64,000 nucleotides of DNA from IMG/VR virus record IMGVR_UViG_3300033064_003894, positions 1 to 64,000 of that record. The stretch is one strand, 5' to 3'. Under the pieces are notes generated by a model. The model had not been told where the DNA came from and searched no databases. It worked only from the letters and a program-made list of their open reading frames with translations. Within the stretch, counting starts at the first letter, position 1. Each line of letters opens with the position of its first letter. The DNA comes from a virus. This document shows, in pieces, positions 1 to 64,000 of this stretch. Position numbers and translations under genes: made by a program.

Positions 1-67
1 GGCAATAGAATAATCGGGTTCAGGTAACTCAGTAATAGTTAAATTTATTTTCTTTCCTTTGAACGGG

Positions 68-418
68 TTATGCACTAGGTTTAGAGATTCTCTCTACAAT
101 GATGGCTTGCCATTCTTCATTTGTGTACCGAGCTTCGCTTAGAATTGAAGAACAGCACAAAAGTGCGACAAAAAGGACAAGACCCGATAGCGTTGCAAAT
201 ACACAGCTAACACCTTGTTTAGTATTCATATTAAATTCATCCTTATTGAATTTAATGCATCCGAAAATTGAAATCAAAAGGACAATGGCTGATATTATTA
301 TAATATAAGGCAATACCACTATTGCTGTTTGAGCAGCTGACATGGATTGAATAATCTCTGCTTGTATTAAAGCGTCCCAGTTAATTTGTTCTTGCATTGG
401 TTCTCTCATTGTTTCCAT
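68..418 (-). CDS. hypothetical membrane protein (2 TM helices)
   Basis: ORF with two long hydrophobic stretches; co-directional with upstream genes. Confidence 0.6.
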   Translation of the reverse strand: METMREPMQEQINWDALIQAEIIQSMSAAQTAIVVLPYIIIISAIVLLISIFGCIKFNKDEFNMNTKQGVSCVFATLSGLVLFVALLCCSSILSEARYTNEEWQAIIVERISKPSA

Positions 419-617
419 TTGATTCCGCGTGCATCCTCCGCAGCCGCTCGATCTCGGCGGCTTGGTCGGTGATGTGGGCGCGGATCGTCAGCGACGGATT
501 CTCGTTACGACCGATGCGGAGGCGGGCCCTGTCCCACGCCTCGTTCGCGTCCTCGAAGGCTTGCTCCACCTCGTCCGGCAGCGTCGGGGATTGGGTATCT
601 TTGGTGTGTTCACTCAT
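381..617 (-). CDS. small hypothetical protein (MSEHTKDTQ...QAAEIERLRR), paralogous ends with 614..1003
   Basis: True start taken at ATG 617, which overlaps the TGA of 614..1003 (ATGA); shares N- and C-terminal segments with the upstream gene. Confidence 0.65.
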   Translation of the reverse strand: MSEHTKDTQSPTLPDEVEQAFEDANEAWDRARLRIGRNENPSLTIRAHITDQAAEIERLRRMHAESNGNNERTNARTN

Positions 618-1006
618 TGTGCAGCCTCCGAGCGCAGGCGGGAGAGTCCGGCTGCGGCCATCTTGCGCCATGACCCCTTGTTGCCGAGTCCGCCGCGAGC
701 CTTCTCGTCCATCATCAGCACCCACTCCAGCGCCACGATCTGGCCTCGGCGGTGGGCCCCACCGTCTACTGCAATCCATTCCAGCACCCGACGCAGCCGC
801 ACGATCTCGGCGGCTTGGGAGGTGATTCCCGCGATCAGCGAGTCACGCGCAGGCTTCACGATGTTGCACAGTTCGCAGCGGTAGCACGAGACGTGGCAGC
901 CGCGCTCGCAGCCGACGCGCTCAAGCACAATGCGCAGCGCCTCCGCGAGTTCAGGCGGCCAGGTGGTAGTCGAGGGTTGGGTATCTTTAGTGTGTTCACT
1001 CATTGT
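592..1006. repeat. dispersed direct repeats: ~29 bp ttgggtatcttt(g/a)gtgtgttcactcattgt at ~592-620 and ~978-1006; also cgcagccgc(t/a)cgatctcggcggcttgg at ~438-464 and ~792-818
   Basis: Read directly; single mismatches; they encode the shared gene starts and the QAAEIxRLRR segments. Confidence 0.85.
614..1003 (-). CDS. hypothetical Cys-rich protein (MSEHTKDTQ...QAAEIVRLRR)
   Basis: ATGA overlaps at both ends; CERGC/CYRC/C cluster. Confidence 0.65.
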   Translation of the reverse strand: MSEHTKDTQPSTTTWPPELAEALRIVLERVGCERGCHVSCYRCELCNIVKPARDSLIAGITSQAAEIVRLRRVLEWIAVDGGAHRRGQIVALEWVLMMDEKARGGLGNKGSWRKMAAAGLSRLRSEAAQ

Positions 1007-1221
1007 TTTGCTCCGTCTAGGAATGTCTCAGTTATGAAATCTGGGTTGCCTGTGCCTAGAAACTCATCAATGCCTTTGGCGCATCCTAGCGCGACGATCT
1101 GGTTAAACGACCCGAGTTCATCTTGTCGTAGTGTGAGAATACCGGCTAGGGCACCGTTGATGAATACTGCAACTTGACAGTGTTGTGTGGTTGGGTTTCT
1201 GTAGTTAAGTGTGATTTTCAT
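1000..1221 (-). CDS. small hypothetical protein (MKITLNY...)
   Basis: ATG at 1221 within ORF 1000..1506; stop overlaps next ATG. Confidence 0.55.
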   Translation of the reverse strand: MKITLNYRNPTTQHCQVAVFINGALAGILTLRQDELGSFNQIVALGCAKGIDEFLGTGNPDFITETFLDGAKQ

Positions 1222-1274
1222 CTTGCCACGTTTTAGAGTTGTAGGTGCCGGAGGCCGTAGCCACCGGCGTTGTG

Positions 1275-1595
1275 TTACTTCTGGTGCGTTCCCTCCACGG
1301 CGCGTGCTTCGCGGCCAGCCGTGCGCTTGTTGAGCCAGAGCAGCGCCGTCTCCAGGTGAGTCAGCGCGATGGCGTTCTCGCGGCAACTGAACTTGGAGGC
1401 TTGGTAGTACGCGATGCGCTGGATTGCGGCAGCGATCACACCCTCCACGAACGCGCCGTTTGGTTCGATGCGCTCGGCGTCGCGACCCAGAGGGCCGTTC
1501 TGCCATTCGATGCTAATGCCCGTGCCGGACACCGAGCCGCCAGCGGGGTTCCCGTCAGCGTTGTTGTTGTTTTCGCAGGTGAGGTTTTGGTTCAT
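1275..1595 (-). CDS. tad1: Tad1-family anti-defence sponge (Thoeris gcADPR / cyclic oligonucleotide binding)
   Basis: IEWQNGP...NG...QRIAYYQASKFSCRENAIALTHLETALLWLNKRTAGREARAVEGTHQK matches the Tad1 signature I.FQ.G...HG...RL..FQ...F..RENA.ALTH.EEAL.W.N.R...R..R.V.GT..K. Confidence 0.85.
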   Translation of the reverse strand: MNQNLTCENNNNADGNPAGGSVSGTGISIEWQNGPLGRDAERIEPNGAFVEGVIAAAIQRIAYYQASKFSCRENAIALTHLETALLWLNKRTAGREARAVEGTHQK

Positions 1596-1945
1596 TTAGT
1601 AACTCCGATGGCCGCGCACACGGCGGCGAGGTGGGTTGCGGTGGGGGCGAGCATGGTTTCCACAACAGACATTTCGAAGCAAGGGCTACTCGCGTCGAGC
1701 CTGTTGATGAACTCAACTCCGTAGCGCCGACGCTGCTCCAGCGTCATCGCGGCGACGAGCGCGGCGTAGGTGTCGAGGGAGTCGGGGCGGAGTATGAGCA
1801 GGACGCCGGAAGTCCATTTCCCGAACCACGCGATGTGATTCTCAGACTCGTAGTCATTCACTTGCCAGCAGCGATCATGTAGCAGCACACGGCAGCAGTC
1901 GGCGAGGAGTTCGGCGGGAGTCTTGGTGGTGGATTCGTTACTCAT
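1592..1945 (-). CDS. hypothetical protein (MSNESTTKT...)
   Basis: ATG 1945 overlaps end of 1938..2162; stop overlaps tad1 start. Confidence 0.6.
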   Translation of the reverse strand: MSNESTTKTPAELLADCCRVLLHDRCWQVNDYESENHIAWFGKWTSGVLLILRPDSLDTYAALVAAMTLEQRRRYGVEFINRLDASSPCFEMSVVETMLAPTATHLAAVCAAIGVTK

Positions 1946-2162
1946 TTCGGTGCTCCGGGGCAGGTGCAACAAGGCAGACATGGACAGTACGACTATCGTG
2001 GGGTTCCCATAGACGCCATCCAGCCCTAGTCTTTGTCCACTCCAGCCCAGGTTTGCCGCAGTATCGACAGGACTTGGGCTCCCACTCGTAGAGCGGGACA
2101 TCCTCCCCGTCAATATTACTATCAAAGCCCTGCCCACTAAGCCAGTCGGCCATTTCTCCCAT
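1938..2162 (-). CDS. small Zn-binding phage protein (MGEMADW...CRYC...HVC)
   Basis: CxxC plus HxC ligands; TGATG coupling to upstream gene. Confidence 0.65.
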   Translation of the reverse strand: MGEMADWLSGQGFDSNIDGEDVPLYEWEPKSCRYCGKPGLEWTKTRAGWRLWEPHDSRTVHVCLVAPAPEHRNE

Positions 2163-2587
2163 CAGACCACCTCCCCGGCCAGCGGCTCGTCGAGGGCGGC
2201 GCGGAGTTCGGCGGCGCAGGAGTTCAGGCCGTTACAGAATCCTTGCTCCCCTTGTGTAGCAGCGGGGAAACTTGCCGACGCCTTCCACCTCCCAACCAGC
2301 GCCCTTATCGTGTTGAGTTTATGCGCCGCCTCTTCTCGCACTTCTGCCATCTGCCGCTCCCACGCGAGCGCGGCGGCGCTGATCTGGCGGCAGACTTCCT
2401 TGGGTTCGCCGGACAGATGCACCTCGCGGATGGTGGTGTTTGCCGACGAGCCGTAAACAATAGAGCGCCCGCAGTGGCCTACTACGGACAGGCCAAGGAT
2501 GGGGTGTAGATAACTGGACACCGCGCCGTGGACGGTGAGGACCCACTCGGGGCCGGGGTGGTCGGGTTGGTGTTCGGTATCGTTCAT
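2162..2587 (-). CDS. hypothetical protein (MNDTEHQP...)
   Basis: ATG 2587 overlaps TGA of 2584..2817. Confidence 0.6.
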   Translation of the reverse strand: MNDTEHQPDHPGPEWVLTVHGAVSSYLHPILGLSVVGHCGRSIVYGSSANTTIREVHLSGEPKEVCRQISAAALAWERQMAEVREEAAHKLNTIRALVGRWKASASFPAATQGEQGFCNGLNSCAAELRAALDEPLAGEVV

Positions 2588-2817
2588 GCGGGCAGTTGGG
2601 GATTCGGATGATTCTGGGCTTCTGTCGGATGATTGTCGGATGGTTGTTGCTGGGTGCTCGGGCAGGGATTCGGGTGGAGGCATACGCGCTTGCCGTCTAC
2701 CATCGTGTAGGGGCCGGGGCAGCAGCGGGACCGCTGGTAGGCGTGCCACGCTGCTGAACCTACAGAAATCTTTCCCTCTCTGACGAGGCGTTCGACGTGG
2801 GTTTCGGTATCGTTCAT
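2584..2817 (-). CDS. hypothetical protein (MNDTETHV...)
   Basis: AGAGGA SD upstream; first gene of GC-rich island. Confidence 0.55.
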   Translation of the reverse strand: MNDTETHVERLVREGKISVGSAAWHAYQRSRCCPGPYTMVDGKRVCLHPNPCPSTQQQPSDNHPTEAQNHPNPQLPA

Positions 2818-2879
2818 TTCGTGTCCTCTGTCATGATTGATTTGTGTTTCTTATTGTTAAGGATTTTATCCATAAAGGT

Positions 2880-3272
2880 TTATCCCATATTTTTATATAG
2901 TTTTGTTGATCCCAGTTGACTGAAATTTAGCTTAAGGCCCCTGCGTGACATTTCAATTAGCAAGTATTTGAATGAACTAACATTTGCTTTCCTTGGATTG
3001 TCTCCACCATGCCCGTAATAGCTATATCCATTGTAATAAATAAACGTCACAATGGTATATAATAAATCAATATTATTAATTTTTTCTATCTCGCGAATAA
3101 TACCTAGCCCCATACTCCAGACAGGCTTAAGGCCATTAATAGAAATTTCCTCATCAATACTTATATTTCTTATTTGGTGCTCTGCCGCTGATATGACTAA
3201 CATTCTATAAAATGCTGTTTCGTATTGTATATTATCCAATGTAGAATAATTAGCCACGGCTCTTTTATTCAT
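2880..3272 (-). CDS. hypothetical protein
   Basis: ATG 3272 overlaps end of upstream gene. Confidence 0.55.
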   Translation of the reverse strand: MNKRAVANYSTLDNIQYETAFYRMLVISAAEHQIRNISIDEEISINGLKPVWSMGLGIIREIEKINNIDLLYTIVTFIYYNGYSYYGHGGDNPRKANVSSFKYLLIEMSRRGLKLNFSQLGSTKLYKNMG

Positions 3273-3693
3273 TGTCCTCAAGTCCTCGAAGCTTATCCAT
3301 AACGTTTTTCACCTTCACCTTAGAATCCTCCGAACGTGTAGGTCTGTTCCCATATCTGCGAGGAATAGGTGAACTGCGCTCAGCTTCAACAGATGCGATC
3401 CATCTTGCCATAGTACGGTCTGAAATGCCAAGAGAGCTTGCGGCAAGCCCTCGATGCCAATTTACAGAGGCTAAAACAGATAACATTACTCCATTTTGTA
3501 TTTCATCGTAGGTTAATCCAATTAAAGAGCGCAGCCTTGTAGGAATGCTTTCGAGCCAGTCAGCTTCACAGAACCCACACTCTCGCGGATCGTGACTCTC
3601 TGTGTAGGATTTCTGGCAATGATTGCACCCCTCTTCAGCCCCACCGCATTCGTACGGGTGTTTATCCATCTTAATGCTAACGTGTCCGATCAT
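3265..3693 (-). CDS. Fis-type HTH DNA-binding protein with N-terminal Cys/His cluster
   Basis: NWHRGLAASSLGISDRTMARWI resembles Fis/HTH_8; CNHC and CGFC; GGAGG SD. Confidence 0.6.
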   Translation of the reverse strand: MIGHVSIKMDKHPYECGGAEEGCNHCQKSYTESHDPRECGFCEADWLESIPTRLRSLIGLTYDEIQNGVMLSVLASVNWHRGLAASSLGISDRTMARWIASVEAERSSPIPRRYGNRPTRSEDSKVKVKNVMDKLRGLEDNE

Positions 3694-3726
3694 CTCTTAA
3701 CCTCCAGTCCGCGCTTGTGAATTTAT

Positions 3727-4110
3727 TCATGACCTTATTACCTCCAAAATAGAAACTGACCTCTGCTCCCATGTTGCAGAAGCTAAAAGAATAAGCTGTT
3801 CAGTTTGACTGTCTACGCCAGTAAAACTCTTTCCGGTATATACGTATTCTTGTAAAATCTTAACCCACGTATGACCTTTGTCTTCATTAATAATCTTCTG
3901 CTCTACTAATGCTAGGTCCATTAAATTATGCAATGCGAAAACAGAACGAGCATACTTCTCACCATCTTTTGGTTTAGCTACAGCAGCAGGATAACTTGCT
4001 CCTATTAATTCACTCCACCCCCAATCGGGTTGAAGATAACTAGCAATTTCTATTGCATGTGAGCTTGTTAGTATTTTGCTTAGCGATGTCAGCATGTTAT
4101 TTTCGCTCAT
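3727..4110 (-). CDS. hypothetical protein
   Basis: ORF in co-directional run. Confidence 0.6.
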   Translation of the reverse strand: MSENNMLTSLSKILTSSHAIEIASYLQPDWGWSELIGASYPAAVAKPKDGEKYARSVFALHNLMDLALVEQKIINEDKGHTWVKILQEYVYTGKSFTGVDSQTEQLILLASATWEQRSVSILEVIRS

Positions 4111-4120
4111 TTGTATCTTT

Positions 4121-4369
4121 TTATAAGGTGAAGCATACTGTCAGTACCCACGCCAGAACTGCGCCTAGTAAGAAGTAGAAAAGGTTTGCCATTATTTTAA
4201 GGTTACGGTTATGCTTCGACATTTTTTCCTCGTAAGCATTAGTTCTTAAAGTGTCAAACCGTTCATTTATTCGACCAACATGATAAGACAATGATTCCCT
4301 AAGATTTTTACTTTTTTCCTTCAAATAGGCAATTTCATTTTCAAACTTCTCTTCCTTTTTCTTTTCCAT
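4121..4369 (-). CDS. coiled-coil protein with C-terminal TM anchor
   Basis: AGGAG SD; hydrophobic C-terminus; GGTATAAA motif at 4404-4411. Confidence 0.65.
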   Translation of the reverse strand: MEKKKEEKFENEIAYLKEKSKNLRESLSYHVGRINERFDTLRTNAYEEKMSKHNRNLKIMANLFYFLLGAVLAWVLTVCFTL

Positions 4370-4460
4370 TTGATCTCCTATTGCACGGTATTGTGCTTAA
4401 GTATTTATACCTGGTTGTCATATGGTTCTTAAGACTGTAGCTATCCACTGGAACTCAATA

Positions 4461-5015
4461 TCAAAGACCCTCTCTGGATACATCTTCAGTCTTGTCTTTC
4501 ATTTCTGCAATTATCATGTCGTGCGCATATACAGTTTCAATCTTGTAAATCTCATCTTTAACATACTTAGAGATAGCCGCTTCTCCTAGCCCATCTAAGG
4601 CCCTCACATCTTTAAGTGCAGAAAGTCTACCAGATTCTAGAGACTCTCCTATTTCAAAGCTTAGCTTAGATATGCACGAAGTAAGGCTCTCATTATTCAT
4701 GTACATTTCATGTCTGATGCGAGATATCGTGTGATGACATTCGTCTAATTTGTCATTGACCAACCCCTTTTTAAGCGCCTCAATCTGACTTATTTTTAAA
4801 GCCTCATCCGTAATGCGCCTCATCAAAAGATCCGTGTTAGCTTTCTTTAAAGCTTCTATGTCGCGCACTAGATATTTAATTGATGTCTCCTTTGTTTTCA
4901 TATATTCCAACGCCTCTTCGGAGCACGTGCAATTGCGGCATTCGCCTTCTTCAAGCAAATTCTCTGCACATTCGCATTCCCCAAAGCCATCAAACCAATC
5001 AGGCATTCTAATCAT
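4461..5015 (-). CDS. hypothetical protein, N-terminal Cys cluster and coiled coil
   Basis: Promoter motif 5 nt upstream of ATG. Confidence 0.65.
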   Translation of the reverse strand: MIRMPDWFDGFGECECAENLLEEGECRNCTCSEEALEYMKTKETSIKYLVRDIEALKKANTDLLMRRITDEALKISQIEALKKGLVNDKLDECHHTISRIRHEMYMNNESLTSCISKLSFEIGESLESGRLSALKDVRALDGLGEAAISKYVKDEIYKIETVYAHDMIIAEMKDKTEDVSREGL

Positions 5016-5053
5016 ATCGAGTTATACCTTTTAAAAAATAAATTTATTTATAA

Positions 5054-5305
5054 TTAATCCTCTAGATCTTCGCCGTAAATTGGCTTAGGCTCTTTTGTCG
5101 CCTTTACCTTTTTCTTTCTGCAACGAGAGCACAAAGATTTTATAATAGACAAGACGCTATGCTTTGACGGATTATCATGCATACAGAACAGGCAGACAGG
5201 TCCGTCATGCAAATCGTCACTGTGACCAAAGATCCAGCACAACGGACGTTGATAAACAAACAGAATTCTATCTAAATAACAACCTAGCTTTTTGTGTATT
5301 TTCAT
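5054..5305 (-). CDS. small Cys/His protein (LCWIFGH...CLFC)
   Basis: SD AGAGGA; C...GH...CxxC motif common in small phage proteins. Confidence 0.6.
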   Translation of the reverse strand: MKIHKKLGCYLDRILFVYQRPLCWIFGHSDDLHDGPVCLFCMHDNPSKHSVLSIIKSLCSRCRKKKVKATKEPKPIYGEDLED

Positions 5306-5370
5306 TTTAGTCCTCTAGTCCTATCGGAAGCTTTATTTCTTTTGGTTTATGCTGCATTACGTATTATACC

Positions 5371-5392
5371 AAAAAGGGGGCTTTTAGGCCCC
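5371..5392 (-). terminator. intrinsic terminator after 5399..5719
   Basis: Minus strand GGGGC-CTAAAA-GCCCC then CTTTTT. Confidence 0.7.
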
Positions 5393-5398
5393 AGGAGA

Positions 5399-5719
5399 TT
5401 ACCGCTCTCTCGACTTCGAGTAAGAGTCGAGTTCTTCGCAGCGTAGGAACCCTTGGAACTTGGCAATCATTGCAATACCAAGTGTGGCGGCAGGTCGTGC
5501 GTTGTCACCGCACTCACCATTGAGGACTGACTTTGAGATTTGATTGAAGTCAAAGCCATCCTCTGAATCAAGAAGATTTACGTCTTTCAACATCACCTTA
5601 GTCTTCTCAGACAGCTCCTTAGGAGTGTTGCCTCTCGACGTTCTCCACCCAAACTCGATGAGTTCAAGAAGGGCGTCTGTAATCAACATCTGTTTTTTTG
5701 TAAGTAGCTCAGTTCTCAT
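5399..5719 (-). CDS. hypothetical protein
   Basis: Leaderless-type promoter, own terminator, GC-richer codon usage. Confidence 0.7.
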   Translation of the reverse strand: MRTELLTKKQMLITDALLELIEFGWRTSRGNTPKELSEKTKVMLKDVNLLDSEDGFDFNQISKSVLNGECGDNARPAATLGIAMIAKFQGFLRCEELDSYSKSRER

Positions 5720-5751
5720 CTGTATTTATACCGTCCTAGAGAGCTCATTTT

Positions 5752-6069
5752 TCATCCAAGAGACACTAGAAGCCCATCTCCATTAAACTGAGCTTTCATT
5801 TTCAAAAGCTGTTCAGAGCATCTTACCATCAGGGAAGTCTTCGGATAATCCAGTGGGGCCTCTTGACACCACTTAATAAAGTCATATATTGCATAAGCTT
5901 GGCCGCTACTAAAAGAAGTGTTATTGTATAGCATGTCTAGCCGTATTTCAGCGATCATCCCCTTTATGCTTGATGCCCTAGAGTAGTTACCTTCAGCATG
6001 CTCCAGTTCATATAGCTTTTCCCATCTATCAAGTGTTCTATTTAAAGCATCTTCTATTGAGTCATCCAT
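5752..6069 (-). CDS. hypothetical protein
   Basis: GGTATAAT 5 nt before ATG. Confidence 0.65.
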   Translation of the reverse strand: MDDSIEDALNRTLDRWEKLYELEHAEGNYSRASSIKGMIAEIRLDMLYNNTSFSSGQAYAIYDFIKWCQEAPLDYPKTSLMVRCSEQLLKMKAQFNGDGLLVSLG

Positions 6070-6131
6070 TAATAATTATACCGCAAAAAGATGTAAAAAT
6101 AAATGAATTCGTTTAAATAACGCGCAACCAA

Positions 6132-6398
6132 TCAAGGCCTAAGCTGTTTACTCATGATAATTTTAGTCTCCAAATTTGCCACGGCATCACGTTTGCCATT
6201 TGATATCAATATTTCGTCTATGCAGTCAATCAGGGCAATTACAACATGTTCATTCAGCATTTCTTGTGATAAAGAAACAATCATGTTGTCTTCGATACCG
6301 ATTACAGCCTCTTTTTTTAATAGGCTATATTTAACCATTATGCTTCGTAGTGCACTTAAGTTTCTAGGCAGATTACTCATCTTTTTTATTCCGACCAA
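6132..6398 (-). CDS. hypothetical protein
   Basis: ORF in co-directional run; true start may be MSNLP. Confidence 0.5.
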   Translation of the reverse strand: MVGIKKMSNLPRNLSALRSIMVKYSLLKKEAVIGIEDNMIVSLSQEMLNEHVVIALIDCIDEILISNGKRDAVANLETKIIMSKQLRP

Positions 6399-6891
6399 AG
6401 CAATATTTTTTAATCTGTGTTATTAGATTCTTACACTGAGTCTCAACATAGGCTGTTGTCTTTATAGTTTCGGTACCTCTGTTATGGTTAAGTACATTAA
6501 GAAACGAATACTCCTCTGACATAAGTGATGGGTCAGGAAGGTCATTATGATGCCTGCAGTCAAAGCCTATCCACCATCCTGGACCTAGTTCAGCGAATTC
6601 ATTAGAATATGTGATACTTCCATGTACATTAAAAAGAACGTTCATTGGTATAGAATCTTCTTCATTTGGTGTCTCACTCATTGAATGCAACAGTATTGGT
6701 ATAACCCCCCTGTCGCCTATTTTCTCTTCCATTACTGATCCTATATTTAATCCAATCAATGGCTCACTCTGCTCTTTTCCGTACAGGTAGTGTCCATTTG
6801 GTATGCTTACATATCCGCACCTGTGTCCCATCTCTGTGCCAATAACAACATAATCCATTCCAAGGTATACTTTACGTTTTTCTATTAACAT
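6373..6891 (-). CDS. conserved phage protein of unknown function (HRCGYV...VHG.ITY...WWIGFDC.H)
   Basis: Recognisable widespread phage motif set. Confidence 0.7.
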   Translation of the reverse strand: MLIEKRKVYLGMDYVVIGTEMGHRCGYVSIPNGHYLYGKEQSEPLIGLNIGSVMEEKIGDRGVIPILLHSMSETPNEEDSIPMNVLFNVHGSITYSNEFAELGPGWWIGFDCRHHNDLPDPSLMSEEYSFLNVLNHNRGTETIKTTAYVETQCKNLITQIKKYCFGRNKKDE

Positions 6892-7522
6892 CTTTAATTA
6901 CCTCATAGGCGGCCCCAACAGAACATAGTATTTTGTGTATGGAACCGTAATCATTTAATATTATATTTAGCAAAGCGTGTTGAACTTTTGCATCATATAG
7001 AGCAGTATGTTTAAGCGTGTTTTCATTCATCGAGTGCACTGCAGCTCTCTTTTTTATCTTGTAAAGGTCTTTAGCTTTATGTAGACTTTCAGAGCCTTGT
7101 CCAACCTTTATTTCTAAAAGAGGATAAAACAAAGAAAATAGATCTAAGCTTCTTATCTTTTTGAATGGATAGAGCTCCTCTCCAAACCATGAGCGTAAAT
7201 ATGGAAGGTCGAACTGTGTTGGTTGTGCCACTATTACGTGCTCAACGTCTTTATCTCTGTCTATATATTCAATGAGAGCAGAAGACATTTGTTCTTTTGA
7301 AATGCCTGAGAGAAGGCAACCTATCTGGTTGTAAGAATGCGCCTCTTCGTTAATATTCTGAAACCAAGACATGGTATCTTCATGCCATCTCAAGTTTTCT
7401 TCCTTGTAAAATAGTTCCATGTCTTCGTCATTGGAGGTAATCCCTATTGATATAACATCATTCATGAGTGGGTTAGGCCCAGAACACTCTATGTCTATAG
7501 ACAAATACTTTACTGGCTTCAT
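6872..7522 (-). CDS. DEDDh 3'-5' exonuclease (DnaQ/RNase T-like)
   Basis: Exo I SIDIECSG, Exo II FDLPYL, Exo III HTALYDA. Confidence 0.85.
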   Translation of the reverse strand: MKPVKYLSIDIECSGPNPLMNDVISIGITSNDEDMELFYKEENLRWHEDTMSWFQNINEEAHSYNQIGCLLSGISKEQMSSALIEYIDRDKDVEHVIVAQPTQFDLPYLRSWFGEELYPFKKIRSLDLFSLFYPLLEIKVGQGSESLHKAKDLYKIKKRAAVHSMNENTLKHTALYDAKVQHALLNIILNDYGSIHKILCSVGAAYEVIKDVNRKT

Positions 7523-7573
7523 TGTTTGTTATACCAACTTTGCTTATTATTTTGTTAAGAATATAATGATCAA

Positions 7574-8071
7574 ATGTCAAGCTTGAATAAAGCATACCTA
7601 TTCAATGGAATGTTCAAAGAGGCACTTAAGAATGTCAGGCCTAAACTTACTCAGGCCGAATTAGACAAGATACCAAGACAGCCTCCGATAGATAGGTCAA
7701 AAGGGATCCTAGCGGCAGACGACTACAATTGGAAAAATAAGGGTGCTACTCCTAAAGGTCCGGGTCTTTGGAGCAGAATAAAAAATAGAGGCGTTACTCA
7801 AGAGCAGAAGACCTTAATGTCTGGTCTTAAAGCTGGACAAGTAGAGCGTGCTCAGGCTCCTGCTCAGGCTCCTGCTCAGGCTCAGAGGACTCCTCTTGAT
7901 CCTACAGAGGTTGCATCAAGGAAGGAGAGATACAAGAGGTCTGTAGGTAAAGCTAAGCTTGGAAGATTCATTAAGCATCCAGGAACAATTGCGGCTGGAC
8001 TTGGATTAGGTGCTATTGGTGCTATTGGTGCGTATAATTTATCTAAACCCTCTAGTAAGCAAGAGTATTAA
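7574..8071 (+). CDS. basic protein with C-terminal Gly-zipper helix, probable internal virion protein
   Basis: K/R-rich; AAGLGLGAIGAIGAY; N-terminal FKEA; TATAAT 6 nt before ATG. Confidence 0.6.
   Translation: MSSLNKAYLFNGMFKEALKNVRPKLTQAELDKIPRQPPIDRSKGILAADDYNWKNKGATPKGPGLWSRIKNRGVTQEQKTLMSGLKAGQVERAQAPAQAPAQAQRTPLDPTEVASRKERYKRSVGKAKLGRFIKHPGTIAAGLGLGAIGAIGAYNLSKPSSKQEY
7849..7883 (+). repeat. 12-bp tandem repeat (tgctcaggctcc x~3) encoding AQAP
   Basis: Read directly. Confidence 0.9.
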
Positions 8072-8076
8072 AGTAA

Positions 8077-9234
8077 ATGGGAAAAGAGAAAAAAGGCGGG
8101 TCTTATAGCAAAGAGGTTGCAGTAGCTGCCGCGTCTTTGCCTGCCGCTGCAGCCGTGACAAGTGCAAGAGACGCATTAGATTTAACTAGACGTGTAAGAG
8201 CTGCAAAGGAGGTCAGAAATATAACCCAAGGCCTACAGGTCGGAGATCACTTATTTTCAGGAAGACATTTCGCTTCTAGGAAGAGCATGCTTAAGGGAAA
8301 GGTTTTAGCGAATGGAGCAATGATAGAGACTGCCGCAGAAATAGGATCTGGAGGAAGTCTAAGACACTCAATGCCCGTTGTCAAGACGAAAGAAGGCGTG
8401 ACTATAAATAGAAAAGCTGGACCATTCAAGACTCGTTTTGAAAAAAACAGACTTATAGAGAACCCTGGCGGATATACACCATCTAAATCGGAAACCAAGG
8501 GATCTATTTCTAGAAAGAATAGATTAGTAAGTGGAGGGGGCATATACAGAAGTTTAGAAATTAAGCTTGAGGCCCTATCTAAGGCTACTAAGGGAAAGGG
8601 CTTAGCTGAGAAAATAAAGAAATACAAGGATAATATTAAGTTACGTAATAGACAATATAATAAGACTGATAAAGTTACAGACAGAAGGATTAAGAGTAAA
8701 CCTAAAGGCAGTATGGGAATAGTGAATTCATATGATAGACATACTCCAAAGATACATATAACTCCAAGGAAGCCTCTTACGCTAGAAGAAAAGGGTAAAG
8801 TTAACGAGTTCTTGTTGAAAAGGAAGAACACAACATATGACGTAGATGGAGCTGTTAGCGGAGGAACGAGAAGGGTCTTCTTCCCTAGACTTTTCAGTAG
8901 AGGGGGAAAAAGCCTTACAGGTAAAAGCGGCGCTCTTAAGTCGTATCACTGTGGATCACTAGGGGCAGCGAGCTGTGCTCTTGTTGGTCGTGGACCGTTA
9001 AAGGATGTAAAGAGATCGCTACCTTCTGATTTATTGATGAACAAGAAGGATTACAAGATTGTAGCTGTTAATAATAGAAAAGCTGTAATTGCTGACATAA
9101 GTCACGGATTGAAGATGAGGAATAGGGCTCATCTAAAGGCTGGAATTGTTATGGCTGCAGCAGGGTTTGCTGGCGGAGCGCTGATTAAGAAAAAGAAAAA
9201 TGAGGGACTTAAGAGTCCCCATAGCGTAACTTAG
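8077..9234 (+). CDS. basic protein with permuted papain-like (YiiX/YaeF, NlpC/P60 superfamily) domain
   Basis: Ordered motifs LQVGDHLF, RHS (His), TYD, YHCGSLGA (Cys), LPSDLL; Ala/Gly-rich helices at both termini. Confidence 0.55.
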   Translation: MGKEKKGGSYSKEVAVAAASLPAAAAVTSARDALDLTRRVRAAKEVRNITQGLQVGDHLFSGRHFASRKSMLKGKVLANGAMIETAAEIGSGGSLRHSMPVVKTKEGVTINRKAGPFKTRFEKNRLIENPGGYTPSKSETKGSISRKNRLVSGGGIYRSLEIKLEALSKATKGKGLAEKIKKYKDNIKLRNRQYNKTDKVTDRRIKSKPKGSMGIVNSYDRHTPKIHITPRKPLTLEEKGKVNEFLLKRKNTTYDVDGAVSGGTRRVFFPRLFSRGGKSLTGKSGALKSYHCGSLGAASCALVGRGPLKDVKRSLPSDLLMNKKDYKIVAVNNRKAVIADISHGLKMRNRAHLKAGIVMAAAGFAGGALIKKKKNEGLKSPHSVT

Positions 9235-9593
9235 CTCACGCTTCTGACAAGCTCTAACCGTCTTGCTCTAGTCATTCTGCTGTATACGTCTTCTGCAAGT
9301 TCGTCACACAGACCTTCTTCTTCCAGTCCGCCAATGTCAAGTCCATGATCATATATTGCGATGTGAGCAATCTCATGAAGAGCGATAAGGGCAACCTTTT
9401 TCTTTGTTTCTAGGAAAGGACTCACCCAGAAAGTCCGGTTCGGGAAGTAAGAGGCTCCATATAGAAATCCGAGAAATACTGCAGGATTAAAGACATTTAT
9501 GAGCGGCGTATCAATTACCAAGCCTGAAATCTGATTCTTTGAGCTTAGTTTTTTAACCATTGAAACCAAAGACGAGAACGTTTTTTTATTCAT
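9231..9593 (-). CDS. small HEXXH zincin-like metalloprotein
   Basis: LHEIAH...EEEGLCD; AAGGA SD before MNKK; paralog of 45400..45843. Confidence 0.6.
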   Translation of the reverse strand: MNKKTFSSLVSMVKKLSSKNQISGLVIDTPLINVFNPAVFLGFLYGASYFPNRTFWVSPFLETKKKVALIALHEIAHIAIYDHGLDIGGLEEEGLCDELAEDVYSRMTRARRLELVRSVS

Positions 9594-9717
9594 GTAGTTT
9601 TCCTTTAGATGCTGCAAGATGCTGCATCTTATTAGTTTATGCCATTAAATATGAGGAGATTAAGTAGATTAATCGCCGCATGTGACACAATTTCTTGTCC
9701 GTGTATAATAGTTAATT

Positions 9718-10167
9718 ATGGCGCTAGGAACTTGGAAAATATGGAATGACTATGAGCAGACAGGTGCCTGGGAAACGCTTGACTATACAAATTTAACGCA
9801 TTCAGCTCTCCTTACTTCACGTGCAGAATTTCATATTCAAGATGATGGCCTAGCTGGAAGTAGTGACCAAGTTACGGACGTTTTGCCTAGAATGCCGAAT
9901 TATGACCTATATATATTCCCAGTAGAAATTACTATATATTCCGCTGGTACGGCATCTTTTGCTGTTTGCAACCCAGCTGACATAGTAAATGATTATGTCC
10001 CTATGGATGGTGGCGGCTCATTTCACAGGCCAGCCGTGATATCAACCACGGCCCCTTCTGCAGGTTTGGCTAAAGGTCCGTTACCTCCAAACACAAGAAT
10101 TGTGGTAAGAGGCCTTACTGGTGAGGGAGCTGCCAAGATTAATGTTACCGGTAAAAAGATAAAGTAA
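9718..10167 (+). CDS. virion protein A1 (paralog of 13749..14276)
   Basis: Shared TGAW, YD.YI.P, F.R.A.I/L, KGP..PN.RI motifs. Confidence 0.65.
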   Translation: MALGTWKIWNDYEQTGAWETLDYTNLTHSALLTSRAEFHIQDDGLAGSSDQVTDVLPRMPNYDLYIFPVEITIYSAGTASFAVCNPADIVNDYVPMDGGGSFHRPAVISTTAPSAGLAKGPLPPNTRIVVRGLTGEGAAKINVTGKKIK

Positions 10168-10168
10168 T

Positions 10169-10840
10169 ATGGGAAAATACATTAGCCAAATAACAACGGA
10201 GTTAACTATAGCTCCTGCAACAGATGACTTGCTTCATATACAGGACATTTCTGATACTACAAATACGATATATGGAACATCTAAGAAGATTACTGTAGCT
10301 AATCTTCTAGAGGCAATCCCGTCAGAGACTGTATTTGGCTTGTCAGCTTTAGGGGCAGCACCAGCGATTGGTGATATATTAGAGATACTTGATATCTCTG
10401 ACACAACTGACACTGTAAATGGCACTTCAAAGAAGATGACTGTAGCTGAGCTGCAGAACGCAATGGCTCCTAGGTGTGTTCAGTTCACAATTGGTGATGG
10501 GACAAATGCCATTACTGCCGGGATTGTAGCAATAACGCAGGTCCCTTATGCTGGGACGATAACTAAATCCACTTTGGTGTCAATAGATGCTGCTGGAGCT
10601 GCTGTTAGTGGTAGTGTAGTTATAGATTTGTGGAAAGACACTTACGCGAACTTTGCTCCTACTGTGGCCGACACAATTACAGCTGCCGCAAAGCCTACAC
10701 TGTCTACGGAGACAAAATCACAAGACGCCACCCTTACTGGGTGGACAACTGCAATTGCTGCTGGTGATTATATAATTGCAGTCGTTGATAGCGCCACTAC
10801 AGTAAAACAAGTTATAGTAACACTGGAGGTATTAGTCTAA
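10169..10840 (+). CDS. virion fibre/adaptor protein B1 with two internal repeats (paralog of 14269..14784)
   Basis: Repeat D.L.I.DISDTT.T..GTSKK.TVA.L twice; IDLWKDTYAN and AGDYIIA.VDS shared with paralog. Confidence 0.7.
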   Translation: MGKYISQITTELTIAPATDDLLHIQDISDTTNTIYGTSKKITVANLLEAIPSETVFGLSALGAAPAIGDILEILDISDTTDTVNGTSKKMTVAELQNAMAPRCVQFTIGDGTNAITAGIVAITQVPYAGTITKSTLVSIDAAGAAVSGSVVIDLWKDTYANFAPTVADTITAAAKPTLSTETKSQDATLTGWTTAIAAGDYIIAVVDSATTVKQVIVTLEVLV

Positions 10841-11970
10841 TGGCTGGTTTTCATGTAAGTACTGCTGGAGCGGGGTCTCACAATGGTGATGGAGAAGCTA
10901 ATGCATTCACATGGGCTGAGATGGTTTCCGATTTAGTTGCTGCAACGACTGTCTCTAATACATACTATGTAAAGTCTGACGCTGTTTATGATTTAACTTC
11001 GACTACCACATTTAACCAGGCCATGAGCTCTGGTCAGCAGCACTTTATCATTGGCTATAACTCTACTAATAGTGATGGATGGCAGGGGTATGACGCTAAC
11101 GGGTTTTTAGATACAACCAATTACCCAGTAATTTCTTATAGTGGCTCTACTATTCATTGCAATATAAATGGAAATAACTTGAAGATGGCCTGTTTAAATA
11201 TTAAGTCAGAAAAGAATTCCTCAGGGACTGTCTTATTAGCTGGAGTAGGATGTAGTATACTAGCTACTCGACTTGAGAATATATCAACAGTGTCTAACGG
11301 GTATTCTATTAGATTAAATAATGCGTATGCATCTATATCTGACTGCGATTTAATCCAGAGTGGAGCGTCAGGAGGGAGTCCGTGCACGTATTTTGGTAAT
11401 ACGATGACTATAAATAACGTACGCGCAAAATCAGTCAGTGGCCCTGGATTCTTTTCTTCATATGCGTTTGGTATGCCAAGTATCGTTAACTCCGTTGCGT
11501 ATGAATGCGGAACGCATGGAGTAGAACTTAATGGGGGTGGAGCTCACGTAAGGCTTAGATTAATTAACTGCACCATAGCCAATAATACTGATAATGGCAT
11601 AGAGATCCCTAGCACACAAACTGGATCTATGACAGTAATTGGATGTTCAATAACTGATAACGGAGGATACGCGATTGATCAAAATGGGGCAACGTCTGAG
11701 TTAAATTTTGCAAACATTAGAGCTGTCAGGAATAACGGTGGAGGCTCAGGTCTAAACTTTAATGTGTCTGTTGTGTCTGAAGCAAACGCATGGAATGTAA
11801 TTACAGCATCTGGATCTGACTATAATGATGATGCTAATTATGACTTCCGTATATTGCAGGGCGCTTTAGGCCAAGACACAAGCATTCGAGGTGCGAACAT
11901 CGGCGCGTGTTCTGCTGTGCCTAACACCTCAAGTGGTAGCGGTGGACTTATTGGATATGGGTGCGCATAA
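10840..11970 (+). CDS. right-handed parallel beta-helix protein (tailspike/depolymerase-like)
   Basis: Repeats such as LINCTIANNTDNGI, VIGCSITDNGGYAI; C-terminal DFRI...NIGA. Confidence 0.7.
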   Translation: MAGFHVSTAGAGSHNGDGEANAFTWAEMVSDLVAATTVSNTYYVKSDAVYDLTSTTTFNQAMSSGQQHFIIGYNSTNSDGWQGYDANGFLDTTNYPVISYSGSTIHCNINGNNLKMACLNIKSEKNSSGTVLLAGVGCSILATRLENISTVSNGYSIRLNNAYASISDCDLIQSGASGGSPCTYFGNTMTINNVRAKSVSGPGFFSSYAFGMPSIVNSVAYECGTHGVELNGGGAHVRLRLINCTIANNTDNGIEIPSTQTGSMTVIGCSITDNGGYAIDQNGATSELNFANIRAVRNNGGGSGLNFNVSVVSEANAWNVITASGSDYNDDANYDFRILQGALGQDTSIRGANIGACSAVPNTSSGSGGLIGYGCA

Positions 11971-13674
11971 ATGGTTGTAGTCCGCAAAGGCACATCCGGC
12001 CTTGTTCGTAGAAATACGACAGGAGGAATAGTTACGTCTACAAGAAATTCTCTTGTATACAAGTCTTCTTTAATGGGGACGAACTTAGTAGGTCTTGAAT
12101 ATTACGGATCTACTAGGCCATTTATTGACATGATGAAGTGCTCATCTGATTGGGTGAACAACCTACCATCTTTTGATCACGTTACATCTATAAGTACTGA
12201 TACAAATGGTTGGATAACTTCAATTGACTCAACAGCAAGTCAAAGAGTTATCTCTTATATTTTTAGTAGTGACAATAATGGCACTGAGGATATGAACACA
12301 GAAGGTAACTATTTAATAGTTTACTATTCTGGCGATGGGTCCAATTATGGATCAGGACTTGATTGGTGGTTTACTATAGACAGTGGGGGCTCTATATCTT
12401 TAATTGAGCACGATACTGATGCTAAAAGGCTTGTACTTAGCTGTTCGTTTGGAAATTACCTGCTTCTATATATAGATTACGTAAATGAAGGTGATCCAAT
12501 AAAAGATATAAAGATAATACCTGAGAGCCTTGAGGCGCTACATCTTTCTGGAGAAATATTCCATCCTGAGTACATTGAATATTGTGAACAATTCTCATGC
12601 CTCAGATTTATGGATTGGGCAAAATGTAACTCTAATGACTCTGAAACATGGGCAGAGAGGAGGGATATTAATTATAGAAATTATTCTGGCGGCTCTTGGA
12701 CTAATTCAAATGCGAACATAACTAAAAGTGCTATGGTGCCTTACGAGATGCAGGCTGAATTATGTAACATAGTTAAGGCTGACATGTGGGCTAATACTCC
12801 ATATGCTGCCACTTCGTCAGATTGGGCATCTAATTGTGCTACACAATTGTTGTCTCTATTAGATTCTGGTCTTGACCTTTATATAGAGAGAAGTAACGAG
12901 TGTTGGAATGGAATATTCCCTCAAAATCAACATGATTTTGATCAGGGTCAGGTGCTTTATCCAGCAGAGGGAAATATTTATTATAGAGGGTGGAAGTATT
13001 CAGCGCATGCCGCAAGATTGGTTATGGAGGAGTTTGAAGCGGTTTGGACAGGAAGCAATGAGGCTAGGCTTCACACCTTATATGCTTGGCAAAAGAACAC
13101 GGATGGAGTATCAGATTGGCTGTCTGACTGGGAAGGTTTAAAAGATCATATAAAACATTGGTCAATTGCTCCTTATGCTGCTGGTCAAAACGCAGGAGGC
13201 TCCGGCAGCAAGTTGGGCACAAACCCGCAAGCGACAGTTAGTCCTGTATCTCCTCATACAATGAGCACGATTAATTATACTGTTGATATGGTTGTAGATG
13301 ATCTATTTACTGATCTAACAACAGATCTCGCCGAACATGACTCAATGATCACCTTAATGGAAGGCAAGAGTCTTTCCGTTATAATGTATGAAAGCGGACA
13401 GCATTTAGTTGGAGTATCAACGCCTGTTCTTAATAATACAACGATTACAGACTTGTTTATTGCTTCTAATAGGCATTCAAGAATGCGCCAGTATTATCAC
13501 GACTATTATCAAGATGGACGCGATAGAGGGTATGCACTAATGATGGTTTTCACTGACCACTTCACTCCAAGCAAGTACGGATCTTGGGGGGCTAAAGAAT
13601 ATCAAGGTCAGCCAAACAATGAGTGCCCTAAATATTTAGGTATATTAGACTTCATAGCGGAGAACCGAGACTAA
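11971..13674 (+). CDS. putative glycoside hydrolase (clan GH-A-like; often annotated cellulose-binding protein)
   Basis: PFIDMMK, LRFMDW, YIERSNECWN (acid/base), MYESGQHLVG (nucleophile), KYGSWG. Confidence 0.65.
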   Translation: MVVVRKGTSGLVRRNTTGGIVTSTRNSLVYKSSLMGTNLVGLEYYGSTRPFIDMMKCSSDWVNNLPSFDHVTSISTDTNGWITSIDSTASQRVISYIFSSDNNGTEDMNTEGNYLIVYYSGDGSNYGSGLDWWFTIDSGGSISLIEHDTDAKRLVLSCSFGNYLLLYIDYVNEGDPIKDIKIIPESLEALHLSGEIFHPEYIEYCEQFSCLRFMDWAKCNSNDSETWAERRDINYRNYSGGSWTNSNANITKSAMVPYEMQAELCNIVKADMWANTPYAATSSDWASNCATQLLSLLDSGLDLYIERSNECWNGIFPQNQHDFDQGQVLYPAEGNIYYRGWKYSAHAARLVMEEFEAVWTGSNEARLHTLYAWQKNTDGVSDWLSDWEGLKDHIKHWSIAPYAAGQNAGGSGSKLGTNPQATVSPVSPHTMSTINYTVDMVVDDLFTDLTTDLAEHDSMITLMEGKSLSVIMYESGQHLVGVSTPVLNNTTITDLFIASNRHSRMRQYYHDYYQDGRDRGYALMMVFTDHFTPSKYGSWGAKEYQGQPNNECPKYLGILDFIAENRD

Positions 13675-13748
13675 ATGCTTCGCATAGGAAAATAACATGC
13701 ATGTAAGAATGCGAAAGTGTTGCCGGACTTCATGGAGAATTAAATAAA

Positions 13749-14276
13749 ATGGCCGAAGTCAACCTGCTATTAACTGACACCTTTGAGGTGTTCACTACCG
13801 CTGGCGAGAATGTTATTCTCACAGAGACAGAGACAGAGACAGAGGCTGTTGAAGAATGGTATATCTATGGTTCAACTGGTGCGTGGGCGTTGTATGACCC
13901 ATCGAATTCAGGTCATACTTCTATTTTACAAACAGGAAATAGTATATTTTGGAGGTATGACTCAATTTCTGGGAATAGCGTTCAGGTAACCCCAATTATT
14001 CCAGTTGCTGGAGATTATGATATATACATATTGCCTTTAGATACAACTTCTTATGTATCTGGTACTCTTATCGCTGCAGTAGAAGACACAGGTGGAAATT
14101 ATTACCCATTAAGTTCAAGCGGGTTATTCAACCGTGCTGCAATATTGGGCTCGGCAAGTGAGCTGCGAGCTGGAATAATAAAGGGGCCTATACTTCCTAA
14201 CATGAGAATATATGCAGACAATTTGTCTGGCGGAGGAAGCTCAAGTATAGTACTGGTGATTATTAAGAATGCATAA
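13749..14276 (+). CDS. virion protein A2 (paralog of 9718..10167)
   Basis: Motif sharing; (ACAGAG)x4 microsatellite at 13821-13844 encodes a TE linker. Confidence 0.65.
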   Translation: MAEVNLLLTDTFEVFTTAGENVILTETETETEAVEEWYIYGSTGAWALYDPSNSGHTSILQTGNSIFWRYDSISGNSVQVTPIIPVAGDYDIYILPLDTTSYVSGTLIAAVEDTGGNYYPLSSSGLFNRAAILGSASELRAGIIKGPILPNMRIYADNLSGGGSSSIVLVIIKNA

Positions 14277-14784
14277 GTACATAAGCGACTTTAAATCAGA
14301 GTTAATCACTGCATCCTCTGGAGATATTCTATGGATACAGGACGTATCTGATATAGCAAGTACAGCAGCAGGAACTATAAAAAAAATAGCGGTAAGAAAT
14401 TTAATCAGCTCTCCTAGAGAAATTCAATTCACTCTTGGTGATGGGACTAATCTTATTGTGACCGGAAGTATTGCAACAACTAGAGTCTCTTATGATTGCG
14501 TTATTACAACGGCCTCTATAGTCTCTCTAGACGGAGCAGGAGCGCCTGTGTCTGGAGATATCGTAATAGACCTGTGGAAAGACACATATGCCAACTGGCC
14601 TCCAGACGACGCTGACACCATTACAGGAGGTGATGAACCAACATTGGTGTCGTCGGATAAATCACAAATATCTGACATGGCAAGCTGGAGCGTAACTGTC
14701 TCTGCTGGAGATTATATAATAGCTCATGTTGACAGCGTAGCTACCGTTAAGCAGGTAATATTAACATTAGATGTAATTACATAA
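14269..14784 (+). CDS. virion fibre/adaptor protein B2 (paralog of 10169..10840, one repeat)
   Basis: MxKYIS, QFT.GDGTN, IDLWKDTYAN, AGDYIIA.VDS..TVKQVI.TL.V. Confidence 0.7.
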   Translation: MHKYISDFKSELITASSGDILWIQDVSDIASTAAGTIKKIAVRNLISSPREIQFTLGDGTNLIVTGSIATTRVSYDCVITTASIVSLDGAGAPVSGDIVIDLWKDTYANWPPDDADTITGGDEPTLVSSDKSQISDMASWSVTVSAGDYIIAHVDSVATVKQVILTLDVIT

Positions 14785-14795
14785 AAAAATAAGAT

Positions 14796-14996
14796 TCAAA
14801 TATGAAATACTCTTTTTATAACATTTAACAACGGTTTCATCTCTTCCTTTATTCCTTCAACTTCTTTTATTATACTACCTGTGGCTGAGGAGGCTTTATC
14901 TGCAAATTGGCTTACAAGTCTAATAGCTTTTGCCATCTCTTCGAGCCTTTCCTCTATTGCTTTAAGACGATCAGTGACACTCGGATCTTCATCCAT
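14796..14996 (-). CDS. small coiled-coil protein
   Basis: GGGATAAC 5 nt before ATG. Confidence 0.65.
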   Translation of the reverse strand: MDEDPSVTDRLKAIEERLEEMAKAIRLVSQFADKASSATGSIIKEVEGIKEEMKPLLNVIKRVFHI

Positions 14997-15063
14997 ATTG
15001 TGTTATCCCGTAAAAAAATAAGATTTAAAAGTAGAGATCTCTTGCGAGTTCTCCACTATGACG

Positions 15064-15291
15064 CTAGGAGTCTAGCATTTCTATGTCAGTGAGTTGGGAT
15101 GTAGATGCATCAATAGCTTCGCGTGCCTCTTGATCATCAGCAGTCCACTCGTCATCCTCTTTGAAGCTAGGAGACCAGTTGTCTATCCAAGACATCACAC
15201 GGACTAACGCATTGTTGGACTTACCAAGCAGCATCTCAGCCCGTCGCGCCCTCTCTTCCCAATTCATCTTGTGTATGTACCTTTCGGACAT
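15064..15291 (-). CDS. hypothetical protein
   Basis: AAGGAG SD; promoter motif at 15338-15345. Confidence 0.7.
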   Translation of the reverse strand: MSERYIHKMNWEERARRAEMLLGKSNNALVRVMSWIDNWSPSFKEDDEWTADDQEAREAIDASTSQLTDIEMLDS

Positions 15292-15401
15292 TTGAGTTCT
15301 CCTTTGTTAGCAGTTTGTGAAACTCTGCTGTCTATGTTTTATACCACGCCAAAAGAGGCAATTTAGACATTAATCATACACAATGTATAATGTATTGAGC
15401 T

Positions 15402-15866
15402 ATGTCAAGAAGTCAGAAAAATGGAGAGAACGTCTTCTTATATAGCAAGGCTAAGGATAGCGCAAGGTCTGTATATAGAGAGTACATGCAAGATAAAGCA
15501 ATGTCGTGGGCAGACAACATACTCTCAGAATTCATGAAAAATAAAAACACATTAAGGAATATTGCAAAGGTTGCGTCAATGAGAGACAGGCCGGATGATA
15601 TTAAAAGGAACTCAGTGCACTATCTTCGTGGACCAAAGTTTCATAAAAAAATGGACGCGAAAGAGATTGCCAAGATGATTCGCGATAACGAACGATCTAT
15701 TGAGAGCGGAGGAGAAGATAAGATGAAGGGGTACAGATTGATAACAAGGGCTAAGGGCATGGGAGAGAAGTCTACAAGCGTTAAGAAGATATATGATCAA
15801 ATGAAGAAGACTTCAGACGGGATGCATTTAAACTTGAGATATGTTAACGGAAGATTTATTATTTAA
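15402..15866 (+). CDS. basic hypothetical protein (KVAS motif), possible head protein
   Basis: ORF with TATAAT upstream; IAKVAS. Confidence 0.55.
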   Translation: MSRSQKNGENVFLYSKAKDSARSVYREYMQDKAMSWADNILSEFMKNKNTLRNIAKVASMRDRPDDIKRNSVHYLRGPKFHKKMDAKEIAKMIRDNERSIESGGEDKMKGYRLITRAKGMGEKSTSVKKIYDQMKKTSDGMHLNLRYVNGRFII

Positions 15867-16218
15867 TCCCCACGTCTTTCCCATAGAAGCAGAAAAAGTG
15901 TATTAGTATTCCTATCACTACGAAGGATGCGCAAATGACCTTAACTGCCTCATTCCCTGATATGAATGGGTACATAAAAGAAGCCGTAACCCATGACATC
16001 CTTGCTAACGCTGCTGGATTTCTTGATAAGCAAGATAAAAGGAATTCCCGCATACCTCGTCCTTTAATGCTTCCTTTGTAGAAAAAGATTAAAGATATTA
16101 GCATCATAGAAACGCCTGACGCCTTAGATAATGTTGATACTATAAATTCAGTTATTGATACTCCAGATATTAACAGGAACATTTTTGGTCCATATACTAT
16201 TTTATTCAGTTGGTCCAT
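15859..16218 (-). CDS. hypothetical membrane protein
   Basis: Several hydrophobic segments. Confidence 0.55.
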   Translation of the reverse strand: MDQLNKIVYGPKMFLLISGVSITEFIVSTLSKASGVSMMLISLIFFYKGSIKGRGMREFLLSCLSRNPAALARMSWVTASFMYPFISGNEAVKVICASFVVIGILIHFFCFYGKDVGIK

Positions 16219-16393
16219 CTTTCCGTTTTTTTTTGCTTTTAGTCAAGATTATTTCTGTATTATCTTTTATCTTTCCACACAATTCGTTCATGCAGACGAA
16301 CTTACGTTCTCCCTTTTTAATGCCAGAACCGGTTTCATAATAAGATCGTCCTCCGCAGACTGGGCATGTTACACGCTCACTAAATATAGACAT
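16202..16393 (-). CDS. small zinc-ribbon protein
   Basis: CPVC...CMNELC; TAATG coupling. Confidence 0.6.
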   Translation of the reverse strand: MSIFSERVTCPVCGGRSYYETGSGIKKGERKFVCMNELCGKIKDNTEIILTKSKKKRKDGPTE

Positions 16394-17301
16394 TACTTGT
16401 AGAGTTTATCTAGAACTACTAACGCATTATTCATAATGCCTTTACTCCATTCACAGTCTCTGTAAAGAATGTCAAGCTCCTTTAAGCCGGCCCTTATGGA
16501 TGGCTTTCCTATCTTACCTTTTTCGAAATACTCTAAAAGGTTCTTCATTAGCGACACAAGCGATCTTGATTTATACCAAATCCTCTTACTTTCAAGTTCT
16601 GCATGATAACCAGTACGATCTTTGAGTCCTATTGTATCGCCAGAATAGTTTAAAGTACTTTTTAAATAACGACTCATCCGAAATATAGTTGATTTGTGAA
16701 CGACTTTAGCACTATAACCTAGTAGGCTCTGCTCCATTACTAGCATTGCATAGTGTTTCTTTTTTAACTTTATAAGTCCAGGAAGCACTTTCTCAGCAAT
16801 CTCCCACGAAGTCGTCGCTACACAGTGCATATTAACGTGGTGCGCTCTAAATGCCTTTGAATAGAATACGCAGTACGTTTTACTGTAATCACCAAATGTA
16901 TCCACTAAATAGTCCATTTCTGACTTTTTATAATATGAACAATATACCGGGTAAAGATTAAAAAGTCTAGTTTCCATCATGCGTGCACCTAAGAATGTAT
17001 TTGGATAAAGTTTCTTAAAGTTAAAATTACGAAGTGTGATAAAAATACCTTTACTTGGGTAATGACAAGCGCGAAACGCGGTAGTCTCTTTCTTTTCTAT
17101 AAGAAGTTCAACAGTCCTATGAAGTATTTTTGTAACAAATGTACGGCGGTCACGTATCGTGTGATTTCCTGAATAATTACATTTTAGTATATATTTGTCT
17201 TTTGTCCGCGTAAGGATCGCCTTAACTGTCTTTGTTTCATATACAGTAAACTTTGGTTTTTCAGATGACGGGCTACATTTCGACTTTGATTTTATTTCCA
17301 C
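16393..17301 (-). CDS. hypothetical basic protein
   Basis: 302-aa ORF abutting neighbours. Confidence 0.7.
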   Translation of the reverse strand: MEIKSKSKCSPSSEKPKFTVYETKTVKAILTRTKDKYILKCNYSGNHTIRDRRTFVTKILHRTVELLIEKKETTAFRACHYPSKGIFITLRNFNFKKLYPNTFLGARMMETRLFNLYPVYCSYYKKSEMDYLVDTFGDYSKTYCVFYSKAFRAHHVNMHCVATTSWEIAEKVLPGLIKLKKKHYAMLVMEQSLLGYSAKVVHKSTIFRMSRYLKSTLNYSGDTIGLKDRTGYHAELESKRIWYKSRSLVSLMKNLLEYFEKGKIGKPSIRAGLKELDILYRDCEWSKGIMNNALVVLDKLYK

Positions 17302-18243
17302 TTAACCTCCATTGAGCTCTATTGCTCTTAATCCTTTGAATTCCTCAATACGTACAAGAATCTCATCCAGAATCTCATCCAGATCATTATATGCTGCTGT
17401 ATCACATCTAGCATTTTCTATTAGGGTTTTCATATTTATAGACATATTTATATTATGTATTCTTATAGGGTCCTTACTAAATAGACCCATAAGAGACATA
17501 ATTGATTTTATTATCTCAAAAAACTCCCTATATTCGCCACATTTTGCGGCCTCAATAATCAACGCGCGTCTTTTATTAATTATAATATTTACAGTATCTT
17601 TGCTGTTCGATATCTCAATAGACATCATCAAGTTAAGTGATTCAAAAATTCTGTCAGTTTCTTTTCTTGAAATATCGTAATTGCTTCCAATACAGCGACG
17701 ATACGTCATTTTATTATATTTCTCTACAAAACCTGGATTGGTAGATCCGGTATCTCTAGACATACATGAAAGAGCCTTAGCATCGTCCCCAAAAGCATGA
17801 ATCTCATATATACCCGACTGCGTATAAGGTATATTTAAATAATGTATTCTGCAAGAATCAGGAGAACATCCTCCGTCAAATCTAGCATTATTAAGTATAT
17901 ATACATTTATTTTCGGCATTCCTGAAAGGGACAATAATGGGCGACTCCCATTATATAACAACTGAAAGTTTAGATCAGATTTAGTGACATCAATAGTAAT
18001 ATTCTTTGACGGGTTATTGCGTCTATGCATATGGCAGCATCTCCACGCGCACGTGGAAGCATTGCACCATGATGTGCAAACGCCACAGTTGCAATAACCA
18101 AATCTAGGTATTTCTATAGTTATTGTTGAACAGCCGCTACTTTCAAAACTTCCTATTAGCTCTTCAACTGCATTTGAATTACAAAACTCTTTATAATCCA
18201 TCCCTTTATGCTCAATCAGTGCACAGCTTTCATTTACATCCAT
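17302..18243 (-). CDS. hypothetical protein, Cys-rich N-terminus
   Basis: 313-aa ORF; GGGATAAA 6 nt before ATG. Confidence 0.7.
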   Translation of the reverse strand: MDVNESCALIEHKGMDYKEFCNSNAVEELIGSFESSGCSTITIEIPRFGYCNCGVCTSWCNASTCAWRCCHMHRRNNPSKNITIDVTKSDLNFQLLYNGSRPLLSLSGMPKINVYILNNARFDGGCSPDSCRIHYLNIPYTQSGIYEIHAFGDDAKALSCMSRDTGSTNPGFVEKYNKMTYRRCIGSNYDISRKETDRIFESLNLMMSIEISNSKDTVNIIINKRRALIIEAAKCGEYREFFEIIKSIMSLMGLFSKDPIRIHNINMSINMKTLIENARCDTAAYNDLDEILDEILVRIEEFKGLRAIELNGG

Positions 18244-18284
18244 TCATACTTTATCCCACAATAATAAAAAAAATTGATTTAGTG

Positions 18285-19253
18285 TTACAATATCATTGAT
18301 TTAAAGATTGCGCTAAAATGAGATTCTCCTGAAAGCCTTAGAAGCCTATAGAGCGATTTTCTGTCAGTCTCTGGACTCCACGCGTTCGCATCAATCCTTC
18401 CAGATAAAGCCAATCCTGCGTCGTTAGGATTAAGGTCTTCATCAAAGAACATGTCTATTGTAAACCATGCCATTTCAACCTTAAGTTTGTCAGCTTCAGT
18501 TTTTAGCTCAAGTAGATATGCACCTGTTTCTGCAGTGAACAAATCATACCTGTCACCCCTTGTTGAATCTTTGCCTGGGAATCCCTTATGCGCTTCAAGG
18601 TATATTACGGTTACGGGATGCTTTAGCTGGTAATGTATGGCGTCATTGAACAGCGACAGGCTTCGTGTTGAAAAGCCGCTATCTCCATAATCGTGAGTTC
18701 CTATATGTGTTATCTCTCCGCCTCTAAAGATTTCTCTTTCAATTGCATGTGAGGCGTCGAAAACTGGGCCGCAATCGCTTGATGGCATAGTTAATTTAGA
18801 AGACTCATGCCAAACATCCACTGCTATCTTCTCTGCCGACAAGAACGAATTGAATGAAGAAAGCCAATTAGACGGACGATAGTTACCGAATGTAAAAATG
18901 TGTGTATATACTGCAAACTCATCTGAGAATGCTTTGGCAGCCTTACTTAGTGACGCACGTTCAGTATTGTTAAGTTCCTTTTGTGGGTTGTCATTTGTAA
19001 ATGGTATGTAAGAAACAATGTTTTTAAACCCTAAAGCTTTTGTCTCGGCCAACATATCGTATTGCCAAGGCATGACTTCAGGAACTTTTCCATGAGCCCA
19101 TTTATGAGCCTCATCATAGACCTTGTAATGGAACACAGCATCACCTGCGTTATCACATTTATGAAGCTTAAGCCACGCCTTTGCAGAGCCTGGTATCCAC
19201 TTCTTTGACCCAGTAGGGCCATGAATCCCTAATGATTTGACTAAGTATTTCAT
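18285..19253 (-). CDS. hypothetical protein, possible degenerate TIM-barrel glycosidase fold
   Basis: FTFGNY, HIGTHDY, VIYLE spacing resembles GH-A barrels but lacks the NE motif. Confidence 0.45.
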   Translation of the reverse strand: MKYLVKSLGIHGPTGSKKWIPGSAKAWLKLHKCDNAGDAVFHYKVYDEAHKWAHGKVPEVMPWQYDMLAETKALGFKNIVSYIPFTNDNPQKELNNTERASLSKAAKAFSDEFAVYTHIFTFGNYRPSNWLSSFNSFLSAEKIAVDVWHESSKLTMPSSDCGPVFDASHAIEREIFRGGEITHIGTHDYGDSGFSTRSLSLFNDAIHYQLKHPVTVIYLEAHKGFPGKDSTRGDRYDLFTAETGAYLLELKTEADKLKVEMAWFTIDMFFDEDLNPNDAGLALSGRIDANAWSPETDRKSLYRLLRLSGESHFSAIFKSMIL

Positions 19254-19275
19254 TATTTTGTCACCAACAGAGAGT

Positions 19276-19304
19276 TTGGGGCCAGCCTGTTAGGTAGGCC
19301 CCAA
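19276..19304. terminator. intergenic GC hairpin (terminator or stabiliser)
   Basis: TTGGGGCC...GGCCCCAA inverted repeat; no clear U-tract. Confidence 0.45.
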
Positions 19305-19310
19305 TTAACA

Positions 19311-19586
19311 CTAATTCCCTTTTATTGATATAGGGCCCTTCATCTCTGACGTCTTTTCGTAAAACTCAGACCCTTTGCCATCAAGGATGAACGTAGCACA
19401 AGAAACATGCTCTATCACAGCATCAACGTCTTCTTTGGCAATACACTGTACTGTAGACCTATTTTCTTGAGCTACTAGAGTTTCTGTTAGAAGCTTTATA
19501 TATTGTCTTATTTGCTTTAATGCTGCTTCCTTTTCTTTCTCCTTGTTTACCGATGGAGTTGGCTGAATCTCTTTTGCCATTGTCAT
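19311..19586 (-). CDS. hypothetical protein
   Basis: GAGG SD; overlaps the tail of the HAD ORF. Confidence 0.55.
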   Translation of the reverse strand: MTMAKEIQPTPSVNKEKEKEAALKQIRQYIKLLTETLVAQENRSTVQCIAKEDVDAVIEHVSCATFILDGKGSEFYEKTSEMKGPISIKGN

Positions 19587-19986
19587 TTACTTTATTCCTC
19601 TTTTTGGTTGAACTTTGATCAATCCATGTTTCCGGAGTGGCTCCTGGAGTGCCTACATAATCCATTGCGCTCTTAAAGTTCCCATCAAACCTATAGGCAC
19701 GATCATCTATATAGACATCTGCCCATGGCTTTCTTTCTACTACGCGGATTTCCTTTGGGAATCCGTTCCGTTCAAGCCAGTTGCACATTGCAGGCTTTCC
19801 TAGCTTCGACCCTCCACGAGACGAGAATATTGCCACGTTGAACCCTCTACCAAGTAGTTCTTTGCAAAACTTCTTAGATCCAGGAATTGGAGGACCATCT
19901 ATCTCTTCAGCTACCGAGTAATTGACTGTCTTCATTTTATGAATGACTCCGTCGAAGTCTATAGCAATTGTGTTCTTGTATTTCAT
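19459..19986 (-). CDS. HAD-superfamily phosphatase
   Basis: IAIDFDGVIH (DxD), FSSR, KP.ADVYIDDRA. Confidence 0.85.
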   Translation of the reverse strand: MKYKNTIAIDFDGVIHKMKTVNYSVAEEIDGPPIPGSKKFCKELLGRGFNVAIFSSRGGSKLGKPAMCNWLERNGFPKEIRVVERKPWADVYIDDRAYRFDGNFKSAMDYVGTPGATPETWIDQSSTKKRNKVNDNGKRDSANSIGKQGERKGSSIKANKTIYKASNRNSSSSRK

Positions 19987-20036
19987 CTTATTTGATTATC
20001 GTTTAAAGTTTGCCACTATGGTAAAATTATACCAAA

Positions 20037-23000
20037 ATGGCCTGGACAGACATAGCCTTTCCGTCTGATCTCCCTGATCAGTGGGAATTTGCAACAGATG
20101 GTGCATCCTCTGTACAGACAGCTGATCAGCATGTTAGAGCAGTTTACATCAATCCTGACGCAGATTCAACAAATTTATCGAATTATCTTTTAGTCGACGG
20201 GTTAGATTTATCTACGAATGGAGGATTCACGTCTTACGTGCTTGGGCCCCCTGTGTCTTTTACAGACTGGACGTTAGCAGCCATAGCAACTTCTACTGTA
20301 TCAGTAGACCTAAACGGATATGCAGGTAAAAATTACTGCTCATTCGTTATAGACGCTAGCAACAATGAGGCATCAATTTCACACTCTATTTCTGGCGCGA
20401 CTGATAGGAAACACTACGTTATTAGTTTTGTGGCTAATGTTGACAATGCTGGCTCTCCTGGCTCGCGCCCAACACTGTCTCTTGAGTGCCCTTCTATTCG
20501 TGGTGGGTCGAACGATAACATTGATATTGAGATTACGTCAACTAGCAACTTTAGATATGCTGCCAATTTCTTTTCTCGTTCTGTCGCAGACGTTAAGATA
20601 AAGACATCTATTAACTGCACTAGTAGCACAATAAATATAACAGATGTAGAAATGTATGAATGCTCTCCTGTAGGTGTTTATATAAAGGATTACACGGATA
20701 GGGTTTTTCTTAGAACACAAGATGGGGTACTAGAGCCAAACAAGTTCTATTTCCTTGAGTGGGAGGTTATACCAAGAACTGCTGGAGATATTGACGAACA
20801 GGAATATGAATTCACATCAGTTGACTTCTATAATGGTATTGATGATTCAGGAGAGCGCTTGTCTATTGAGGCGTTACGGACGCCAGGCAAGAAAAGCGGA
20901 CGGTTTAAAGCTACTGTAGGACCTCTTGGAGCGAATGGGAAGATAAAGTTTTCCATATCAGATGTAACTGGATCTTCTGCTGGAAACGCATGCATAGGAT
21001 CTTTAAAAATAAAGAAAGTTCTAGCACCTTCTTCTTATTACGATCCTCAGTCGCAAAACCCAAACAACGTAAGGACTGCAAGAAGGGGGCTTCAAAAGCT
21101 TGGAGAGTATGAGATACCTAATCAGTCTTTCGCTACTCCGATAGCTTGGGCTCAAGACCATAAAGTCTTTGTAAGCGGTAATGATCCAGGTACAGTTTCT
21201 GCCTATCGCTTCTATGTAGGGAAAAACACTCCTGGAGGATCAGAGAGGCTTGAACCATTCTCTTCTGATATATCTAGTATTGCCGGATCAGCTTTAGGTA
21301 GCGGCATGCTTTCTGGAAGCATATCTGAGGTGTCAGTTCTACCAAGAGACTACATGTCTATAGAGGACGCAGCAGAGGCTGCGGTTCGTCCAACAAACGC
21401 TGTGTGGACTGAATACGGAACATCTGAGAATTTGATTGTAAACGGGTCATTTGAGGACTCAAATATTGAGGTAACATCTTCTGCTCTTTACCACAAGTGG
21501 TCTGTAACCTCAACCCTTGATCCATATGTAAATATATCTGACAACTATTTCAATGACGCCCTTCCTATTTTAGGGCAAGGGAAAGCTTTAAGACTTACCG
21601 CTTACGAGTCTGGCGCAACCAACGTATTTGGGCTTATATCACAAAAGGCTACTTTGTCAGGAAAGACTTCATACTCTCTAACTGGAGAAACTAGGCATGC
21701 GTTTAGAGGAGTTTATGAATTCTACAGCTCATACCCAGCACTAAGTATGAGCATAAAGGCACCAGATGTTGGAGGCTTTGATTATTATTACGACTATGAG
21801 AACCATACTTGGTCACAGACTACATTTAAATATACGCATTCAATTTATTCATATGGATGGAATGATTTTGAATACCAAATAACAAACCAAATGTCGAGGT
21901 CTTTGGGGTGTATATTTAATTTTAGTGTAACGTCTTCTTATGTAACACAATCTTCTGATATGGAGATATTAGTAGATAACGTTAGGCTGCATAAATCTAA
22001 AGGTCTACACAAGAACGTAATAAACGGTTCTTTCAATAATGGAGTAAAGAGACTTAGAGCTCTACAGGCTGAAAAATTTGAGGGTACATTTGCGCCACCA
22101 TGGATTGTGAGCCCAGGTGTAACTCAAGCAGCATACAATCCAATAGATGGGAGCTACGCTGTAATAGCTCCTGGTGCAGCTGGAGCCGGGCACAACACTA
22201 TGTCTCAAGTTGGCGTTATGGATTTTACGCAAAAATATATTGTCTCTTGCTATGCCAGAAATGAAGACGCCGTAGGGCTATCTAGGAGCTCAATTATTGT
22301 AGAAGGCAAAGCCCCAAGTGGAGATGGAATAATACAGCACTACCTTGGCCCTATTGTTACAAACTCATGGACTTACGTATCTACAATAATAAATGGAAAT
22401 CCTAGAGGGCCCGATAATGAGACTGGCGCATTGGTTGGTAGTTGCCCTATATTTATAACAGAATGCGCTGGGACAAATAATGTGCATATTGATGAGCTTC
22501 ATGTAACAAAATTGGGGGAGCATTACAGCCCTGATCCGTGGGTAATCGATGGCAGGGCTGAGAATATACTTCAGATGCCTCTAATTAATAAATTGATTAA
22601 TTACACATTTAGCGATTCTGTCTCTTATTGGAAGACGTCATCTCAGGCTAGCGGAGAGTGTGACATAATAAATAGAGAGTCTGATACCGGGAACGAAGAT
22701 AATTATTTGTTCTGGGGGAAGGTGGCTACTGCTGGAGCAAACTACAACTTCCAGCTATCCCAGGGAGGAGGAATGGACCCAAACCACGAGTATGTAGCTC
22801 TTGTAAAGGCAAAGGCTTCATCTATTCCTGATCCTGAAAACCCTCCGAGTTTAGACATAGTCGGCCTAAGTGCTTTCGGCGCACTTAACAGTACTGTAAG
22901 CAACTATATAACATTAAGCGATGAGTGGGAAACCTACATCACTGAGTTCATAGGAGCGTTTACCGGATCAGACTATAACACAGATATAGGTAGGTTTATC

Positions 23001-24545
23001 TTGAGAGGAGGAAACAATTTAACGGTTGATCTGGAGGTGTATGTTGACGAGATACATGTATATGAAAAGGAGGTGTATGACAGGGTTAAAAGGTCGCCAG
23101 CATCTTCTAAGAATGCGCACATGATGCTATACAACAACTATACATCTAGCGTATCACAAGAGCTTGGAAAGTTTAAGTTCATGCCTGGTGAGACATACAA
23201 TATTATGTATTCAGCTCACTCGACGCATTCTGAGTATCCTTCCGTTCCTCTATATATATCATTCTACAACAAGACTCAGGACAAGTCGTACATGAGCAAT
23301 AGCGCCTTTATTGGATACGGGTTCAAGCTTAATGTCAACAACACTGATGCGTCTACGGTTATAAAAAACGTTGGATGGCAAAGCGGTGAGCGTTACAACA
23401 GAGTTTTAGTCGAAACGCATAATCAAATAGAAACAAGATATGCCTCTACAGTACAGTACAATAGGCATGAGATCTCTGTAACAATTCCTGAAAGCTTCAA
23501 TGGTTCAGACGACTACAGAATAACATTTGACGGCCATATAGAGGACAACTCTCCTATATATGTTAATTCAACTTTCTCTGGAGATGGTGCTTCTTGGGAT
23601 TGGGCAGTAACAGGAACAGGAGCTACATCCTCTAATGCGACCGCTGGGATTAATGGAGGGTATCTAATTCGTATGAGTCCAGGCGCTGCAGGAAGTGTTA
23701 GTGCAGGACAGACAGTCCTTCCTGGTGCGTCTGATGCACTAGGCACAACACTGTTTAGGGTAATAGTAGACGTGTCTGCGACTGACGGAGCAAATTTAGG
23801 AAGCCTTGTAAACTCTCAAGAGCCTAAATTAGAAATTAGGGCAGGAACATCATACGGGAACACAGCCATTGTAGGTTACTACAACTCTAACACTTTATCA
23901 TACAACGCATATAAGAGCATTGTATTTAATGACGTATACAATAGCGTAGATGGAACTCTTGCAATCGTTACCGCTACAGACACTTCAGGCGACAACATCA
24001 TTTATAATTTATCAAGGGCTCGCGCGTACGAGAGAAGAGATATTGATGTAGATGGAGACTTCACGGTTGGCACAGGATGGTCATTCACGCCAGCTGGGGC
24101 GACTTCTGCTGGCCTTGACCCACTCGGCGGGATAGGTGGCAGTCAGTGCGCTTCAATAACTATAGATGATGATGGAAGCGATTTCGTAATTCAGACAGAT
24201 GTTACAACCTATTCATATACGGCTAGCGCATCATATGTATTAAGCTTCCTTGGCAAGTGTGACAAGGAGGGAGGACTAAGAATAGCGGTCTACGGAGGAG
24301 ATTCCATTGGTTCACAAACTGAAGGATATTATTCATCTGATCTTCTTACAAAAGAATGGAAAGAATACATGATTCCTCACTATGGACAAACAGCTGAGGT
24401 AGGACTTAAAATATCTGCTAAATCTATAACTCCTGGAGTGTCAACACAAATAGACAAAATCAGACTTTACAAGTTCCCATTTACAGCGTCTGACAATACA
24501 TACGAAACAACAGTTCACATTGACAGTGTCGAAATAAAGAAATGA
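20037..24545 (+). CDS. large virion protein with multiple galactose-binding-like/CBM4-9 jelly-roll domains
   Basis: Recurrent NLIVNGSFE/NGSFN/DGDF starts and IDx.x. ends; S/T/G-rich. Confidence 0.7.
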   Translation: MAWTDIAFPSDLPDQWEFATDGASSVQTADQHVRAVYINPDADSTNLSNYLLVDGLDLSTNGGFTSYVLGPPVSFTDWTLAAIATSTVSVDLNGYAGKNYCSFVIDASNNEASISHSISGATDRKHYVISFVANVDNAGSPGSRPTLSLECPSIRGGSNDNIDIEITSTSNFRYAANFFSRSVADVKIKTSINCTSSTINITDVEMYECSPVGVYIKDYTDRVFLRTQDGVLEPNKFYFLEWEVIPRTAGDIDEQEYEFTSVDFYNGIDDSGERLSIEALRTPGKKSGRFKATVGPLGANGKIKFSISDVTGSSAGNACIGSLKIKKVLAPSSYYDPQSQNPNNVRTARRGLQKLGEYEIPNQSFATPIAWAQDHKVFVSGNDPGTVSAYRFYVGKNTPGGSERLEPFSSDISSIAGSALGSGMLSGSISEVSVLPRDYMSIEDAAEAAVRPTNAVWTEYGTSENLIVNGSFEDSNIEVTSSALYHKWSVTSTLDPYVNISDNYFNDALPILGQGKALRLTAYESGATNVFGLISQKATLSGKTSYSLTGETRHAFRGVYEFYSSYPALSMSIKAPDVGGFDYYYDYENHTWSQTTFKYTHSIYSYGWNDFEYQITNQMSRSLGCIFNFSVTSSYVTQSSDMEILVDNVRLHKSKGLHKNVINGSFNNGVKRLRALQAEKFEGTFAPPWIVSPGVTQAAYNPIDGSYAVIAPGAAGAGHNTMSQVGVMDFTQKYIVSCYARNEDAVGLSRSSIIVEGKAPSGDGIIQHYLGPIVTNSWTYVSTIINGNPRGPDNETGALVGSCPIFITECAGTNNVHIDELHVTKLGEHYSPDPWVIDGRAENILQMPLINKLINYTFSDSVSYWKTSSQASGECDIINRESDTGNEDNYLFWGKVATAGANYNFQLSQGGGMDPNHEYVALVKAKASSIPDPENPPSLDIVGLSAFGALNSTVSNYITLSDEWETYITEFIGAFTGSDYNTDIGRFILRGGNNLTVDLEVYVDEIHVYEKEVYDRVKRSPASSKNAHMMLYNNYTSSVSQELGKFKFMPGETYNIMYSAHSTHSEYPSVPLYISFYNKTQDKSYMSNSAFIGYGFKLNVNNTDASTVIKNVGWQSGERYNRVLVETHNQIETRYASTVQYNRHEISVTIPESFNGSDDYRITFDGHIEDNSPIYVNSTFSGDGASWDWAVTGTGATSSNATAGINGGYLIRMSPGAAGSVSAGQTVLPGASDALGTTLFRVIVDVSATDGANLGSLVNSQEPKLEIRAGTSYGNTAIVGYYNSNTLSYNAYKSIVFNDVYNSVDGTLAIVTATDTSGDNIIYNLSRARAYERRDIDVDGDFTVGTGWSFTPAGATSAGLDPLGGIGGSQCASITIDDDGSDFVIQTDVTTYSYTASASYVLSFLGKCDKEGGLRIAVYGGDSIGSQTEGYYSSDLLTKEWKEYMIPHYGQTAEVGLKISAKSITPGVSTQIDKIRLYKFPFTASDNTYETTVHIDSVEIKK

Positions 24546-27211
24546 ACAAGCGCTCTATAAACCTTTCTGGAGAGACTGGGTTCAGTCGCGACCCTGATGA
24601 TAGTTGGGATTTCTCGTCAGACTATGCGGCTGACATTATTTTTTCCGCTAACATGTTTTATGGGACAGGATCTTATGTATTAAAGTCTTCCGGGAATGGG
24701 TCAAACGGTAAAGGAATACAGATAGACTTCGTGTCTATACAGGACACTGGATCGTTTTATAGCATCAGCGCATCTTTCGGGTCATCAGAGACAGGAAGTA
24801 CTCTTTTGTCATTTGTCCCATCTGCTGACATTATTGACAACGGCGATTTTGGTAATGCGTGGGGTGGTGTGTCAGAGAATGCCTTCTCTACTGTACCAGA
24901 CAGCTGGGGCTCATATAATGACTCAGCTAATGCCTATGTAACAGAGTCAACAATACACCCAGACGTAGCTAGAATTTACACAAACGGATCACATTCAGGT
25001 ACAGATACGTTCAGGTTTATACAACCACTTAGGCTTATTCCAAACCGCGTCTATTGGCTATCATACGACGTAGTTGAGAATTATAGTGCCAACGTTGACC
25101 CTTTAACATTATATTTAGGTCCTGGACTTACAGGAAGCGGACACTCTATTGGAACATCTTATTTAACGTTAAGCTGTGACCCAGGTAATCATTCTCTCAC
25201 CTTTTCGTTTGAAACGTACGATGACAGAACCACTCGTTCAATGGATATTGCATTTTACGCTAATGGATCTTATGTTGATGTTGGTATTGGGTCTGTAATA
25301 TTAAGAGAAGCCCATTCAAGTTCTAACCAAATAGTAAAGATTATCCCAGGTGATATTTATTATTCAGGGATATCAAGAAACATCTCTACGTTCTCTAACA
25401 CATCCAGCAATCTTCCTTTAAGCGCTGAGACATCATTCTTCGTATATAGATGGAACAGTGACTATGAGTCGCAATCATTTGATGTAAAAGGTTTTGCAAC
25501 ATCAAGCGCTTTTGAATACTCATCTGTCAGCCAAGCTAGATTCCCTCTTCAGCCGACATCTATAGGTCATGGTAGAAAGATACCATTTTCTCTAGATGGC
25601 TCTAGGCAATATCAAACTACAGTCTCTGGAATAGATACTTCATATCATCATAACTATCCATGTAATATATTCTACATGTTTAATAAGTATGGGCATACGG
25701 TTGAGAACATTGCGCATCCAAGCACTGAATCTATATTGACGATATATGACGAAGGAATATTTGTAGATGAAGACATATGGGGAAATGGCAGTATTGATCC
25801 AAGACTTGCTAAGGTAACAAGCAGCAATGTAGTCGCTGCTAATTACGCTGGAGTCACTAATAGTGTTATAAATTCATTTGGTAGTGTTGACGGTTCAACA
25901 TACGTCGTATTGCATGGATCATCGAACACTGATTCTCAGATGGCCGGTCTGTCAAGCGTTCATGGACATAAGGCATTTACAGTAGCGGCGTGGACAAAAA
26001 TAGATGAAGGTCAGTACTCTCCAACAGACATAGTAAACGATAACAATTGTATACTAAGGATTGGAGACGGAGACTATACATCTGCGTCTCTCGCAGCCGA
26101 ATTCGACGCATCTCCATACAGAACATTTACAGTCTCTGGATATACGAATAAAACAAATGCTCTTTGCTATTCAAGGAAGTGGTTACCGCCAGCAGCTACA
26201 TTTATGTCTGACGCTCCATATGCCTCAGCAAAGGGTACTAGTTCAACAGGGATATGGTTTGGATTAAGTAAAGATCAGTCTGCACCATTTGACGATGCAG
26301 GAATACTGCCAACGCTCTATTTTAACCTATATTCTTCTGACACATATCAAAACTCTCCTCTTAATGGAGGAGCAGCCACAGTTAATGATGAACCATCATG
26401 GACTCTATTTAGGGCTCGATATGGTGGCCTATCTTCTGGAGATGTCCATATGACTCAAAGCTCAAATGAATGGTGGCTTACACTATATTCAGTTAGAGTC
26501 AGCACATCAGACGCGACAAATTTAGATGGATATACACCAGTTGTTGGAGGTCGCTCTATCGAGGGCCTAATGGAGATATATATGTTTAGGGCTCCTGCTA
26601 GTCAAGTGTTCAATTTGGATGGGTCAATAACTTCTTCATCTATTTTTGATATGGAGCTTGGTGACAATAGATTTAGTGGCAGCAAAAATCAACTCTATAC
26701 TATAATAGCTCCACAACAAGATTTAGGTATATCATCTACAGCATCCTCTCTTGGAGGAGATTTACAGATGAGCGGTAGCAATGCAGTTGTTTTAACTTCA
26801 GAGTTTTGGTGCTCTGACATGACGGCGTCAACGGATACTGATTTCAAAAACAGTGATTATTATTCAGGATCATCCTTTTCTATAGGCACAGGCACTGACG
26901 GAAATGGTACGTTCAGCGGATTGATATCATCTGTGTTCTTCATGCCTGATACATACGTAGACCATAATAATATACAAAACTGGCTCAAACAGGTTGGACC
27001 GGGAGGGTTGACTCCTCCAATTCATGCCCCAGCCTCATTCTCAGTAATTGAATCAGGTACATATGGATATTCACTGCATGATGCTGGACATACTACTCTA
27101 TCAAGAAGCGTAATTTCGCAAAAAAATAGATATTTGAATTCTTTCATGCTAGACCAAGAGGCATTAAATATGGATGATTCTATAAGTAGTGGCCCTATTG
27201 GAATAATTTAG
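24542..27211 (+). CDS. large virion protein with CBM-like and LamG/ConA-like domains
   Basis: IIDNGDFG; FTVAAWTK...FSGLISSV; ATGA coupling. Confidence 0.65.
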   Translation: MNKRSINLSGETGFSRDPDDSWDFSSDYAADIIFSANMFYGTGSYVLKSSGNGSNGKGIQIDFVSIQDTGSFYSISASFGSSETGSTLLSFVPSADIIDNGDFGNAWGGVSENAFSTVPDSWGSYNDSANAYVTESTIHPDVARIYTNGSHSGTDTFRFIQPLRLIPNRVYWLSYDVVENYSANVDPLTLYLGPGLTGSGHSIGTSYLTLSCDPGNHSLTFSFETYDDRTTRSMDIAFYANGSYVDVGIGSVILREAHSSSNQIVKIIPGDIYYSGISRNISTFSNTSSNLPLSAETSFFVYRWNSDYESQSFDVKGFATSSAFEYSSVSQARFPLQPTSIGHGRKIPFSLDGSRQYQTTVSGIDTSYHHNYPCNIFYMFNKYGHTVENIAHPSTESILTIYDEGIFVDEDIWGNGSIDPRLAKVTSSNVVAANYAGVTNSVINSFGSVDGSTYVVLHGSSNTDSQMAGLSSVHGHKAFTVAAWTKIDEGQYSPTDIVNDNNCILRIGDGDYTSASLAAEFDASPYRTFTVSGYTNKTNALCYSRKWLPPAATFMSDAPYASAKGTSSTGIWFGLSKDQSAPFDDAGILPTLYFNLYSSDTYQNSPLNGGAATVNDEPSWTLFRARYGGLSSGDVHMTQSSNEWWLTLYSVRVSTSDATNLDGYTPVVGGRSIEGLMEIYMFRAPASQVFNLDGSITSSSIFDMELGDNRFSGSKNQLYTIIAPQQDLGISSTASSLGGDLQMSGSNAVVLTSEFWCSDMTASTDTDFKNSDYYSGSSFSIGTGTDGNGTFSGLISSVFFMPDTYVDHNNIQNWLKQVGPGGLTPPIHAPASFSVIESGTYGYSLHDAGHTTLSRSVISQKNRYLNSFMLDQEALNMDDSISSGPIGII

Positions 27212-27450
27212 CTTCGATGTCTTTTGTACCAGAAGTGAATTGCTATTAGACATATGGATGCAAAAACAATTATCGGAGCAAAAACAACGATAAGAGGAAG
27301 TAGAGTAACTACCCAGCCTTGAGTAAAGTCGGGGTCAGTAAGCTTTCTAGTAACAAGTACAGTCTGAACAAGAATTATTGTAATTGATGATAGGATTACT
27401 GTTCTCTTGAATGCACTAGAATCTTTAAGTCTTCTCCATTTATAGTTCAT
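27208..27450 (-). CDS. small 2-TM membrane protein
   Basis: Two hydrophobic helices; AGGAGG SD. Confidence 0.65.
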   Translation of the reverse strand: MNYKWRRLKDSSAFKRTVILSSITIILVQTVLVTRKLTDPDFTQGWVVTLLPLIVVFAPIIVFASICLIAIHFWYKRHRS

Positions 27451-27820
27451 GTTGTCCTCCTTTTTTTAATGTATTCCATCCAACTAGTCGAGCAAATACA
27501 TGCCATTTGCACTCATCACAAATTAATGACGGAGTCACCTCACCATCTTCTGATATTCTGTGAGGTTGGCCAGGAATCGCACAAACTTCTCCACATTTAT
27601 TACATCCGATAAAAACAATTCCTTGGTGGTCGATCCATTGTCCTCTACCTACAGATGAAACATCTTTTGCCTTGAACGAATAAAAAGTGTATACGACATC
27701 ATTATAATACAATGGTTTGTGATCTGATTTTCTTAACTTAGATTTTTTTATATTTCTTCTTTTAATGAAGTCAACTAAGATTTTCTCAATCTCCATGAAT
27801 ATCCTACAAAAATAGCCCAT
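27440..27820 (-). CDS. Zn-binding protein (CNKCG...TPSLIC..C.WH)
   Basis: Cys/His ligand pattern. Confidence 0.6.
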   Translation of the reverse strand: MGYFCRIFMEIEKILVDFIKRRNIKKSKLRKSDHKPLYYNDVVYTFYSFKAKDVSSVGRGQWIDHQGIVFIGCNKCGEVCAIPGQPHRISEDGEVTPSLICDECKWHVFARLVGWNTLKKGGQHEL

Positions 27821-27822
27821 CG

Positions 27823-28761
27823 TTAAGATGAGCTAATCGTGCTTAGAAACCTTTCTGCCAAGGCAGATACGATTCCTATGAGCCTACCCTTACCAGAGTA
27901 GATTAGTGGCACTCCAGCAGATTTACACGCAGGAGTAATTATTTGTGTTGTTCTGTGAGACAGAAAATTTTCAGATACAACAACCATGTCATATCTTTTG
28001 TTTTTTATCCTCTCACCGTAAGAGTTCATGTTTGAGCAATCACATTCAGCAGTATCTAGGACTTTAACTCCTGTGACGGACTTTACTTTAGCCATCACAT
28101 GATTATCAATCCTGCTACTTATGATCAACATACTCTTACCCTCAGTAATGGCGCGAATCGCAGGAATGTTTTCATTCATTATACCGCAATCAGGAATCTT
28201 AATTTCCACAACAACCTTTGTTCTCTTCTTTTTTACAGGTGTACTCACTACAGCAATCTCTGTAATTTCAGCCTGATTTGCCGTCACCTGCTTTGCAGTT
28301 ACCTCAGAAGCAAGGTCAAGAAGCCGGTCGCTTCCATATTGAGCGATGAACAGAAGGATAACGTCTTCAGGAGATTCAGTTAGAATCCTGTCGACTACAT
28401 CCCAATCATCTTCTTTCTCTGTCTTTGCCTCACCAGGAACTCCTTTATTGACTATTAAGGAGCTCTCCTGCGCGGCAGACAAAACGGATCTTGTTATTCT
28501 TTTTTGTATCGGAGACAGCCCAAACTCTCCATTTAGAGTCTTCCTTTGAATGTGCGCACGGCATGCCCCTTTCTTGAGATTGAATTCGTAAGTCCTTCCA
28601 CAGAAGACGCCAATTCCTACTAGGCACAAGCATCCATTCTTATTTACCTTTCCGTAACGAGCGGCATCGTAGTACAGCTCTCCGTGAGACTTACAGAATG
28701 GGCCTGCAGAAGCCTCTTTCTTACACTCGTGGCCAATTGGCCAACCTATGCAAATGTCCAT
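27823..28761 (-). CDS. protein with N-terminal Cys/His repeats and C-terminal DUF2325-like domain
   Basis: C..C...C..H twice; YDMVVV..NFLSH......ACK.AGVPLIY; AAGGAGG SD. Confidence 0.6.
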   Translation of the reverse strand: MDICIGWPIGHECKKEASAGPFCKSHGELYYDAARYGKVNKNGCLCLVGIGVFCGRTYEFNLKKGACRAHIQRKTLNGEFGLSPIQKRITRSVLSAAQESSLIVNKGVPGEAKTEKEDDWDVVDRILTESPEDVILLFIAQYGSDRLLDLASEVTAKQVTANQAEITEIAVVSTPVKKKRTKVVVEIKIPDCGIMNENIPAIRAITEGKSMLIISSRIDNHVMAKVKSVTGVKVLDTAECDCSNMNSYGERIKNKRYDMVVVSENFLSHRTTQIITPACKSAGVPLIYSGKGRLIGIVSALAERFLSTISSS

Positions 28762-28857
28762 GAATCCTCCTTATTGTTAGATTCGCTAGAGTATTCTAGC
28801 TTATGATTTTATACCGCTAAATGTACTTTTTTGATGGTATAAAACTATGGAGAAAAC

Positions 28858-29130
28858 ATGAAAAAACTTCTACTTCTAATTACACTTCTCTTAGCTTCAT
28901 GCGGAGAAGATTACTCTACCGGGAACTACCGTGGTCAGCATGAAGCTGACGGAGCAGTACTAAGCACAAGGCACCGCATGCAGGCTGTTTATGGAGCAAA
29001 GATTAGTGGTCACAAGATCACCTACTACGATTGGCACAAGGACGGGCAACAGTTCATTCTTACAAGCGACTGGAAATACCACAATTGGGACACAGGCAAA
29101 AAGGTCGACTGGCAAGGCAAAGCGTGGTAA
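28858..29130 (+). CDS. small lipoprotein
   Basis: MKKLLLLITLLLASC lipobox; own promoter and terminator. Confidence 0.8.
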   Translation: MKKLLLLITLLLASCGEDYSTGNYRGQHEADGAVLSTRHRMQAVYGAKISGHKITYYDWHKDGQQFILTSDWKYHNWDTGKKVDWQGKAW

Positions 29131-29171
29131 AAAAAGTAGCCCTCCATTCTTTGTGGCGGGCTACTCTTTTT
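29129..29171. terminator. bidirectional intrinsic terminator
   Basis: A-run, AGTAGCCC...GGGCTACT stem, T-run, between convergent genes. Confidence 0.75.
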
Positions 29172-29388
29172 CTATAATGTGTATAGTTAATGGAAGTCCG
29201 AGAGATGATAATAATTTCTCTAGTTCATTTATGGAAATATCTTTTTTCTTATTTAAACGCTCCCTTAACTCTTTTATCGAAATTCCAAGGCCTTTAGCTA
29301 TGTCACTTTCTGAAAAAGTGTTTTTCTCCATAATACTTTTAACTAAATAATTAATATCCACGTTAACGTTGTTAATGTCTTCTTTCAT
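29161..29388 (-). CDS. Cro/XRE-type HTH protein
   Basis: SESDIAKGLGISIKELRERLN....SINELEKLLSSLG; start set at ATG 29388, just 3' of the tRNA. Confidence 0.7.
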   Translation of the reverse strand: MKEDINNVNVDINYLVKSIMEKNTFSESDIAKGLGISIKELRERLNKKKDISINELEKLLSSLGLPLTIHIIEKE

Positions 29389-29400
29389 GGCTTTCCCGAA

Positions 29401-29478
29401 TGGCCTGGCTGGGAGGACTCGAACCTCCGACCGTCGGATTAGAAATCCGATGCTCATTTCCAACTGAGCTACAGCCAG
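29401..29478 (-). tRNA. tRNA-Arg (anticodon UCU), CCA encoded
   Basis: CTGGCTG/CAGCCAG acceptor, GCTC/GAGC D-stem, TCGGA-TTTCTAA-TCCGA anticodon arm, GGAGG-TTCGAGT-CCTCC T-arm, G-CCA. Confidence 0.95.
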
Positions 29479-29485
29479 GTATGTG

Positions 29486-29671
29486 TCATTCTGAGTTTTT
29501 CGTAAGACGACTAATGAGATCTTCTTGCTTATCTATAACTTCACGGTATTCCAAAAGCGCCTCACGAATCTTTCTAGCATACGAAGCTCGCGCCTGTGTC
29601 CTTGTTCTTGTCACGACATGTTTTAGAGAGTATTCGCATTCTAGCCAAAGCAGCGTTAACCTTTTATTCAT
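29486..29671 (-). CDS. small hypothetical protein
   Basis: ATG 29671 overlaps end of the phosphatase gene. Confidence 0.45.
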   Translation of the reverse strand: MNKRLTLLWLECEYSLKHVVTRTRTQARASYARKIREALLEYREVIDKQEDLISRLTKNSE

Positions 29672-30125
29672 TGAACGCGTCCAACACACTCCTGTACACC
29701 CTTCGATTTGGCATGTATTTTTTGCTATTAAAAATTGCCGAATCGTCTCCAGTTTTCCTTTTAAGTATTGCAGCAACTACGCCTGGAGATCTTGAAAGCC
29801 CAGCGTCGCAGTGAACAAATAGATATCCGCGTATCCCTCCTATATAGCCCACTATCACTCTAGCCTGGTTTATTGTTATTGCTATTTCAGTGTCGGCGTC
29901 TGAGTCTACATCATCAAATCTAACCATTAGCGAGCTCTCAGTTCCTATAGGGACAAAAGGCTCTTTTTGGTATCCGTTACCGTATATTGAGAGAGAGTGT
30001 GTTTTGCCTATATAGTCAGGGTAATGCCCAAACCCAAGGTCAAGCTGAAAATTAGTAAACTCATTTTTGCTTCCAAGAACAATCCCTAGAAGTTTTTTTT
30101 CATCTAAAAGATCGAAGAATTCCAT
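29664..30125 (-). CDS. Cys-dependent protein-tyrosine/dual-specificity phosphatase-like protein
   Basis: FVHCDAGLSRS (HCxxGxxRS), acid loop FDD, PN..V. Confidence 0.85.
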   Translation of the reverse strand: MEFFDLLDEKKLLGIVLGSKNEFTNFQLDLGFGHYPDYIGKTHSLSIYGNGYQKEPFVPIGTESSLMVRFDDVDSDADTEIAITINQARVIVGYIGGIRGYLFVHCDAGLSRSPGVVAAILKRKTGDDSAIFNSKKYMPNRRVYRSVLDAFNE

Positions 30126-30334
30126 TATGCCACAATACAGAGTCCCCTATGATCGTCGTACACTACTTCGTACGACATGAATGTAAGTCGCGATGCCATT
30201 AGTTGCGCAGCGTACCTGCCCTTGTCATCTTTAGACGTGATTACCCATTTGTTGTCTGGATATTCAGCTCTAACAAGTTTTTTTATATTATCATCAGCGT
30301 CAACTAGACGCATTACTATAGCGGAATTTTTCAT
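30125..30334 (-). CDS. hypothetical protein
   Basis: TAATG coupling. Confidence 0.55.
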   Translation of the reverse strand: MKNSAIVMRLVDADDNIKKLVRAEYPDNKWVITSKDDKGRYAAQLMASRLTFMSYEVVYDDHRGLCIVA

Positions 30335-30340
30335 TTTTCA

Positions 30341-30676
30341 TTATAACTCTTCTGATACCGACGTTATGGCTGAGTCAACAGAATCAATTATTTGTGAAAT
30401 ATTTGTTAAATTTATATCAAAATCTGACAGAGGCTCAATAATTCCGTAGCTGTTTGAGAAAGATGACACAGTGCTGATTAAGCTATCTATCCTATTTCGG
30501 TAACTATAAGGCAAAGACCACTCATTTCTTCCTATACCAAGAGAATCATGCGCTATATCTTTCAATGTCGTGTGCATCTCATCTATCTCTTGATCATAGA
30601 AGTTTGTTCTATTAATGAGCTCAAGTGCAACCTTAATTATCCTTAAATCTTGCAGTAGCTGCTGTTTCTCTATCAT
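30341..30676 (-). CDS. hypothetical protein
   Basis: ORF in co-directional run. Confidence 0.6.
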   Translation of the reverse strand: MIEKQQLLQDLRIIKVALELINRTNFYDQEIDEMHTTLKDIAHDSLGIGRNEWSLPYSYRNRIDSLISTVSSFSNSYGIIEPLSDFDINLTNISQIIDSVDSAITSVSEEL

Positions 30677-30679
30677 TAC

Positions 30680-30705
30680 AAAAAGGGCCCCACATTATGG
30701 GGCCC
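30680..30705 (-). terminator. intrinsic terminator at end of lysozyme gene
   Basis: GGGCCCCA-loop-TGGGGCCC followed by TTTTT on minus strand. Confidence 0.75.
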
Positions 30706-31186
30706 CCGAATGAGCTGATAAGGCTTTTTCAAACCTGTACCAGTATTCATTCGTAGAGATTTTACGGTTTCCACGAGGTCCACCGTTATGGATCCGAGCG
30801 CAGGTTTCCCAGTCTCGGTTTTCCCATGCATCATAAGCGTACCTTTGCATGTACGCCATGACAACTCTTTCAGCGTATTTCCTGTCACGGCAATCGCTGT
30901 ATCCTCCGATGAACGACTTGTCGTACTCGGTTGCATCAATCCAGTAAACCTCCCAAATCTGGAATGGTCCAATTGCTTTTCCTCCATCGCCATCAGGAGG
31001 CGAGTCCATTCCAGAAGATTCGACAGAGGCTAGAGCGTCAAAGAATTCCTTGTAAGGGTCTTCTTTTTCGTTTACAGACTCTTTCTCAACATCTACGTTC
31101 ACTGGATCTACGTGCTTAACGCCACAAGACATCAGCATCGAAGTGATCCATATGATTGCGATTAACAATTCAGTTTTGTTCCACAT
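30695..31186 (-). CDS. i-type (destabilase-like) lysozyme with lipoprotein-like signal
   Basis: ALASVESS, GDGGKAIGPFQIWEVYWIDA, YMQRY, CARIHNGGPRG; N-terminal hydrophobic helix ending LMSC. Confidence 0.8.
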   Translation of the reverse strand: MWNKTELLIAIIWITSMLMSCGVKHVDPVNVDVEKESVNEKEDPYKEFFDALASVESSGMDSPPDGDGGKAIGPFQIWEVYWIDATEYDKSFIGGYSDCRDRKYAERVVMAYMQRYAYDAWENRDWETCARIHNGGPRGNRKISTNEYWYRFEKALSAHSGAP

Positions 31187-31207
31187 TTGTTTGTCCTCCT
31201 TAATAGT

Positions 31208-31687
31208 TTATACCAACGAAATTACTGAATTTAAGAACTCTTCAGAGGTCTTTTTAAGTAGCTTCTCTCGCACAACACTATTGGCTACATTGAAGCCCAT
31301 TATCGAAAGTCTTGCAAGTCTATGCATTTCTGAGGCATCTATAACATTCACCTTTATAAATCTTATCATTGCCGCCCAATACCTAACTACTTCACAAAGT
31401 AACGTTTCAAAGGAAAGCGCCAGCCTTACAAGACTCTTACACGGAGAGACAGAATTTGTGTTTCTAAATTTAAGGTATTCTGCTCTATTTATAATACGCA
31501 TCATTTTTTTTAGATTCTCCTGTATTGACACAATCCCAAAAAATGACTTGCCAGAAATCTTTTCTGCCTCTCGGCATGCATCTATGGCAACCTGTATTCC
31601 GTTTGCAGAAGCAAACATCTGATCAAGAAGGTCTCTTGATATTAAATTTTTATCTGCAGTCAATCTCGTCTTATGAGAATTACCCAT
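31208..31687 (-). CDS. hypothetical protein
   Basis: GGCATAAA 5 nt before ATG. Confidence 0.6.
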   Translation of the reverse strand: MGNSHKTRLTADKNLISRDLLDQMFASANGIQVAIDACREAEKISGKSFFGIVSIQENLKKMMRIINRAEYLKFRNTNSVSPCKSLVRLALSFETLLCEVVRYWAAMIRFIKVNVIDASEMHRLARLSIMGFNVANSVVREKLLKKTSEEFLNSVISLV

Positions 31688-31711
31688 AAGTGTTTATGCC
31701 GCTTAATTTGA

Positions 31712-34700
31712 CTAATTAAACATCTGAACTTTAAGAAGAACAGTCGTATGTCGCTCAATCCTTATTGATATTCCTTCATCCCATTGCTTTATATCTGAGG
31801 CTGCATAATTAAGGTCATAGAATGATATAGTTTTTGGGTCTCCTATAACGCGAGACTTTCCTCCTAGTCCTATGTATAGATCACATGGGCCATCCATTAA
31901 AGTCTGAATTTCCCAATATTTATCTTGAACGTCAAGAGCTTCGGTTAATCCAAATCCAGATGGAGCATCATCCCAAGACAGACCATATGGATCTAGTCCA
32001 TTCTCTACATTACGCGCTCTGACTATATGTGCAAACCTAGTCAAACCCTCCTCCCTGTCACATGTATCACATGGAGAAACTGCGCCTAGCCACTCAAAGA
32101 ATTCAATTGCCGCGCCCTCATACCTAAATACCATGTAATTGCCCATAAAGTTATTTATGCCCTTATCGGCTACCTGGAAGTTTGGAATGCTATTGTTTAT
32201 TAATATGTACCTTTCCGATCCATCTAAAGATTCCGTTATAAGAATATTGCATGTCCCATAACCCGTCCTGTCTACTGGAACAACCTTGTGCTGCAGGGCT
32301 TCCGCCATCAACAGATAGGCATCCTCTGTAGATTTTCCAAGAAGCTCGTTTGTTCTAAAGAATGTCCCATGAACTTTATTGTTCACTAAAGCAGTGTTCA
32401 TGGCGCTAAAATAAACGCCAGCTCTCTTGTCCGAAACCCACGGACGATCTTTAGCGTCCGGGTTCGCCTGACGTTTGAAGTCAATTGCCCATTCCGAACA
32501 CCAAACAGATGTAGAGGTAATGCCTACTCTTGGAGTTACACCATCCGACTTAAAGGCTTGCACCTTATGAACCCTCTCATGCGGCTTGAACACATCAAAA
32601 GTTACAGGATCAAACCAATAATCGTGTAAGGACTCAAACTCTGGCTGAAAACCAATATTTTCATATGCATCATATACAAATGGAAGCATATGATATAGCT
32701 GATTCCATGAAGACACTTGAAGTCCACCAAACTTAGGTACAGGTATTGTGCTTCCACCCCCTAGCGCGGTCAGCCACAATCCATCTACGTCTGCTGCCTG
32801 TCTTGCATGCACTTCTGCAGATATTGATGCGTACATATAGGCCGAGAATGTTGCATATGATTTCTGCTTGGCCCACTGATCACCGGATGAAGTTATATTT
32901 GTATAAAGCTCTTTGAACTCTATGTCAGGCTCATTCTCTAAGAAGATTCCATAAATTCTTCCAGAGTTTGAAACAGATTCAGTCGTGCACAACTCTTCTA
33001 TAAAGTCAGCCGCCCTAGATACAAACTTGTGTGTGCTATCTCCTTTCGGAAGAGTGGGTAAGTCAAAGTCATGAGGATATGCCCATAATTCATTCTTTGT
33101 TTCCACGTTAAAGCCTCTATACCCGACCATTGCGCTATAGCTAGTTTTTAACGCTTCTGATATTTGATTAAGTGCTAATTGTTGCGGGAAAGCAGGATTC
33201 TTGTATGTCCCAGGGGTTGATCTCCAAAGTGAGGCAGTGTCCGAAGAACTCCACCATGAACATACAAACTTATTAGCCCAATACTGTGTAGACCCAGCTG
33301 TATTGTATTCTCCTATACCTCCCGCTAGCTCATCCCATTTGGCCCTGAAATATTCCGTACCGCCAGTTGCATTCTGTGTACCCCAAATGGCAGTCTCATA
33401 ACTTATTGGATCCCTTGCTCCATCAGGGTCTAATACGTATCCGTCTCCAGGAAATGCTAGAGTTGATGGATATATATATGCACTATGAAATCCTGGATAT
33501 TGCTTACCATCATACTTAGAAGCAGATTCACTAATGTGATATGCATATCTGAAGCTTTCAGGATCTTCTGGAGGTACTTGCTCTTCTATAAATTCCGAAT
33601 TAAGAAGAGAAACGCCGCCATATTTTTCAGGGCACGCTACCTCTACGTGACCAGTTAGTAACCTAATACCTACAGCGTTTGAGTGCCTTGGAAGATATTC
33701 TTCTGAACCTATAGGAGTATAAGACTCAAGTGATGACATGCTGGTCCTGAAAAGCCTTACATATTCATCTATATAGTTAAATATACTAGACCCAACATTC
33801 AGTTTAAGCTCTGATTCTTTCTTATAATACTGCTCGTTGTCTGCAGCGTACTTCTTAAGAGAGAGCATTTCTGCTGCCTGCTCTAGAGAATTATACTCCT
33901 CAATTGTACCGAAATTAGGATCAGATACTTCTCGTATCATTCCGGAATATATCCCTTGACACTTTATTGCACTGCTTAGGCTTGTGCATCTCATTGTGTC
34001 GTCATTCATATTCAAGTGATACATCAAATCTCTTCCGTCTCTGTACTCGCCATCTATTTTGAAAAACGAACGTGCATTAGCGAAAAGGTTAGATCCATCC
34101 AAACTAACGTACTCTCTAGGAACAGTAAAGTTAACCCAGTCCCCAGTAGTATCTGACTTTCTATAGTTATTCCATGCGAATACAGTTGACCATCCGTGAG
34201 TAAAATCATAAATTCCAGATCCGTCGTTGTAGTGGCACGTAAAAGCCAACGCGTTTGGGTTGGTTTCTATTTGGCTCTTTACAAGTGGCCCTAAAAACCC
34301 ATTTAGAAGAATTCTGACTTTCCCATTCACAATAGTGAAAGAGGGACCTGCATCAAGAGTATACGTGTAAGTTACGCCTACCACGTCTGGGTCATATATC
34401 TTAATCTTTCTGTCATTTAGCATAGAGCTGAAATAAGCCTCTGTTTCAGCAAGCGCCCCAGATACATACGGAGAACTGCGTCTGTCGCAATTTACACCAA
34501 ACCCTTGCGGAGACTCAGTCCTAAAATCAGGGTCATTCATATAGTTTGGATCTATAATTAATTCATCTGCACCGCCAATATCTTCTACAGCCTCAATTCT
34601 TCCATTTATTGGGGCCATTATCGCCCAGGTCCCAAGCCCGATATCCCACGCGGTCTGCCTTAAAATATCCGCCGATACTCCAATTGGAGGTCCAGGATAA

Positions 34701-35371
34701 AGGTCTCCGTTAATATATACACCAAGGACTCCGTTAATATTTACAATCTCATCTCCTGTTATTACAGATAAATGGAACTCTGGACTTAGGACAAACGGCC
34801 CATCAGGTAACGGAATGCTTGTTGTAGTAAGATCCGCATTAATCGGGTTTAGAGTTCCAAATATACCAAGCTGCTTATAAAAGTCGTCTATAGGCGGTAT
34901 GGCTGAAGATGTATTAAATCCAGGCAGGTGCGCAGGGCTATATGGTTCATCTAAACCGCCAATCCAAGGAAGACTTGCAGTGTTTCCGTTTATCACTGCT
35001 CTACTTGCGGTGTTATACATATTAGTTAAAAGATTCTGCCCCCTATAAAGAACCCAGCTTCCAGCAATCCACCAAGGATAAACGGAAGAACTTATATTCT
35101 CCAGGTGCGCGGAAAGTATGTTGAGAGAGGCTGTGTTTAGTACGTTATCAGGATCATCGACTAAATTAAGCACATCAATGACTCCATCAAGGTCACTATA
35201 ATGCCTAGCAGTCGCCTCAGCGCATGCAATCTGAAACGACTGTACCCTATTAATAATCTCGTCACGTCTTGCTATGACTGAGTCATAAGAAGAATTAGCT
35301 CCAGAGAGTCGCCCGCCTTCCAGCGGACTCCTCTCTACAAGATAACTAAGAAAGCTATTTGTTGATCCCAT
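31712..35371 (-). CDS. large virion-associated protein with C-terminal GH39/clan GH-A-like hydrolase domain
   Basis: ENEPD (acid/base), KFGG, SLHDYW, VWCSEW (nucleophile). Confidence 0.65.
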   Translation of the reverse strand: MGSTNSFLSYLVERSPLEGGRLSGANSSYDSVIARRDEIINRVQSFQIACAEATARHYSDLDGVIDVLNLVDDPDNVLNTASLNILSAHLENISSSVYPWWIAGSWVLYRGQNLLTNMYNTASRAVINGNTASLPWIGGLDEPYSPAHLPGFNTSSAIPPIDDFYKQLGIFGTLNPINADLTTTSIPLPDGPFVLSPEFHLSVITGDEIVNINGVLGVYINGDLYPGPPIGVSADILRQTAWDIGLGTWAIMAPINGRIEAVEDIGGADELIIDPNYMNDPDFRTESPQGFGVNCDRRSSPYVSGALAETEAYFSSMLNDRKIKIYDPDVVGVTYTYTLDAGPSFTIVNGKVRILLNGFLGPLVKSQIETNPNALAFTCHYNDGSGIYDFTHGWSTVFAWNNYRKSDTTGDWVNFTVPREYVSLDGSNLFANARSFFKIDGEYRDGRDLMYHLNMNDDTMRCTSLSSAIKCQGIYSGMIREVSDPNFGTIEEYNSLEQAAEMLSLKKYAADNEQYYKKESELKLNVGSSIFNYIDEYVRLFRTSMSSLESYTPIGSEEYLPRHSNAVGIRLLTGHVEVACPEKYGGVSLLNSEFIEEQVPPEDPESFRYAYHISESASKYDGKQYPGFHSAYIYPSTLAFPGDGYVLDPDGARDPISYETAIWGTQNATGGTEYFRAKWDELAGGIGEYNTAGSTQYWANKFVCSWWSSSDTASLWRSTPGTYKNPAFPQQLALNQISEALKTSYSAMVGYRGFNVETKNELWAYPHDFDLPTLPKGDSTHKFVSRAADFIEELCTTESVSNSGRIYGIFLENEPDIEFKELYTNITSSGDQWAKQKSYATFSAYMYASISAEVHARQAADVDGLWLTALGGGSTIPVPKFGGLQVSSWNQLYHMLPFVYDAYENIGFQPEFESLHDYWFDPVTFDVFKPHERVHKVQAFKSDGVTPRVGITSTSVWCSEWAIDFKRQANPDAKDRPWVSDKRAGVYFSAMNTALVNNKVHGTFFRTNELLGKSTEDAYLLMAEALQHKVVPVDRTGYGTCNILITESLDGSERYILINNSIPNFQVADKGINNFMGNYMVFRYEGAAIEFFEWLGAVSPCDTCDREEGLTRFAHIVRARNVENGLDPYGLSWDDAPSGFGLTEALDVQDKYWEIQTLMDGPCDLYIGLGGKSRVIGDPKTISFYDLNYAASDIKQWDEGISIRIERHTTVLLKVQMFN

Positions 35372-36182
35372 TGGCTTTATTTTTGTGCTCTATGAACTTA
35401 TCTCTCCATCCGCCTGGAGAGAACCACATCTCTGGCTTGAACTCGTGAACTCCAACATGTCCAGTCCAGATGTCGGCATTAAGTCCAACCTTAAGATTAT
35501 GAGACTTAAGTATCTTACAGAAGGCCAAGTCCTCACCGAGCATCTTGGTATTCATCTCATTTACCTGCATATAGAATAACTTTTTGTTCTCATTTATTTT
35601 TTCCTGTCTAAGCAAATCTAAGTCTATTATTGTACACGCTAATCCTGTATGCATTACTTCGTGAACTCCAGAAGATGGTACGTCTTCAGGAGTAAGAATG
35701 GGTTCTCCTTCATCATCTAGCCTCATTCCTACAGTAGGACTAAACGGCGGGACTCTCTTTATCGCAAGAGCTGAACACATTACAAACCCATGGTCATAGC
35801 AGTTCTTTGCTAGAGTCACAGGCGTGTGTGCAGGGAAAGTCATATCATCGTCTATAAACCACAGCCAGCGCACTCCAGCCCTAAGTGCAGTATCAAGTGT
35901 CTCTTGCCTGGCAACGTGGATAAGGCTCCCTGCGTGGCTGTAAAACGACACCTGGTTGAACTGGGTAAGGAACTGCTGAGACGAGAACAAAGACTTTACC
36001 GTTGCAGTGTAAATGCTAGGTTTCCCGGTTGGTATTGCCACCATAAGAGGCCCTTTGCACTCTTGAGGAAGTATAACTTTCTCAGAAGACTTTTCAGGCA
36101 ATCCTGGCTGGCCCTGCATAGCCATACGTGTAGGCCTGAACGGCTTATTCTTAGGCTTATTCATTTTTATTATGTTTGTCAT
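35355..36182 (-). CDS. GT-A fold glycosyltransferase (GT2-like)
   Basis: VAIPT, AR, WLWFIDDDM (DxD), G.ACTII, GEDLAFC, GH. Confidence 0.85.
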   Translation of the reverse strand: MTNIIKMNKPKNKPFRPTRMAMQGQPGLPEKSSEKVILPQECKGPLMVAIPTGKPSIYTATVKSLFSSQQFLTQFNQVSFYSHAGSLIHVARQETLDTALRAGVRWLWFIDDDMTFPAHTPVTLAKNCYDHGFVMCSALAIKRVPPFSPTVGMRLDDEGEPILTPEDVPSSGVHEVMHTGLACTIIDLDLLRQEKINENKKLFYMQVNEMNTKMLGEDLAFCKILKSHNLKVGLNADIWTGHVGVHEFKPEMWFSPGGWRDKFIEHKNKANGINK

Positions 36183-36745
36183 ACTATGGCTATCTTTAAA
36201 GTGGCACTCATGCCGTTAGACCTAGATTCTACCGTAACGATACTGTTCTTGTCTACATTCTCTGCAAAAAATTCTGTTGAATATGATCCGTTAAAGAAAG
36301 GCATGAAGATTGTTTTAAGCCTCCCCCTTGTGGCAGTTATCCTAACAGTCGGCTGCTTTTTTTTAGAATCCAAATATTTGTACTGAACCCCGTTAACTAG
36401 TGTCTTTATTATGATACCGCACGACATGCCCACTGGCAATGCCGGGATCATATATCGATTCTCTGATGGATCTATTCCATAATATGGAGCGTCTGCAAAA
36501 ATAAATAATCTAGGGTCCTCCAACGGAATTATTTTTCCATTAACAAACTTCCTTCGCGCCGTTCTTGGATCTTCACCCTTGAACGGAGAAATTGAAAATC
36601 CCTGAAAGCTTGTTTTTATAGACTCAAGGTCAACGCTTTTTGCTAGAGGATAAATTGATTCTATTACTTCAAGCGTGTTTGAATTATAAATAACAAGTCC
36701 GTAATCATGGAATACTCTCCTGTCTTCTTGTAGCTTATTCTTCAT
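36179..36745 (-). CDS. hypothetical protein in virion operon
   Basis: ATGA coupling to the GT gene. Confidence 0.65.
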   Translation of the reverse strand: MKNKLQEDRRVFHDYGLVIYNSNTLEVIESIYPLAKSVDLESIKTSFQGFSISPFKGEDPRTARRKFVNGKIIPLEDPRLFIFADAPYYGIDPSENRYMIPALPVGMSCGIIIKTLVNGVQYKYLDSKKKQPTVRITATRGRLKTIFMPFFNGSYSTEFFAENVDKNSIVTVESRSNGMSATLKIAIV

Positions 36746-37346
36746 TATGCTTTAATGCGCTCATTGGTATGGTACCGCATTCATAAAGCCTACTCAAGAA
36801 TATTCCGTATTGGTCCATTTTTCTAAAATTCCAAAAGATGTCTCTTATATGCGTTGTTAGGCACCTATCCATTACGGAATCATAAATTTCCATAAAATCA
36901 GGTATAACAAAATTTCCTTTGTACGGCTCCGCTTGCCTAAACCAGTAAGATATTATAGGAGACTCGTCAGACGATGACCACCCCCAACCTTTAGAAAAAT
37001 ATGCAGTTTGCTCTGTTCCAAAGTCTCCTTTTATTTTTTTTGAATAGAGTTTTGGGAAAGATTTTGTTACGTAATTAAGGATGATCATTTTGCATAATGC
37101 TGGGTGAGAAAGAATGGCACCATCAAGATTATGTATAACCTCCCACATCTTCTCCTCTTTAAAGGTTTCATCTATTGGCTCTACTAAAACATTAGCTCCT
37201 AGATTGAATGCCACCAGATTTATCCAAAAGACGTCTGCAGCTACATCAGTAACGAAGACTCGCCCTCCGAATGAGAGGCTGTTGCTATTAGTCAATTGGG
37301 GCAAATTCTTCATCAATTCTGTACCAGTTTTCATCATTATCTCCAC
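36735..37346 (-). CDS. hypothetical protein in virion operon
   Basis: Overlapping neighbours. Confidence 0.6.
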   Translation of the reverse strand: MEIMMKTGTELMKNLPQLTNSNSLSFGGRVFVTDVAADVFWINLVAFNLGANVLVEPIDETFKEEKMWEVIHNLDGAILSHPALCKMIILNYVTKSFPKLYSKKIKGDFGTEQTAYFSKGWGWSSSDESPIISYWFRQAEPYKGNFVIPDFMEIYDSVMDRCLTTHIRDIFWNFRKMDQYGIFLSRLYECGTIPMSALKHNEE

Positions 37347-40122
37347 TTAAGAATCTAGAGCCCAAGCTGCTTGTAGCTTCTGTGTCTGTTGGGCCTATAA
37401 CCATCCACTTAGCTATTTGATATATCTTTGAGTTCCCCTGCGGCTTTCCATTGTCACAGTAGATCTTTAGACCCAAATCGGCATTTGTATTCTTAGGGTC
37501 AGCTTGAGTAATTCTGGCAGTGCCAGGAGTTAGATAGCAGAATTGATATTTACAGACATTCGCTCCTCCGCTACTAGGAGCAACGATTGCTACTATATTA
37601 TTAACAGTCAGAGCCCTATAACCAATTTCATCCGATCCGAACGGAACTCCTGATTGACCAGGAGTTATAATTCCAGCATACCATCTATTTGGGTCATTCT
37701 TAATCCCCGCAATTGCTGAGCTGTTGGTAAACACCTTGTATGGAGGTTCAAATCCTATATTCCCAAAATAGATTCCGTTCTTGAATTCAGTGTCGTCTGG
37801 GTGCCTTTTTGCTGTATTTGACGAACCCTCAAATCTGCCAATCTTCCCATTGTAAAGGTTTATAACACAGCCGCCGAATGCGTATCCATGTGAATATCCA
37901 AATGTGAACTCAGTAGTCCCAACGCCACGAACAACGTTTTCTATGCACTGTACAAGACTTAGATTTTTATTTAAACCAAGCTCCTCTCTGTTAGCCAGCC
38001 ACCCAGCAAAAGAAGACTTTACCTCACCTGATGCGCTATATGACATTCCAGCAGAGAAGTCATACTCTCTTGGAGTAACGTCTGGTGCATTTGCAAAACC
38101 AAGAGCGTCTGCCCAGTTAGACATAAACGCTTGAAGCCCTCCATATGTGATTATTGGATTTTTGTCACTAATGAATTCATCTGGCTCTATGCTACCAACT
38201 GTGTAAAGGCCAGTAGACGAAGTCAAAAGCTCATCGTTGTACCCCTTAGGTGGAGTCTTTAGCTTTAGGTATCCATTGGTAGAATAGTTAATAAGACTGC
38301 TTGCGCTTAGAGCAAGTCCTGTATATATTGGCACATCAGAGAACATTCCTACAGACATGGTTAGTGTAGTTAAAAGAGAAAGAGACGCTGACGGAGCACC
38401 TGACTCCATTCCTGCTAACGATTCAAATGTTACAAAATAGTTGCCGTTAAATGTTCCAAGCGAGGTCGAGTAAAATTCCGAGTCAGCCGGCGTTGGATCC
38501 CAATGTCTTACCACTTCCTCATTAAAGACGGCTTCAGCTATTCCAGGGCTACCTATGGATTCTTCAAGGCCAGCAAATGTTGCAGAACCATCGAACGCAT
38601 GCACAGTCTTTCCTAGAAGGTAGTTAGGACGAAGAACAGCAGATACAATAGTCTTTGCCTGAGAAGAGGTGTGGGTCTGTGAGGCAAACCTTGATGTTAC
38701 AACTGGAATTGTCCCTATCTCAAAAGAGCCTGCACTTAAGTCGTTAATATAAAACTGCTTTCCAGTTTTGTCGTCGTAGTGAGGAGTAGTCGACGCGGTG
38801 CAGTTCAGATGGTTAGCATAGAAGTGGTCTGACGGACAAAGTCTTCCATCAACCCATACCTGAAGCTGTCCAGTATTCGCCATATATGGTATTTTTGAAT
38901 CAACATATTGAACTTCATCTGTAGCATGTGCAGCATTTTTGTATACAACTGGGAGAGAAAGGGCTCCAGTTATGTTTGCTTCTCTGTAGTGTGTCTGTGA
39001 CCCCTGTAAAGCCTTAACTCCTATTATAGTTATTGTAGCAATCGCAGATGCAACATATTCATCTGACGTCCAGCCGTTGTTTAATTCATTCTCCCATCCT
39101 GGACGCTTGTACAGCTCCAATGACTCTCTTTCGTCACCACCTTCTGAATATTCAGACAGAGAATATCTATCAAATCCTACAAGAGTTCCTCCACCAACTT
39201 GCACGCGATCATTTGAAAAGATAAAAGGATAAGCCTCTCCATTTATTATGTATTCTTTATTGTTCTTGCCAAACTTTAACTTGTTATTACCGCCGTCTTC
39301 TGGACTAAGAAATCCGTGGCGTTCTCTAAATACGAAGTCGTCACTAAAAAGAATGTCGATGAAAGCGTCAGCATAATCGGCAAATGTTATATCTGATCCA
39401 TCCACTCTGCCTAACGATTCAGTTGCTCTAATTAAAATAGAGCCAGGAGATTCAATAACATAGTGAGTCTCTTCTTCTAAAAGCCCACCCATGAAGAACA
39501 CAAGTATTCGATGGTCTCCCTTTGCAAGAACAATATTGTCTACAAATATTCTGTAAAAGGCGCCAACTCTTGATGCAGCAAAATCGATGGCTTTCCGAGA
39601 AAAGATTTGCGTTCCATTAGACACCATGGCAGCCAAGTCTTTCATTCGTGCACGCGTAGAAGATCTGTATGATGGGAACTGCCCAGAAGATAAAGACTTC
39701 CTCGATGACTCATTAAGAGTAATAGACGAAGGGTAGTAATATCCAATAACCGCCATCTTATTTGTGACGCTAACTGGAGAGATCATGTCAACGATTACAG
39801 GCGTATCCTCTTTGTTGTCGTTTGTGTAGGCAACAACAACCTTGGGAGCTCTTGGGCTTTCTGTATAAGAAAACACCACTGTTTCCTTTATTGATATAAG
39901 AACTCCGTCGCTTGAGAATTTCCCTGGAGAAAGCTTTATCGTCAAGTTGGCTCCAGGAGTGCTCTCTCCAAGAGAATTCACCTCTTTAATGTCTTCAAGG
40001 ATAAAGCCGTCTATTAGGAAGCTTTCTCCATATATAATCTTATGTCCCTGGTTAAGATTAGACGAGTTGTACCTCGCGCCATATGGCACGCTCTTTTCAA
40101 CAATTCCTGAATTTATGATCAT
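37288..40122 (-). CDS. large virion protein (paralog of 40119..44942)
   Basis: Shared QVW.DGRL, FNGNYF.T..SL.G, SDVP, NPI.TY, W.DALG, FGY..G...G.C blocks. Confidence 0.7.
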   Translation of the reverse strand: MIINSGIVEKSVPYGARYNSSNLNQGHKIIYGESFLIDGFILEDIKEVNSLGESTPGANLTIKLSPGKFSSDGVLISIKETVVFSYTESPRAPKVVVAYTNDNKEDTPVIVDMISPVSVTNKMAVIGYYYPSSITLNESSRKSLSSGQFPSYRSSTRARMKDLAAMVSNGTQIFSRKAIDFAASRVGAFYRIFVDNIVLAKGDHRILVFFMGGLLEEETHYVIESPGSILIRATESLGRVDGSDITFADYADAFIDILFSDDFVFRERHGFLSPEDGGNNKLKFGKNNKEYIINGEAYPFIFSNDRVQVGGGTLVGFDRYSLSEYSEGGDERESLELYKRPGWENELNNGWTSDEYVASAIATITIIGVKALQGSQTHYREANITGALSLPVVYKNAAHATDEVQYVDSKIPYMANTGQLQVWVDGRLCPSDHFYANHLNCTASTTPHYDDKTGKQFYINDLSAGSFEIGTIPVVTSRFASQTHTSSQAKTIVSAVLRPNYLLGKTVHAFDGSATFAGLEESIGSPGIAEAVFNEEVVRHWDPTPADSEFYSTSLGTFNGNYFVTFESLAGMESGAPSASLSLLTTLTMSVGMFSDVPIYTGLALSASSLINYSTNGYLKLKTPPKGYNDELLTSSTGLYTVGSIEPDEFISDKNPIITYGGLQAFMSNWADALGFANAPDVTPREYDFSAGMSYSASGEVKSSFAGWLANREELGLNKNLSLVQCIENVVRGVGTTEFTFGYSHGYAFGGCVINLYNGKIGRFEGSSNTAKRHPDDTEFKNGIYFGNIGFEPPYKVFTNSSAIAGIKNDPNRWYAGIITPGQSGVPFGSDEIGYRALTVNNIVAIVAPSSGGANVCKYQFCYLTPGTARITQADPKNTNADLGLKIYCDNGKPQGNSKIYQIAKWMVIGPTDTEATSSLGSRFLSGDNDENWYRIDEEFAPID

Positions 40123-43100
40123 GTCTTAGTTACAAGAATGTCCTTGTTTCGTACTGTGTAGAAGTTATCGGTTCTTTGACCAGAAGCACCTTCTACGTGG
40201 CCAGCAAACCTTGGTAAAAAGCCGCGAGTCGGTCCAATCAAAAAGAAGAACACAGGCTCAACGTAGTGTGAATAATTCACGTATGGCCTGACTGACAGTT
40301 TACCACCATCATAAATATCAAAATATTCAATGCACTTAGGATGAGCCTCAGCAGTGTCAGACTCTGCGTTGGTGTCACCCCAATGGTAATAATAGTCGGT
40401 AGTATGCCACGTTGATCCATGGTCCTCTCTCCACGTAGTCATAAATGACCCACGTAACTCTCTCATTGGAGACATCCAACAAATGATGTTGTTACGTACG
40501 CCTTTATTGTGCATATACATCCCAGACCCGCTCTTAAAGTTATTATATCCTGGAGTTTTTGGCAATCCATTATCCCCAAGATATGAAAAATCTATAAAGC
40601 CTGTTGACGGGTTTGCTTGTGCATAAGGTGTAGTCCATGGATCACTAAGATATGTATGAACCTTATATGTCTCTTTATCTTCCTTAAGGTCCTTGCTTGG
40701 CTTTGCATATCCAACGTGCCCTCCATACCAACCGTAGTCAAATGGAGAGCTTCTGTCCTGTTGATTGAATCTATACCACGCATAACTTGTATTGTTTGAA
40801 TATCTAGCATCATTCCTGTTTCTGCTTAATATGTCAGAAACGCTAGGAAGTCCAGATGAAGGAACCTTACACCATCCTTCATCTAACGTTGACGCAGACT
40901 TCCTTGACCAGTGAGGCCCATTTTCGCTGTAGTTAGTCCTCTGTGTGACGAAGTCATCATGATATTCTCTATAAACTCCACCAGAACCAACTATTCCACC
41001 TCTCTCAGTATATGGCGGTATGCCAAGTCTCGGGTAGCGCTCATTAGTCATCGGCTTGAAGAGCATTTCCCCGTCTTCCATATTGAACGCACATGTCCCC
41101 CACATCATTCCTGAGCCATATCCGAAGTTTGCCTTTATCTCTTGTCTATATCCAAGGAACTTCTCCATAACGATTACAACAGAATCTGTAGTAGATACAT
41201 TAAGAAGACCTCTTGTCTGCGGAGACAATAGAGCTCCAAATCCAGAAGATACTGACCCATCATTCGCATTCCGTTCAATCCCTGCATCAAGCATTGTATG
41301 CCTAATTCCGTCTTCATCAGTAGTATATAAACCAAGCGCATCTCCCCACAAAGCCGCCATAGAGGCAAGGTTTGCGTATGTCATTATCGGATTGTTTGGA
41401 CCAAAGTATATGTTGTTAGATACAGTTAACGTTGGCCTTCCTGTCACGGGATTCAAGAAGCTTGCACCGGTAGAGTCTAAAGCTTCTTTTTTGAATAATG
41501 TCTCAATAGCTTGATCTACCTGCATAATAGATCTAGACTCAACGATTGATTTGCCAGACCTCAACGGCACGTCTGACATTAGGTCAACCGTTAACTGAAG
41601 AACTCCAAATACGCTAAGAGCTTTATGTGGGTGATTCTGGTCTGAAGGTATATCTTCATATCCAACATACACATAGTCTCCAGTGTCAAGAGTTTTAAAC
41701 CCCATAAGGGAGTTAATAGTTAAGAAATAGTTTCCGTTAAATATCTTGCCTGTATCAGAAAATTCTGTGCCGTCAGAAATAGTGTCGTAGTGCCTAGGGG
41801 TTGGAGGGTTAGCTCCAGCTCCTTGCCATACCCCTGAACCAAATGTTGGAACACCAACTCTGTAAATTGCCTCACTAATTGATTTATTCGCATTTACACT
41901 AGCCTCTTCCAATTCTTCGAAAGAGTGCGGGAGCTTCACCTTTACCCGGTTTTCAGGCGACGACGCGGCAGACTCGAAAACTATTAGATTTATATTTCTA
42001 GAAGCCGTTGTTGCAAGGCTTACAGGTAGACCACCTTCTATCTCTAGACCTAACTGAGAATCTCTCTGAACGTTCATAGGATAAGATGCAAACTCAAATT
42101 TATCTGAGCCGGTTTTTACTGAATATAACTGGTCCGTGCGTCCGTCAAATTTCTCAACTGCATCAGAAATGGTATTCTTAGACGTATGGTCTGGGTAAGA
42201 TAGCCTTCCGTCAGACCATACTTGCCAGGAGTTGTTCTTGCCATAAGTTGCTACTGGAGACGAGACATAAGATCTAGATGAAGTTTGGTGCCAGACAACT
42301 CCTTTAGCTATAACCTCATTAGCATATAAGTTGTTTACGCATGCTACGGTTATTTTAAGGACGGCAGAACTTGCAGAAGTACTTGAATCTAAAAGTTGTC
42401 CAGCATCTAGTCCGCCCACTCCAGACTTGTTGTATAGAGTTGGGTGTATAGAAAGAAATGTACGGTTTTTGTCTATATTATACCGGTCTTTATTGAGCAT
42501 GAACCCGTCAGAGAATACAAGCAATGAGCTATCTGAATCTATGAACCCACGATCAGAGTCAGATATTTCAATAACAGAACTTCCAGTTTGATATATATAG
42601 TAATCACGAATGAACTTAATATTGTTTGATGATATTACGTCTATACTTCCAGTTATGAAATCATTGTCTGTAATCCCATGGCTTCCAGTAAAGTACGGCT
42701 GAACGATGTCAGATCCTGTCTTCCAAATAACAGCCCTGTCTATCCACGCAATATGCATATCAAGACCAGGACGCATTAGTTTGCCATTAACAAATACCAT
42801 TTGAGGCTGACCACCCATATCAAGTGGTGCACTAAAGAACATCTCATTACCTATGGTAATGCCTTCATTAATTACAGTATCTGTTTCTGTATTTATATAA
42901 ACAGAAGAGCCTGTCCATGTTTGAAGCGAAGACGTATAGTTGAAACCTGAATTTGTTATTCCTAATGGGTGCATGTCAGAGAAAACAGATGCATCTCTCT
43001 CTGGAGTTATAAACGACTTAAAACTTCCACTTGGAGCTGGCAGCCATTTAAGTCCTTTAAAATTAAATCCTGAATCATTCTCTAACTCTAATGGATATAC

Positions 43101-44942
43101 ACGAACATTAGCTATGTCTATGAATCCAGTTGCCGTTTTGTAATATGCAAGTATCACTCCGTTCTCTACAGCAGCAATAGCGGCAATTGGAACTCTGTAC
43201 TTCGTCCAAGTAGTTGTTGTAGTAACATCTACTGTATTTGCAGTGGCGCCCTTTCCGCACCATACAGTTAGCGTTTTTGTAGTCGTACCACATCTTGCAT
43301 CAAACTCAACGACAACGCTGTGAGCGTTTGTTATAAATCCGTCATCATTGAACCCCTGAGACACCGCAGCCCTTGTAGCAAATGTAGTTGTCGCGATAGA
43401 AAGCCTTACAGTGTTACTTATATGAGTAGTTTGGTTTTTTACCTTAACGACAGAAGCGCCAGAACCTTCATATACGTCCCATCCAACCGGCTTATCGTCT
43501 TTCCAATACTTAAAGTCTCCGTTCTTTACATGATTTACCTGAACATCCGAGAAGAACGCGAATCCAAGAAGTGCTCTATTATGTAGAGCGTGCACGGTTT
43601 TTTCAGTATTATCTTCATATGTAACAGAGACATTGTCAAGGAAGATTGATTCTCCGTCGTCTCCAATCATATAAAAGTCAAGAAAGCTATTTTCGTCTCC
43701 AGCTCCCTGATTAGGTGTAGGAATAATTGTTTGTGAGTATTTAGTCCATGTAGTAGTCAAAGAAAGAGCCGTATAAACCTGCTCTTCCAATTGTGGTCCA
43801 TTTATGGAAACATTAAGTGCTACGGCATTAATAGAAGCTTTCGCAAAGAATGAAACGATTACCTTCCTATTAGGCGGTATTGACCTTAATCCATTTGCCG
43901 ACAGAGTCCTAACTGACAACCTAGCGGGTGTAGCTGGAGATTCAATTCTAGTCATCTTTAGTGCAGCCCCATCTCCTGCCACAAGTGACAATGAGCTGCC
44001 GTCTAAATCAGCGCTCTCTTTGTAAATCTCCCAGTCAGAGAACAGTGAAGCACCGTCGTTATTGACAAAGGCTCCGTTAGATATGGCTTCAACCGTCTTA
44101 TATGACACTTCCGTCTTTGATACAGGTTCTGCAGATATATATACATTAGAGTCGTTTGAATTACTGTCAGTCCATCCATATATTGCTATACCTCCATAAT
44201 CATAATTTGGAACCTCTATCTCTGTATCGCCATTAATCTTTACGCCACACCCATTAGAGAAGAATGACCCTGGTCCAAGAACTATCTTGGCCCCGGCCGA
44301 TTCGTCAGTAACGCTCATAACCGTTACTTCGTCAATATCTATTTCTATAGGCGTCACACTTCCAACCTGGTCATATATTGCAAAAACTATATAACTATTT
44401 GCAGCAGACGTTGCCTGTACTTTAGCGGTATAGACTCCCCATTGATTTGATATTACAAAGTAGTCAAACGATTCTGTTTGCCTAACCTCTACGGGTGTGG
44501 TGCCGTCACTTATTGTTACCCTTAATTGAGAGAGGTCTGCAAGTGCCCTAGCCTTAAATGTTACATTTACAGTTGAAGACTTTGGAATAGTTGTAGTACT
44601 CTTAATTGATATCCTGTCTGCATATGTAGCCGCAGCGCCAGTATAGTAAAGCCGTACTCCTGTATTGTCTTCTGAGAATACAGGACTTATTGAGCCCTGA
44701 GGAAGACCGGCATTTTCAGATGACCAGTGCTCATAAGATGCTCCATTAAATACATCAAAGCTCCCATCGCTTATTAAGTTAGCCCTTCCGTGTATTAGTG
44801 AACTAGACTTAAGCTTGAACCCGTCAATCTTATACGCATCTCCTAGATACCCTGAATAATTACTACCTATGCCGCGAGAATGCAGCGGCTGGTCATAGTA
44901 TATGCTCTTTGAGGCGCTTCCTTGAGCGATTTTTATCGCCAT
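40119..44942 (-). CDS. large virion protein with three CBM4-9-like inserts
   Basis: NLISDGSFD, AISNGAFV, NHVKNGDFK domain starts; paralog blocks as above. Confidence 0.7.
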   Translation of the reverse strand: MAIKIAQGSASKSIYYDQPLHSRGIGSNYSGYLGDAYKIDGFKLKSSSLIHGRANLISDGSFDVFNGASYEHWSSENAGLPQGSISPVFSEDNTGVRLYYTGAAATYADRISIKSTTTIPKSSTVNVTFKARALADLSQLRVTISDGTTPVEVRQTESFDYFVISNQWGVYTAKVQATSAANSYIVFAIYDQVGSVTPIEIDIDEVTVMSVTDESAGAKIVLGPGSFFSNGCGVKINGDTEIEVPNYDYGGIAIYGWTDSNSNDSNVYISAEPVSKTEVSYKTVEAISNGAFVNNDGASLFSDWEIYKESADLDGSSLSLVAGDGAALKMTRIESPATPARLSVRTLSANGLRSIPPNRKVIVSFFAKASINAVALNVSINGPQLEEQVYTALSLTTTWTKYSQTIIPTPNQGAGDENSFLDFYMIGDDGESIFLDNVSVTYEDNTEKTVHALHNRALLGFAFFSDVQVNHVKNGDFKYWKDDKPVGWDVYEGSGASVVKVKNQTTHISNTVRLSIATTTFATRAAVSQGFNDDGFITNAHSVVVEFDARCGTTTKTLTVWCGKGATANTVDVTTTTTWTKYRVPIAAIAAVENGVILAYYKTATGFIDIANVRVYPLELENDSGFNFKGLKWLPAPSGSFKSFITPERDASVFSDMHPLGITNSGFNYTSSLQTWTGSSVYINTETDTVINEGITIGNEMFFSAPLDMGGQPQMVFVNGKLMRPGLDMHIAWIDRAVIWKTGSDIVQPYFTGSHGITDNDFITGSIDVISSNNIKFIRDYYIYQTGSSVIEISDSDRGFIDSDSSLLVFSDGFMLNKDRYNIDKNRTFLSIHPTLYNKSGVGGLDAGQLLDSSTSASSAVLKITVACVNNLYANEVIAKGVVWHQTSSRSYVSSPVATYGKNNSWQVWSDGRLSYPDHTSKNTISDAVEKFDGRTDQLYSVKTGSDKFEFASYPMNVQRDSQLGLEIEGGLPVSLATTASRNINLIVFESAASSPENRVKVKLPHSFEELEEASVNANKSISEAIYRVGVPTFGSGVWQGAGANPPTPRHYDTISDGTEFSDTGKIFNGNYFLTINSLMGFKTLDTGDYVYVGYEDIPSDQNHPHKALSVFGVLQLTVDLMSDVPLRSGKSIVESRSIMQVDQAIETLFKKEALDSTGASFLNPVTGRPTLTVSNNIYFGPNNPIMTYANLASMAALWGDALGLYTTDEDGIRHTMLDAGIERNANDGSVSSGFGALLSPQTRGLLNVSTTDSVVIVMEKFLGYRQEIKANFGYGSGMMWGTCAFNMEDGEMLFKPMTNERYPRLGIPPYTERGGIVGSGGVYREYHDDFVTQRTNYSENGPHWSRKSASTLDEGWCKVPSSGLPSVSDILSRNRNDARYSNNTSYAWYRFNQQDRSSPFDYGWYGGHVGYAKPSKDLKEDKETYKVHTYLSDPWTTPYAQANPSTGFIDFSYLGDNGLPKTPGYNNFKSGSGMYMHNKGVRNNIICWMSPMRELRGSFMTTWREDHGSTWHTTDYYYHWGDTNAESDTAEAHPKCIEYFDIYDGGKLSVRPYVNYSHYVEPVFFFLIGPTRGFLPRFAGHVEGASGQRTDNFYTVRNKDILVTKT

Positions 44943-44981
44943 GACCTATATTTTATTTACTTAAGAAAATCCGTTTTATTA

Positions 44982-45299
44982 TTACAGAACATTCATGTTG
45001 GAATTCTGCATTTGATTTGGATATAGCCCTATTGGACCAGTCTCCTCTTTCTTTTTGTTAATAAGATCCTGAAGTGCTTTAATTATTAAATATGTGCCAA
45101 TTGCTGTACCAGTTAGACCGGCAATACCTTTAAGTCCTCCAAAAGCTTTAGCCAGTGCTCCAGATGCGTCCTTAAGCTTATCTATATTCTTTACCGGATT
45201 CCCAGACAAATATAATACGCCAGACCCCAAAAGAAGCTTAAATGGGTCAATTAAGTTAGTCTCATTCTCCATAGCGTCCAATTGATTATACTTGGTCAA
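44982..45299 (-). CDS. small protein with Gly-zipper helix, possible internal virion protein
   Basis: GGLKGIAGLTGTAIGTYL. Confidence 0.5.
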   Translation of the reverse strand: MTKYNQLDAMENETNLIDPFKLLLGSGVLYLSGNPVKNIDKLKDASGALAKAFGGLKGIAGLTGTAIGTYLIIKALQDLINKKKEETGPIGLYPNQMQNSNMNVL

Positions 45300-45399
45300 T
45301 TACGATAAACAAAATGGCATAAATTTATAAGTAATACAATAATATGTAGGACTGGAGAGGGTGATCGCATTTTTTTAATAATTATGGTATAATCACCTG

Positions 45400-45843
45400 A
45401 TGAGCGGCAAAAAGAGAATATTAAAAAAATCTTCTGCAATCGTAGAGAGAGAACAGATTAATAAGATCGCAAAAATGGTTTCTTCATTTGTAAAGAGTCC
45501 AAGAATTCGTCCGGCGTCTCGTGCACATATACAGAGACTCCCTGATGAGTGGCTTGGGGCCTTTGACCATGGAACTCTAGACAACGGGGAAAGGCATTGT
45601 TCAAGAACATTTATTTTGCTGAATAAGAAGCATCTTAATGGAAAGAAGAAAAAGTCGGTTTCTGTTCTTATACATGAGATAACTCATCTTGAAATATACA
45701 GGTCAGGGTATGACAGCGTGATTACGTTGTCAGGTGAAGAGGTGATATGTGAAGTTGTTAGCGCAGTAGTCTCAGCATCACTCACTAAAAAAGATATAGA
45801 TCGTCTATATAAAGTCGCTGAAACTCTTTGGGACAGAGACTAA
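45400..45843 (+). CDS. small HEXXH zincin-like metalloprotein
   Basis: LIHEITH...EEVICE; GGTATAAT 6 nt before ATG. Confidence 0.65.
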   Translation: MSGKKRILKKSSAIVEREQINKIAKMVSSFVKSPRIRPASRAHIQRLPDEWLGAFDHGTLDNGERHCSRTFILLNKKHLNGKKKKSVSVLIHEITHLEIYRSGYDSVITLSGEEVICEVVSAVVSASLTKKDIDRLYKVAETLWDRD

Positions 45844-46415
45844 TAAACAGAGTCGAACAGAATTTTCCACTCAACCACTAGTCCTACATTTACCGGGGCT
45901 GATGAGCTAAACAGAACTTCTGGGAACGTAATCCTAGCGAACAAATCCATAGTCCCTGAATTTGGAGATCCAATAACTTCCTTTGTCATAAGCCCAACCT
46001 CAGATATAGATGACACGCTAGGATGCTCGTCTGCAAGAGCAGCTGATGTAAAAGTGATAGAATATTCTGGAGCTCCATCATTGAATGTATAAGCAACTGG
46101 CTCACGGAACTCCTCGGTGGAAAGCTTGAAATCTGCCACCTCAGGAGGATAAAATGTGCTTCCAGATGCTCCGCCTGAACCAAAAGACATATATCGTATT
46201 GCTCCAGACGCCGGGTCTTGGCCAAGCAGGTGAGACATCGTTTTAAGTCCTGTATTAACTATAAGGTTACTGTCTTCATAAACCATTATACCTAATGGCT
46301 TCTTCCTAGACATTAGGTGAATATTAAATAATTCTACTCTATCATGCACATTTTTATATTTTATTATTTTTACATGTCCACGCATGCTAAAGGCGCTTCT
46401 TTGAATAATTTTCAT
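45840..46415 (-). CDS. tail-collar fibre / baseplate-type protein (DUF3751-like)
   Basis: NLIVNTG, YMSFGSGG, L..E.FR, ISEVGL, LFARITF, VEWKI. Confidence 0.75.
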   Translation of the reverse strand: MKIIQRSAFSMRGHVKIIKYKNVHDRVELFNIHLMSRKKPLGIMVYEDSNLIVNTGLKTMSHLLGQDPASGAIRYMSFGSGGASGSTFYPPEVADFKLSTEEFREPVAYTFNDGAPEYSITFTSAALADEHPSVSSISEVGLMTKEVIGSPNSGTMDLFARITFPEVLFSSSAPVNVGLVVEWKILFDSVY

Positions 46416-46505
46416 TTTTGTCCGTTCAAGATTATATCACATCATGGTATAATCCCAAATGGGACGAACCTTGGAAACTGTACTTATTTTTTGTGTGGTT
46501 GACTT

Positions 46506-46928
46506 ATGCTGAAAACACCGTATAAAATAAAGACAATGAAAAACACCTTCATTGGCAGGGACAGAATATCTGCCGTAAGAATCAAGGTCGCATCTTCCGC
46601 TTTAGTTAGCGGAGAATGCCTTGACTTTGAAAATAAATTCATTAAAGTGTTCAATGTCACACCAAATGATCTAAAAAACCGGTACCTCTATATTGAGTAT
46701 CAAATCAAAAAGGCAGATTTTGATGACTATATATTTGTAAGAGACGCTGTTGTTGCAGGAGGCGCTATTGTACTTACAAAGGAAGAGGCCTTGGAGATGA
46801 ATGAACAAAATGGATCAAAAGAAACTAAAGTGCCCACAATGCAAGCTCCTAGTGAAAAGCCCATTGCTAAACGACGGAAGGCCGTGCGTAAAGTGCGAAA
46901 GCCTGATACTGAGAGCGGCGAGGTTTAA
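46506..46928 (+). CDS. hypothetical protein
   Basis: 140-aa ORF downstream of promoter motif 46446-46453. Confidence 0.6.
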   Translation: MLKTPYKIKTMKNTFIGRDRISAVRIKVASSALVSGECLDFENKFIKVFNVTPNDLKNRYLYIEYQIKKADFDDYIFVRDAVVAGGAIVLTKEEALEMNEQNGSKETKVPTMQAPSEKPIAKRRKAVRKVRKPDTESGEV

Positions 46929-47040
46929 TTCATGCCTATGCGGAGAGAGGGCCGAAAGGTTTAAAAAGATGCTCTCTTTAAAGGAAGTAAAAATTGGATG
47001 CAAGCGTTGCTTGTATTCTAGAATAGAGAAAATAAAGTAG
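46801..47040 (+). CDS. double zinc-ribbon protein overlapping upstream gene
   Basis: CPQC, CVKC, CLC, CKRC; GGAG upstream. Confidence 0.5.
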   Translation: MNKMDQKKLKCPQCKLLVKSPLLNDGRPCVKCESLILRAARFNSCLCGERAERFKKMLSLKEVKIGCKRCLYSRIEKIK

Positions 47041-47051
47041 CTTAGAAACAA

Positions 47052-47315
47052 ATGAAAAAAATAAATTACGGACTTGTTCCGGAAAAATTCTTAGTGTCTA
47101 TGCAAGCATGGATCTCTAAGGGAGAGTATCCTGGACCATTCATCGCCTCTGTATTAGAAAACAAGTTGTCTGATGCAGTTGTTAATGGAGGGAGAGATAT
47201 GGATCTTGTTCAAGACCTTATAGAGTTTCTATTGACAGAGGCTCCAAAAGAATGCTGGGGATCTCAAGAAACAATGAAATCGTGGACAAATGAACGACAA
47301 AGAATGCTTAGATAA
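47052..47315 (+). CDS. conserved small phage protein (PG.F...VL.N.L..A...P..CWGS)
   Basis: Recognisable widespread phage motif, function unknown. Confidence 0.7.
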   Translation: MKKINYGLVPEKFLVSMQAWISKGEYPGPFIASVLENKLSDAVVNGGRDMDLVQDLIEFLLTEAPKECWGSQETMKSWTNERQRMLR

Positions 47316-47454
47316 ACAATTAGTCTCATCTGCTCAGGTTATCTCAGTAATACAAGTTGTTATAGACTTGGAAGATTCTAGGATAGTTGAGCTGTGGTCG
47401 CTAGAAGGAGATAAAATAGCAGAAAAGAAATGGCCAACACAAACACAGAAATAA
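47290..47454 (+). CDS. 54-aa hypothetical protein (MNDKECLDK...)
   Basis: Manually translated; fills the gap and overlaps both neighbours. Confidence 0.45.
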   Translation: MNDKECLDKQLVSSAQVISVIQVVIDLEDSRIVELWSLEGDKIAEKKWPTQTQK

Positions 47455-47756
47455 ACTACTCTGAGGTTATAGCCCTTTGCTCGGCGATAAGTATAATCCA
47501 TGACAAGGTTGAGACTGCCGTATCTGTACAGCGGGCTATAAACGAAATCGATGAAGAAGAAGAAGAGGATGAGTTGAAGACGTCAATGTTTTCAGTTTTT
47601 CTAGGAGGACCGACAAAGGACAGCGAGCAGAATGTAGTAATACGTCTAGATGCAATTCTAGACGAACTAGTACCACTTGAGAGGCGTATGACCGAAAGGC
47701 TACAGGAACTTACGAATTCACTATGGATGACAAAGAAGAGCAAAGAAGAAAAATAG
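47430..47756 (+). CDS. hypothetical acidic helical protein
   Basis: ORF in run. Confidence 0.6.
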   Translation: MANTNTEINYSEVIALCSAISIIHDKVETAVSVQRAINEIDEEEEEDELKTSMFSVFLGGPTKDSEQNVVIRLDAILDELVPLERRMTERLQELTNSLWMTKKSKEEK

Positions 47757-48367
47757 AGATTGACAAATCTCTTGATAAACTTATAGATCAGTTTTTAGAT
47801 GTAAAAAAGCAGCCTTACAAATCATACGACTACAGCTTAGGAAAAAGCGTAACAAAATATAGAATGGTTGAGACAATGTCCGAAAAGATTTCAAAAGTTA
47901 TGGAGTCACGAAAAGACGATGATATCTATATGATAATGGACATGTTCAGGGAGGGCAGAACAGAAATAGAACGTTCAATACTTCCTGAAAAGATTGCAGC
48001 CGTAATGAGGAGAACAATGAGGTTTGTAAAGGTGTCGTCTATGTATTTTGCATGTGTAGAGCAAGAACTTTTAGATTTAATTGGAGACACATACCAAGGA
48101 CTCTGCTATAAGAGTGTGCCTGAATACGATGCTGTAACTAAGACACACTTTGAGACAATGAGGTTTATAACTAGATCACAAGGAGTGATATCTCTACTAT
48201 TCATGAAGAACTTATACGAGGCCGTTTCAAGTCCATCAGTAACTAGAGATATAGAGTCTTGCTCGTTCGTATTTAAGCCTCTTATAGATTCGTGCAGCAA
48301 GACTATATCAGAAATATCTGAGATAGAATTAATGGTACAGTCAAGAGTTTATAGACTTTACACGTAG
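47723..48367 (+). CDS. hypothetical protein
   Basis: 214-aa ORF. Confidence 0.65.
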   Translation: MDDKEEQRRKIEIDKSLDKLIDQFLDVKKQPYKSYDYSLGKSVTKYRMVETMSEKISKVMESRKDDDIYMIMDMFREGRTEIERSILPEKIAAVMRRTMRFVKVSSMYFACVEQELLDLIGDTYQGLCYKSVPEYDAVTKTHFETMRFITRSQGVISLLFMKNLYEAVSSPSVTRDIESCSFVFKPLIDSCSKTISEISEIELMVQSRVYRLYT

Positions 48368-48384
48368 CAACTTAAACAATAAAA

Positions 48385-48564
48385 ATGGATGAACTATTCG
48401 ACGATGTAAATACGCCATATGATTTAGGCGTAGATAACCATGGAAGGCTGAAAATTGTCGTCGGAGGAGAAGAGCTTCTTCTGTCTGACGAGAACATCAT
48501 TCAGCTTATATCAGTCATATCAGACTTGGGGTTTAATATCACGATTTCTTTACCAGAAGACTAA
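48385..48564 (+). CDS. 59-aa hypothetical protein (MDELFDDVN...)
   Basis: Manually translated; fills the intergenic gap. Confidence 0.5.
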   Translation: MDELFDDVNTPYDLGVDNHGRLKIVVGGEELLLSDENIIQLISVISDLGFNITISLPED

Positions 48565-48599
48565 TATACCCCTTTTTTTTATGTAAATATAATATCTTT

Positions 48600-49067
48600 A
48601 TGGCGGTCTCTGTCTTATCGGAGTATACTAGCAATGAGCTTGTTGGTTTTATAAGACTATTATTGCAAGACTTTAAAGAGGTTAACGTTCTCTTGAGTGG
48701 AGAGGAGCTGTCTGATCTTCTAATAAAGATGAATCTTGCTATTACTGTAGACGAGTTCAATAAGTTCCCACCAAAAGAGACGGCATACGGCACTGACTTT
48801 CACCCAATACCGTCTGTCATAATACGTGGCACAATATTAAATCTTCTTCAGATGTCTGGAATTCTTATGAGCAGAAATGATCTGTCGTATAATGCTGGAG
48901 ATATAAGTCTCAACTTAAATAAATCCAAAGAGTATATAATGTGGTGTAAGATGTTTTACAAAAGATACGACGAAGAGGTTAGGGCGATAAAGCAATATAT
49001 AAATATGGCTAGTGCGTACAGTAGCGTAAGTTCTGGATATAAGATTGACAGGTCACAGACTATATGA
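48600..49067 (+). CDS. probable head-tail adaptor/neck protein
   Basis: Helical; IRLLLQD...N.L, DEFN..PP, RN.LSYNAG..S pattern recalled from large-phage neck proteins. Confidence 0.5.
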   Translation: MAVSVLSEYTSNELVGFIRLLLQDFKEVNVLLSGEELSDLLIKMNLAITVDEFNKFPPKETAYGTDFHPIPSVIIRGTILNLLQMSGILMSRNDLSYNAGDISLNLNKSKEYIMWCKMFYKRYDEEVRAIKQYINMASAYSSVSSGYKIDRSQTI

Positions 49068-49606
49068 CTAAATTAAAAACACTTTCTAAGCGCTTCTGGG
49101 AAATAGATCAATACATGTCAAATGCTTGCCCATTCCTTAAACATGAACTTGATTTACTATCTCCAGGCTGGGACGATTTTGTGTGTGAGCTTTATAAAGA
49201 AAAATCAGTTGTTGACGGGCTAAAAACTAATGATGGGTTTAACGTAAAGATGTCTCCGTATAACTCATGGAAGTATAAAAGCAAACATGCTTCTGTAGAG
49301 TCTAATGTGTTTATGCTGTGCAGCGTTGGCCTTCTCGGTATCAATGAAGACGATTTTTGTAAAAAAAAAGAATGGGTTCTTTATTTGTTAAATGATGACT
49401 TCTTGCTCGCTAAGGGATATTTTGATATATTGAATAGCGGGGCAAGAAAGGCTAGCGGTGTTTTACTTCTAAAATGGATTCACGAATACTTTAAAAATGG
49501 CTTCACCAATCATAAAGTGGTATGTGGAGACGGCTGGGAAGACGTCGTCACTTTTGGCGTCCCCTCAGAACTGGGCAGAGATATCTTCGACTTCTGGGAC
49601 AGCTAG
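49064..49606 (+). CDS. hypothetical protein
   Basis: ATGA coupling. Confidence 0.6.
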   Translation: MTKLKTLSKRFWEIDQYMSNACPFLKHELDLLSPGWDDFVCELYKEKSVVDGLKTNDGFNVKMSPYNSWKYKSKHASVESNVFMLCSVGLLGINEDDFCKKKEWVLYLLNDDFLLAKGYFDILNSGARKASGVLLLKWIHEYFKNGFTNHKVVCGDGWEDVVTFGVPSELGRDIFDFWDS

Positions 49607-50279
49607 CCAGATATACTTTGCGTCTGCAGAGTATACAGAGGGTAAACTCTACCCAATGGAGAAATCACCTAATATTGTGATTGCCCCTGAGGCCCTTTAT
49701 ATAAAGAATAAGCCTGGAACATCAGAAGAGAAGTTTGTAAAAATAAACAATTGGGGTAAAGGTTCACCTGAAGGACTGTATAACTTTTGTATTAAATTTG
49801 AGAGCCCGAAAGACGTATTAGGTTATTACGATCCAGTGTCAATGCTAGGATATCCTAGAATAGAAGCATATGATTCTCAATATTCATTAGATATATACCA
49901 AACTCCAACCAAAGAGCTCTTAGTTGGGACAAAGACGGAATCTTTGCCTCTACTAAGAGCTATCGATTTGACTGAGGAGGCCGCAGGCCTTGTTGATTCT
50001 GGAGGATGGCCTCCAGATAATTGGTGGTTTAATGCTACATATGGATCAGGAGTTGGAAGGATAAAAGCATTAAGCGGAACATCTAGTTATTTGGAGTGCA
50101 GCTCTATTATTAAGCCTGCCGGAGGATACGTGTACCTTCCAGGAAACTCTTCTGCATATGTTGGTCAGTCTTACAGCGAGGCATTCTATTTCTCTGTTTG
50201 TGCCGTAATACCACCAGACAGCTACAGGGGTATGATCGGTCACGATATTATTTTGACATGCAGATCCCACTTCATTTAG
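49497..50279 (+). CDS. probable virion protein
   Basis: 260-aa beta-rich ORF in late block. Confidence 0.55.
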   Translation: MASPIIKWYVETAGKTSSLLASPQNWAEISSTSGTASQIYFASAEYTEGKLYPMEKSPNIVIAPEALYIKNKPGTSEEKFVKINNWGKGSPEGLYNFCIKFESPKDVLGYYDPVSMLGYPRIEAYDSQYSLDIYQTPTKELLVGTKTESLPLLRAIDLTEEAAGLVDSGGWPPDNWWFNATYGSGVGRIKALSGTSSYLECSSIIKPAGGYVYLPGNSSAYVGQSYSEAFYFSVCAVIPPDSYRGMIGHDIILTCRSHFI

Positions 50280-51423
50280 AGCAATTCAGGAAAACATCCT
50301 GAAGATCAGCCAAAGTGAGAATCTCTGAAATTGTAGTTCTTGCTGGATATACTTTGTAGTGATCGTTACCTGCCATTATTGATAGGTTAACAACTCCGCC
50401 AGATCTATTGCTTTGCAGGCCAGTTATAAATCCGTATTTCGCTACTAGCACTGCAGGAACAGTCATTTGGCTAAATATGTCATTTGGCGTGTATGCCTTC
50501 TTATACAGTGAGGTGTCAGAATGAAGCCTAGTTGATTTTGAAATACGTAAGTTTTGATTTACCTTCGACAGATGAGACATGAACCCAAAGGTGTCTATTT
50601 CTGATACAGTTGAAGTTGAATCTCTTATAATATCAGAATAGTCCGTTCCCATACACGGAATAATTGCCTCTGTTATGCTGGAATTGTAAAGAATTTCTTT
50701 TATCATAAGCTCAGCATACTCTTTATGAGTGTATGTATAGAGATAACGATTCATAATGTTTGACGACGGAAGAGACTCTATGCTCTTATTGTTTGAAGTA
50801 ATAGAAGTAAATGGTGACAGAATGTGAATAGCCACTCTTGAAACAAAAGAAGAGTCTTTCTCTGAGGCAAGCTCATTTACCACTTTACTGATAACTCCAT
50901 TCTTTCCTGCCTTCAAGTCTCTAAGGAAGTTTGGAACTCTATCGCTACTATCCTTTCCAGACTTCTTCCACTCTTTACCGTCTTCAGAAATCCTTCTGCA
51001 CACGTTCTCAATAATCTTGCATATGCCTGTTCCGTTTAGGTGTGATGCGTATATTTTTCCTGAAACGTTTAAATAGCATAGCATGTGTCCTGAACCGTCA
51101 TCAATCATTGCTCCTATGGCAGACAGCTCGTTTCTTCTTTGTTCGACTATCCCCATATGTTCGTCTACATCATTTGAGTACAAAGGGTATCCAACTATGG
51201 ATGGACCATCCTCAGTAATTGAAGTCATAATCATCCTCTGAAGCTCATCTGGAAGATTCTTAATGCTTCCGTATATATTCCCTCCTACTGCTATAGTTGA
51301 GTGTGATCTGTGAATTAACGAAATATGAGGCTTTATTCCAGTCTGGTCAGACACTGCCCTAACAAAATCTGTAATTTCTAAATCATCTGACAAATTAATG
51401 ATTTGTTGTTCTTCTCCTATCAT
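50272..51423 (-). CDS. hypothetical protein
   Basis: 383-aa ORF; GGGATAAT 6 nt before ATG. Confidence 0.7.
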   Translation of the reverse strand: MIGEEQQIINLSDDLEITDFVRAVSDQTGIKPHISLIHRSHSTIAVGGNIYGSIKNLPDELQRMIMTSITEDGPSIVGYPLYSNDVDEHMGIVEQRRNELSAIGAMIDDGSGHMLCYLNVSGKIYASHLNGTGICKIIENVCRRISEDGKEWKKSGKDSSDRVPNFLRDLKAGKNGVISKVVNELASEKDSSFVSRVAIHILSPFTSITSNNKSIESLPSSNIMNRYLYTYTHKEYAELMIKEILYNSSITEAIIPCMGTDYSDIIRDSTSTVSEIDTFGFMSHLSKVNQNLRISKSTRLHSDTSLYKKAYTPNDIFSQMTVPAVLVAKYGFITGLQSNRSGGVVNLSIMAGNDHYKVYPARTTISEILTLADLQDVFLNCSK

Positions 51424-51443
51424 ACTATAATTATCCCGTAAAG

Positions 51444-51749
51444 ATGGAAAGTTTTGACAGAATATCGTTCGAAAATGAAAAGGGTCTCATTGTAATCAAA
51501 GATGCCTTCTTTGAAGATCTTGGAATAGCCGTTGATCTGACGGATGAAAGTATAGACATGGTTGGATATAAAAAAGACATTATGTCTGCGATGTCAAATG
51601 AGTATAATATTACATGCGTATATCTAATACACCGCAAAAATGGTATTTGGCACTGCGCAGAATCTAGAGATGACGAGAACCTAAAGTTCAAGATAATAAC
51701 AAATGAAGAGGTTTCTAATATGGAACCAGTCTTTTGGATAAAAAAATGA
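51444..51749 (+). CDS. hypothetical protein
   Basis: ATGA coupling with next gene. Confidence 0.6.
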   Translation: MESFDRISFENEKGLIVIKDAFFEDLGIAVDLTDESIDMVGYKKDIMSAMSNEYNITCVYLIHRKNGIWHCAESRDDENLKFKIITNEEVSNMEPVFWIKK

Positions 51750-52078
51750 GAACAGTAACAGGCACACTTCTATCGGCTTCTGGTTCCCCAATACAGGACA
51801 CAGCAATACTCTTCAGGCCTATGGCTGTATATGCCTACACAACAGCAGGAGAGTATATTAGTACAGCTCCTATCGCTGTATCAACAACTGTAGGAGGAAC
51901 ATTTTCTGTTAATTTGTACGCAACCGAAGATTTTTCTACTACTACAAGCAAGTTCCTGTACTGCTCAATGGGGTATAGAATTGAGATACCAAGCCTTGGG
52001 TTAGTTAGAAATGTTCAAGTTCCTTACGGTGATGGATCTGATATTTCATGGGGCGATTTAACAATGAGCTTAAATTAA
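51746..52078 (+). CDS. prealbumin-like tail-fibre N-terminal-type domain protein
   Basis: VTGTLL..SG.P....I.F.P...GTFSVNL...YRIEI. Confidence 0.6.
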   Translation: MRTVTGTLLSASGSPIQDTAILFRPMAVYAYTTAGEYISTAPIAVSTTVGGTFSVNLYATEDFSTTTSKFLYCSMGYRIEIPSLGLVRNVQVPYGDGSDISWGDLTMSLN

Positions 52079-52080
52079 TA

Positions 52081-54135
52081 ATGTCAAAAAAAGCATTCGA
52101 TGTAAATAATTCTGTAACTAGCAGTGAAACCATTTCGGTGTCTTCTGGAGCATTCCTAGTACAGCAAGAATATACAACTACAGGCTTTACAAGACTGTAT
52201 TTGAATGACAATGCAATAAAGGGCACAGACGTAACTGACATATCTGGATATGCCATAGGAATGTATTCTAATAGCGTTACTCCTGGGTCTAAGTTCCCAT
52301 GGAACGCATCTGATCCTGTAACAGGAAGATGCATAGAATTTAACGGAACCTCTAGTTATATAAGAGTAGACACAGTTGAAGGAATACAGGACTACAAAGA
52401 TTTCACGATAAAAGCTCTTGTATACCCAGATAGTGTCGCGTCTGAGAGTACTCTTTTTTGCTCGTCACGAGACGCCTATTCACCTTATAGATTATATATT
52501 GATAGCGGATATGTAAAGTTTCAATGGAAAGACCTTTCTGGAGTGACAACAACAAAGACTGGACACGCTATTTCTGATAATGAGCTATCCGCTCTATACC
52601 TCTCATTTGGAGAATCAGAAATAGTGTTTAAGAAGTCTGGACAGTCCGATATATCTTTTACTGGGTCTAATCACTATTTAAGACACACTAATGAGCCTAT
52701 ATATGTTGGTGGAGACGGAGACTCAAAAGACAACTATTTTGATGGCTTTCTAGGGAAGGTTCAGTATGAAAAAGTAGCACTAGGATCAACCACTAGCTTT
52801 ACTGTGTCTTCTCTATATGACGTATCTGTTCCGTATATAACTTCAACCGCTAGTATAGATGCAAACTATGTCCCGTATAGAGTTGATATAAGCAAATACA
52901 ATGATTCAAGAAACTGCTCATTGGCTTATCTAATATCAACTAATAGCGGATCAACATGGCTTACAAACACGTCATCATCTTGGGCGTCCACAGACGGGAT
53001 TTCCGACTACTGTGACCTAGGACACATAAATGCCATACTTGACCAGTTAACATGCGGAAGTTCTACTGAGCTTTCACTGCGCGTGTTTCTTAAATCAGAC
53101 GGGACAGATGGAGGAGGCATTCTGTCTTCATCTATTTCTTATATCTATGACAATTCCGTAACTTCATTTGACAATCCAGATGTTACTTTCGGAACCACTG
53201 AAAATATATTTAATTCTGGGTATGTTAGCTCGTCTATTCGGCCAGGAGATGTCCCAATAATATTTATTGGAGACTCCATCTCTGGCCCATTTACTACATA
53301 CTCACCATCTATTTCTTTTTCTGGATATGACGACAGAAATAGCATGATTAGGGATCTTGAGGTGTCATTCGATGGTCAGTTCTGCTCGTCTGATTTGATA
53401 ATATCCACCTCTGCTGACTCAGTAGAAAAATACTTATTCTTGAGTATTGGTGATAACGCAGGAGTCCCATACAGTGACTCTGGCGGATCAACCGTGTCAA
53501 TACGTGGACATTACGTTACAATTTCTTCATATGCAAATACTGGTGTATATGATTCTCCTACATTGTCAGTATTTGATATATCACGTGTTGACCCAATAAG
53601 TATTATTGATTCATATAAAAGCACATCATCAGGCCCAATAGAAGTGTCTCTTCCATCTGGCAGCTATAAGTTTGAATTAATACAGGAGGATGGAGGAGTA
53701 TTCACGATCTCAAAAACAATATCATCTGATGATCAGTTCAGCATAAATTCTCTTCCTCCTAAGAGGTCTTCATCTCAGCCGCTAATAAGCATAAATATTA
53801 TAGATGTAATTGTAGACCAGCTTTCATGCGTTAAAGGCGACACTCCAACGATATCTCTTTATATAGTAGATAAAAAGACAAGAATACCTAAAGACATAAC
53901 AGACTTTAATGTGTTCTTCAGACTAAAAGAGGCGTATGGAGATACCGTAATTGTTGACAGACAATGCTCAAATATACAACCATCGTACGGAAAGTGCTCC
54001 GTACAGCTAACTTCTGATGACACAAATACAAACGGAAAGTTCATTGGTGAGCTTAAATTAATAAAAATAAGCGGATCAGAGGAGGTAATCACTTCACTCC
54101 CTAGATTTATTTTTTACATAAACGACAGCTTCTAA
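52081..54135 (+). CDS. virion protein with LamG domain and C-terminal BppU-like domain
   Basis: IEFNGTSSYI, FTIKALVYP, YFDGFLGKV; KGDTP.I...DITD..V.F...GKC.VQLT..DT...G.F.GE. Confidence 0.7.
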   Translation: MSKKAFDVNNSVTSSETISVSSGAFLVQQEYTTTGFTRLYLNDNAIKGTDVTDISGYAIGMYSNSVTPGSKFPWNASDPVTGRCIEFNGTSSYIRVDTVEGIQDYKDFTIKALVYPDSVASESTLFCSSRDAYSPYRLYIDSGYVKFQWKDLSGVTTTKTGHAISDNELSALYLSFGESEIVFKKSGQSDISFTGSNHYLRHTNEPIYVGGDGDSKDNYFDGFLGKVQYEKVALGSTTSFTVSSLYDVSVPYITSTASIDANYVPYRVDISKYNDSRNCSLAYLISTNSGSTWLTNTSSSWASTDGISDYCDLGHINAILDQLTCGSSTELSLRVFLKSDGTDGGGILSSSISYIYDNSVTSFDNPDVTFGTTENIFNSGYVSSSIRPGDVPIIFIGDSISGPFTTYSPSISFSGYDDRNSMIRDLEVSFDGQFCSSDLIISTSADSVEKYLFLSIGDNAGVPYSDSGGSTVSIRGHYVTISSYANTGVYDSPTLSVFDISRVDPISIIDSYKSTSSGPIEVSLPSGSYKFELIQEDGGVFTISKTISSDDQFSINSLPPKRSSSQPLISINIIDVIVDQLSCVKGDTPTISLYIVDKKTRIPKDITDFNVFFRLKEAYGDTVIVDRQCSNIQPSYGKCSVQLTSDDTNTNGKFIGELKLIKISGSEEVITSLPRFIFYINDSF

Positions 54136-55523
54136 TTGTAATTAACTCTATATCCTGTTAAGACCTCATCGTTTAGCCTTGATGGAGTTGTAAGAAGCCA
54201 CATTATTCTTTCGAAAGGGACTTCTTTCTCAAACCCTTGGTCTGCGTTGTACCCGTCAGTAAACATTACAATTAGGTCTAATCCTCCTATCTCTCCGTTT
54301 TCGTATAATTCATTTATTCTTTTTAGTACTGGGCCGAACATTGTTCCTCCTCTACCAAAAGCTTTTTTAGGCAAATCATATTCGTCTCCAATTTCAGACT
54401 CATACTGAACATCTGTATCGAACATTATAAAATACAGTTCTGCATTATTGGTTTCACAAATTCCTTTAGCTTCAGATATAGCTCTTGTGATCTCTTCATC
54501 TGACATCGATCCGCTTGTGTCTACAGCAAACACAACGTAAGACCTGTTTGAGTACAATGATGGTAGGAAAACCTCTTGCCCTATTGATTTTCTAGATCTC
54601 TTTGACCAAGAGTAGTCTTCTTTGTCGTTTGATGCCATGCTAACCAATTTGGAGAGAGCTTCACGCCAGTCTATCTTTGCCTCATATATTTCGTTAAGTT
54701 CTTGGAAGTGAAGTCCAGGTATTATTCCAGCAGTACGCTCTCTTTCATTAGATAGAGTTGACCTCTCCATCCAATAGTTTTTCCATCTTTCTTGCTCTTC
54801 GTGACTCATTTCGTTAGTAGCAGGAAAGCTTATGTCTCCAGAATCACCGTATCTGTCCATGAAGCTCTTTGATGAAGATGACTCATGAGGACCCTTCCCG
54901 CCCTTCTTTCCATCACCTGATGAACCTTTTTGTTTGTACTTTAATTTGGAAGACTTAATTAATAGATTATACACAACTTCCGTAGTGTACGACCTCATGA
55001 ATTCTTCTTCTTTTACTACAGTGACTATCTCATTAAATTCTTTTAAACCTAGCATGTAAGGGATGCTGTAACCTAATACCTTAGAGAGTATTATATTTAT
55101 AACAATGTCTCCAGAAATATTCCATATCAAAGCATCTCTGTCATCCTTTCTTAGGGCATGAAGGTATACACAATGAAACAGCTCATGAAGCAATAGAAAC
55201 AGTATCCCCTTTGAATAATACACCTCTTTGCTATAAAAAGGACCTTTCACTTTTCCTTTTTCAGACGTATAGCAGTAATCCAGATACTTACCTAAATTAG
55301 TTATATTGAAATATATTGTTCTTTGTCCGTCCGTAAATGCAGGTGCATTTACAAACTCTTCGTGTTTAAATATTTTAACTATTTTGCAACCAAGTACAGC
55401 TGACGCCCAGTATGAATAGTTCTTTGCTAGGTAAACCCGTGCAGCTCCTAAGTATTTATTAAAGTCATCTTCTGATAAGTCTGTATTTATTAATAAAGCC
55501 TCATCTGGAATATTGACGCCCAT
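54132..55523 (-). CDS. DUF2201-type metallopeptidase plus vWA domain protein
   Basis: AFTDG, LLHELFH, WNI..D..IN, DW, YSW.., VDTSGSM (MIDAS), GRGGT.F, FTDG. Confidence 0.9.
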   Translation of the reverse strand: MGVNIPDEALLINTDLSEDDFNKYLGAARVYLAKNYSYWASAVLGCKIVKIFKHEEFVNAPAFTDGQRTIYFNITNLGKYLDYCYTSEKGKVKGPFYSKEVYYSKGILFLLLHELFHCVYLHALRKDDRDALIWNISGDIVINIILSKVLGYSIPYMLGLKEFNEIVTVVKEEEFMRSYTTEVVYNLLIKSSKLKYKQKGSSGDGKKGGKGPHESSSSKSFMDRYGDSGDISFPATNEMSHEEQERWKNYWMERSTLSNERERTAGIIPGLHFQELNEIYEAKIDWREALSKLVSMASNDKEDYSWSKRSRKSIGQEVFLPSLYSNRSYVVFAVDTSGSMSDEEITRAISEAKGICETNNAELYFIMFDTDVQYESEIGDEYDLPKKAFGRGGTMFGPVLKRINELYENGEIGGLDLIVMFTDGYNADQGFEKEVPFERIMWLLTTPSRLNDEVLTGYRVNYN

Positions 55524-56567
55524 TTACAAAACACTCCTCTCCATGTCCTGAGCTATGCCAAACTCTTTGGCGGTTTTAAGGTAATCCACTATTTTTCTAG
55601 TAATTATATGCCTCTTTCCTTTTATATCCCTAGCTGACCTTATAACAAAAGCTATAAGCTCTTTAGGTGCGTCAGCCAGCAACACAACGTTTTCAAATGC
55701 AGAAATGTCTTCTTGTTTTCTTCCTACAACCTCTACTACATTCTGAAGGCAGAAGAAAATTAATGCGGCATCTTTTTGCTTGTTTACTTCTTTAATAAGT
55801 TGAGGGTTTGCCAGTATCTCTTCAGGAGGCGGAACCTTCTTTGTCAGCTTAGTGAAAGCGGAAAACCTTGCCCCATGTTCTTTCCCGACTGATCCATAAA
55901 TTGAGTTCTGCGTGCCCAAATCTTCAATGTCTTCAAATGCATTCAATACGTGACTTACAAAAGTCCACGTTCTTGGAGTAGGGTATGCATAGAAGTCCTT
56001 AACCTCTTTTGATGGGATAGAAATAAGATCTTTAGGATTTGCTGCGATGAAGCTAACAACTTCATTTCTAATGTTTGAAGTAATTGCCCAATCTATCCAC
56101 TCTCGATGATTGCACTCTACTGTATAGTGTATAAATCTGTTCTTTAAAGGAAGAGGTAGCTCGTATCCAAACATACCAGCACCCTTCTGGTTACTTGCCG
56201 CACAAACAATAGTATCTGCAGGCAGACGCAACTCTCCGCACCGCCTGTCTAGAATAAGTTGATATGCTGCAGCGAGTGTTGCATTTGTTGCGTGGTTTAG
56301 TTCATCTAAAAATAGAATTGTTTTTTCTTTAAATGATAAGAATGATGGCGGGCACCATGTAGCATGACCGTTATGAACTACAGGTAGTCCTCTAATTTCT
56401 GTAGGATCTATCTGTGAAAGTCTTATATCTTGTACGTTATATCCCATCTTTTTCCCTGCTTCCCTTACGGCATCTGACTTGCCTATCCCTGGATGCCCCC
56501 AAAATATCATAGACATAGGAAGCTTTTTTGTAATAATGCTTATCATCTCATTTGTAGTTATTGCCAT
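55524..56567 (-). CDS. MoxR-family AAA+ ATPase
   Basis: Walker A GHPGIGKS, DIRLSQ.DPT..RGLP, Walker B LFLDELN, AASN, PLKNRF, PTPRTW. Confidence 0.9.
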   Translation of the reverse strand: MAITTNEMISIITKKLPMSMIFWGHPGIGKSDAVREAGKKMGYNVQDIRLSQIDPTEIRGLPVVHNGHATWCPPSFLSFKEKTILFLDELNHATNATLAAAYQLILDRRCGELRLPADTIVCAASNQKGAGMFGYELPLPLKNRFIHYTVECNHREWIDWAITSNIRNEVVSFIAANPKDLISIPSKEVKDFYAYPTPRTWTFVSHVLNAFEDIEDLGTQNSIYGSVGKEHGARFSAFTKLTKKVPPPEEILANPQLIKEVNKQKDAALIFFCLQNVVEVVGRKQEDISAFENVVLLADAPKELIAFVIRSARDIKGKRHIITRKIVDYLKTAKEFGIAQDMERSVL

Positions 56568-57274
56568 CTTTCGTCCATTTGCTGTATTCCTTTTAGTCCA
56601 ACGTCTACATGACCAGACTGACATTCACCGAGTCCGTTTTTCTTGATTATTCTTGAGAACCCTTTAAATGAACCATCTTCACTAAAAACTGTTTCACATC
56701 TAATAACAACATCTGCCCAAAAAGGGACTCTTTTATAACAGTCAATTATTCTTTCTCCTGTCCTTCCAGAAGCGAACTCATCCTTCATTTGAGCTGTTGC
56801 CACTATAATTGCATTAAGAGATCTTAATATGAACATAACCTCATCTATCATAGATGAAACCTCTGTCCACATTATAGTTGGCTCTATTTGAGAAGGGTTC
56901 TTTCTTGCGTACTCATCTTGAGCAAACTGAACCAATGTAGTAATTGAGTCAATTACAAGAGTTGGCTTTGCATATTGTTCTTTGCACCCCTCATAAGGAA
57001 TTTTAGACTTAACTGAAGTAGTGAGCGAGGCAAACTCTTTAATAACAAGTACTAGTTCTTTCCAATTTCTTGGACTATGGACTAACACGTCTTCATCATT
57101 TATATTCAATACATCATAGACCGTGGAAGCTCTTTGATCAAAGTCTATAATTACTGTTGGGCGTGTAAAATTAAATGCGTTAAATGTTTTTCCTGTTCCT
57201 GGTTCTCCATAATAAAGAATTGCTCCAGGGCAGGCTCTATCTATTTCTGCTAACTTTTTAAGTATCTTTGCCAT
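56558..57274 (-). CDS. AAA_24 / Sak4-like ATPase (RecA-fold annealase)
   Basis: YGEPGTGKT, IDFD, LVIDSIT, ATAQ, ADVVI. Confidence 0.75.
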   Translation of the reverse strand: MAKILKKLAEIDRACPGAILYYGEPGTGKTFNAFNFTRPTVIIDFDQRASTVYDVLNINDEDVLVHSPRNWKELVLVIKEFASLTTSVKSKIPYEGCKEQYAKPTLVIDSITTLVQFAQDEYARKNPSQIEPTIMWTEVSSMIDEVMFILRSLNAIIVATAQMKDEFASGRTGERIIDCYKRVPFWADVVIRCETVFSEDGSFKGFSRIIKKNGLGECQSGHVDVGLKGIQQMDERWQ

Positions 57275-57290
57275 CTGTTAGAATGTAACG

Positions 57291-57860
57291 GTGACTTCCG
57301 TGCTTGACTTCACAGCCAAGAAGATCAAACTAATAAGGCCAACGAAGCCTGGGTTTTTGCTTCTTCAGTATGCTAATGGAGAAAAAGAGATAATAAGCGT
57401 GTTTGACGCTCCAAATCTTTCAAGTGTAATTACTGAATCTCCTGATCTCGTTGGGCACTCATTTTCTTTATGCCCTTATTGTTCTGATTTTTTGAATGAG
57501 AAATACAAGTATATATACTACGCAAAAGTAATTAAGGGTCGCGTATATTCATACAGATCAAAGGAGTTCAAAGAGATAATACTTGAACGTTCTTGTGACT
57601 CATGCAAAATATCTCTATTTGAATGGGAAATAGACTCTCCATTCATTGAGGCAGAACATATAACCTTCCTAGGTGTAAGAACCTTAATTCGTAAGGAAAT
57701 GGTAATCATGTCTCCAAATGTATGCCCAGGAGTAAGGCTTGTGGCAATTGGAAATAAGCAGCACGTTTCTACATGCGAAGAGTTCCCAAGATGTAAAAAT
57801 ACTATGGTTTGCTTGCCCGATTGGCATATTACTATAAATAAGAGTAAAATAACTATATAG
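57291..57860 (+). CDS. hypothetical Cys-rich protein
   Basis: CPYC, CDSC; TAGAAT 6 nt before GTG. Confidence 0.55.
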   Translation: MTSVLDFTAKKIKLIRPTKPGFLLLQYANGEKEIISVFDAPNLSSVITESPDLVGHSFSLCPYCSDFLNEKYKYIYYAKVIKGRVYSYRSKEFKEIILERSCDSCKISLFEWEIDSPFIEAEHITFLGVRTLIRKEMVIMSPNVCPGVRLVAIGNKQHVSTCEEFPRCKNTMVCLPDWHITINKSKITI

Positions 57861-57897
57861 TCGGTAATAAAATAATCATACTGTTTTTTCTGATATC

Positions 57898-58554
57898 TTG
57901 AAAAACCTTATAGAAAAATTAGGCAGGTGCAGAAGGTGCCAGGCACTAGCGATTGATGGCCAGACAGCCTGCTCTGATTGTGCCAAAAATAAAAGAGCTG
58001 AAATGAAGTCTCTTAATAAAGAAAGAAAAGAAAATGGATTATGCACTTCATGTGGGGGCATTATAAACTCTTATTTCATTACATGTAAAAAATGCAGAGA
58101 TAAAAGCTTACAATGGAGGAGATCAAGAATCGCCAAAGGACTTTGCTATACTTGTGTGAAAAACACTCCAGTATACTGTAAAAGGCAATGTTCTTCTTGT
58201 ATCGAATCTAGAATCAGTAAAGAGTTAACTCCATCTGGTAGATATAGGAAAGCCGTAACTCAAGCAAAAGTTCGTGCAAAAAGTAGGAATATTTTGTTTG
58301 AAAATGAGATAATTTTATTTTTTACAAATAATCCACCGATGTATTGTCTTTGTTGTTGAGTTGAGTTTGATTTTTCTCTTGGTAATGGAGGCTCTAATAA
58401 AAATAAAAGCCCTTCTCTTGATAGAGTAGATAATTCTAAAGGATATACCGTAGATAATGTAAAGGCTATTTGTTTTAAGTGCAATACAAGAAAAAATAAT
58501 ATGTCTATAAAAGACGTTGAAGATCTCTTGAATTATATGAAACTTAATACATAA
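57898..58554 (+). pseudogene. Cys-rich HNH endonuclease interrupted by in-frame TGA at 58357-58359
   Basis: Frame continues after TGA as VEFD...SPSLDRVDNSKGYTVDNVKAICFKCNTRKNN...TAA 58554. Confidence 0.75.
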
Positions 58555-58618
58555 GTCTGATTGGCGCATATTAAATATTTACGGTAAAATAATCTTGTAA
58601 ACCAAACCAAAAATAAAA

Positions 58619-59497
58619 ATGTTTCGATTAGCTTCTAAAATAATAGACTGGGTTGACGAGGGGAACATACCTCTTTCTTCCGTCGCATTCCCACATAGCT
58701 TTGACGAATATGCGTTAATAATTGAAGATGAGGATGGTGTTATAGGCCGTAAGTTTCCAGTTAATAACAAGCAGAATCTAGTCAAGTCACTTGACAGCTT
58801 CTCTAAATACGCAAGCAGGCTTCTCCCTCTACATAGAAGAACGGCGGCACATTATATACACCAGGAGTGCTCAAGATACGAAATGCCTACAACAGATGTA
58901 GTAAATAAATATAATGATCCGGAAATTAATTCTAGGATGGTCTCATATAAAGAGGCATATGTTGACTATCAGCCAGAGATGTTTAAAAAGTACGCTAGCA
59001 GCCTAATATCAAATAATAATGAAACATCAGCTCCTTCTGAATATGTAGTTGACTCCAACTTTTTAAAACAGGCTTATTATGATTTTAAGGACATTCTTCT
59101 TGAATCTGGACTAATAAAAACTGCTAACGATCCTGAGCTTTCTGTAATTAAATCAGAGCTTTCAGATGACATAACAAATGAAGTTCTTCATAAGATAGCA
59201 GAATATATATATAACAAAGTATCTCCTACACTATTTGAAAAAACTAAGTATTTCTATAAAACTACATATCCAAAACATGTAATAGAAAAAACTGCTTCCA
59301 AAGTAGACCAACGCATATTAGAATACATTGAAGACAATGCACACAAGCTTCATGGATATTTTGATAACGCATTTATACATAAGCTAGCAAATGATGCAGA
59401 AGTTGTTTTATCTGACACACCAGATAAAGTTTGCTTAAAAATAGTGGAGATACTAAATGGACAACCAAAGTGGAAAGGCTCTCGTAAGTCTAGTTAA
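58619..59497 (+). CDS. probable head-associated protein with repeated KxA(S) motifs
   Basis: RLAS, KYAS x2, KEA, KQA, KTAN, KIAE, KTAS, KLAN; in operon with portal. Confidence 0.55.
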   Translation: MFRLASKIIDWVDEGNIPLSSVAFPHSFDEYALIIEDEDGVIGRKFPVNNKQNLVKSLDSFSKYASRLLPLHRRTAAHYIHQECSRYEMPTTDVVNKYNDPEINSRMVSYKEAYVDYQPEMFKKYASSLISNNNETSAPSEYVVDSNFLKQAYYDFKDILLESGLIKTANDPELSVIKSELSDDITNEVLHKIAEYIYNKVSPTLFEKTKYFYKTTYPKHVIEKTASKVDQRILEYIEDNAHKLHGYFDNAFIHKLANDAEVVLSDTPDKVCLKIVEILNGQPKWKGSRKSS

Positions 59498-60293
59498 GTA
59501 TGGATTCGATCCTGAAGACTCAGATCTTCATTCTGCCCTAATAGGTGATGAGGATTCTGGGACAATTGTCGGCTCTGTTCCTATAGTATCAAAAACAAAT
59601 ATAGACGAGATTATGGACATCTCTAAGTCTCCAACTTCTGGAGACTTGTTTCTTCAAGAAAATGATTCTACAATAGATCAGGACGAAGAAGAAATAGACA
59701 CTTTAGAGGAGCTTTCAGGAGCACAACAGTCTGACATTTATAAGTTTTTGAAGTCACATTATGGAGACTCTTTCATAAGGTGGGAGCCAGAAACTTTAAG
59801 GGTGGTCTTGGCTGACGATCTTAATTCTACAGATATACCAGACAATGTTTGGGAGACTATCTTGGCAATAAAAACAGCCGCTGTAGGAGTATCTTGGGAT
59901 AACTATATCGCATTTGAAAAGTCATCCTTGGCAATATCTGGTATGCCAGTGGACCCAGGATCTATACAATATGTATCACCTAAGCAAATGTACAGAATGT
60001 ATACTTTTATGAAGGAGATAGATCCTGGACAGACATTCAGTGATGAAGTACTTAGGTATATAGCAGCACGATTATTTTCTGACAATCTTGTTTACTCAAT
60101 AGGAGCATTCCCTGATGATGTTCAAACACATATAGAGAGTCTTGGAGTGTCAAGAGATTTAGTTACAAAGGTTTCAGAGAAATTGCACTCTTTTGGTGAC
60201 CTTTCTAGAGATAGCATTCCTTCATTCATTGGTGAATTATCAGAGAATGCTGTTGATATACAAATAGCCAGGTATCTTGATATGATCTCATGA
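59457..60293 (+). CDS. acidic protein upstream of portal (head morphogenesis candidate)
   Basis: WEPETL motif; co-transcribed with portal. Confidence 0.55.
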   Translation: MDNQSGKALVSLVKYGFDPEDSDLHSALIGDEDSGTIVGSVPIVSKTNIDEIMDISKSPTSGDLFLQENDSTIDQDEEEIDTLEELSGAQQSDIYKFLKSHYGDSFIRWEPETLRVVLADDLNSTDIPDNVWETILAIKTAAVGVSWDNYIAFEKSSLAISGMPVDPGSIQYVSPKQMYRMYTFMKEIDPGQTFSDEVLRYIAARLFSDNLVYSIGAFPDDVQTHIESLGVSRDLVTKVSEKLHSFGDLSRDSIPSFIGELSENAVDIQIARYLDMIS

Positions 60294-60511
60294 TAACACC
60301 AATAATAATAGACAAAAAAGATATCCTACCTCAAAAGTCTAAGGAGTATCTTTATGACCACTCTATTAGCACTCTAGGAGGGATTGAGCGTAACAAACCT
60401 GTAAAGTTTTGGTTAAGTCAGGCCCTTAAAATATTAAAGATAAGGGCAAAGCCTGCAAAGAGAATATTGTCTAATATTGGGGAAGCGTATGAAGAAGAGA
60501 ATAAAAAATAA
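60290..60511 (+). CDS. small hypothetical protein
   Basis: ATGA and TAATG couplings. Confidence 0.6.
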   Translation: MITPIIIDKKDILPQKSKEYLYDHSISTLGGIERNKPVKFWLSQALKILKIRAKPAKRILSNIGEAYEEENKK

Positions 60512-62295
60512 TGTCAATAAATTCTAATGACCTAGTGTTTGGCAAGTCAAGAGGGGGATATTATCAGTCTCCTTATTATGATATAGCAAGAACGTATCTT
60601 CCAAAGAACATGGAAGACCTAATTCGTTGGTGCAGATATTATTTTGAGAACAACCCAATTATTCACCAGGCCATTAGGCGTATGTCTTCATATCCAGTAA
60701 CTGACATTATGTTGTCAGATGAAATATCAAAAACTGCAAAAGGCAGAGCAGAAGACCTAGTCTCTCAGCTAAAGCTTAGAGACCATTCAATAGATATAGC
60801 AATACAATATTTTACATTTGGCAATGCATTTTCTTCTGTTTCTCACCCATTTCTAAGATACTACAAGTGCTTAAAGTGCACAAAAGAAAACTCACAGGCG
60901 ATGATTTTGCAGACGAGGGGATACAAGAAGTCTATATTTAAAATAAGAACAGTCAGCGGTAAACAGATTATAACACTAGACAGGTGTCATTTCTGCAGAG
61001 AGACTAATGTACCAGTAGATATAATAGATAAACCAGTTAGCGATATTAGTAAGATTAAGATTATCTTGTGGGATCCATCTTATATTCGTATTGACTACAA
61101 TGAGGTATCTGGGGAGAGAAATTACAGATACATACTCCCAGAATCTTCACGTAAATCTATACTTGATGGATTGACGTTTCCTATAACTACTTCACCTAAA
61201 ATATTCATTGATGCGGCACTTCAAGATAAAGACATTATAATAGAGAAGTCGTCATTCTTCCATTTCGCCAGAAACACTGTTTGTTCATCTAACGGATGGG
61301 GAATACCAATAATTCAGCCAGTATTAAGAGAACTGTTCTATATGCAGGTTCTTAAGAAAGCTAGCGAGGCTATTGCTATGCAGCACGTTACGCCTTTGAC
61401 AATATTGTTCCCTGGAGACTCTGGCGGTTCTAATGTATACCAAACACTTGACTTGGGAAACTGGTCAAAGAATGTTGAGGATCAAATTAAGAAGTGGAGG
61501 AGAGATCCTAACCACATGCCAATAATGCCATCACCAGTAGGAGTTGAGTATGTTGGTGGACAGTATAGAACACTTGATCCTCACCCACTAATTGAGCAAT
61601 CAGCTAGTGACATATCTGTAGGCATGGGTGTACCTAAAGAGTTTCTTTATGGAGGGACGTCATTCTCTGGAGCGTCAATTGCTTTGAGAATGCTGGAGAA
61701 TGATTTCATTAACTTAAGGACCTCTCTACTTGAGTACATGAATGAATTCTTAATACCTAGAATTTCAAAGATAGCAAACGTTTCCACTTTCACTCTTAAG
61801 TTTGGAAACATGAGGACTGCTGACGATATTCAAATAAAAGAAACTCTGCTTAGGCTTGCACAGCATGGGTTGATATCAAAAACTACAGTTCTTGCAGAAC
61901 TTGGATTTGATTACGCTAAAGAAACCGATAACATGCTATCAGAGCAGAAAGACCTAGCAAATCTTCAATCTACAATTACATCTGACGAGGGCGGAATTCC
62001 TACAACGCTTTCTAATATTAATGTACCGTTTGGTGACGGATCAATGATGATAGGACAAGTTGGAGAAGAGGCTATATCTGTTATATCTAAGATTATATCT
62101 ACAGCTGACCCTCTAATAGGAACTCAGATACTAGAATATATGCAGTCAATATCTCCAAACGTTCACGGCGCAGTTTCATCCTTTATAGCAAACAATTCAA
62201 GATCTTCTGTCCCTAAAGAAGATAAAGAAGGAGGAACAGACATGAGGCCAACACCAAGTCAGAAACCACCTAGACGTACTAAGTCAACAATATAA
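60511..62295 (+). CDS. phage portal protein with zinc-ribbon insertion
   Basis: YY..NPII..AI, YFTFGNAF, WDP..I, FFHF, GWGIP.I, GMGVP.EFL.GG.SFSGA; CLKC...CHFC insert. Confidence 0.75.
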   Translation: MSINSNDLVFGKSRGGYYQSPYYDIARTYLPKNMEDLIRWCRYYFENNPIIHQAIRRMSSYPVTDIMLSDEISKTAKGRAEDLVSQLKLRDHSIDIAIQYFTFGNAFSSVSHPFLRYYKCLKCTKENSQAMILQTRGYKKSIFKIRTVSGKQIITLDRCHFCRETNVPVDIIDKPVSDISKIKIILWDPSYIRIDYNEVSGERNYRYILPESSRKSILDGLTFPITTSPKIFIDAALQDKDIIIEKSSFFHFARNTVCSSNGWGIPIIQPVLRELFYMQVLKKASEAIAMQHVTPLTILFPGDSGGSNVYQTLDLGNWSKNVEDQIKKWRRDPNHMPIMPSPVGVEYVGGQYRTLDPHPLIEQSASDISVGMGVPKEFLYGGTSFSGASIALRMLENDFINLRTSLLEYMNEFLIPRISKIANVSTFTLKFGNMRTADDIQIKETLLRLAQHGLISKTTVLAELGFDYAKETDNMLSEQKDLANLQSTITSDEGGIPTTLSNINVPFGDGSMMIGQVGEEAISVISKIISTADPLIGTQILEYMQSISPNVHGAVSSFIANNSRSSVPKEDKEGGTDMRPTPSQKPPRRTKSTI

Positions 62296-62663
62296 TGTCA
62301 AACATATTCTTCGCTGGAGAAACAGTACCTAGAACACTTGAAACTAAAAATCACGCTGAGTCTCTTGATAAATCAATAAACCCTGACGATATAATAGCAA
62401 AGGCTGCTGAGGATAATAAGGGTAAAAGAGCTATAGCCTCTGAAGAAGTTAAGGCTCCTGAAGAAATGAGACCTTCATATTTGAAGTATCACTTTTTTGA
62501 GCTACCTAAAGACTCCGTTGAATACGAAACCGTTTGTAAGAAGATCTCTGAAAAAAAATATTCATTTGCTAAGGAAATAGTCAGGGATGTTAACGATGAC
62601 ATTGGTTCAATCGCTATTCATTTGTTCCTTACAGAGACTAGGATTGCGAGTAGTATTCATTAA
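62295..62663 (+). CDS. hypothetical protein downstream of portal
   Basis: TAATG coupling. Confidence 0.65.
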   Translation: MSNIFFAGETVPRTLETKNHAESLDKSINPDDIIAKAAEDNKGKRAIASEEVKAPEEMRPSYLKYHFFELPKDSVEYETVCKKISEKKYSFAKEIVRDVNDDIGSIAIHLFLTETRIASSIH

Positions 62664-62784
62664 TAGTTTCTTCTCTAATCTCTTCTACTAATTTATCTCG
62701 TTCGCTTATTTCTTCTTCAATTTCTTGGCCAGACATGTCATTAGCTACTTCTATAAAGCAAAAGTGCCCATCTTTTTCGTCCAT
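62638..62784 (-). CDS. 48-aa acidic protein (MDEKDGHFCF...)
   Basis: Manually translated; GGTATAAA 5 nt before ATG. Confidence 0.55.
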   Translation of the reverse strand: MDEKDGHFCFIEVANDMSGQEIEEEISERDKLVEEIREETINEYYSQS

Positions 62785-62816
62785 AACTGTTTATACCATT
62801 TTTTTAAAAAAAGTAT

Positions 62817-62844
62817 TTGACAAACAGTTTGTAGTCATTAGAAT
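62817..62844 (+). promoter_or_regulatory. sigma70-type promoter
   Basis: TTGACA (62817-62822), 16 nt spacer, TAGAAT (62839-62844); A/T tract upstream. Confidence 0.7.
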
Positions 62845-62846
62845 TT

Positions 62847-63010
62847 CCGCGTCCAACTAAGGTTGGAGGGGAGACCCGAGACGATTCGGGGCAAGTTAAT
62901 ACTTGGATGGACGGGGGGAAACACCTCAGCTATACAGGCATACGTTTAACAATTAGAGGTTCCCGAAACCTCCAAAACAACGGCGTTACTGAACGAACAA
63001 TCTGGACATT
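62847..63010 (+). ncRNA. candidate structured ncRNA, unassigned family
   Basis: Follows promoter; locally GC-rich; hairpins TCCAAC/GTTGGA, GGG-GAGA-CCC or CCCGA/TCGGG, CAAGT/ACTTG, GAGGTT/AACCTC; no ORF. Confidence 0.45.
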
Positions 63011-63488
63011 TTAAATAGAAGATCAACAAATCAAGTGGTGGAAATTCTAAATTCAGGAGCATGCCCTGAACACGTTGTTCTATTCATTCAACATATTTTA
63101 CTATATAATTGCCATATCATCACAGATACAGAGATTTCCTTATTCTGCAGAGAGCAGCGCAACATATGCACCAGCATCGCCTCAGACATGCCTGTATTCA
63201 CTTGTGCGGCTACATAATATGAAAAGTGGCATCTCACTCACCTTTTGTATGAAAATCGATTACAGGGCATTACAGACGCGTTTAAGCGAATGTGCCATTT
63301 TTCGGCCCGTAAATTATATGCTAGTCTTTCTATCGAAGGTCTCTCGCACGCGTAAGAGCTGCACGCGCTCGCGTAAGAGTTAACTGTTAATTGTATGCTT
63401 GGTAGCTAGGTAGGAAACCCTCCTCTATCCTCCCCCCTATAGTCCCCCCTCCTTCCTCCTCCCTTTAATCCGCATGCACCATATTTTT

Positions 63489-63522
63489 AAAAATAAAAAT
63501 GGAACACCCGTGTGGATGTTCC
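63489..63522 (-). terminator. terminator for 63543..63812
   Basis: GGAACA...TGTTCC stem followed by ATTTTTATTTT on minus strand. Confidence 0.6.
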
Positions 63523-63542
63523 AAGCCCGATAGGCATTTGGC

Positions 63543-63812
63543 TTAGCCTTCGTCTTCGTCGTCCGGGCTCTTCGGGCTACTCGTCCGAGCTTTCTTGTCG
63601 GCAGCGCTCTTGCGGTTGAACAGGCGCGAGCCTCTCACTCCGTCGATTGCGTAGCCGCCTCCGGCGACGATCGCAGTTCCGATGGCAACGGCGACACCAA
63701 CGGCGACGCCGAGTCTCAATCCGGTGAGCAGGGTGTTTCCAATCCCGCCAGTCGCCAATCCGGATTCGGAAACGACAGCCGAGGGTTCGGTGGGAAGTTC
63801 GATTTCGTTCAC
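63543..63812 (-). CDS. small single-TM protein, GC-rich
   Basis: AAGGAG SD, GTG start, GVAVGVAVAIGTAIVAGGG; promoter motif at 63879-63886. Confidence 0.7.
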   Translation of the reverse strand: MNEIELPTEPSAVVSESGLATGGIGNTLLTGLRLGVAVGVAVAIGTAIVAGGGYAIDGVRGSRLFNRKSAADKKARTSSPKSPDDEDEG

Positions 63813-64000
63813 AGGTCTTTCTCCTTAATTTCGAGTTCTCAGTAGTGCGAAACTTTGTTATGGTTTCACTTACAAGATTTTATACCACTCAATGTTAATA
63901 AATTGACTAGTTTTAGGCCTTGAAAAGGACTGGAATGATGATAAGATATTGTTATGAAAAGAGTAGTAACTAACGGCGTCAGAAGGGTCGTTGAGAGCTC

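Follow-up and report, generated by a model that had tools for sequence, protein, structure and literature searches.

Tad1 (Thoeris anti-defence 1) proteins are sponges that bind the signal molecules of Thoeris and CBASS. The closest described members are the founding Tad1 of Bacillus phage SBSphiJ7 (142 aa; OM982674.1 110354-110782), CbTad1 from a Clostridium botulinum prophage (PDB 7UAV/7UAW/8SMD/8KBE-H) and CmTad1 (8KBB-D). All ten homologs tested by Leavitt et al. (2022), drawn from four clades, inhibited type I Thoeris, and eleven residues of CbTad1 were reported there to contact gcADPR. Li et al. (PMC10680739) assigned F82, N92, R109 and R113 of CbTad1 to the gcADPR/cyclic-dinucleotide pocket, and R90/T97 of CbTad1 together with C87, R88, A91, M92 and T95 of CmTad1 to the cyclic-trinucleotide pocket. 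The same study defined the hexamer interface of Tad1. A 2025 survey (PMC12393519) counts 1,587 IMG/VR homologs, of which 20 were tested, with Tad1s inhibiting CBASS and/or type I Thoeris.

We analysed the first 64 kb (the window) of a 139,837-bp linear IMG/VR contig, which is estimated to be 79% complete and has a GC content of 40.3%. Near its left end lies a gene whose product belongs to the Tad1 family. The reading that we favour, with a probability of about 0.82, is that this product acts as a short-form Tad1 sponge, sequestering Thoeris/CBASS signals, and that it reached the phage in a foreign 2.4-kb cassette. Homology to Tad1, a Tad1 fold in the predicted model and conservation of the site residues are evident in the data described below.

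The tad1 CDS (1275..1595, minus strand) has an ATG start and encodes 106 residues followed by a TAA stop. Every motif quoted in the original prediction is found in this translation: NNNNADGNPAGG occupies residues 9-20, WQNGP residues 31-35 and NG residues 46-47, followed by R60, YQ (64-65), F69, CRENAIALTHLETALLWLNKR (71-91), R95, R98 and VEGT (100-103). The ORF and its motifs are confirmed as real. A Shine-Dalgarno-like GGAG, read from the sequence, is located 7 nt upstream of the ATG (1603..1606, minus strand), and the ATG itself overlaps the stop codon of an upstream 117-aa ORF (ATGA, 1592-1595). The overlap and the GGAG suggest translational coupling of tad1 with this ORF. The GC content by codon position is 0.61/0.48/0.80, the pattern expected for a real gene of a GC-rich source. 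Codon usage with a GC3 of 0.80 is far from the phage's own and could limit expression.

The phage is novel. Its giant ORFs of 1502, 889, 1219, 944 and 1607 aa (20037-44942) have no PHROG or Pfam match, so that the backbone is essentially uncharacterised. Most large ORFs lack matches in both collections. The sole landmarks are a weak portal match, a few tail-fibre-like domains, and an HNH endonuclease (phrog_1314, E 2e-58) that adjoins an ATPase (phrog_1297, E 9e-75) at 54132-56624 on the minus strand. A megablast search of positions 1-8000 against deposited phages returned a 34-bp chance match only. The tad1 gene is phage-borne, residing on a viral contig with a portal-like gene.

The Tad1 assignment is supported by several searches, and the similarity greatly exceeds what chance would produce. 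BLASTP aligns the protein to the SBSphiJ7 Tad1 with 49% identity over residues 21-106 (E 9e-28). The two proteins have in common the WQ/FQ-x-GP loop, the helical hairpin, the R.VEGTH.K tail and the character of a small phage-encoded protein, while the SBSphiJ7 Tad1 carries ~40 extra N-terminal residues and no GNPxGG motif. In phmmer searches against all PDB chains, only Tad1 is found at E <= 1e-9, with matches between E 4e-12 and 5e-10 (CmTad1 8KBB, E 4e-12; CbTad1 7UAV, E 3.5e-10), at ~30% identity to CbTad1/CmTad1. With a family profile built from 58 homologs, the Tad1 chains rise to E 2.6e-18 and 1.5e-16. PHROGs assigns the protein to phrog_2428 (E 1e-22), and tblastn against deposited phages finds 78 records, including the Tad1-annotated genes of Bacillus phages SBSphiJ7 and SPG24. 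The single Pfam match is the Acb2/Tad1 hairpin PF24729 at 28.3 bits (28.9 bits in the genome search), a marginal pass over the gathering threshold of 27 bits; the precomputed PF24729 domain is carried by all close homologs. The Tad1 homologs found are phage- and prophage-borne, lying on viral contigs and in MAG regions. Neither a Tad2 gene (PF11195) nor a second PF24729 gene was found in the contig. PADLOC gave no match, as expected, since it models defence and not anti-defence proteins.

The protein resembles Acb2 in its PF24729 hairpin. Acb2 also matches Tad1 in the logic of a hexameric sponge and in binding cyclic trinucleotides at a trimeric interface through phosphate contacts (PMC10680739). 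The protein described here, however, has a Tad1-type N-terminal sheet, and neither the PDB sequence matches up to E <= 10 nor the Foldseek matches at E <= 1e-3 include an Acb2 chain. The shared PF24729 domain probably reflects a distant relationship only. Related hairpins are also seen in larger proteins. The short-Tad1 profile matches the C-terminal hairpin (residues 168-228) of PhiKZ gp184 with E 1.4e-10 (PDB 8Y6V chain I), a minor capsid protein of the inner vertex-binding complex, and in PHROGs 23843 and 22140 (200-230 aa) the C-terminus is likewise a Tad1-like hairpin. The label 'putative structural protein' has been given to several homologs from Bacillus phages. The possibility of a Tad1-like domain packaged in virions may deserve attention.

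The AlphaFold2 monomer, predicted from a 58-sequence alignment, has a pLDDT of 96 and a pTM of 0.83. DSSP assigns strands at residues 6-11, 17-24 and 27-31 and helices at 50-65 and 72-97. A Foldseek search of the PDB returns 20 chains at E <= 1e-3, and all those listed are CbTad1 or CmTad1, with TM scores up to 0.77; the next match has an E of 0.36. The HMM and Foldseek checks named in the original prediction both lead to Tad1, by PF24729, the PDB profile search and the structural search. VIA-align superposes model residues 1-106 on CmTad1 11-122 (98 residues, 1.9 Å, Z 10.3) and on CbTad1 13-125 (~100 residues, 2.4 Å, Z 10.3). Since the model superposes end to end on both structures, its N-terminal part corresponds to the Tad1 sheet.

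Three elements can be distinguished in the model. Residues 6-31 (1503..1580, minus strand) form a three-stranded antiparallel sheet, where CbTad1 has four strands; the sheet contains the GNPxGG loop (15-20), and WQxGP (31-35) leads into the next loop. Residues 50-97 (1305..1448, minus strand) form a two-helix hairpin that bears R60, Y64, F69, N74, R91 and R95, as well as the cyclic-trinucleotide/hexamer residues C71, R72, A75, T79, W87 and K90. The C-terminal tail RAVEGTHQK (98-106; 1278..1304, minus strand) is the counterpart of the CbTad1 ligand lid (116-122) and aligns to the CbTad1 C-terminus without gaps, so that G102 corresponds to G120 and H104 to N122.

The ligand sites of CbTad1 and CmTad1 can be traced through HMMER alignments (phmmer and profile) to the PDB chains. 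In the gcADPR/cyclic-dinucleotide pocket, CbTad1 F82 is replaced by Y64, and N92, R109 and R113 are kept as N74, R91 and R95. Among the further gcADPR contacts, F87, R78, G55 and G120 are present as F69, R60, G34 and G102, and N122 is replaced by H104, a histidine also found in the SBSphiJ7 Tad1. CbTad1 R57 corresponds to L36, a position that is non-basic in two validated members as well (V in SBSphiJ7, I in CmTad1). Of the ten gcADPR contacts that can be mapped, nine are therefore kept or conservatively replaced, and the tenth (R57/L36) is variable among validated Tad1s. For the remaining contact, CbTad1 H29, no counterpart is placed by sequence; its position probably lies between the first and second predicted strands, in a loop that is occupied here by the conserved GNP motif. 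The cyclic-trinucleotide pair R90/T97 is present as R72/T79, and CmTad1 C87, A91 and M92 correspond to C71, A75 and I76. At the hexamer interface, CmTad1 R88, T95, W103 and K106 are kept as R72, T79, W87 and K90, with changes at K96 (H80), Q98 (E82), E99 (T83) and M102 (L86). Judged by these residues, the gcADPR and cyclic-trinucleotide sites look intact.

To place these residues in the family, conservation is scored over 119 close homologs and 150 diverse representatives (P0121-P0270), 269 sequences in total. About 89-99% of the 269 sequences retain the pocket residues, and all eight scored pocket residues are kept in 129 of the 150 representatives (86%). R72, T79 and W87 behave differently: they are kept in 98% of the close homologs and in only 23-25% of the representatives. 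The three residues co-vary (Fisher p 7e-9 and 3e-13, values of a test that relatedness inflates). Retention in roughly a quarter of the representatives is at odds with the substitution rate of 6% given for the homolog set of PMC10680739. These patterns suggest that many natural Tad1s are gcADPR/dinucleotide-only sponges, and the protein described here is predicted to belong to a subclade that keeps both kinds of site. A homolog with substitutions in the cyclic-trinucleotide site is the 103-aa prophage protein of Mycolicibacterium mucogenicum CSUR P2099. It has GNPAGG, WQNGPLGR, EPNGAFVE and VEGTH in common with our protein, and a locus from the same IMG genome (L069) is 61% identical to it. 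At the cyclic-trinucleotide positions, however, it reads ...ASKYNA... in place of ...SCRENA..., whereas our protein keeps R72 and T79.

The N-terminus was originally described as atypical. This description does not hold, as the pattern D-GNPxGG…WQxGPLGR is conserved across a huge clade with a modal length of 106 aa. A word-indexed search of 5.8 billion clusters yields 3,580 homologs; among the best 119 of these, at 67-92% identity, 83 are exactly 106 aa long and 21 are 108 aa long. When 1.84 billion representatives clustered at 50% identity are searched exhaustively with HMMER, 2,793 clusters match at E <= 1e-3. At least 90% of sequences retain P17, G19, G20, W31, Q32, G34 and P35, and G34, within WQxGP, aligns with the ligand contact G55 of CbTad1. 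The GNPxGG architecture can already be found in Table S3 of Leavitt et al. (2022), in the M. mucogenicum prophage homolog and in a 117-aa homolog from an actinobacterial bin. Neither of these two rows carries the 'yes' that marks the named tested Opitutaceae homolog, a 104-aa protein with a different N-terminus. In the literature consulted, no evidence of a tested member of the short GNPxGG clade was found. The N-terminus is the normal form of a large environmental clade that was already present in the 2022 literature.

In longer relatives, GPLGR and EPNGAF are separated by an insertion that is often Cys-rich. In six clade members of 124-145 aa (P0132, P0150, P0168, P0183, P0216 and P0253) it spans ~20-40 residues, is rich in Cys and His and falls in the β4-α1 ligand loop. 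Such an insertion may elaborate the pocket lid by binding metal.

Compared to the crystal forms of CbTad1 and CmTad1, the protein has no counterpart of their first ~11 residues. This segment contains CbTad1 Q8, a contact to the 2',3'-cGAMP guanine (PMC10680739). Because the absent residues include a cGAMP contact, the cyclic-dinucleotide range is not predictable, and such spectra vary among validated Tad1s. The proposal that the ligand range may differ from that of Firmicutes-phage Tad1s can accordingly be kept only for cyclic dinucleotides; the sites for gcADPR and cyclic trinucleotides look intact.

Of the competing explanations, a shift in specificity survives best, and we regard it as unlikely. 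It holds that the Tad1 fold is retained and that the protein binds mainly CBASS cyclic oligonucleotides, or another TIR-derived signal such as His-ADPR or N7-cADPR, instead of gcADPR, its pocket being reshaped by the shorter N-terminus and by the GNPxGG loop specific to the clade. The missing counterpart of Q8 and the varied cyclic-dinucleotide spectra of validated Tad1s are in line with this, as is the probable position of the GNPxGG loop where the β2-β3 ligand loop of CbTad1, with H29, should be. The plasticity of sponges is also wide, with Acb2 homologs binding 3'cADPR and Tad2 homologs several signals (PMC12393519). Against it stand the nine preserved gcADPR contacts, which are nearly invariant in the clade, and the inhibition of type I Thoeris by every homolog tested in 2022.

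The surroundings of tad1 are unusual. The gene is part of a GC-rich (~62%) 2.4-kb island of eight co-oriented small genes (430..2817, minus strand) in a phage of ~40% GC. Nowhere else is the contig strongly GC-rich; the one other elevation is a minor spot of 54% GC near 63.5 kb (63251-63750). Most island ORFs have a GC3 of 0.65-0.80, compared to 0.29-0.31 in the flanking low-GC ORFs (68-418 and 2880-3281). Several of the island genes are joined by start/stop overlaps, and all are co-oriented with their low-GC neighbours. At 110 other loci with tad1 homologs, the GC content of the gene tracks that of its flanks (r 0.91), with a mean excess of +0.03 and a largest excess of +0.14. The excess over the backbone at our locus is ~+0.23.

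Both edges of the island can be located. On the right, the island starts exactly at the ATG of its first gene, which is preceded by an AT-rich spacer. A candidate native promoter, TGGWATAAAA, was considered for this region and rejected: the window has 3 copies (0.65 expected), none of them at the edge, where only a weak sigma-70-like site is seen (2860-2833). At the left edge (~432), a 78-aa ORF ceases to resemble the adjacent 129-aa paralog and continues into low-GC DNA. The two paralogous ORFs (381-617 and 614-1003, minus strand) both start with MSEHTKDTQ and are 38% identical over 62-73 residues; the shorter one looks as if it had been truncated by the left junction. A second suspected paralogy, between two ORFs starting with MNDTE, was discarded as they do not align.

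The other seven island genes have nothing credible in Pfam or PHROGs and no detectable relatives in the searches made. The 117-aa ORF directly upstream of tad1 (1592..1945, minus strand) is an orphan, finding no homolog but itself in 5.8 billion clusters and no Pfam or PHROG match; its single-sequence AlphaFold2 model was discarded (pLDDT 41). The 74-aa ORF downstream of tad1 (1000..1224, minus strand; GC 46%) has no family match, and a search of the ESM Atlas with the 141-aa ORF gave an uninformative top score of 0.76. When the island was compared to 192 related loci by tblastn and blastn, tad1 alone matched, at no more than 80% nucleotide identity, and no donor was identified. The DNA-level tad1 matches are mostly on GC-rich contigs. 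In a Tad1 protein tree, which has too few columns to resolve the donor and contains no strongly supported clade, the closest entries come from two contigs of low GC, in a group whose members are mostly GC-rich, and SBSphiJ7 lies on a separate long branch.

The island begins only ~430 bp from the contig end, and its GC excess is well above the 0.14 reached at other loci. Both facts could indicate an assembly artefact, in which a block from an unrelated GC-rich phage or bacterium was mis-joined near the end of the contig. The junction string was not found in IMG/VR, and the island and its backbone neighbours, used as queries against the available IMG/VR and JGI metagenome records, gave no match. 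Low-GC DNA is nevertheless present on both sides of the island, the right edge coincides with a start codon behind the AT-rich spacer, and all eight genes run in the direction of their neighbours. In exact-sequence look-ups, moreover, island and backbone proteins are each recorded from one JGI contig, with a length of 44,056 bp. They comprise an identical 117-aa island protein and variants of the 129-aa protein (128/129 identical), of the 74-aa protein (71/78 identical, with a 4-aa indel) and of the low-GC neighbour 68..418 (114/116 identical). Island and backbone proteins are present in Logan assemblies as well. The simplest reading of this would be that the island is shared by another strain of this phage. 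As the second contig carries variants of proteins from both sides of the junction, we consider a mis-assembly very unlikely.

Least credible of all is that the protein has no sponge activity, either because it is decaying as a passenger of the imported cassette or because its Tad1-like domain serves another, perhaps virion-associated role: the foreign codon usage, the Tad1-like C-terminal hairpin of the PhiKZ inner-capsid protein gp184 and the structural annotation of Bacillus phage homologs would agree with it, whereas the ORF is intact, with a Shine-Dalgarno-like site and apparent translational coupling, retains every conserved site residue and encodes a free-standing protein of the clade's modal length, not the C-terminal domain of a larger protein.

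We return to a short-form Tad1 sponge as the favoured reading. Its oligomeric state, ligand binding and inhibition of Thoeris/CBASS are what we infer from conserved residues, the predicted fold and analogy. As in CbTad1, CmTad1 and the SBSphiJ7 Tad1, the protomers would pair head to tail, and three dimers would assemble into a hexamer of D3 symmetry. The Thoeris signal (1''-3' or 1''-2' gcADPR), or else a cyclic dinucleotide of CBASS, would be enclosed in pockets at the ends of the dimers, with Y64 and R91 stacking the adenine, N74 reading it, and R60, R91, R95, G34, G102 and H104 holding phosphates and riboses. Two trimeric interfaces would bind cyclic trinucleotides via R72 and T79. With the signal sequestered, the host effector would stay silent and the phage could replicate. 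The gene would have entered the 40% GC phage within the compositionally foreign 2.4-kb cassette and now sits in a leftward block of small genes. The family claim of the original prediction is borne out by sequence homology, fold and binding-site residues, and the role it proposed, countering nucleotide-signalling immunity, is consistent with the same three lines of evidence.

A more speculative proposal is that the island is a recently imported, portable counter-defence cassette, in which some of the seven orphan genes encode new anti-defence proteins. We hold this to be doubtful. Within the cassette proposal, and sharing its low odds, the 117-aa ORF coupled to tad1 would be the leading anti-defence candidate. 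A narrower variant, in which the ligand spectrum of the short GNPxGG clade is unlike that of Firmicutes-phage Tad1s, is covered by the same tentative estimate. Anti-defence genes tend to cluster, and an island of orphan small genes is for this reason a concrete place to seek new ones. The foreign cassette is a more interesting lead than the Tad1 assignment itself.

With this locus, the Tad1 sponges assigned with confidence gain a further member, from a phage lineage in which hardly any genes can be recognised. The presence of such a sponge would imply that the host of this phage uses TIR- or cGAS-type nucleotide signalling.

Follow-up and report, generated by a model that had tools for sequence, protein, structure and literature searches.

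The locus under study lies in the genome of a freshwater, myovirus-like phage of lytic type, with a genome of at least 140 kb, which is represented by an IMG/VR virus record of 139,837 bp; the record comes from a freshwater metagenome, is about 79% complete and has a GC content of about 40%. The window, that is, the whole stretch of DNA that was analysed, comprises the first 64 kb (64,000 nt) of this record. The portal gene extends from 60511 to 62295, and the portal has its nearest isolated relatives in Vibrio phages D69, D181 and D148 and Salmonella phage Arash (27-29% identity), and its nearest uncultured relatives at 43-51% identity. The portal search of IMG/VR returned 80 loci, one of them close, when it was run from an alignment, and no relatives when it was run from the single protein. 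The order of features 3' of the portal gene is identical in the window and in all close relatives: a small gene on the + strand is followed by a tiny ORF on the - strand, which starts a few bases past a TTTATACC (TGGTATAAA) motif, then by a non-coding gap, which measures 715 nt here as against 240-400 nt in the relatives, and finally by the terminator of a convergent, GC-rich membrane-peptide gene. The coordinates of these and of the following features are collected in Table 1. Sequencing runs that contain this DNA amount to four DNA runs of one freshwater study, with no RNA run among them, near-identical and with 0 variants in the gap, and because of this near-identity they provide no test material for examining pairing by micro-variation.

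Table 1. Features in and around the non-coding gap (positions are those of the window).
Feature	Position	Strand	Remarks
Tiny acidic ORF, 48 aa	62638..62784	-	Divergent from the predicted promoter at 62817-62844
Predicted sigma70-type promoter, TTGACA-16-TAGAAT	62817..62844	+	11/12 match, perfect -35
G-rich leader	62849..62922	+	27 G / 8 C in 62861-62920
Direct repeat GGAAAC, left copy	62917..62922		Abuts IR-L; candidate target-site duplication
Left inverted repeat (IR-L)	62923..62955		Pairs with 63381-63411
Segment interior	62956..63380		Non-coding; structure at chance level
Right inverted repeat (IR-R)	63381..63411		Pairs with 62923-62955
Direct repeat GGAAAC, right copy	63413..63418		One base (A63412) past IR-R
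C-rich, G-poor tract	63415..63474	+	32 C / 2 G in 60 nt; putative 3' arm of an interrupted hairpin
Intrinsic terminator of the membrane-peptide gene	63500..63523	-	Right end of the gap; same arrangement in relatives
GC-rich membrane-peptide gene, convergent	63543-63812	-	

The tiny ORF at the left border of the gap has a native-like codon score (0.36) and, together with its TTTATACC motif, is also present in the relatives. Its mRNA is probably leaderless, since its start lies 5 nt past the TGGTATAAA extended -10, an element of a family that serves other genes too, among them the membrane-peptide gene. Facing away from this ORF, the predicted promoter combines -35 and -10 hexamers with a 16-nt spacer, within the 16-18 nt range of sigma70-type promoters, and was found exactly where the first-pass annotation had placed it. 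An A/T tract that forms an A/T palindrome (62799-62812) lies upstream, and the spacer contains the palindrome CAAACAGTTTG; the spacer palindrome CAAACNGTTTG does not recur elsewhere in the window. The promoter had also been taken for the only canonical one of its kind, which is not borne out, as ten sigma70-type matches of at least 11/12 are found in the genome, compared with about 5 in shuffled sequence. The site is a member of a family of nnGACA-16-TAnAAT sites in this genome, and those of the nnGACA-16-TATAAT type at 9682 and 15364 are located 8-10 nt before ATG starts. Because sites of this promoter family precede genes, the use of a host sigma70-type RNAP and the existence of many leaderless mRNAs are plausible, and the promoter is credible. 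The left end of the gap is thus plausibly described as a sigma70-type promoter that points rightward into non-coding DNA. Among the relatives, the gap of L002 contains a rightward TTCACA-17-TAGAAT followed by a G-rich, C-poor stretch, and no rightward sigma70-type promoter is found in the gaps of L005 and L007.

The DNA downstream of this promoter is non-coding, as had been proposed. The ORFs of the gap have native codon-usage scores of -0.30 to +0.11, compared with 0.39 +/- 0.13 for pieces of real genes, and neither a Pfam match nor a protein homologue was found for any of them, so that a small-protein reading of the gap was rejected. The region had also been described as not matching tRNA, tmRNA, SRP, 6S or a known ribozyme, and this stands: a cmscan against Rfam (E <= 10, positions 62000-64000) gave four noise matches, none of them within 62859-63080 and the nearest (62764-62858, - strand) touching only the first bases of the leader, and ARAGORN detected no tRNA or tmRNA in the region. 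An identity as 6S RNA, tmRNA or tRNA-like RNA was rejected, given that neither a model match nor a characteristic fold is present. A role as CsrA decoy was likewise discarded, with 8 GGA motifs counted by eye compared with an estimated 4 or so expected from composition, which is not significant. A cluster of restriction palindromes is not apparent either, as the count of 14 six-base palindromes, compared with a genome mean of 11.2, represents no enrichment.

The first nucleotides of the predicted transcript form the only part of the flagged 264 nt with thermodynamically supported structure. The G skew of this leader is within the top dozen windows of the genome, and the stretch 62845-62918 folds at -29.3 kcal/mol on the + strand (z -3.6), compared with -21.2 kcal/mol on the - strand; from realistic transcription starts the z-score is -3.0 (62849) or -2.5 (62851). 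Taken alone, the leader adopts either one long hairpin that encloses a CCCGA/TCGGG hairpin, or three local ones, and the two conformers (-29.3 and -26.9 kcal/mol) are about 2.4 kcal/mol apart. The suggestion of switch-like alternative folds is in keeping with these energetics, but no sign of selection for them is seen. Compared with all 17,471 windows of the genome, the leader comes about 50th in fold stability, and more than 20 loci per strand, most of them coding, fold as well as it does. A single-sequence CM of the 74-nt hairpin matches only itself, and a search of IMG/VR with the hairpin pattern gave 0 matches.

All the individual stems that had been named are present, namely TCCAAC/GTTGGA (62852-62867), CCCGA/TCGGG (62875-62890) and CAAGT/ACTTG (62892-62905) within the leader, and GAGGTT/AACCTC (62956-62972) and TTCAGG/CCTGAA (63052-63070) further downstream, as are the TGGAC partners proposed for alternative pairing, at 62908 and 63004. 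Stems are indeed dense in this stretch if they are counted as short perfect hairpins of 5-6 bp: 62845-63080 contains 8 of them (6 distinct), compared with 1.3 +/- 1.4 in dinucleotide shuffles, none of which (0/300) reaches 8, and only 1.7% of genome windows of equal size do so. The thermodynamic structure, however, is confined to 62845-62918; beyond the leader, 62919-63105 folds at chance level, with z-scores between -0.5 and +0.6, and the limit of 63080 that had been set for the stems on the right is arbitrary.

What lies 3' of the leader is better described as a segment of 489 bp (62923-63411) with terminal inverted repeats of 31-33 nt that are about 80% matched. The two repeats form 29 pairs, 26 of them Watson-Crick and 3 G-U (G-T in DNA), with a pairing probability of 0.95-0.99, and their DNA-level Smith-Waterman score is 27, compared with 19.7 +/- 1.8 and a maximum of 24 in 40 shuffles. 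Of the five substitution mismatches between them, three correspond to G-U pairs on the + strand, whereas the - strand has no such case, a bias that hints at RNA-level selection rather than plain decay of terminal inverted repeats. The hexamer GGAAAC is found at both junctions, with a chance probability that we estimate at roughly 0.002-0.01; the right copy is 1 base off IR-R, and a microhomology junction or chance could also account for the pair. Within the segment are the GAGGTT and TTCAGG hairpins, the second TGGAC partner and two CGCGTAAGAG repeats 21 nt apart. As they are bounded by inverted repeats and 6-bp direct repeats, the flagged stems from 62923 onwards look like part of an insertion and not like part of a compact RNA. 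The interior folds with z-scores of -0.7 to +0.6 (63081-63479 is at chance on both strands), and the segment has neither a transposase nor any coding capacity as judged by codon score, Pfam and homologue search.

Removal of 62923-63418 in silico shortens the gap to about 220 nt, close to the 240-400 nt of the relatives. The resulting empty-site version of 136 nt folds into one hairpin of -51.1 kcal/mol (z -3.7 on the + strand, with 0/300 shuffles folding as well; z -2.1 on the - strand). No second copy of the segment or of its ends was found in the phage itself, in three relatives' whole records or in INPHARED, and scans with exact and IUPAC patterns of the terminal inverted repeats gave only chance-level matches of 20-26 nt (3 in IMG/VR, 0 and 4 in JGI metagenomes, 2 in GTDB genomes), one of which, in L095, sits at the very end of its contig, so that extension is impossible. 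The gaps of the relatives contain no alignable empty site. The segment is called here MITE-like or microhomology-mediated, and not a member of a MITE family, because no other copy was found in any collection.

The right part of the gap carries a tract that is the most extreme 60-mer of the 139.8-kb genome in its excess of C over G. A C-rich tract occupies the same place in the relatives, being strong in L005 (21 C / 2 G), weak in L007 and short in L002. When the full gap is folded, the leader becomes the 5' arm of a long-range helix, in which 62859-62919 pairs with the C-rich stretch 63431-63465 with a probability of about 0.6-0.7. The whole gap (62849-63500) reaches -178.6 kcal/mol on the + strand, with a z-score of -3.2 against dinucleotide shuffles and of -2.8 to -4.6 against block or global shuffles (0/60 each), values that are inflated by the fact that shuffling disperses the G-rich and C-rich tracts; on the - strand the z-score is -1.4 to -1.7. 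This stability on the + strand is due to the inverted-repeat helix and the pairing of the G-rich with the C-rich arm, one nested within the other, and the centroid structure retains the closing helix.

It had been proposed to collect homologues downstream of related portals; non-coding gaps are found there, but they have no conserved sequence or structure. The gap gave no match against INPHARED by blastn in distant mode, no similarity to 85 related loci by blastn, nhmmer and tblastx, and nothing when its DNA was compared with the whole records of three relatives, a set that includes neither L002 nor L005. The syntenic gaps of L002, L005 and L007 fold with z-scores of +0.5, -1.7 and -0.2, respectively, and share with the present gap no sequence, CM match, fold or hairpin between a G-rich and a C-rich arm. 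They are also mutually unalignable, except for a stretch of 96 nt by the terminator, at the place of the C-rich tract, that is common to L005 and L007. As far as the relatives can be compared, they give no support for a conserved RNA.

The model that we favour, although we hold it only tentatively and give it somewhat less than an even chance, proposes that the non-coding gap (62785-63500) is composite and specific to this lineage, and that the flagged 264 nt make up its left part rather than an RNA in their own right. The gap would consist of a promoter, a leader hairpin that has been interrupted, and an insertion of MITE-like character. The sigma70-type promoter would be fired rightward by the host RNAP, divergently from the leaderless promoter of the tiny ORF, and would yield a non-coding leader transcript whose first 70 nt or so are G-rich and predicted to be stably folded. 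In the ancestral state, the G-rich arm would have faced the C-rich stretch 63419-63470, forming a single hairpin of about 125 nt just 3' of the promoter, and the tip of this hairpin would later have been split by the 489-bp segment, whose imperfect terminal inverted repeats and GGAAAC direct repeat would be the hallmark of an insertion that was either MITE-like or mediated by microhomology. The C-rich, G-poor distal tract might load Rho, so that rightward transcription would end before reaching the membrane-peptide gene in antisense orientation, and pairing with the G-rich arm might mask the tract. We have low confidence in this Rho and leader function, which is suggested by composition and orientation.

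It could be argued, as the first-pass annotation did, that the promoter drives a compact structured RNA of about 190 nt. In its present form, this explanation would have the host RNAP produce an early sRNA (about 62850-63085) with a length of about 200-235 nt, which would end at the TTCAGG/CCTGAA hairpin and use its alternative folds to work in trans, either as a decoy or as a regulator. The promoter, the enrichment of short perfect hairpins, the two near-isoenergetic conformers of the 5' domain and a U-containing stretch after the hairpin at 63052-63070 speak in its favour, but the 231 nt from 62850 to 63080 fold with a z-score of only -1.3, with 24/200 shuffles folding as well, and the z-score of 62919-63105 is about 0. 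Moreover, the terminator scan found no + strand terminator in the gap, no homologue that could be aligned, and hence no covariation, was found, and the 3' two thirds of such an RNA would lie inside the inverted-repeat segment, with the partner arm 300 nt past the proposed end. The decoy and portal-associated roles that had been put forward are guesses, as is that of a primer. We consider the compact sRNA improbable; the earlier observation is partly confirmed, and its interpretation as a compact RNA family is partly supported, in that promoter and 5' hairpin hold and the family does not. The same promoter could instead give rise to a lineage-specific ncRNA of about 620 nt (62849-63470), protected or scaffolded by a long bipartite helix that closes its 5' and 3' ends, with GGAAAC being coincidental. 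That the fold of the whole gap is significant only on the + strand, that the closing helix combines a pairing probability of 0.95-0.99 with three G-U pairs on the + strand and no A-C equivalents, that the centroid structure keeps this helix, and that the promoter is correctly oriented all agree with it. On the other hand, its interior of 425 nt folds like shuffled sequence, unlike known large structured RNAs, it has no Rfam match and nothing conserved in the relatives, its z-score is inflated by the dispersal of the G-rich and C-rich tracts in shuffles, and it offers no explanation for the direct repeat found at the two helix junctions, all of which makes it rather unlikely in our view.

Transcription could also serve replication, if the G-rich transcript formed an R-loop that acts as a primer, as in ColE1 or at oriF/oriG of T4, with the A/T tract helping to unwind the DNA. 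Such an origin would fit the clusters of G directly 3' of the promoter, the A/T palindrome, the non-coding gap that the relatives keep at this position, and the arrangement of L002, where a TAGAAT promoter is also followed by a G-rich, C-poor stretch. The support is purely compositional, however: iterons are missing save for the two CGCGTAAGAG copies, which are themselves part of the putative insertion, no initiator gene adjoins the gap, the cumulative GC skew does not turn here, and L005 and L007 have neither the promoter nor the G-rich arm, so that we regard this as the least probable of the explanations. A bolder version of these ideas, quite unlikely in our judgement, takes 62849-63470 (approximate limits) for a new ncRNA of about 620 nt that is made from an early host-type promoter and closed by some 55 bp of long-range helix, or else for an R-loop primer. 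In either case, the syntenic gap 3' of the portal module would be, throughout this uncultured clade, a functional RNA or origin locus that evolves too fast to be aligned. The opposite position is that the gap has no dedicated function and is a fast-evolving spacer, in which the promoter-like match, the hairpins and the inverted repeat arose by chance or by a junk insertion. About five promoter matches of 11/12 are expected by chance in the genome, the leader is equalled in folding by many loci that are mostly coding, and the sequence is unconserved even among the gaps of the relatives. Against this stands the co-location of independent improbable features, which are the perfect -35, a hairpin density in the top 1.7%, the extreme C tract, and a significant inverted repeat with its flanking direct repeat; in addition, some 700 nt of inert DNA are rarely kept in phage genomes. 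We take the absence of function to be unlikely, but it is the alternative to be weighed most seriously against the composite gap.

Several known systems resemble parts of the composite gap. Promoter-proximal 5' stem-loops can stabilise mRNAs, as in the ompA leader, or function as cis-acting RNAs, as in HK022 put. The present leader shares with them a stable hairpin that begins only a few nucleotides into the transcript which the sigma70-type promoter is predicted to drive, but no downstream gene is served here and the hairpin is not kept in the relatives; it also differs from the put and nut RNAs in having no similarity to either and no Rfam match. The rut sites of Rho are C-rich, G-poor, unstructured RNA, and some leaders mask a rut site by pairing. 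Rut tracts span at least 60-80 nt of the transcript; the tract 63415-63474 has such a composition over its 60 nt, and is like Rho-dependent terminators in being at the distal end, before a convergent gene, and in having a complementary G-rich arm upstream. The likeness is, however, compositional only, and the tract is only partly conserved.

The inverted-repeat segment has the most points in common with mobile elements. MITEs are described as elements of 50-800 bp with terminal inverted repeats of at least 10-15 bp and target-site duplications of 2-10 bp, and the segment is within these ranges if GGAAAC is taken for such a duplication (PMC11602168). Like prokaryotic and viral MITEs, it is intergenic and non-coding and lacks a transposase; its terminal inverted repeats exceed 15 bp, its 489 bp fall within the 50-800 bp of the prokaryotic ones, and its short direct repeat has a length that would suit a target-site duplication. 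The ultra-small mycobacteriophage mobile elements MPME1/2 are reportedly about 440 bp long (Sampson et al. 2009), which is close to the size of the segment. It differs from both MITEs and MPMEs in being single-copy in everything searched, in having terminal inverted repeats that are only about 80% matched and a direct repeat that is 1 nt off, and in lacking both a resemblance in sequence to known elements and an assignable partner transposase or host. Another inverted repeat of this region, a perfect one of 11 nt (62838-62848 / 63040-63050), encloses hairpins and is followed by G residues after its 5' arm, as in the msr-msd of retrons. This identity was rejected, as the nearest RT-like ORF (genome positions 79150-80412, - strand) is 16 kb away, its RVT_1 score of 21.7 bits is below the cut-off of 29.6, PADLOC matches are weak and mixed, no Rfam msr matches, and an 11-nt inverted repeat is near chance in 1.2 kb. 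Besides, since 62838-62848 overlaps the -10 hexamer, the 5' arm would be absent from the predicted transcript. As a MITE, the 11-nt repeat is not acceptable either, given its chance frequency and the lack of a flanking duplication, and its arm does not recur in the window.

The region is best read as an orphan promoter-leader that carries a probable small insertion. It is fairly ordinary and of modest novelty, and would leave the current understanding unchanged. The apparently dense stems would go back to the terminal repeats of the insertion, together with the G/C hairpin that it interrupts, and not to a new RNA family. If this reading is true, it matters mainly as annotation, by marking a probable early promoter and leader hairpin, and the segment would be a rare case of a freshwater phage of lytic type with a MITE-like insertion; MITEs have been reported in only about 0.2% of the viruses surveyed (PMC11602168). 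The gap that is present across the clade, with its C-rich tract before a convergent gene, could aid the study of how convergent units are insulated in these phages.

Within the 489-bp segment bounded by inverted repeats (62923-62955 and 63381-63411), two copies of CGC(A/T)CGCGTAAGAG are separated by two helical turns, and no further copies beyond this pair were found. The pair resembles an operator or an iteron. An 11-nt inverted repeat with perfectly matched arms, TTAGAATTTCC / GGAAATTCTAA, places its left arm over the -10 hexamer of the promoter at 62817-62844; its frequency is near that expected by chance, and no flanking duplication was found around it. A 26-nt stretch of the metagenome contig L095 (JAAUYL010010209.1, positions 9-34) matches the left inverted repeat of the segment at 92%. 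It lies at the extreme end of this unrelated contig, so that the part equivalent to the interior falls beyond the contig end, and the match is probably due to chance, because it was selected by pattern.

Features in and around the gap studied and elsewhere in the phage genome (window, positions in the stretch; genome, positions in the whole record, G000; L090, downstream piece of the same genome)
Feature	Position	Strand	Remark
CGC(A/T)CGCGTAAGAG, two copies	window 63345-63379		21 nt apart; within 489-bp segment
11-nt inverted repeat	window 62838-62848 / 63040-63050		perfect
TGGTATAAA extended -10 promoter-like motifs	window 28837	+	
TGGTATAAA, same motif	window 62796, 63885, 28814, 15344, 31213	-	
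TGGTATAAA, more members	genome 84755, 125795	-	
Stand-alone GC-rich gene	window 63543-63812	-	Gly/Ala-rich membrane peptide, 89 aa
Second large non-coding gap	genome 69713-70514 (L090 5713-6514)		upstream of 2464-aa RNAP-like ORF
RT-like ORF, 420 aa	genome 79150-80412 (L090 15150-16412)	-	16 kb from gap studied
TGGACA-16-TATAAT, then two hairpins	G000 136506-136600	+	outside window

Nowhere else in the genome are G/C-containing 6-bp palindromes nearly as dense as in the second large non-coding gap (26 per 716 nt; mean, 7.2), whose architecture is unlike that of the gap at 62785-63500. The RT-like ORF scores 21.7 bits against RVT_1, under the Pfam cut-off of 29.6 bits, and its weak PADLOC matches are divided among Cas-associated RT, RT_XIII and retron types; no class is assignable. 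Of the two hairpins after TGGACA-16-TATAAT, the second has a GC-rich stem of 9-11 bp followed by T7-8. This stretch looks like a promoter-to-terminator unit of ~60 nt for an sRNA or an attenuator, and it belongs with the genome's most stable 74-nt windows (z -4.3).

At the start of the record, window 1-3000 has a GC content of 53-58%, compared with ~40% elsewhere, and may represent acquired DNA or an assembly join. The only tRNA of the window is a tRNA-Arg(TCT) at 29401-29478 (-).

Several of the TGGTATAAA motifs lie 5-10 nt ahead of a start codon, in a leaderless arrangement, or ~60 nt ahead of a small gene led by an SD. In the related uncultured phage loci L002, L005 and L007, the same TTTATACC motif lies upstream of the counterpart of the tiny ORF at 62638-62784. 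The GC-rich gene has its own promoter (~63885), an SD and a terminator (63500-63523); its product has no Pfam match and only a weak match, of unknown function, in PHROG. As a GC-rich small gene occupies a similar position in L002, L005 and L007, this gene is a property of the clade and not a recent foreign insert.
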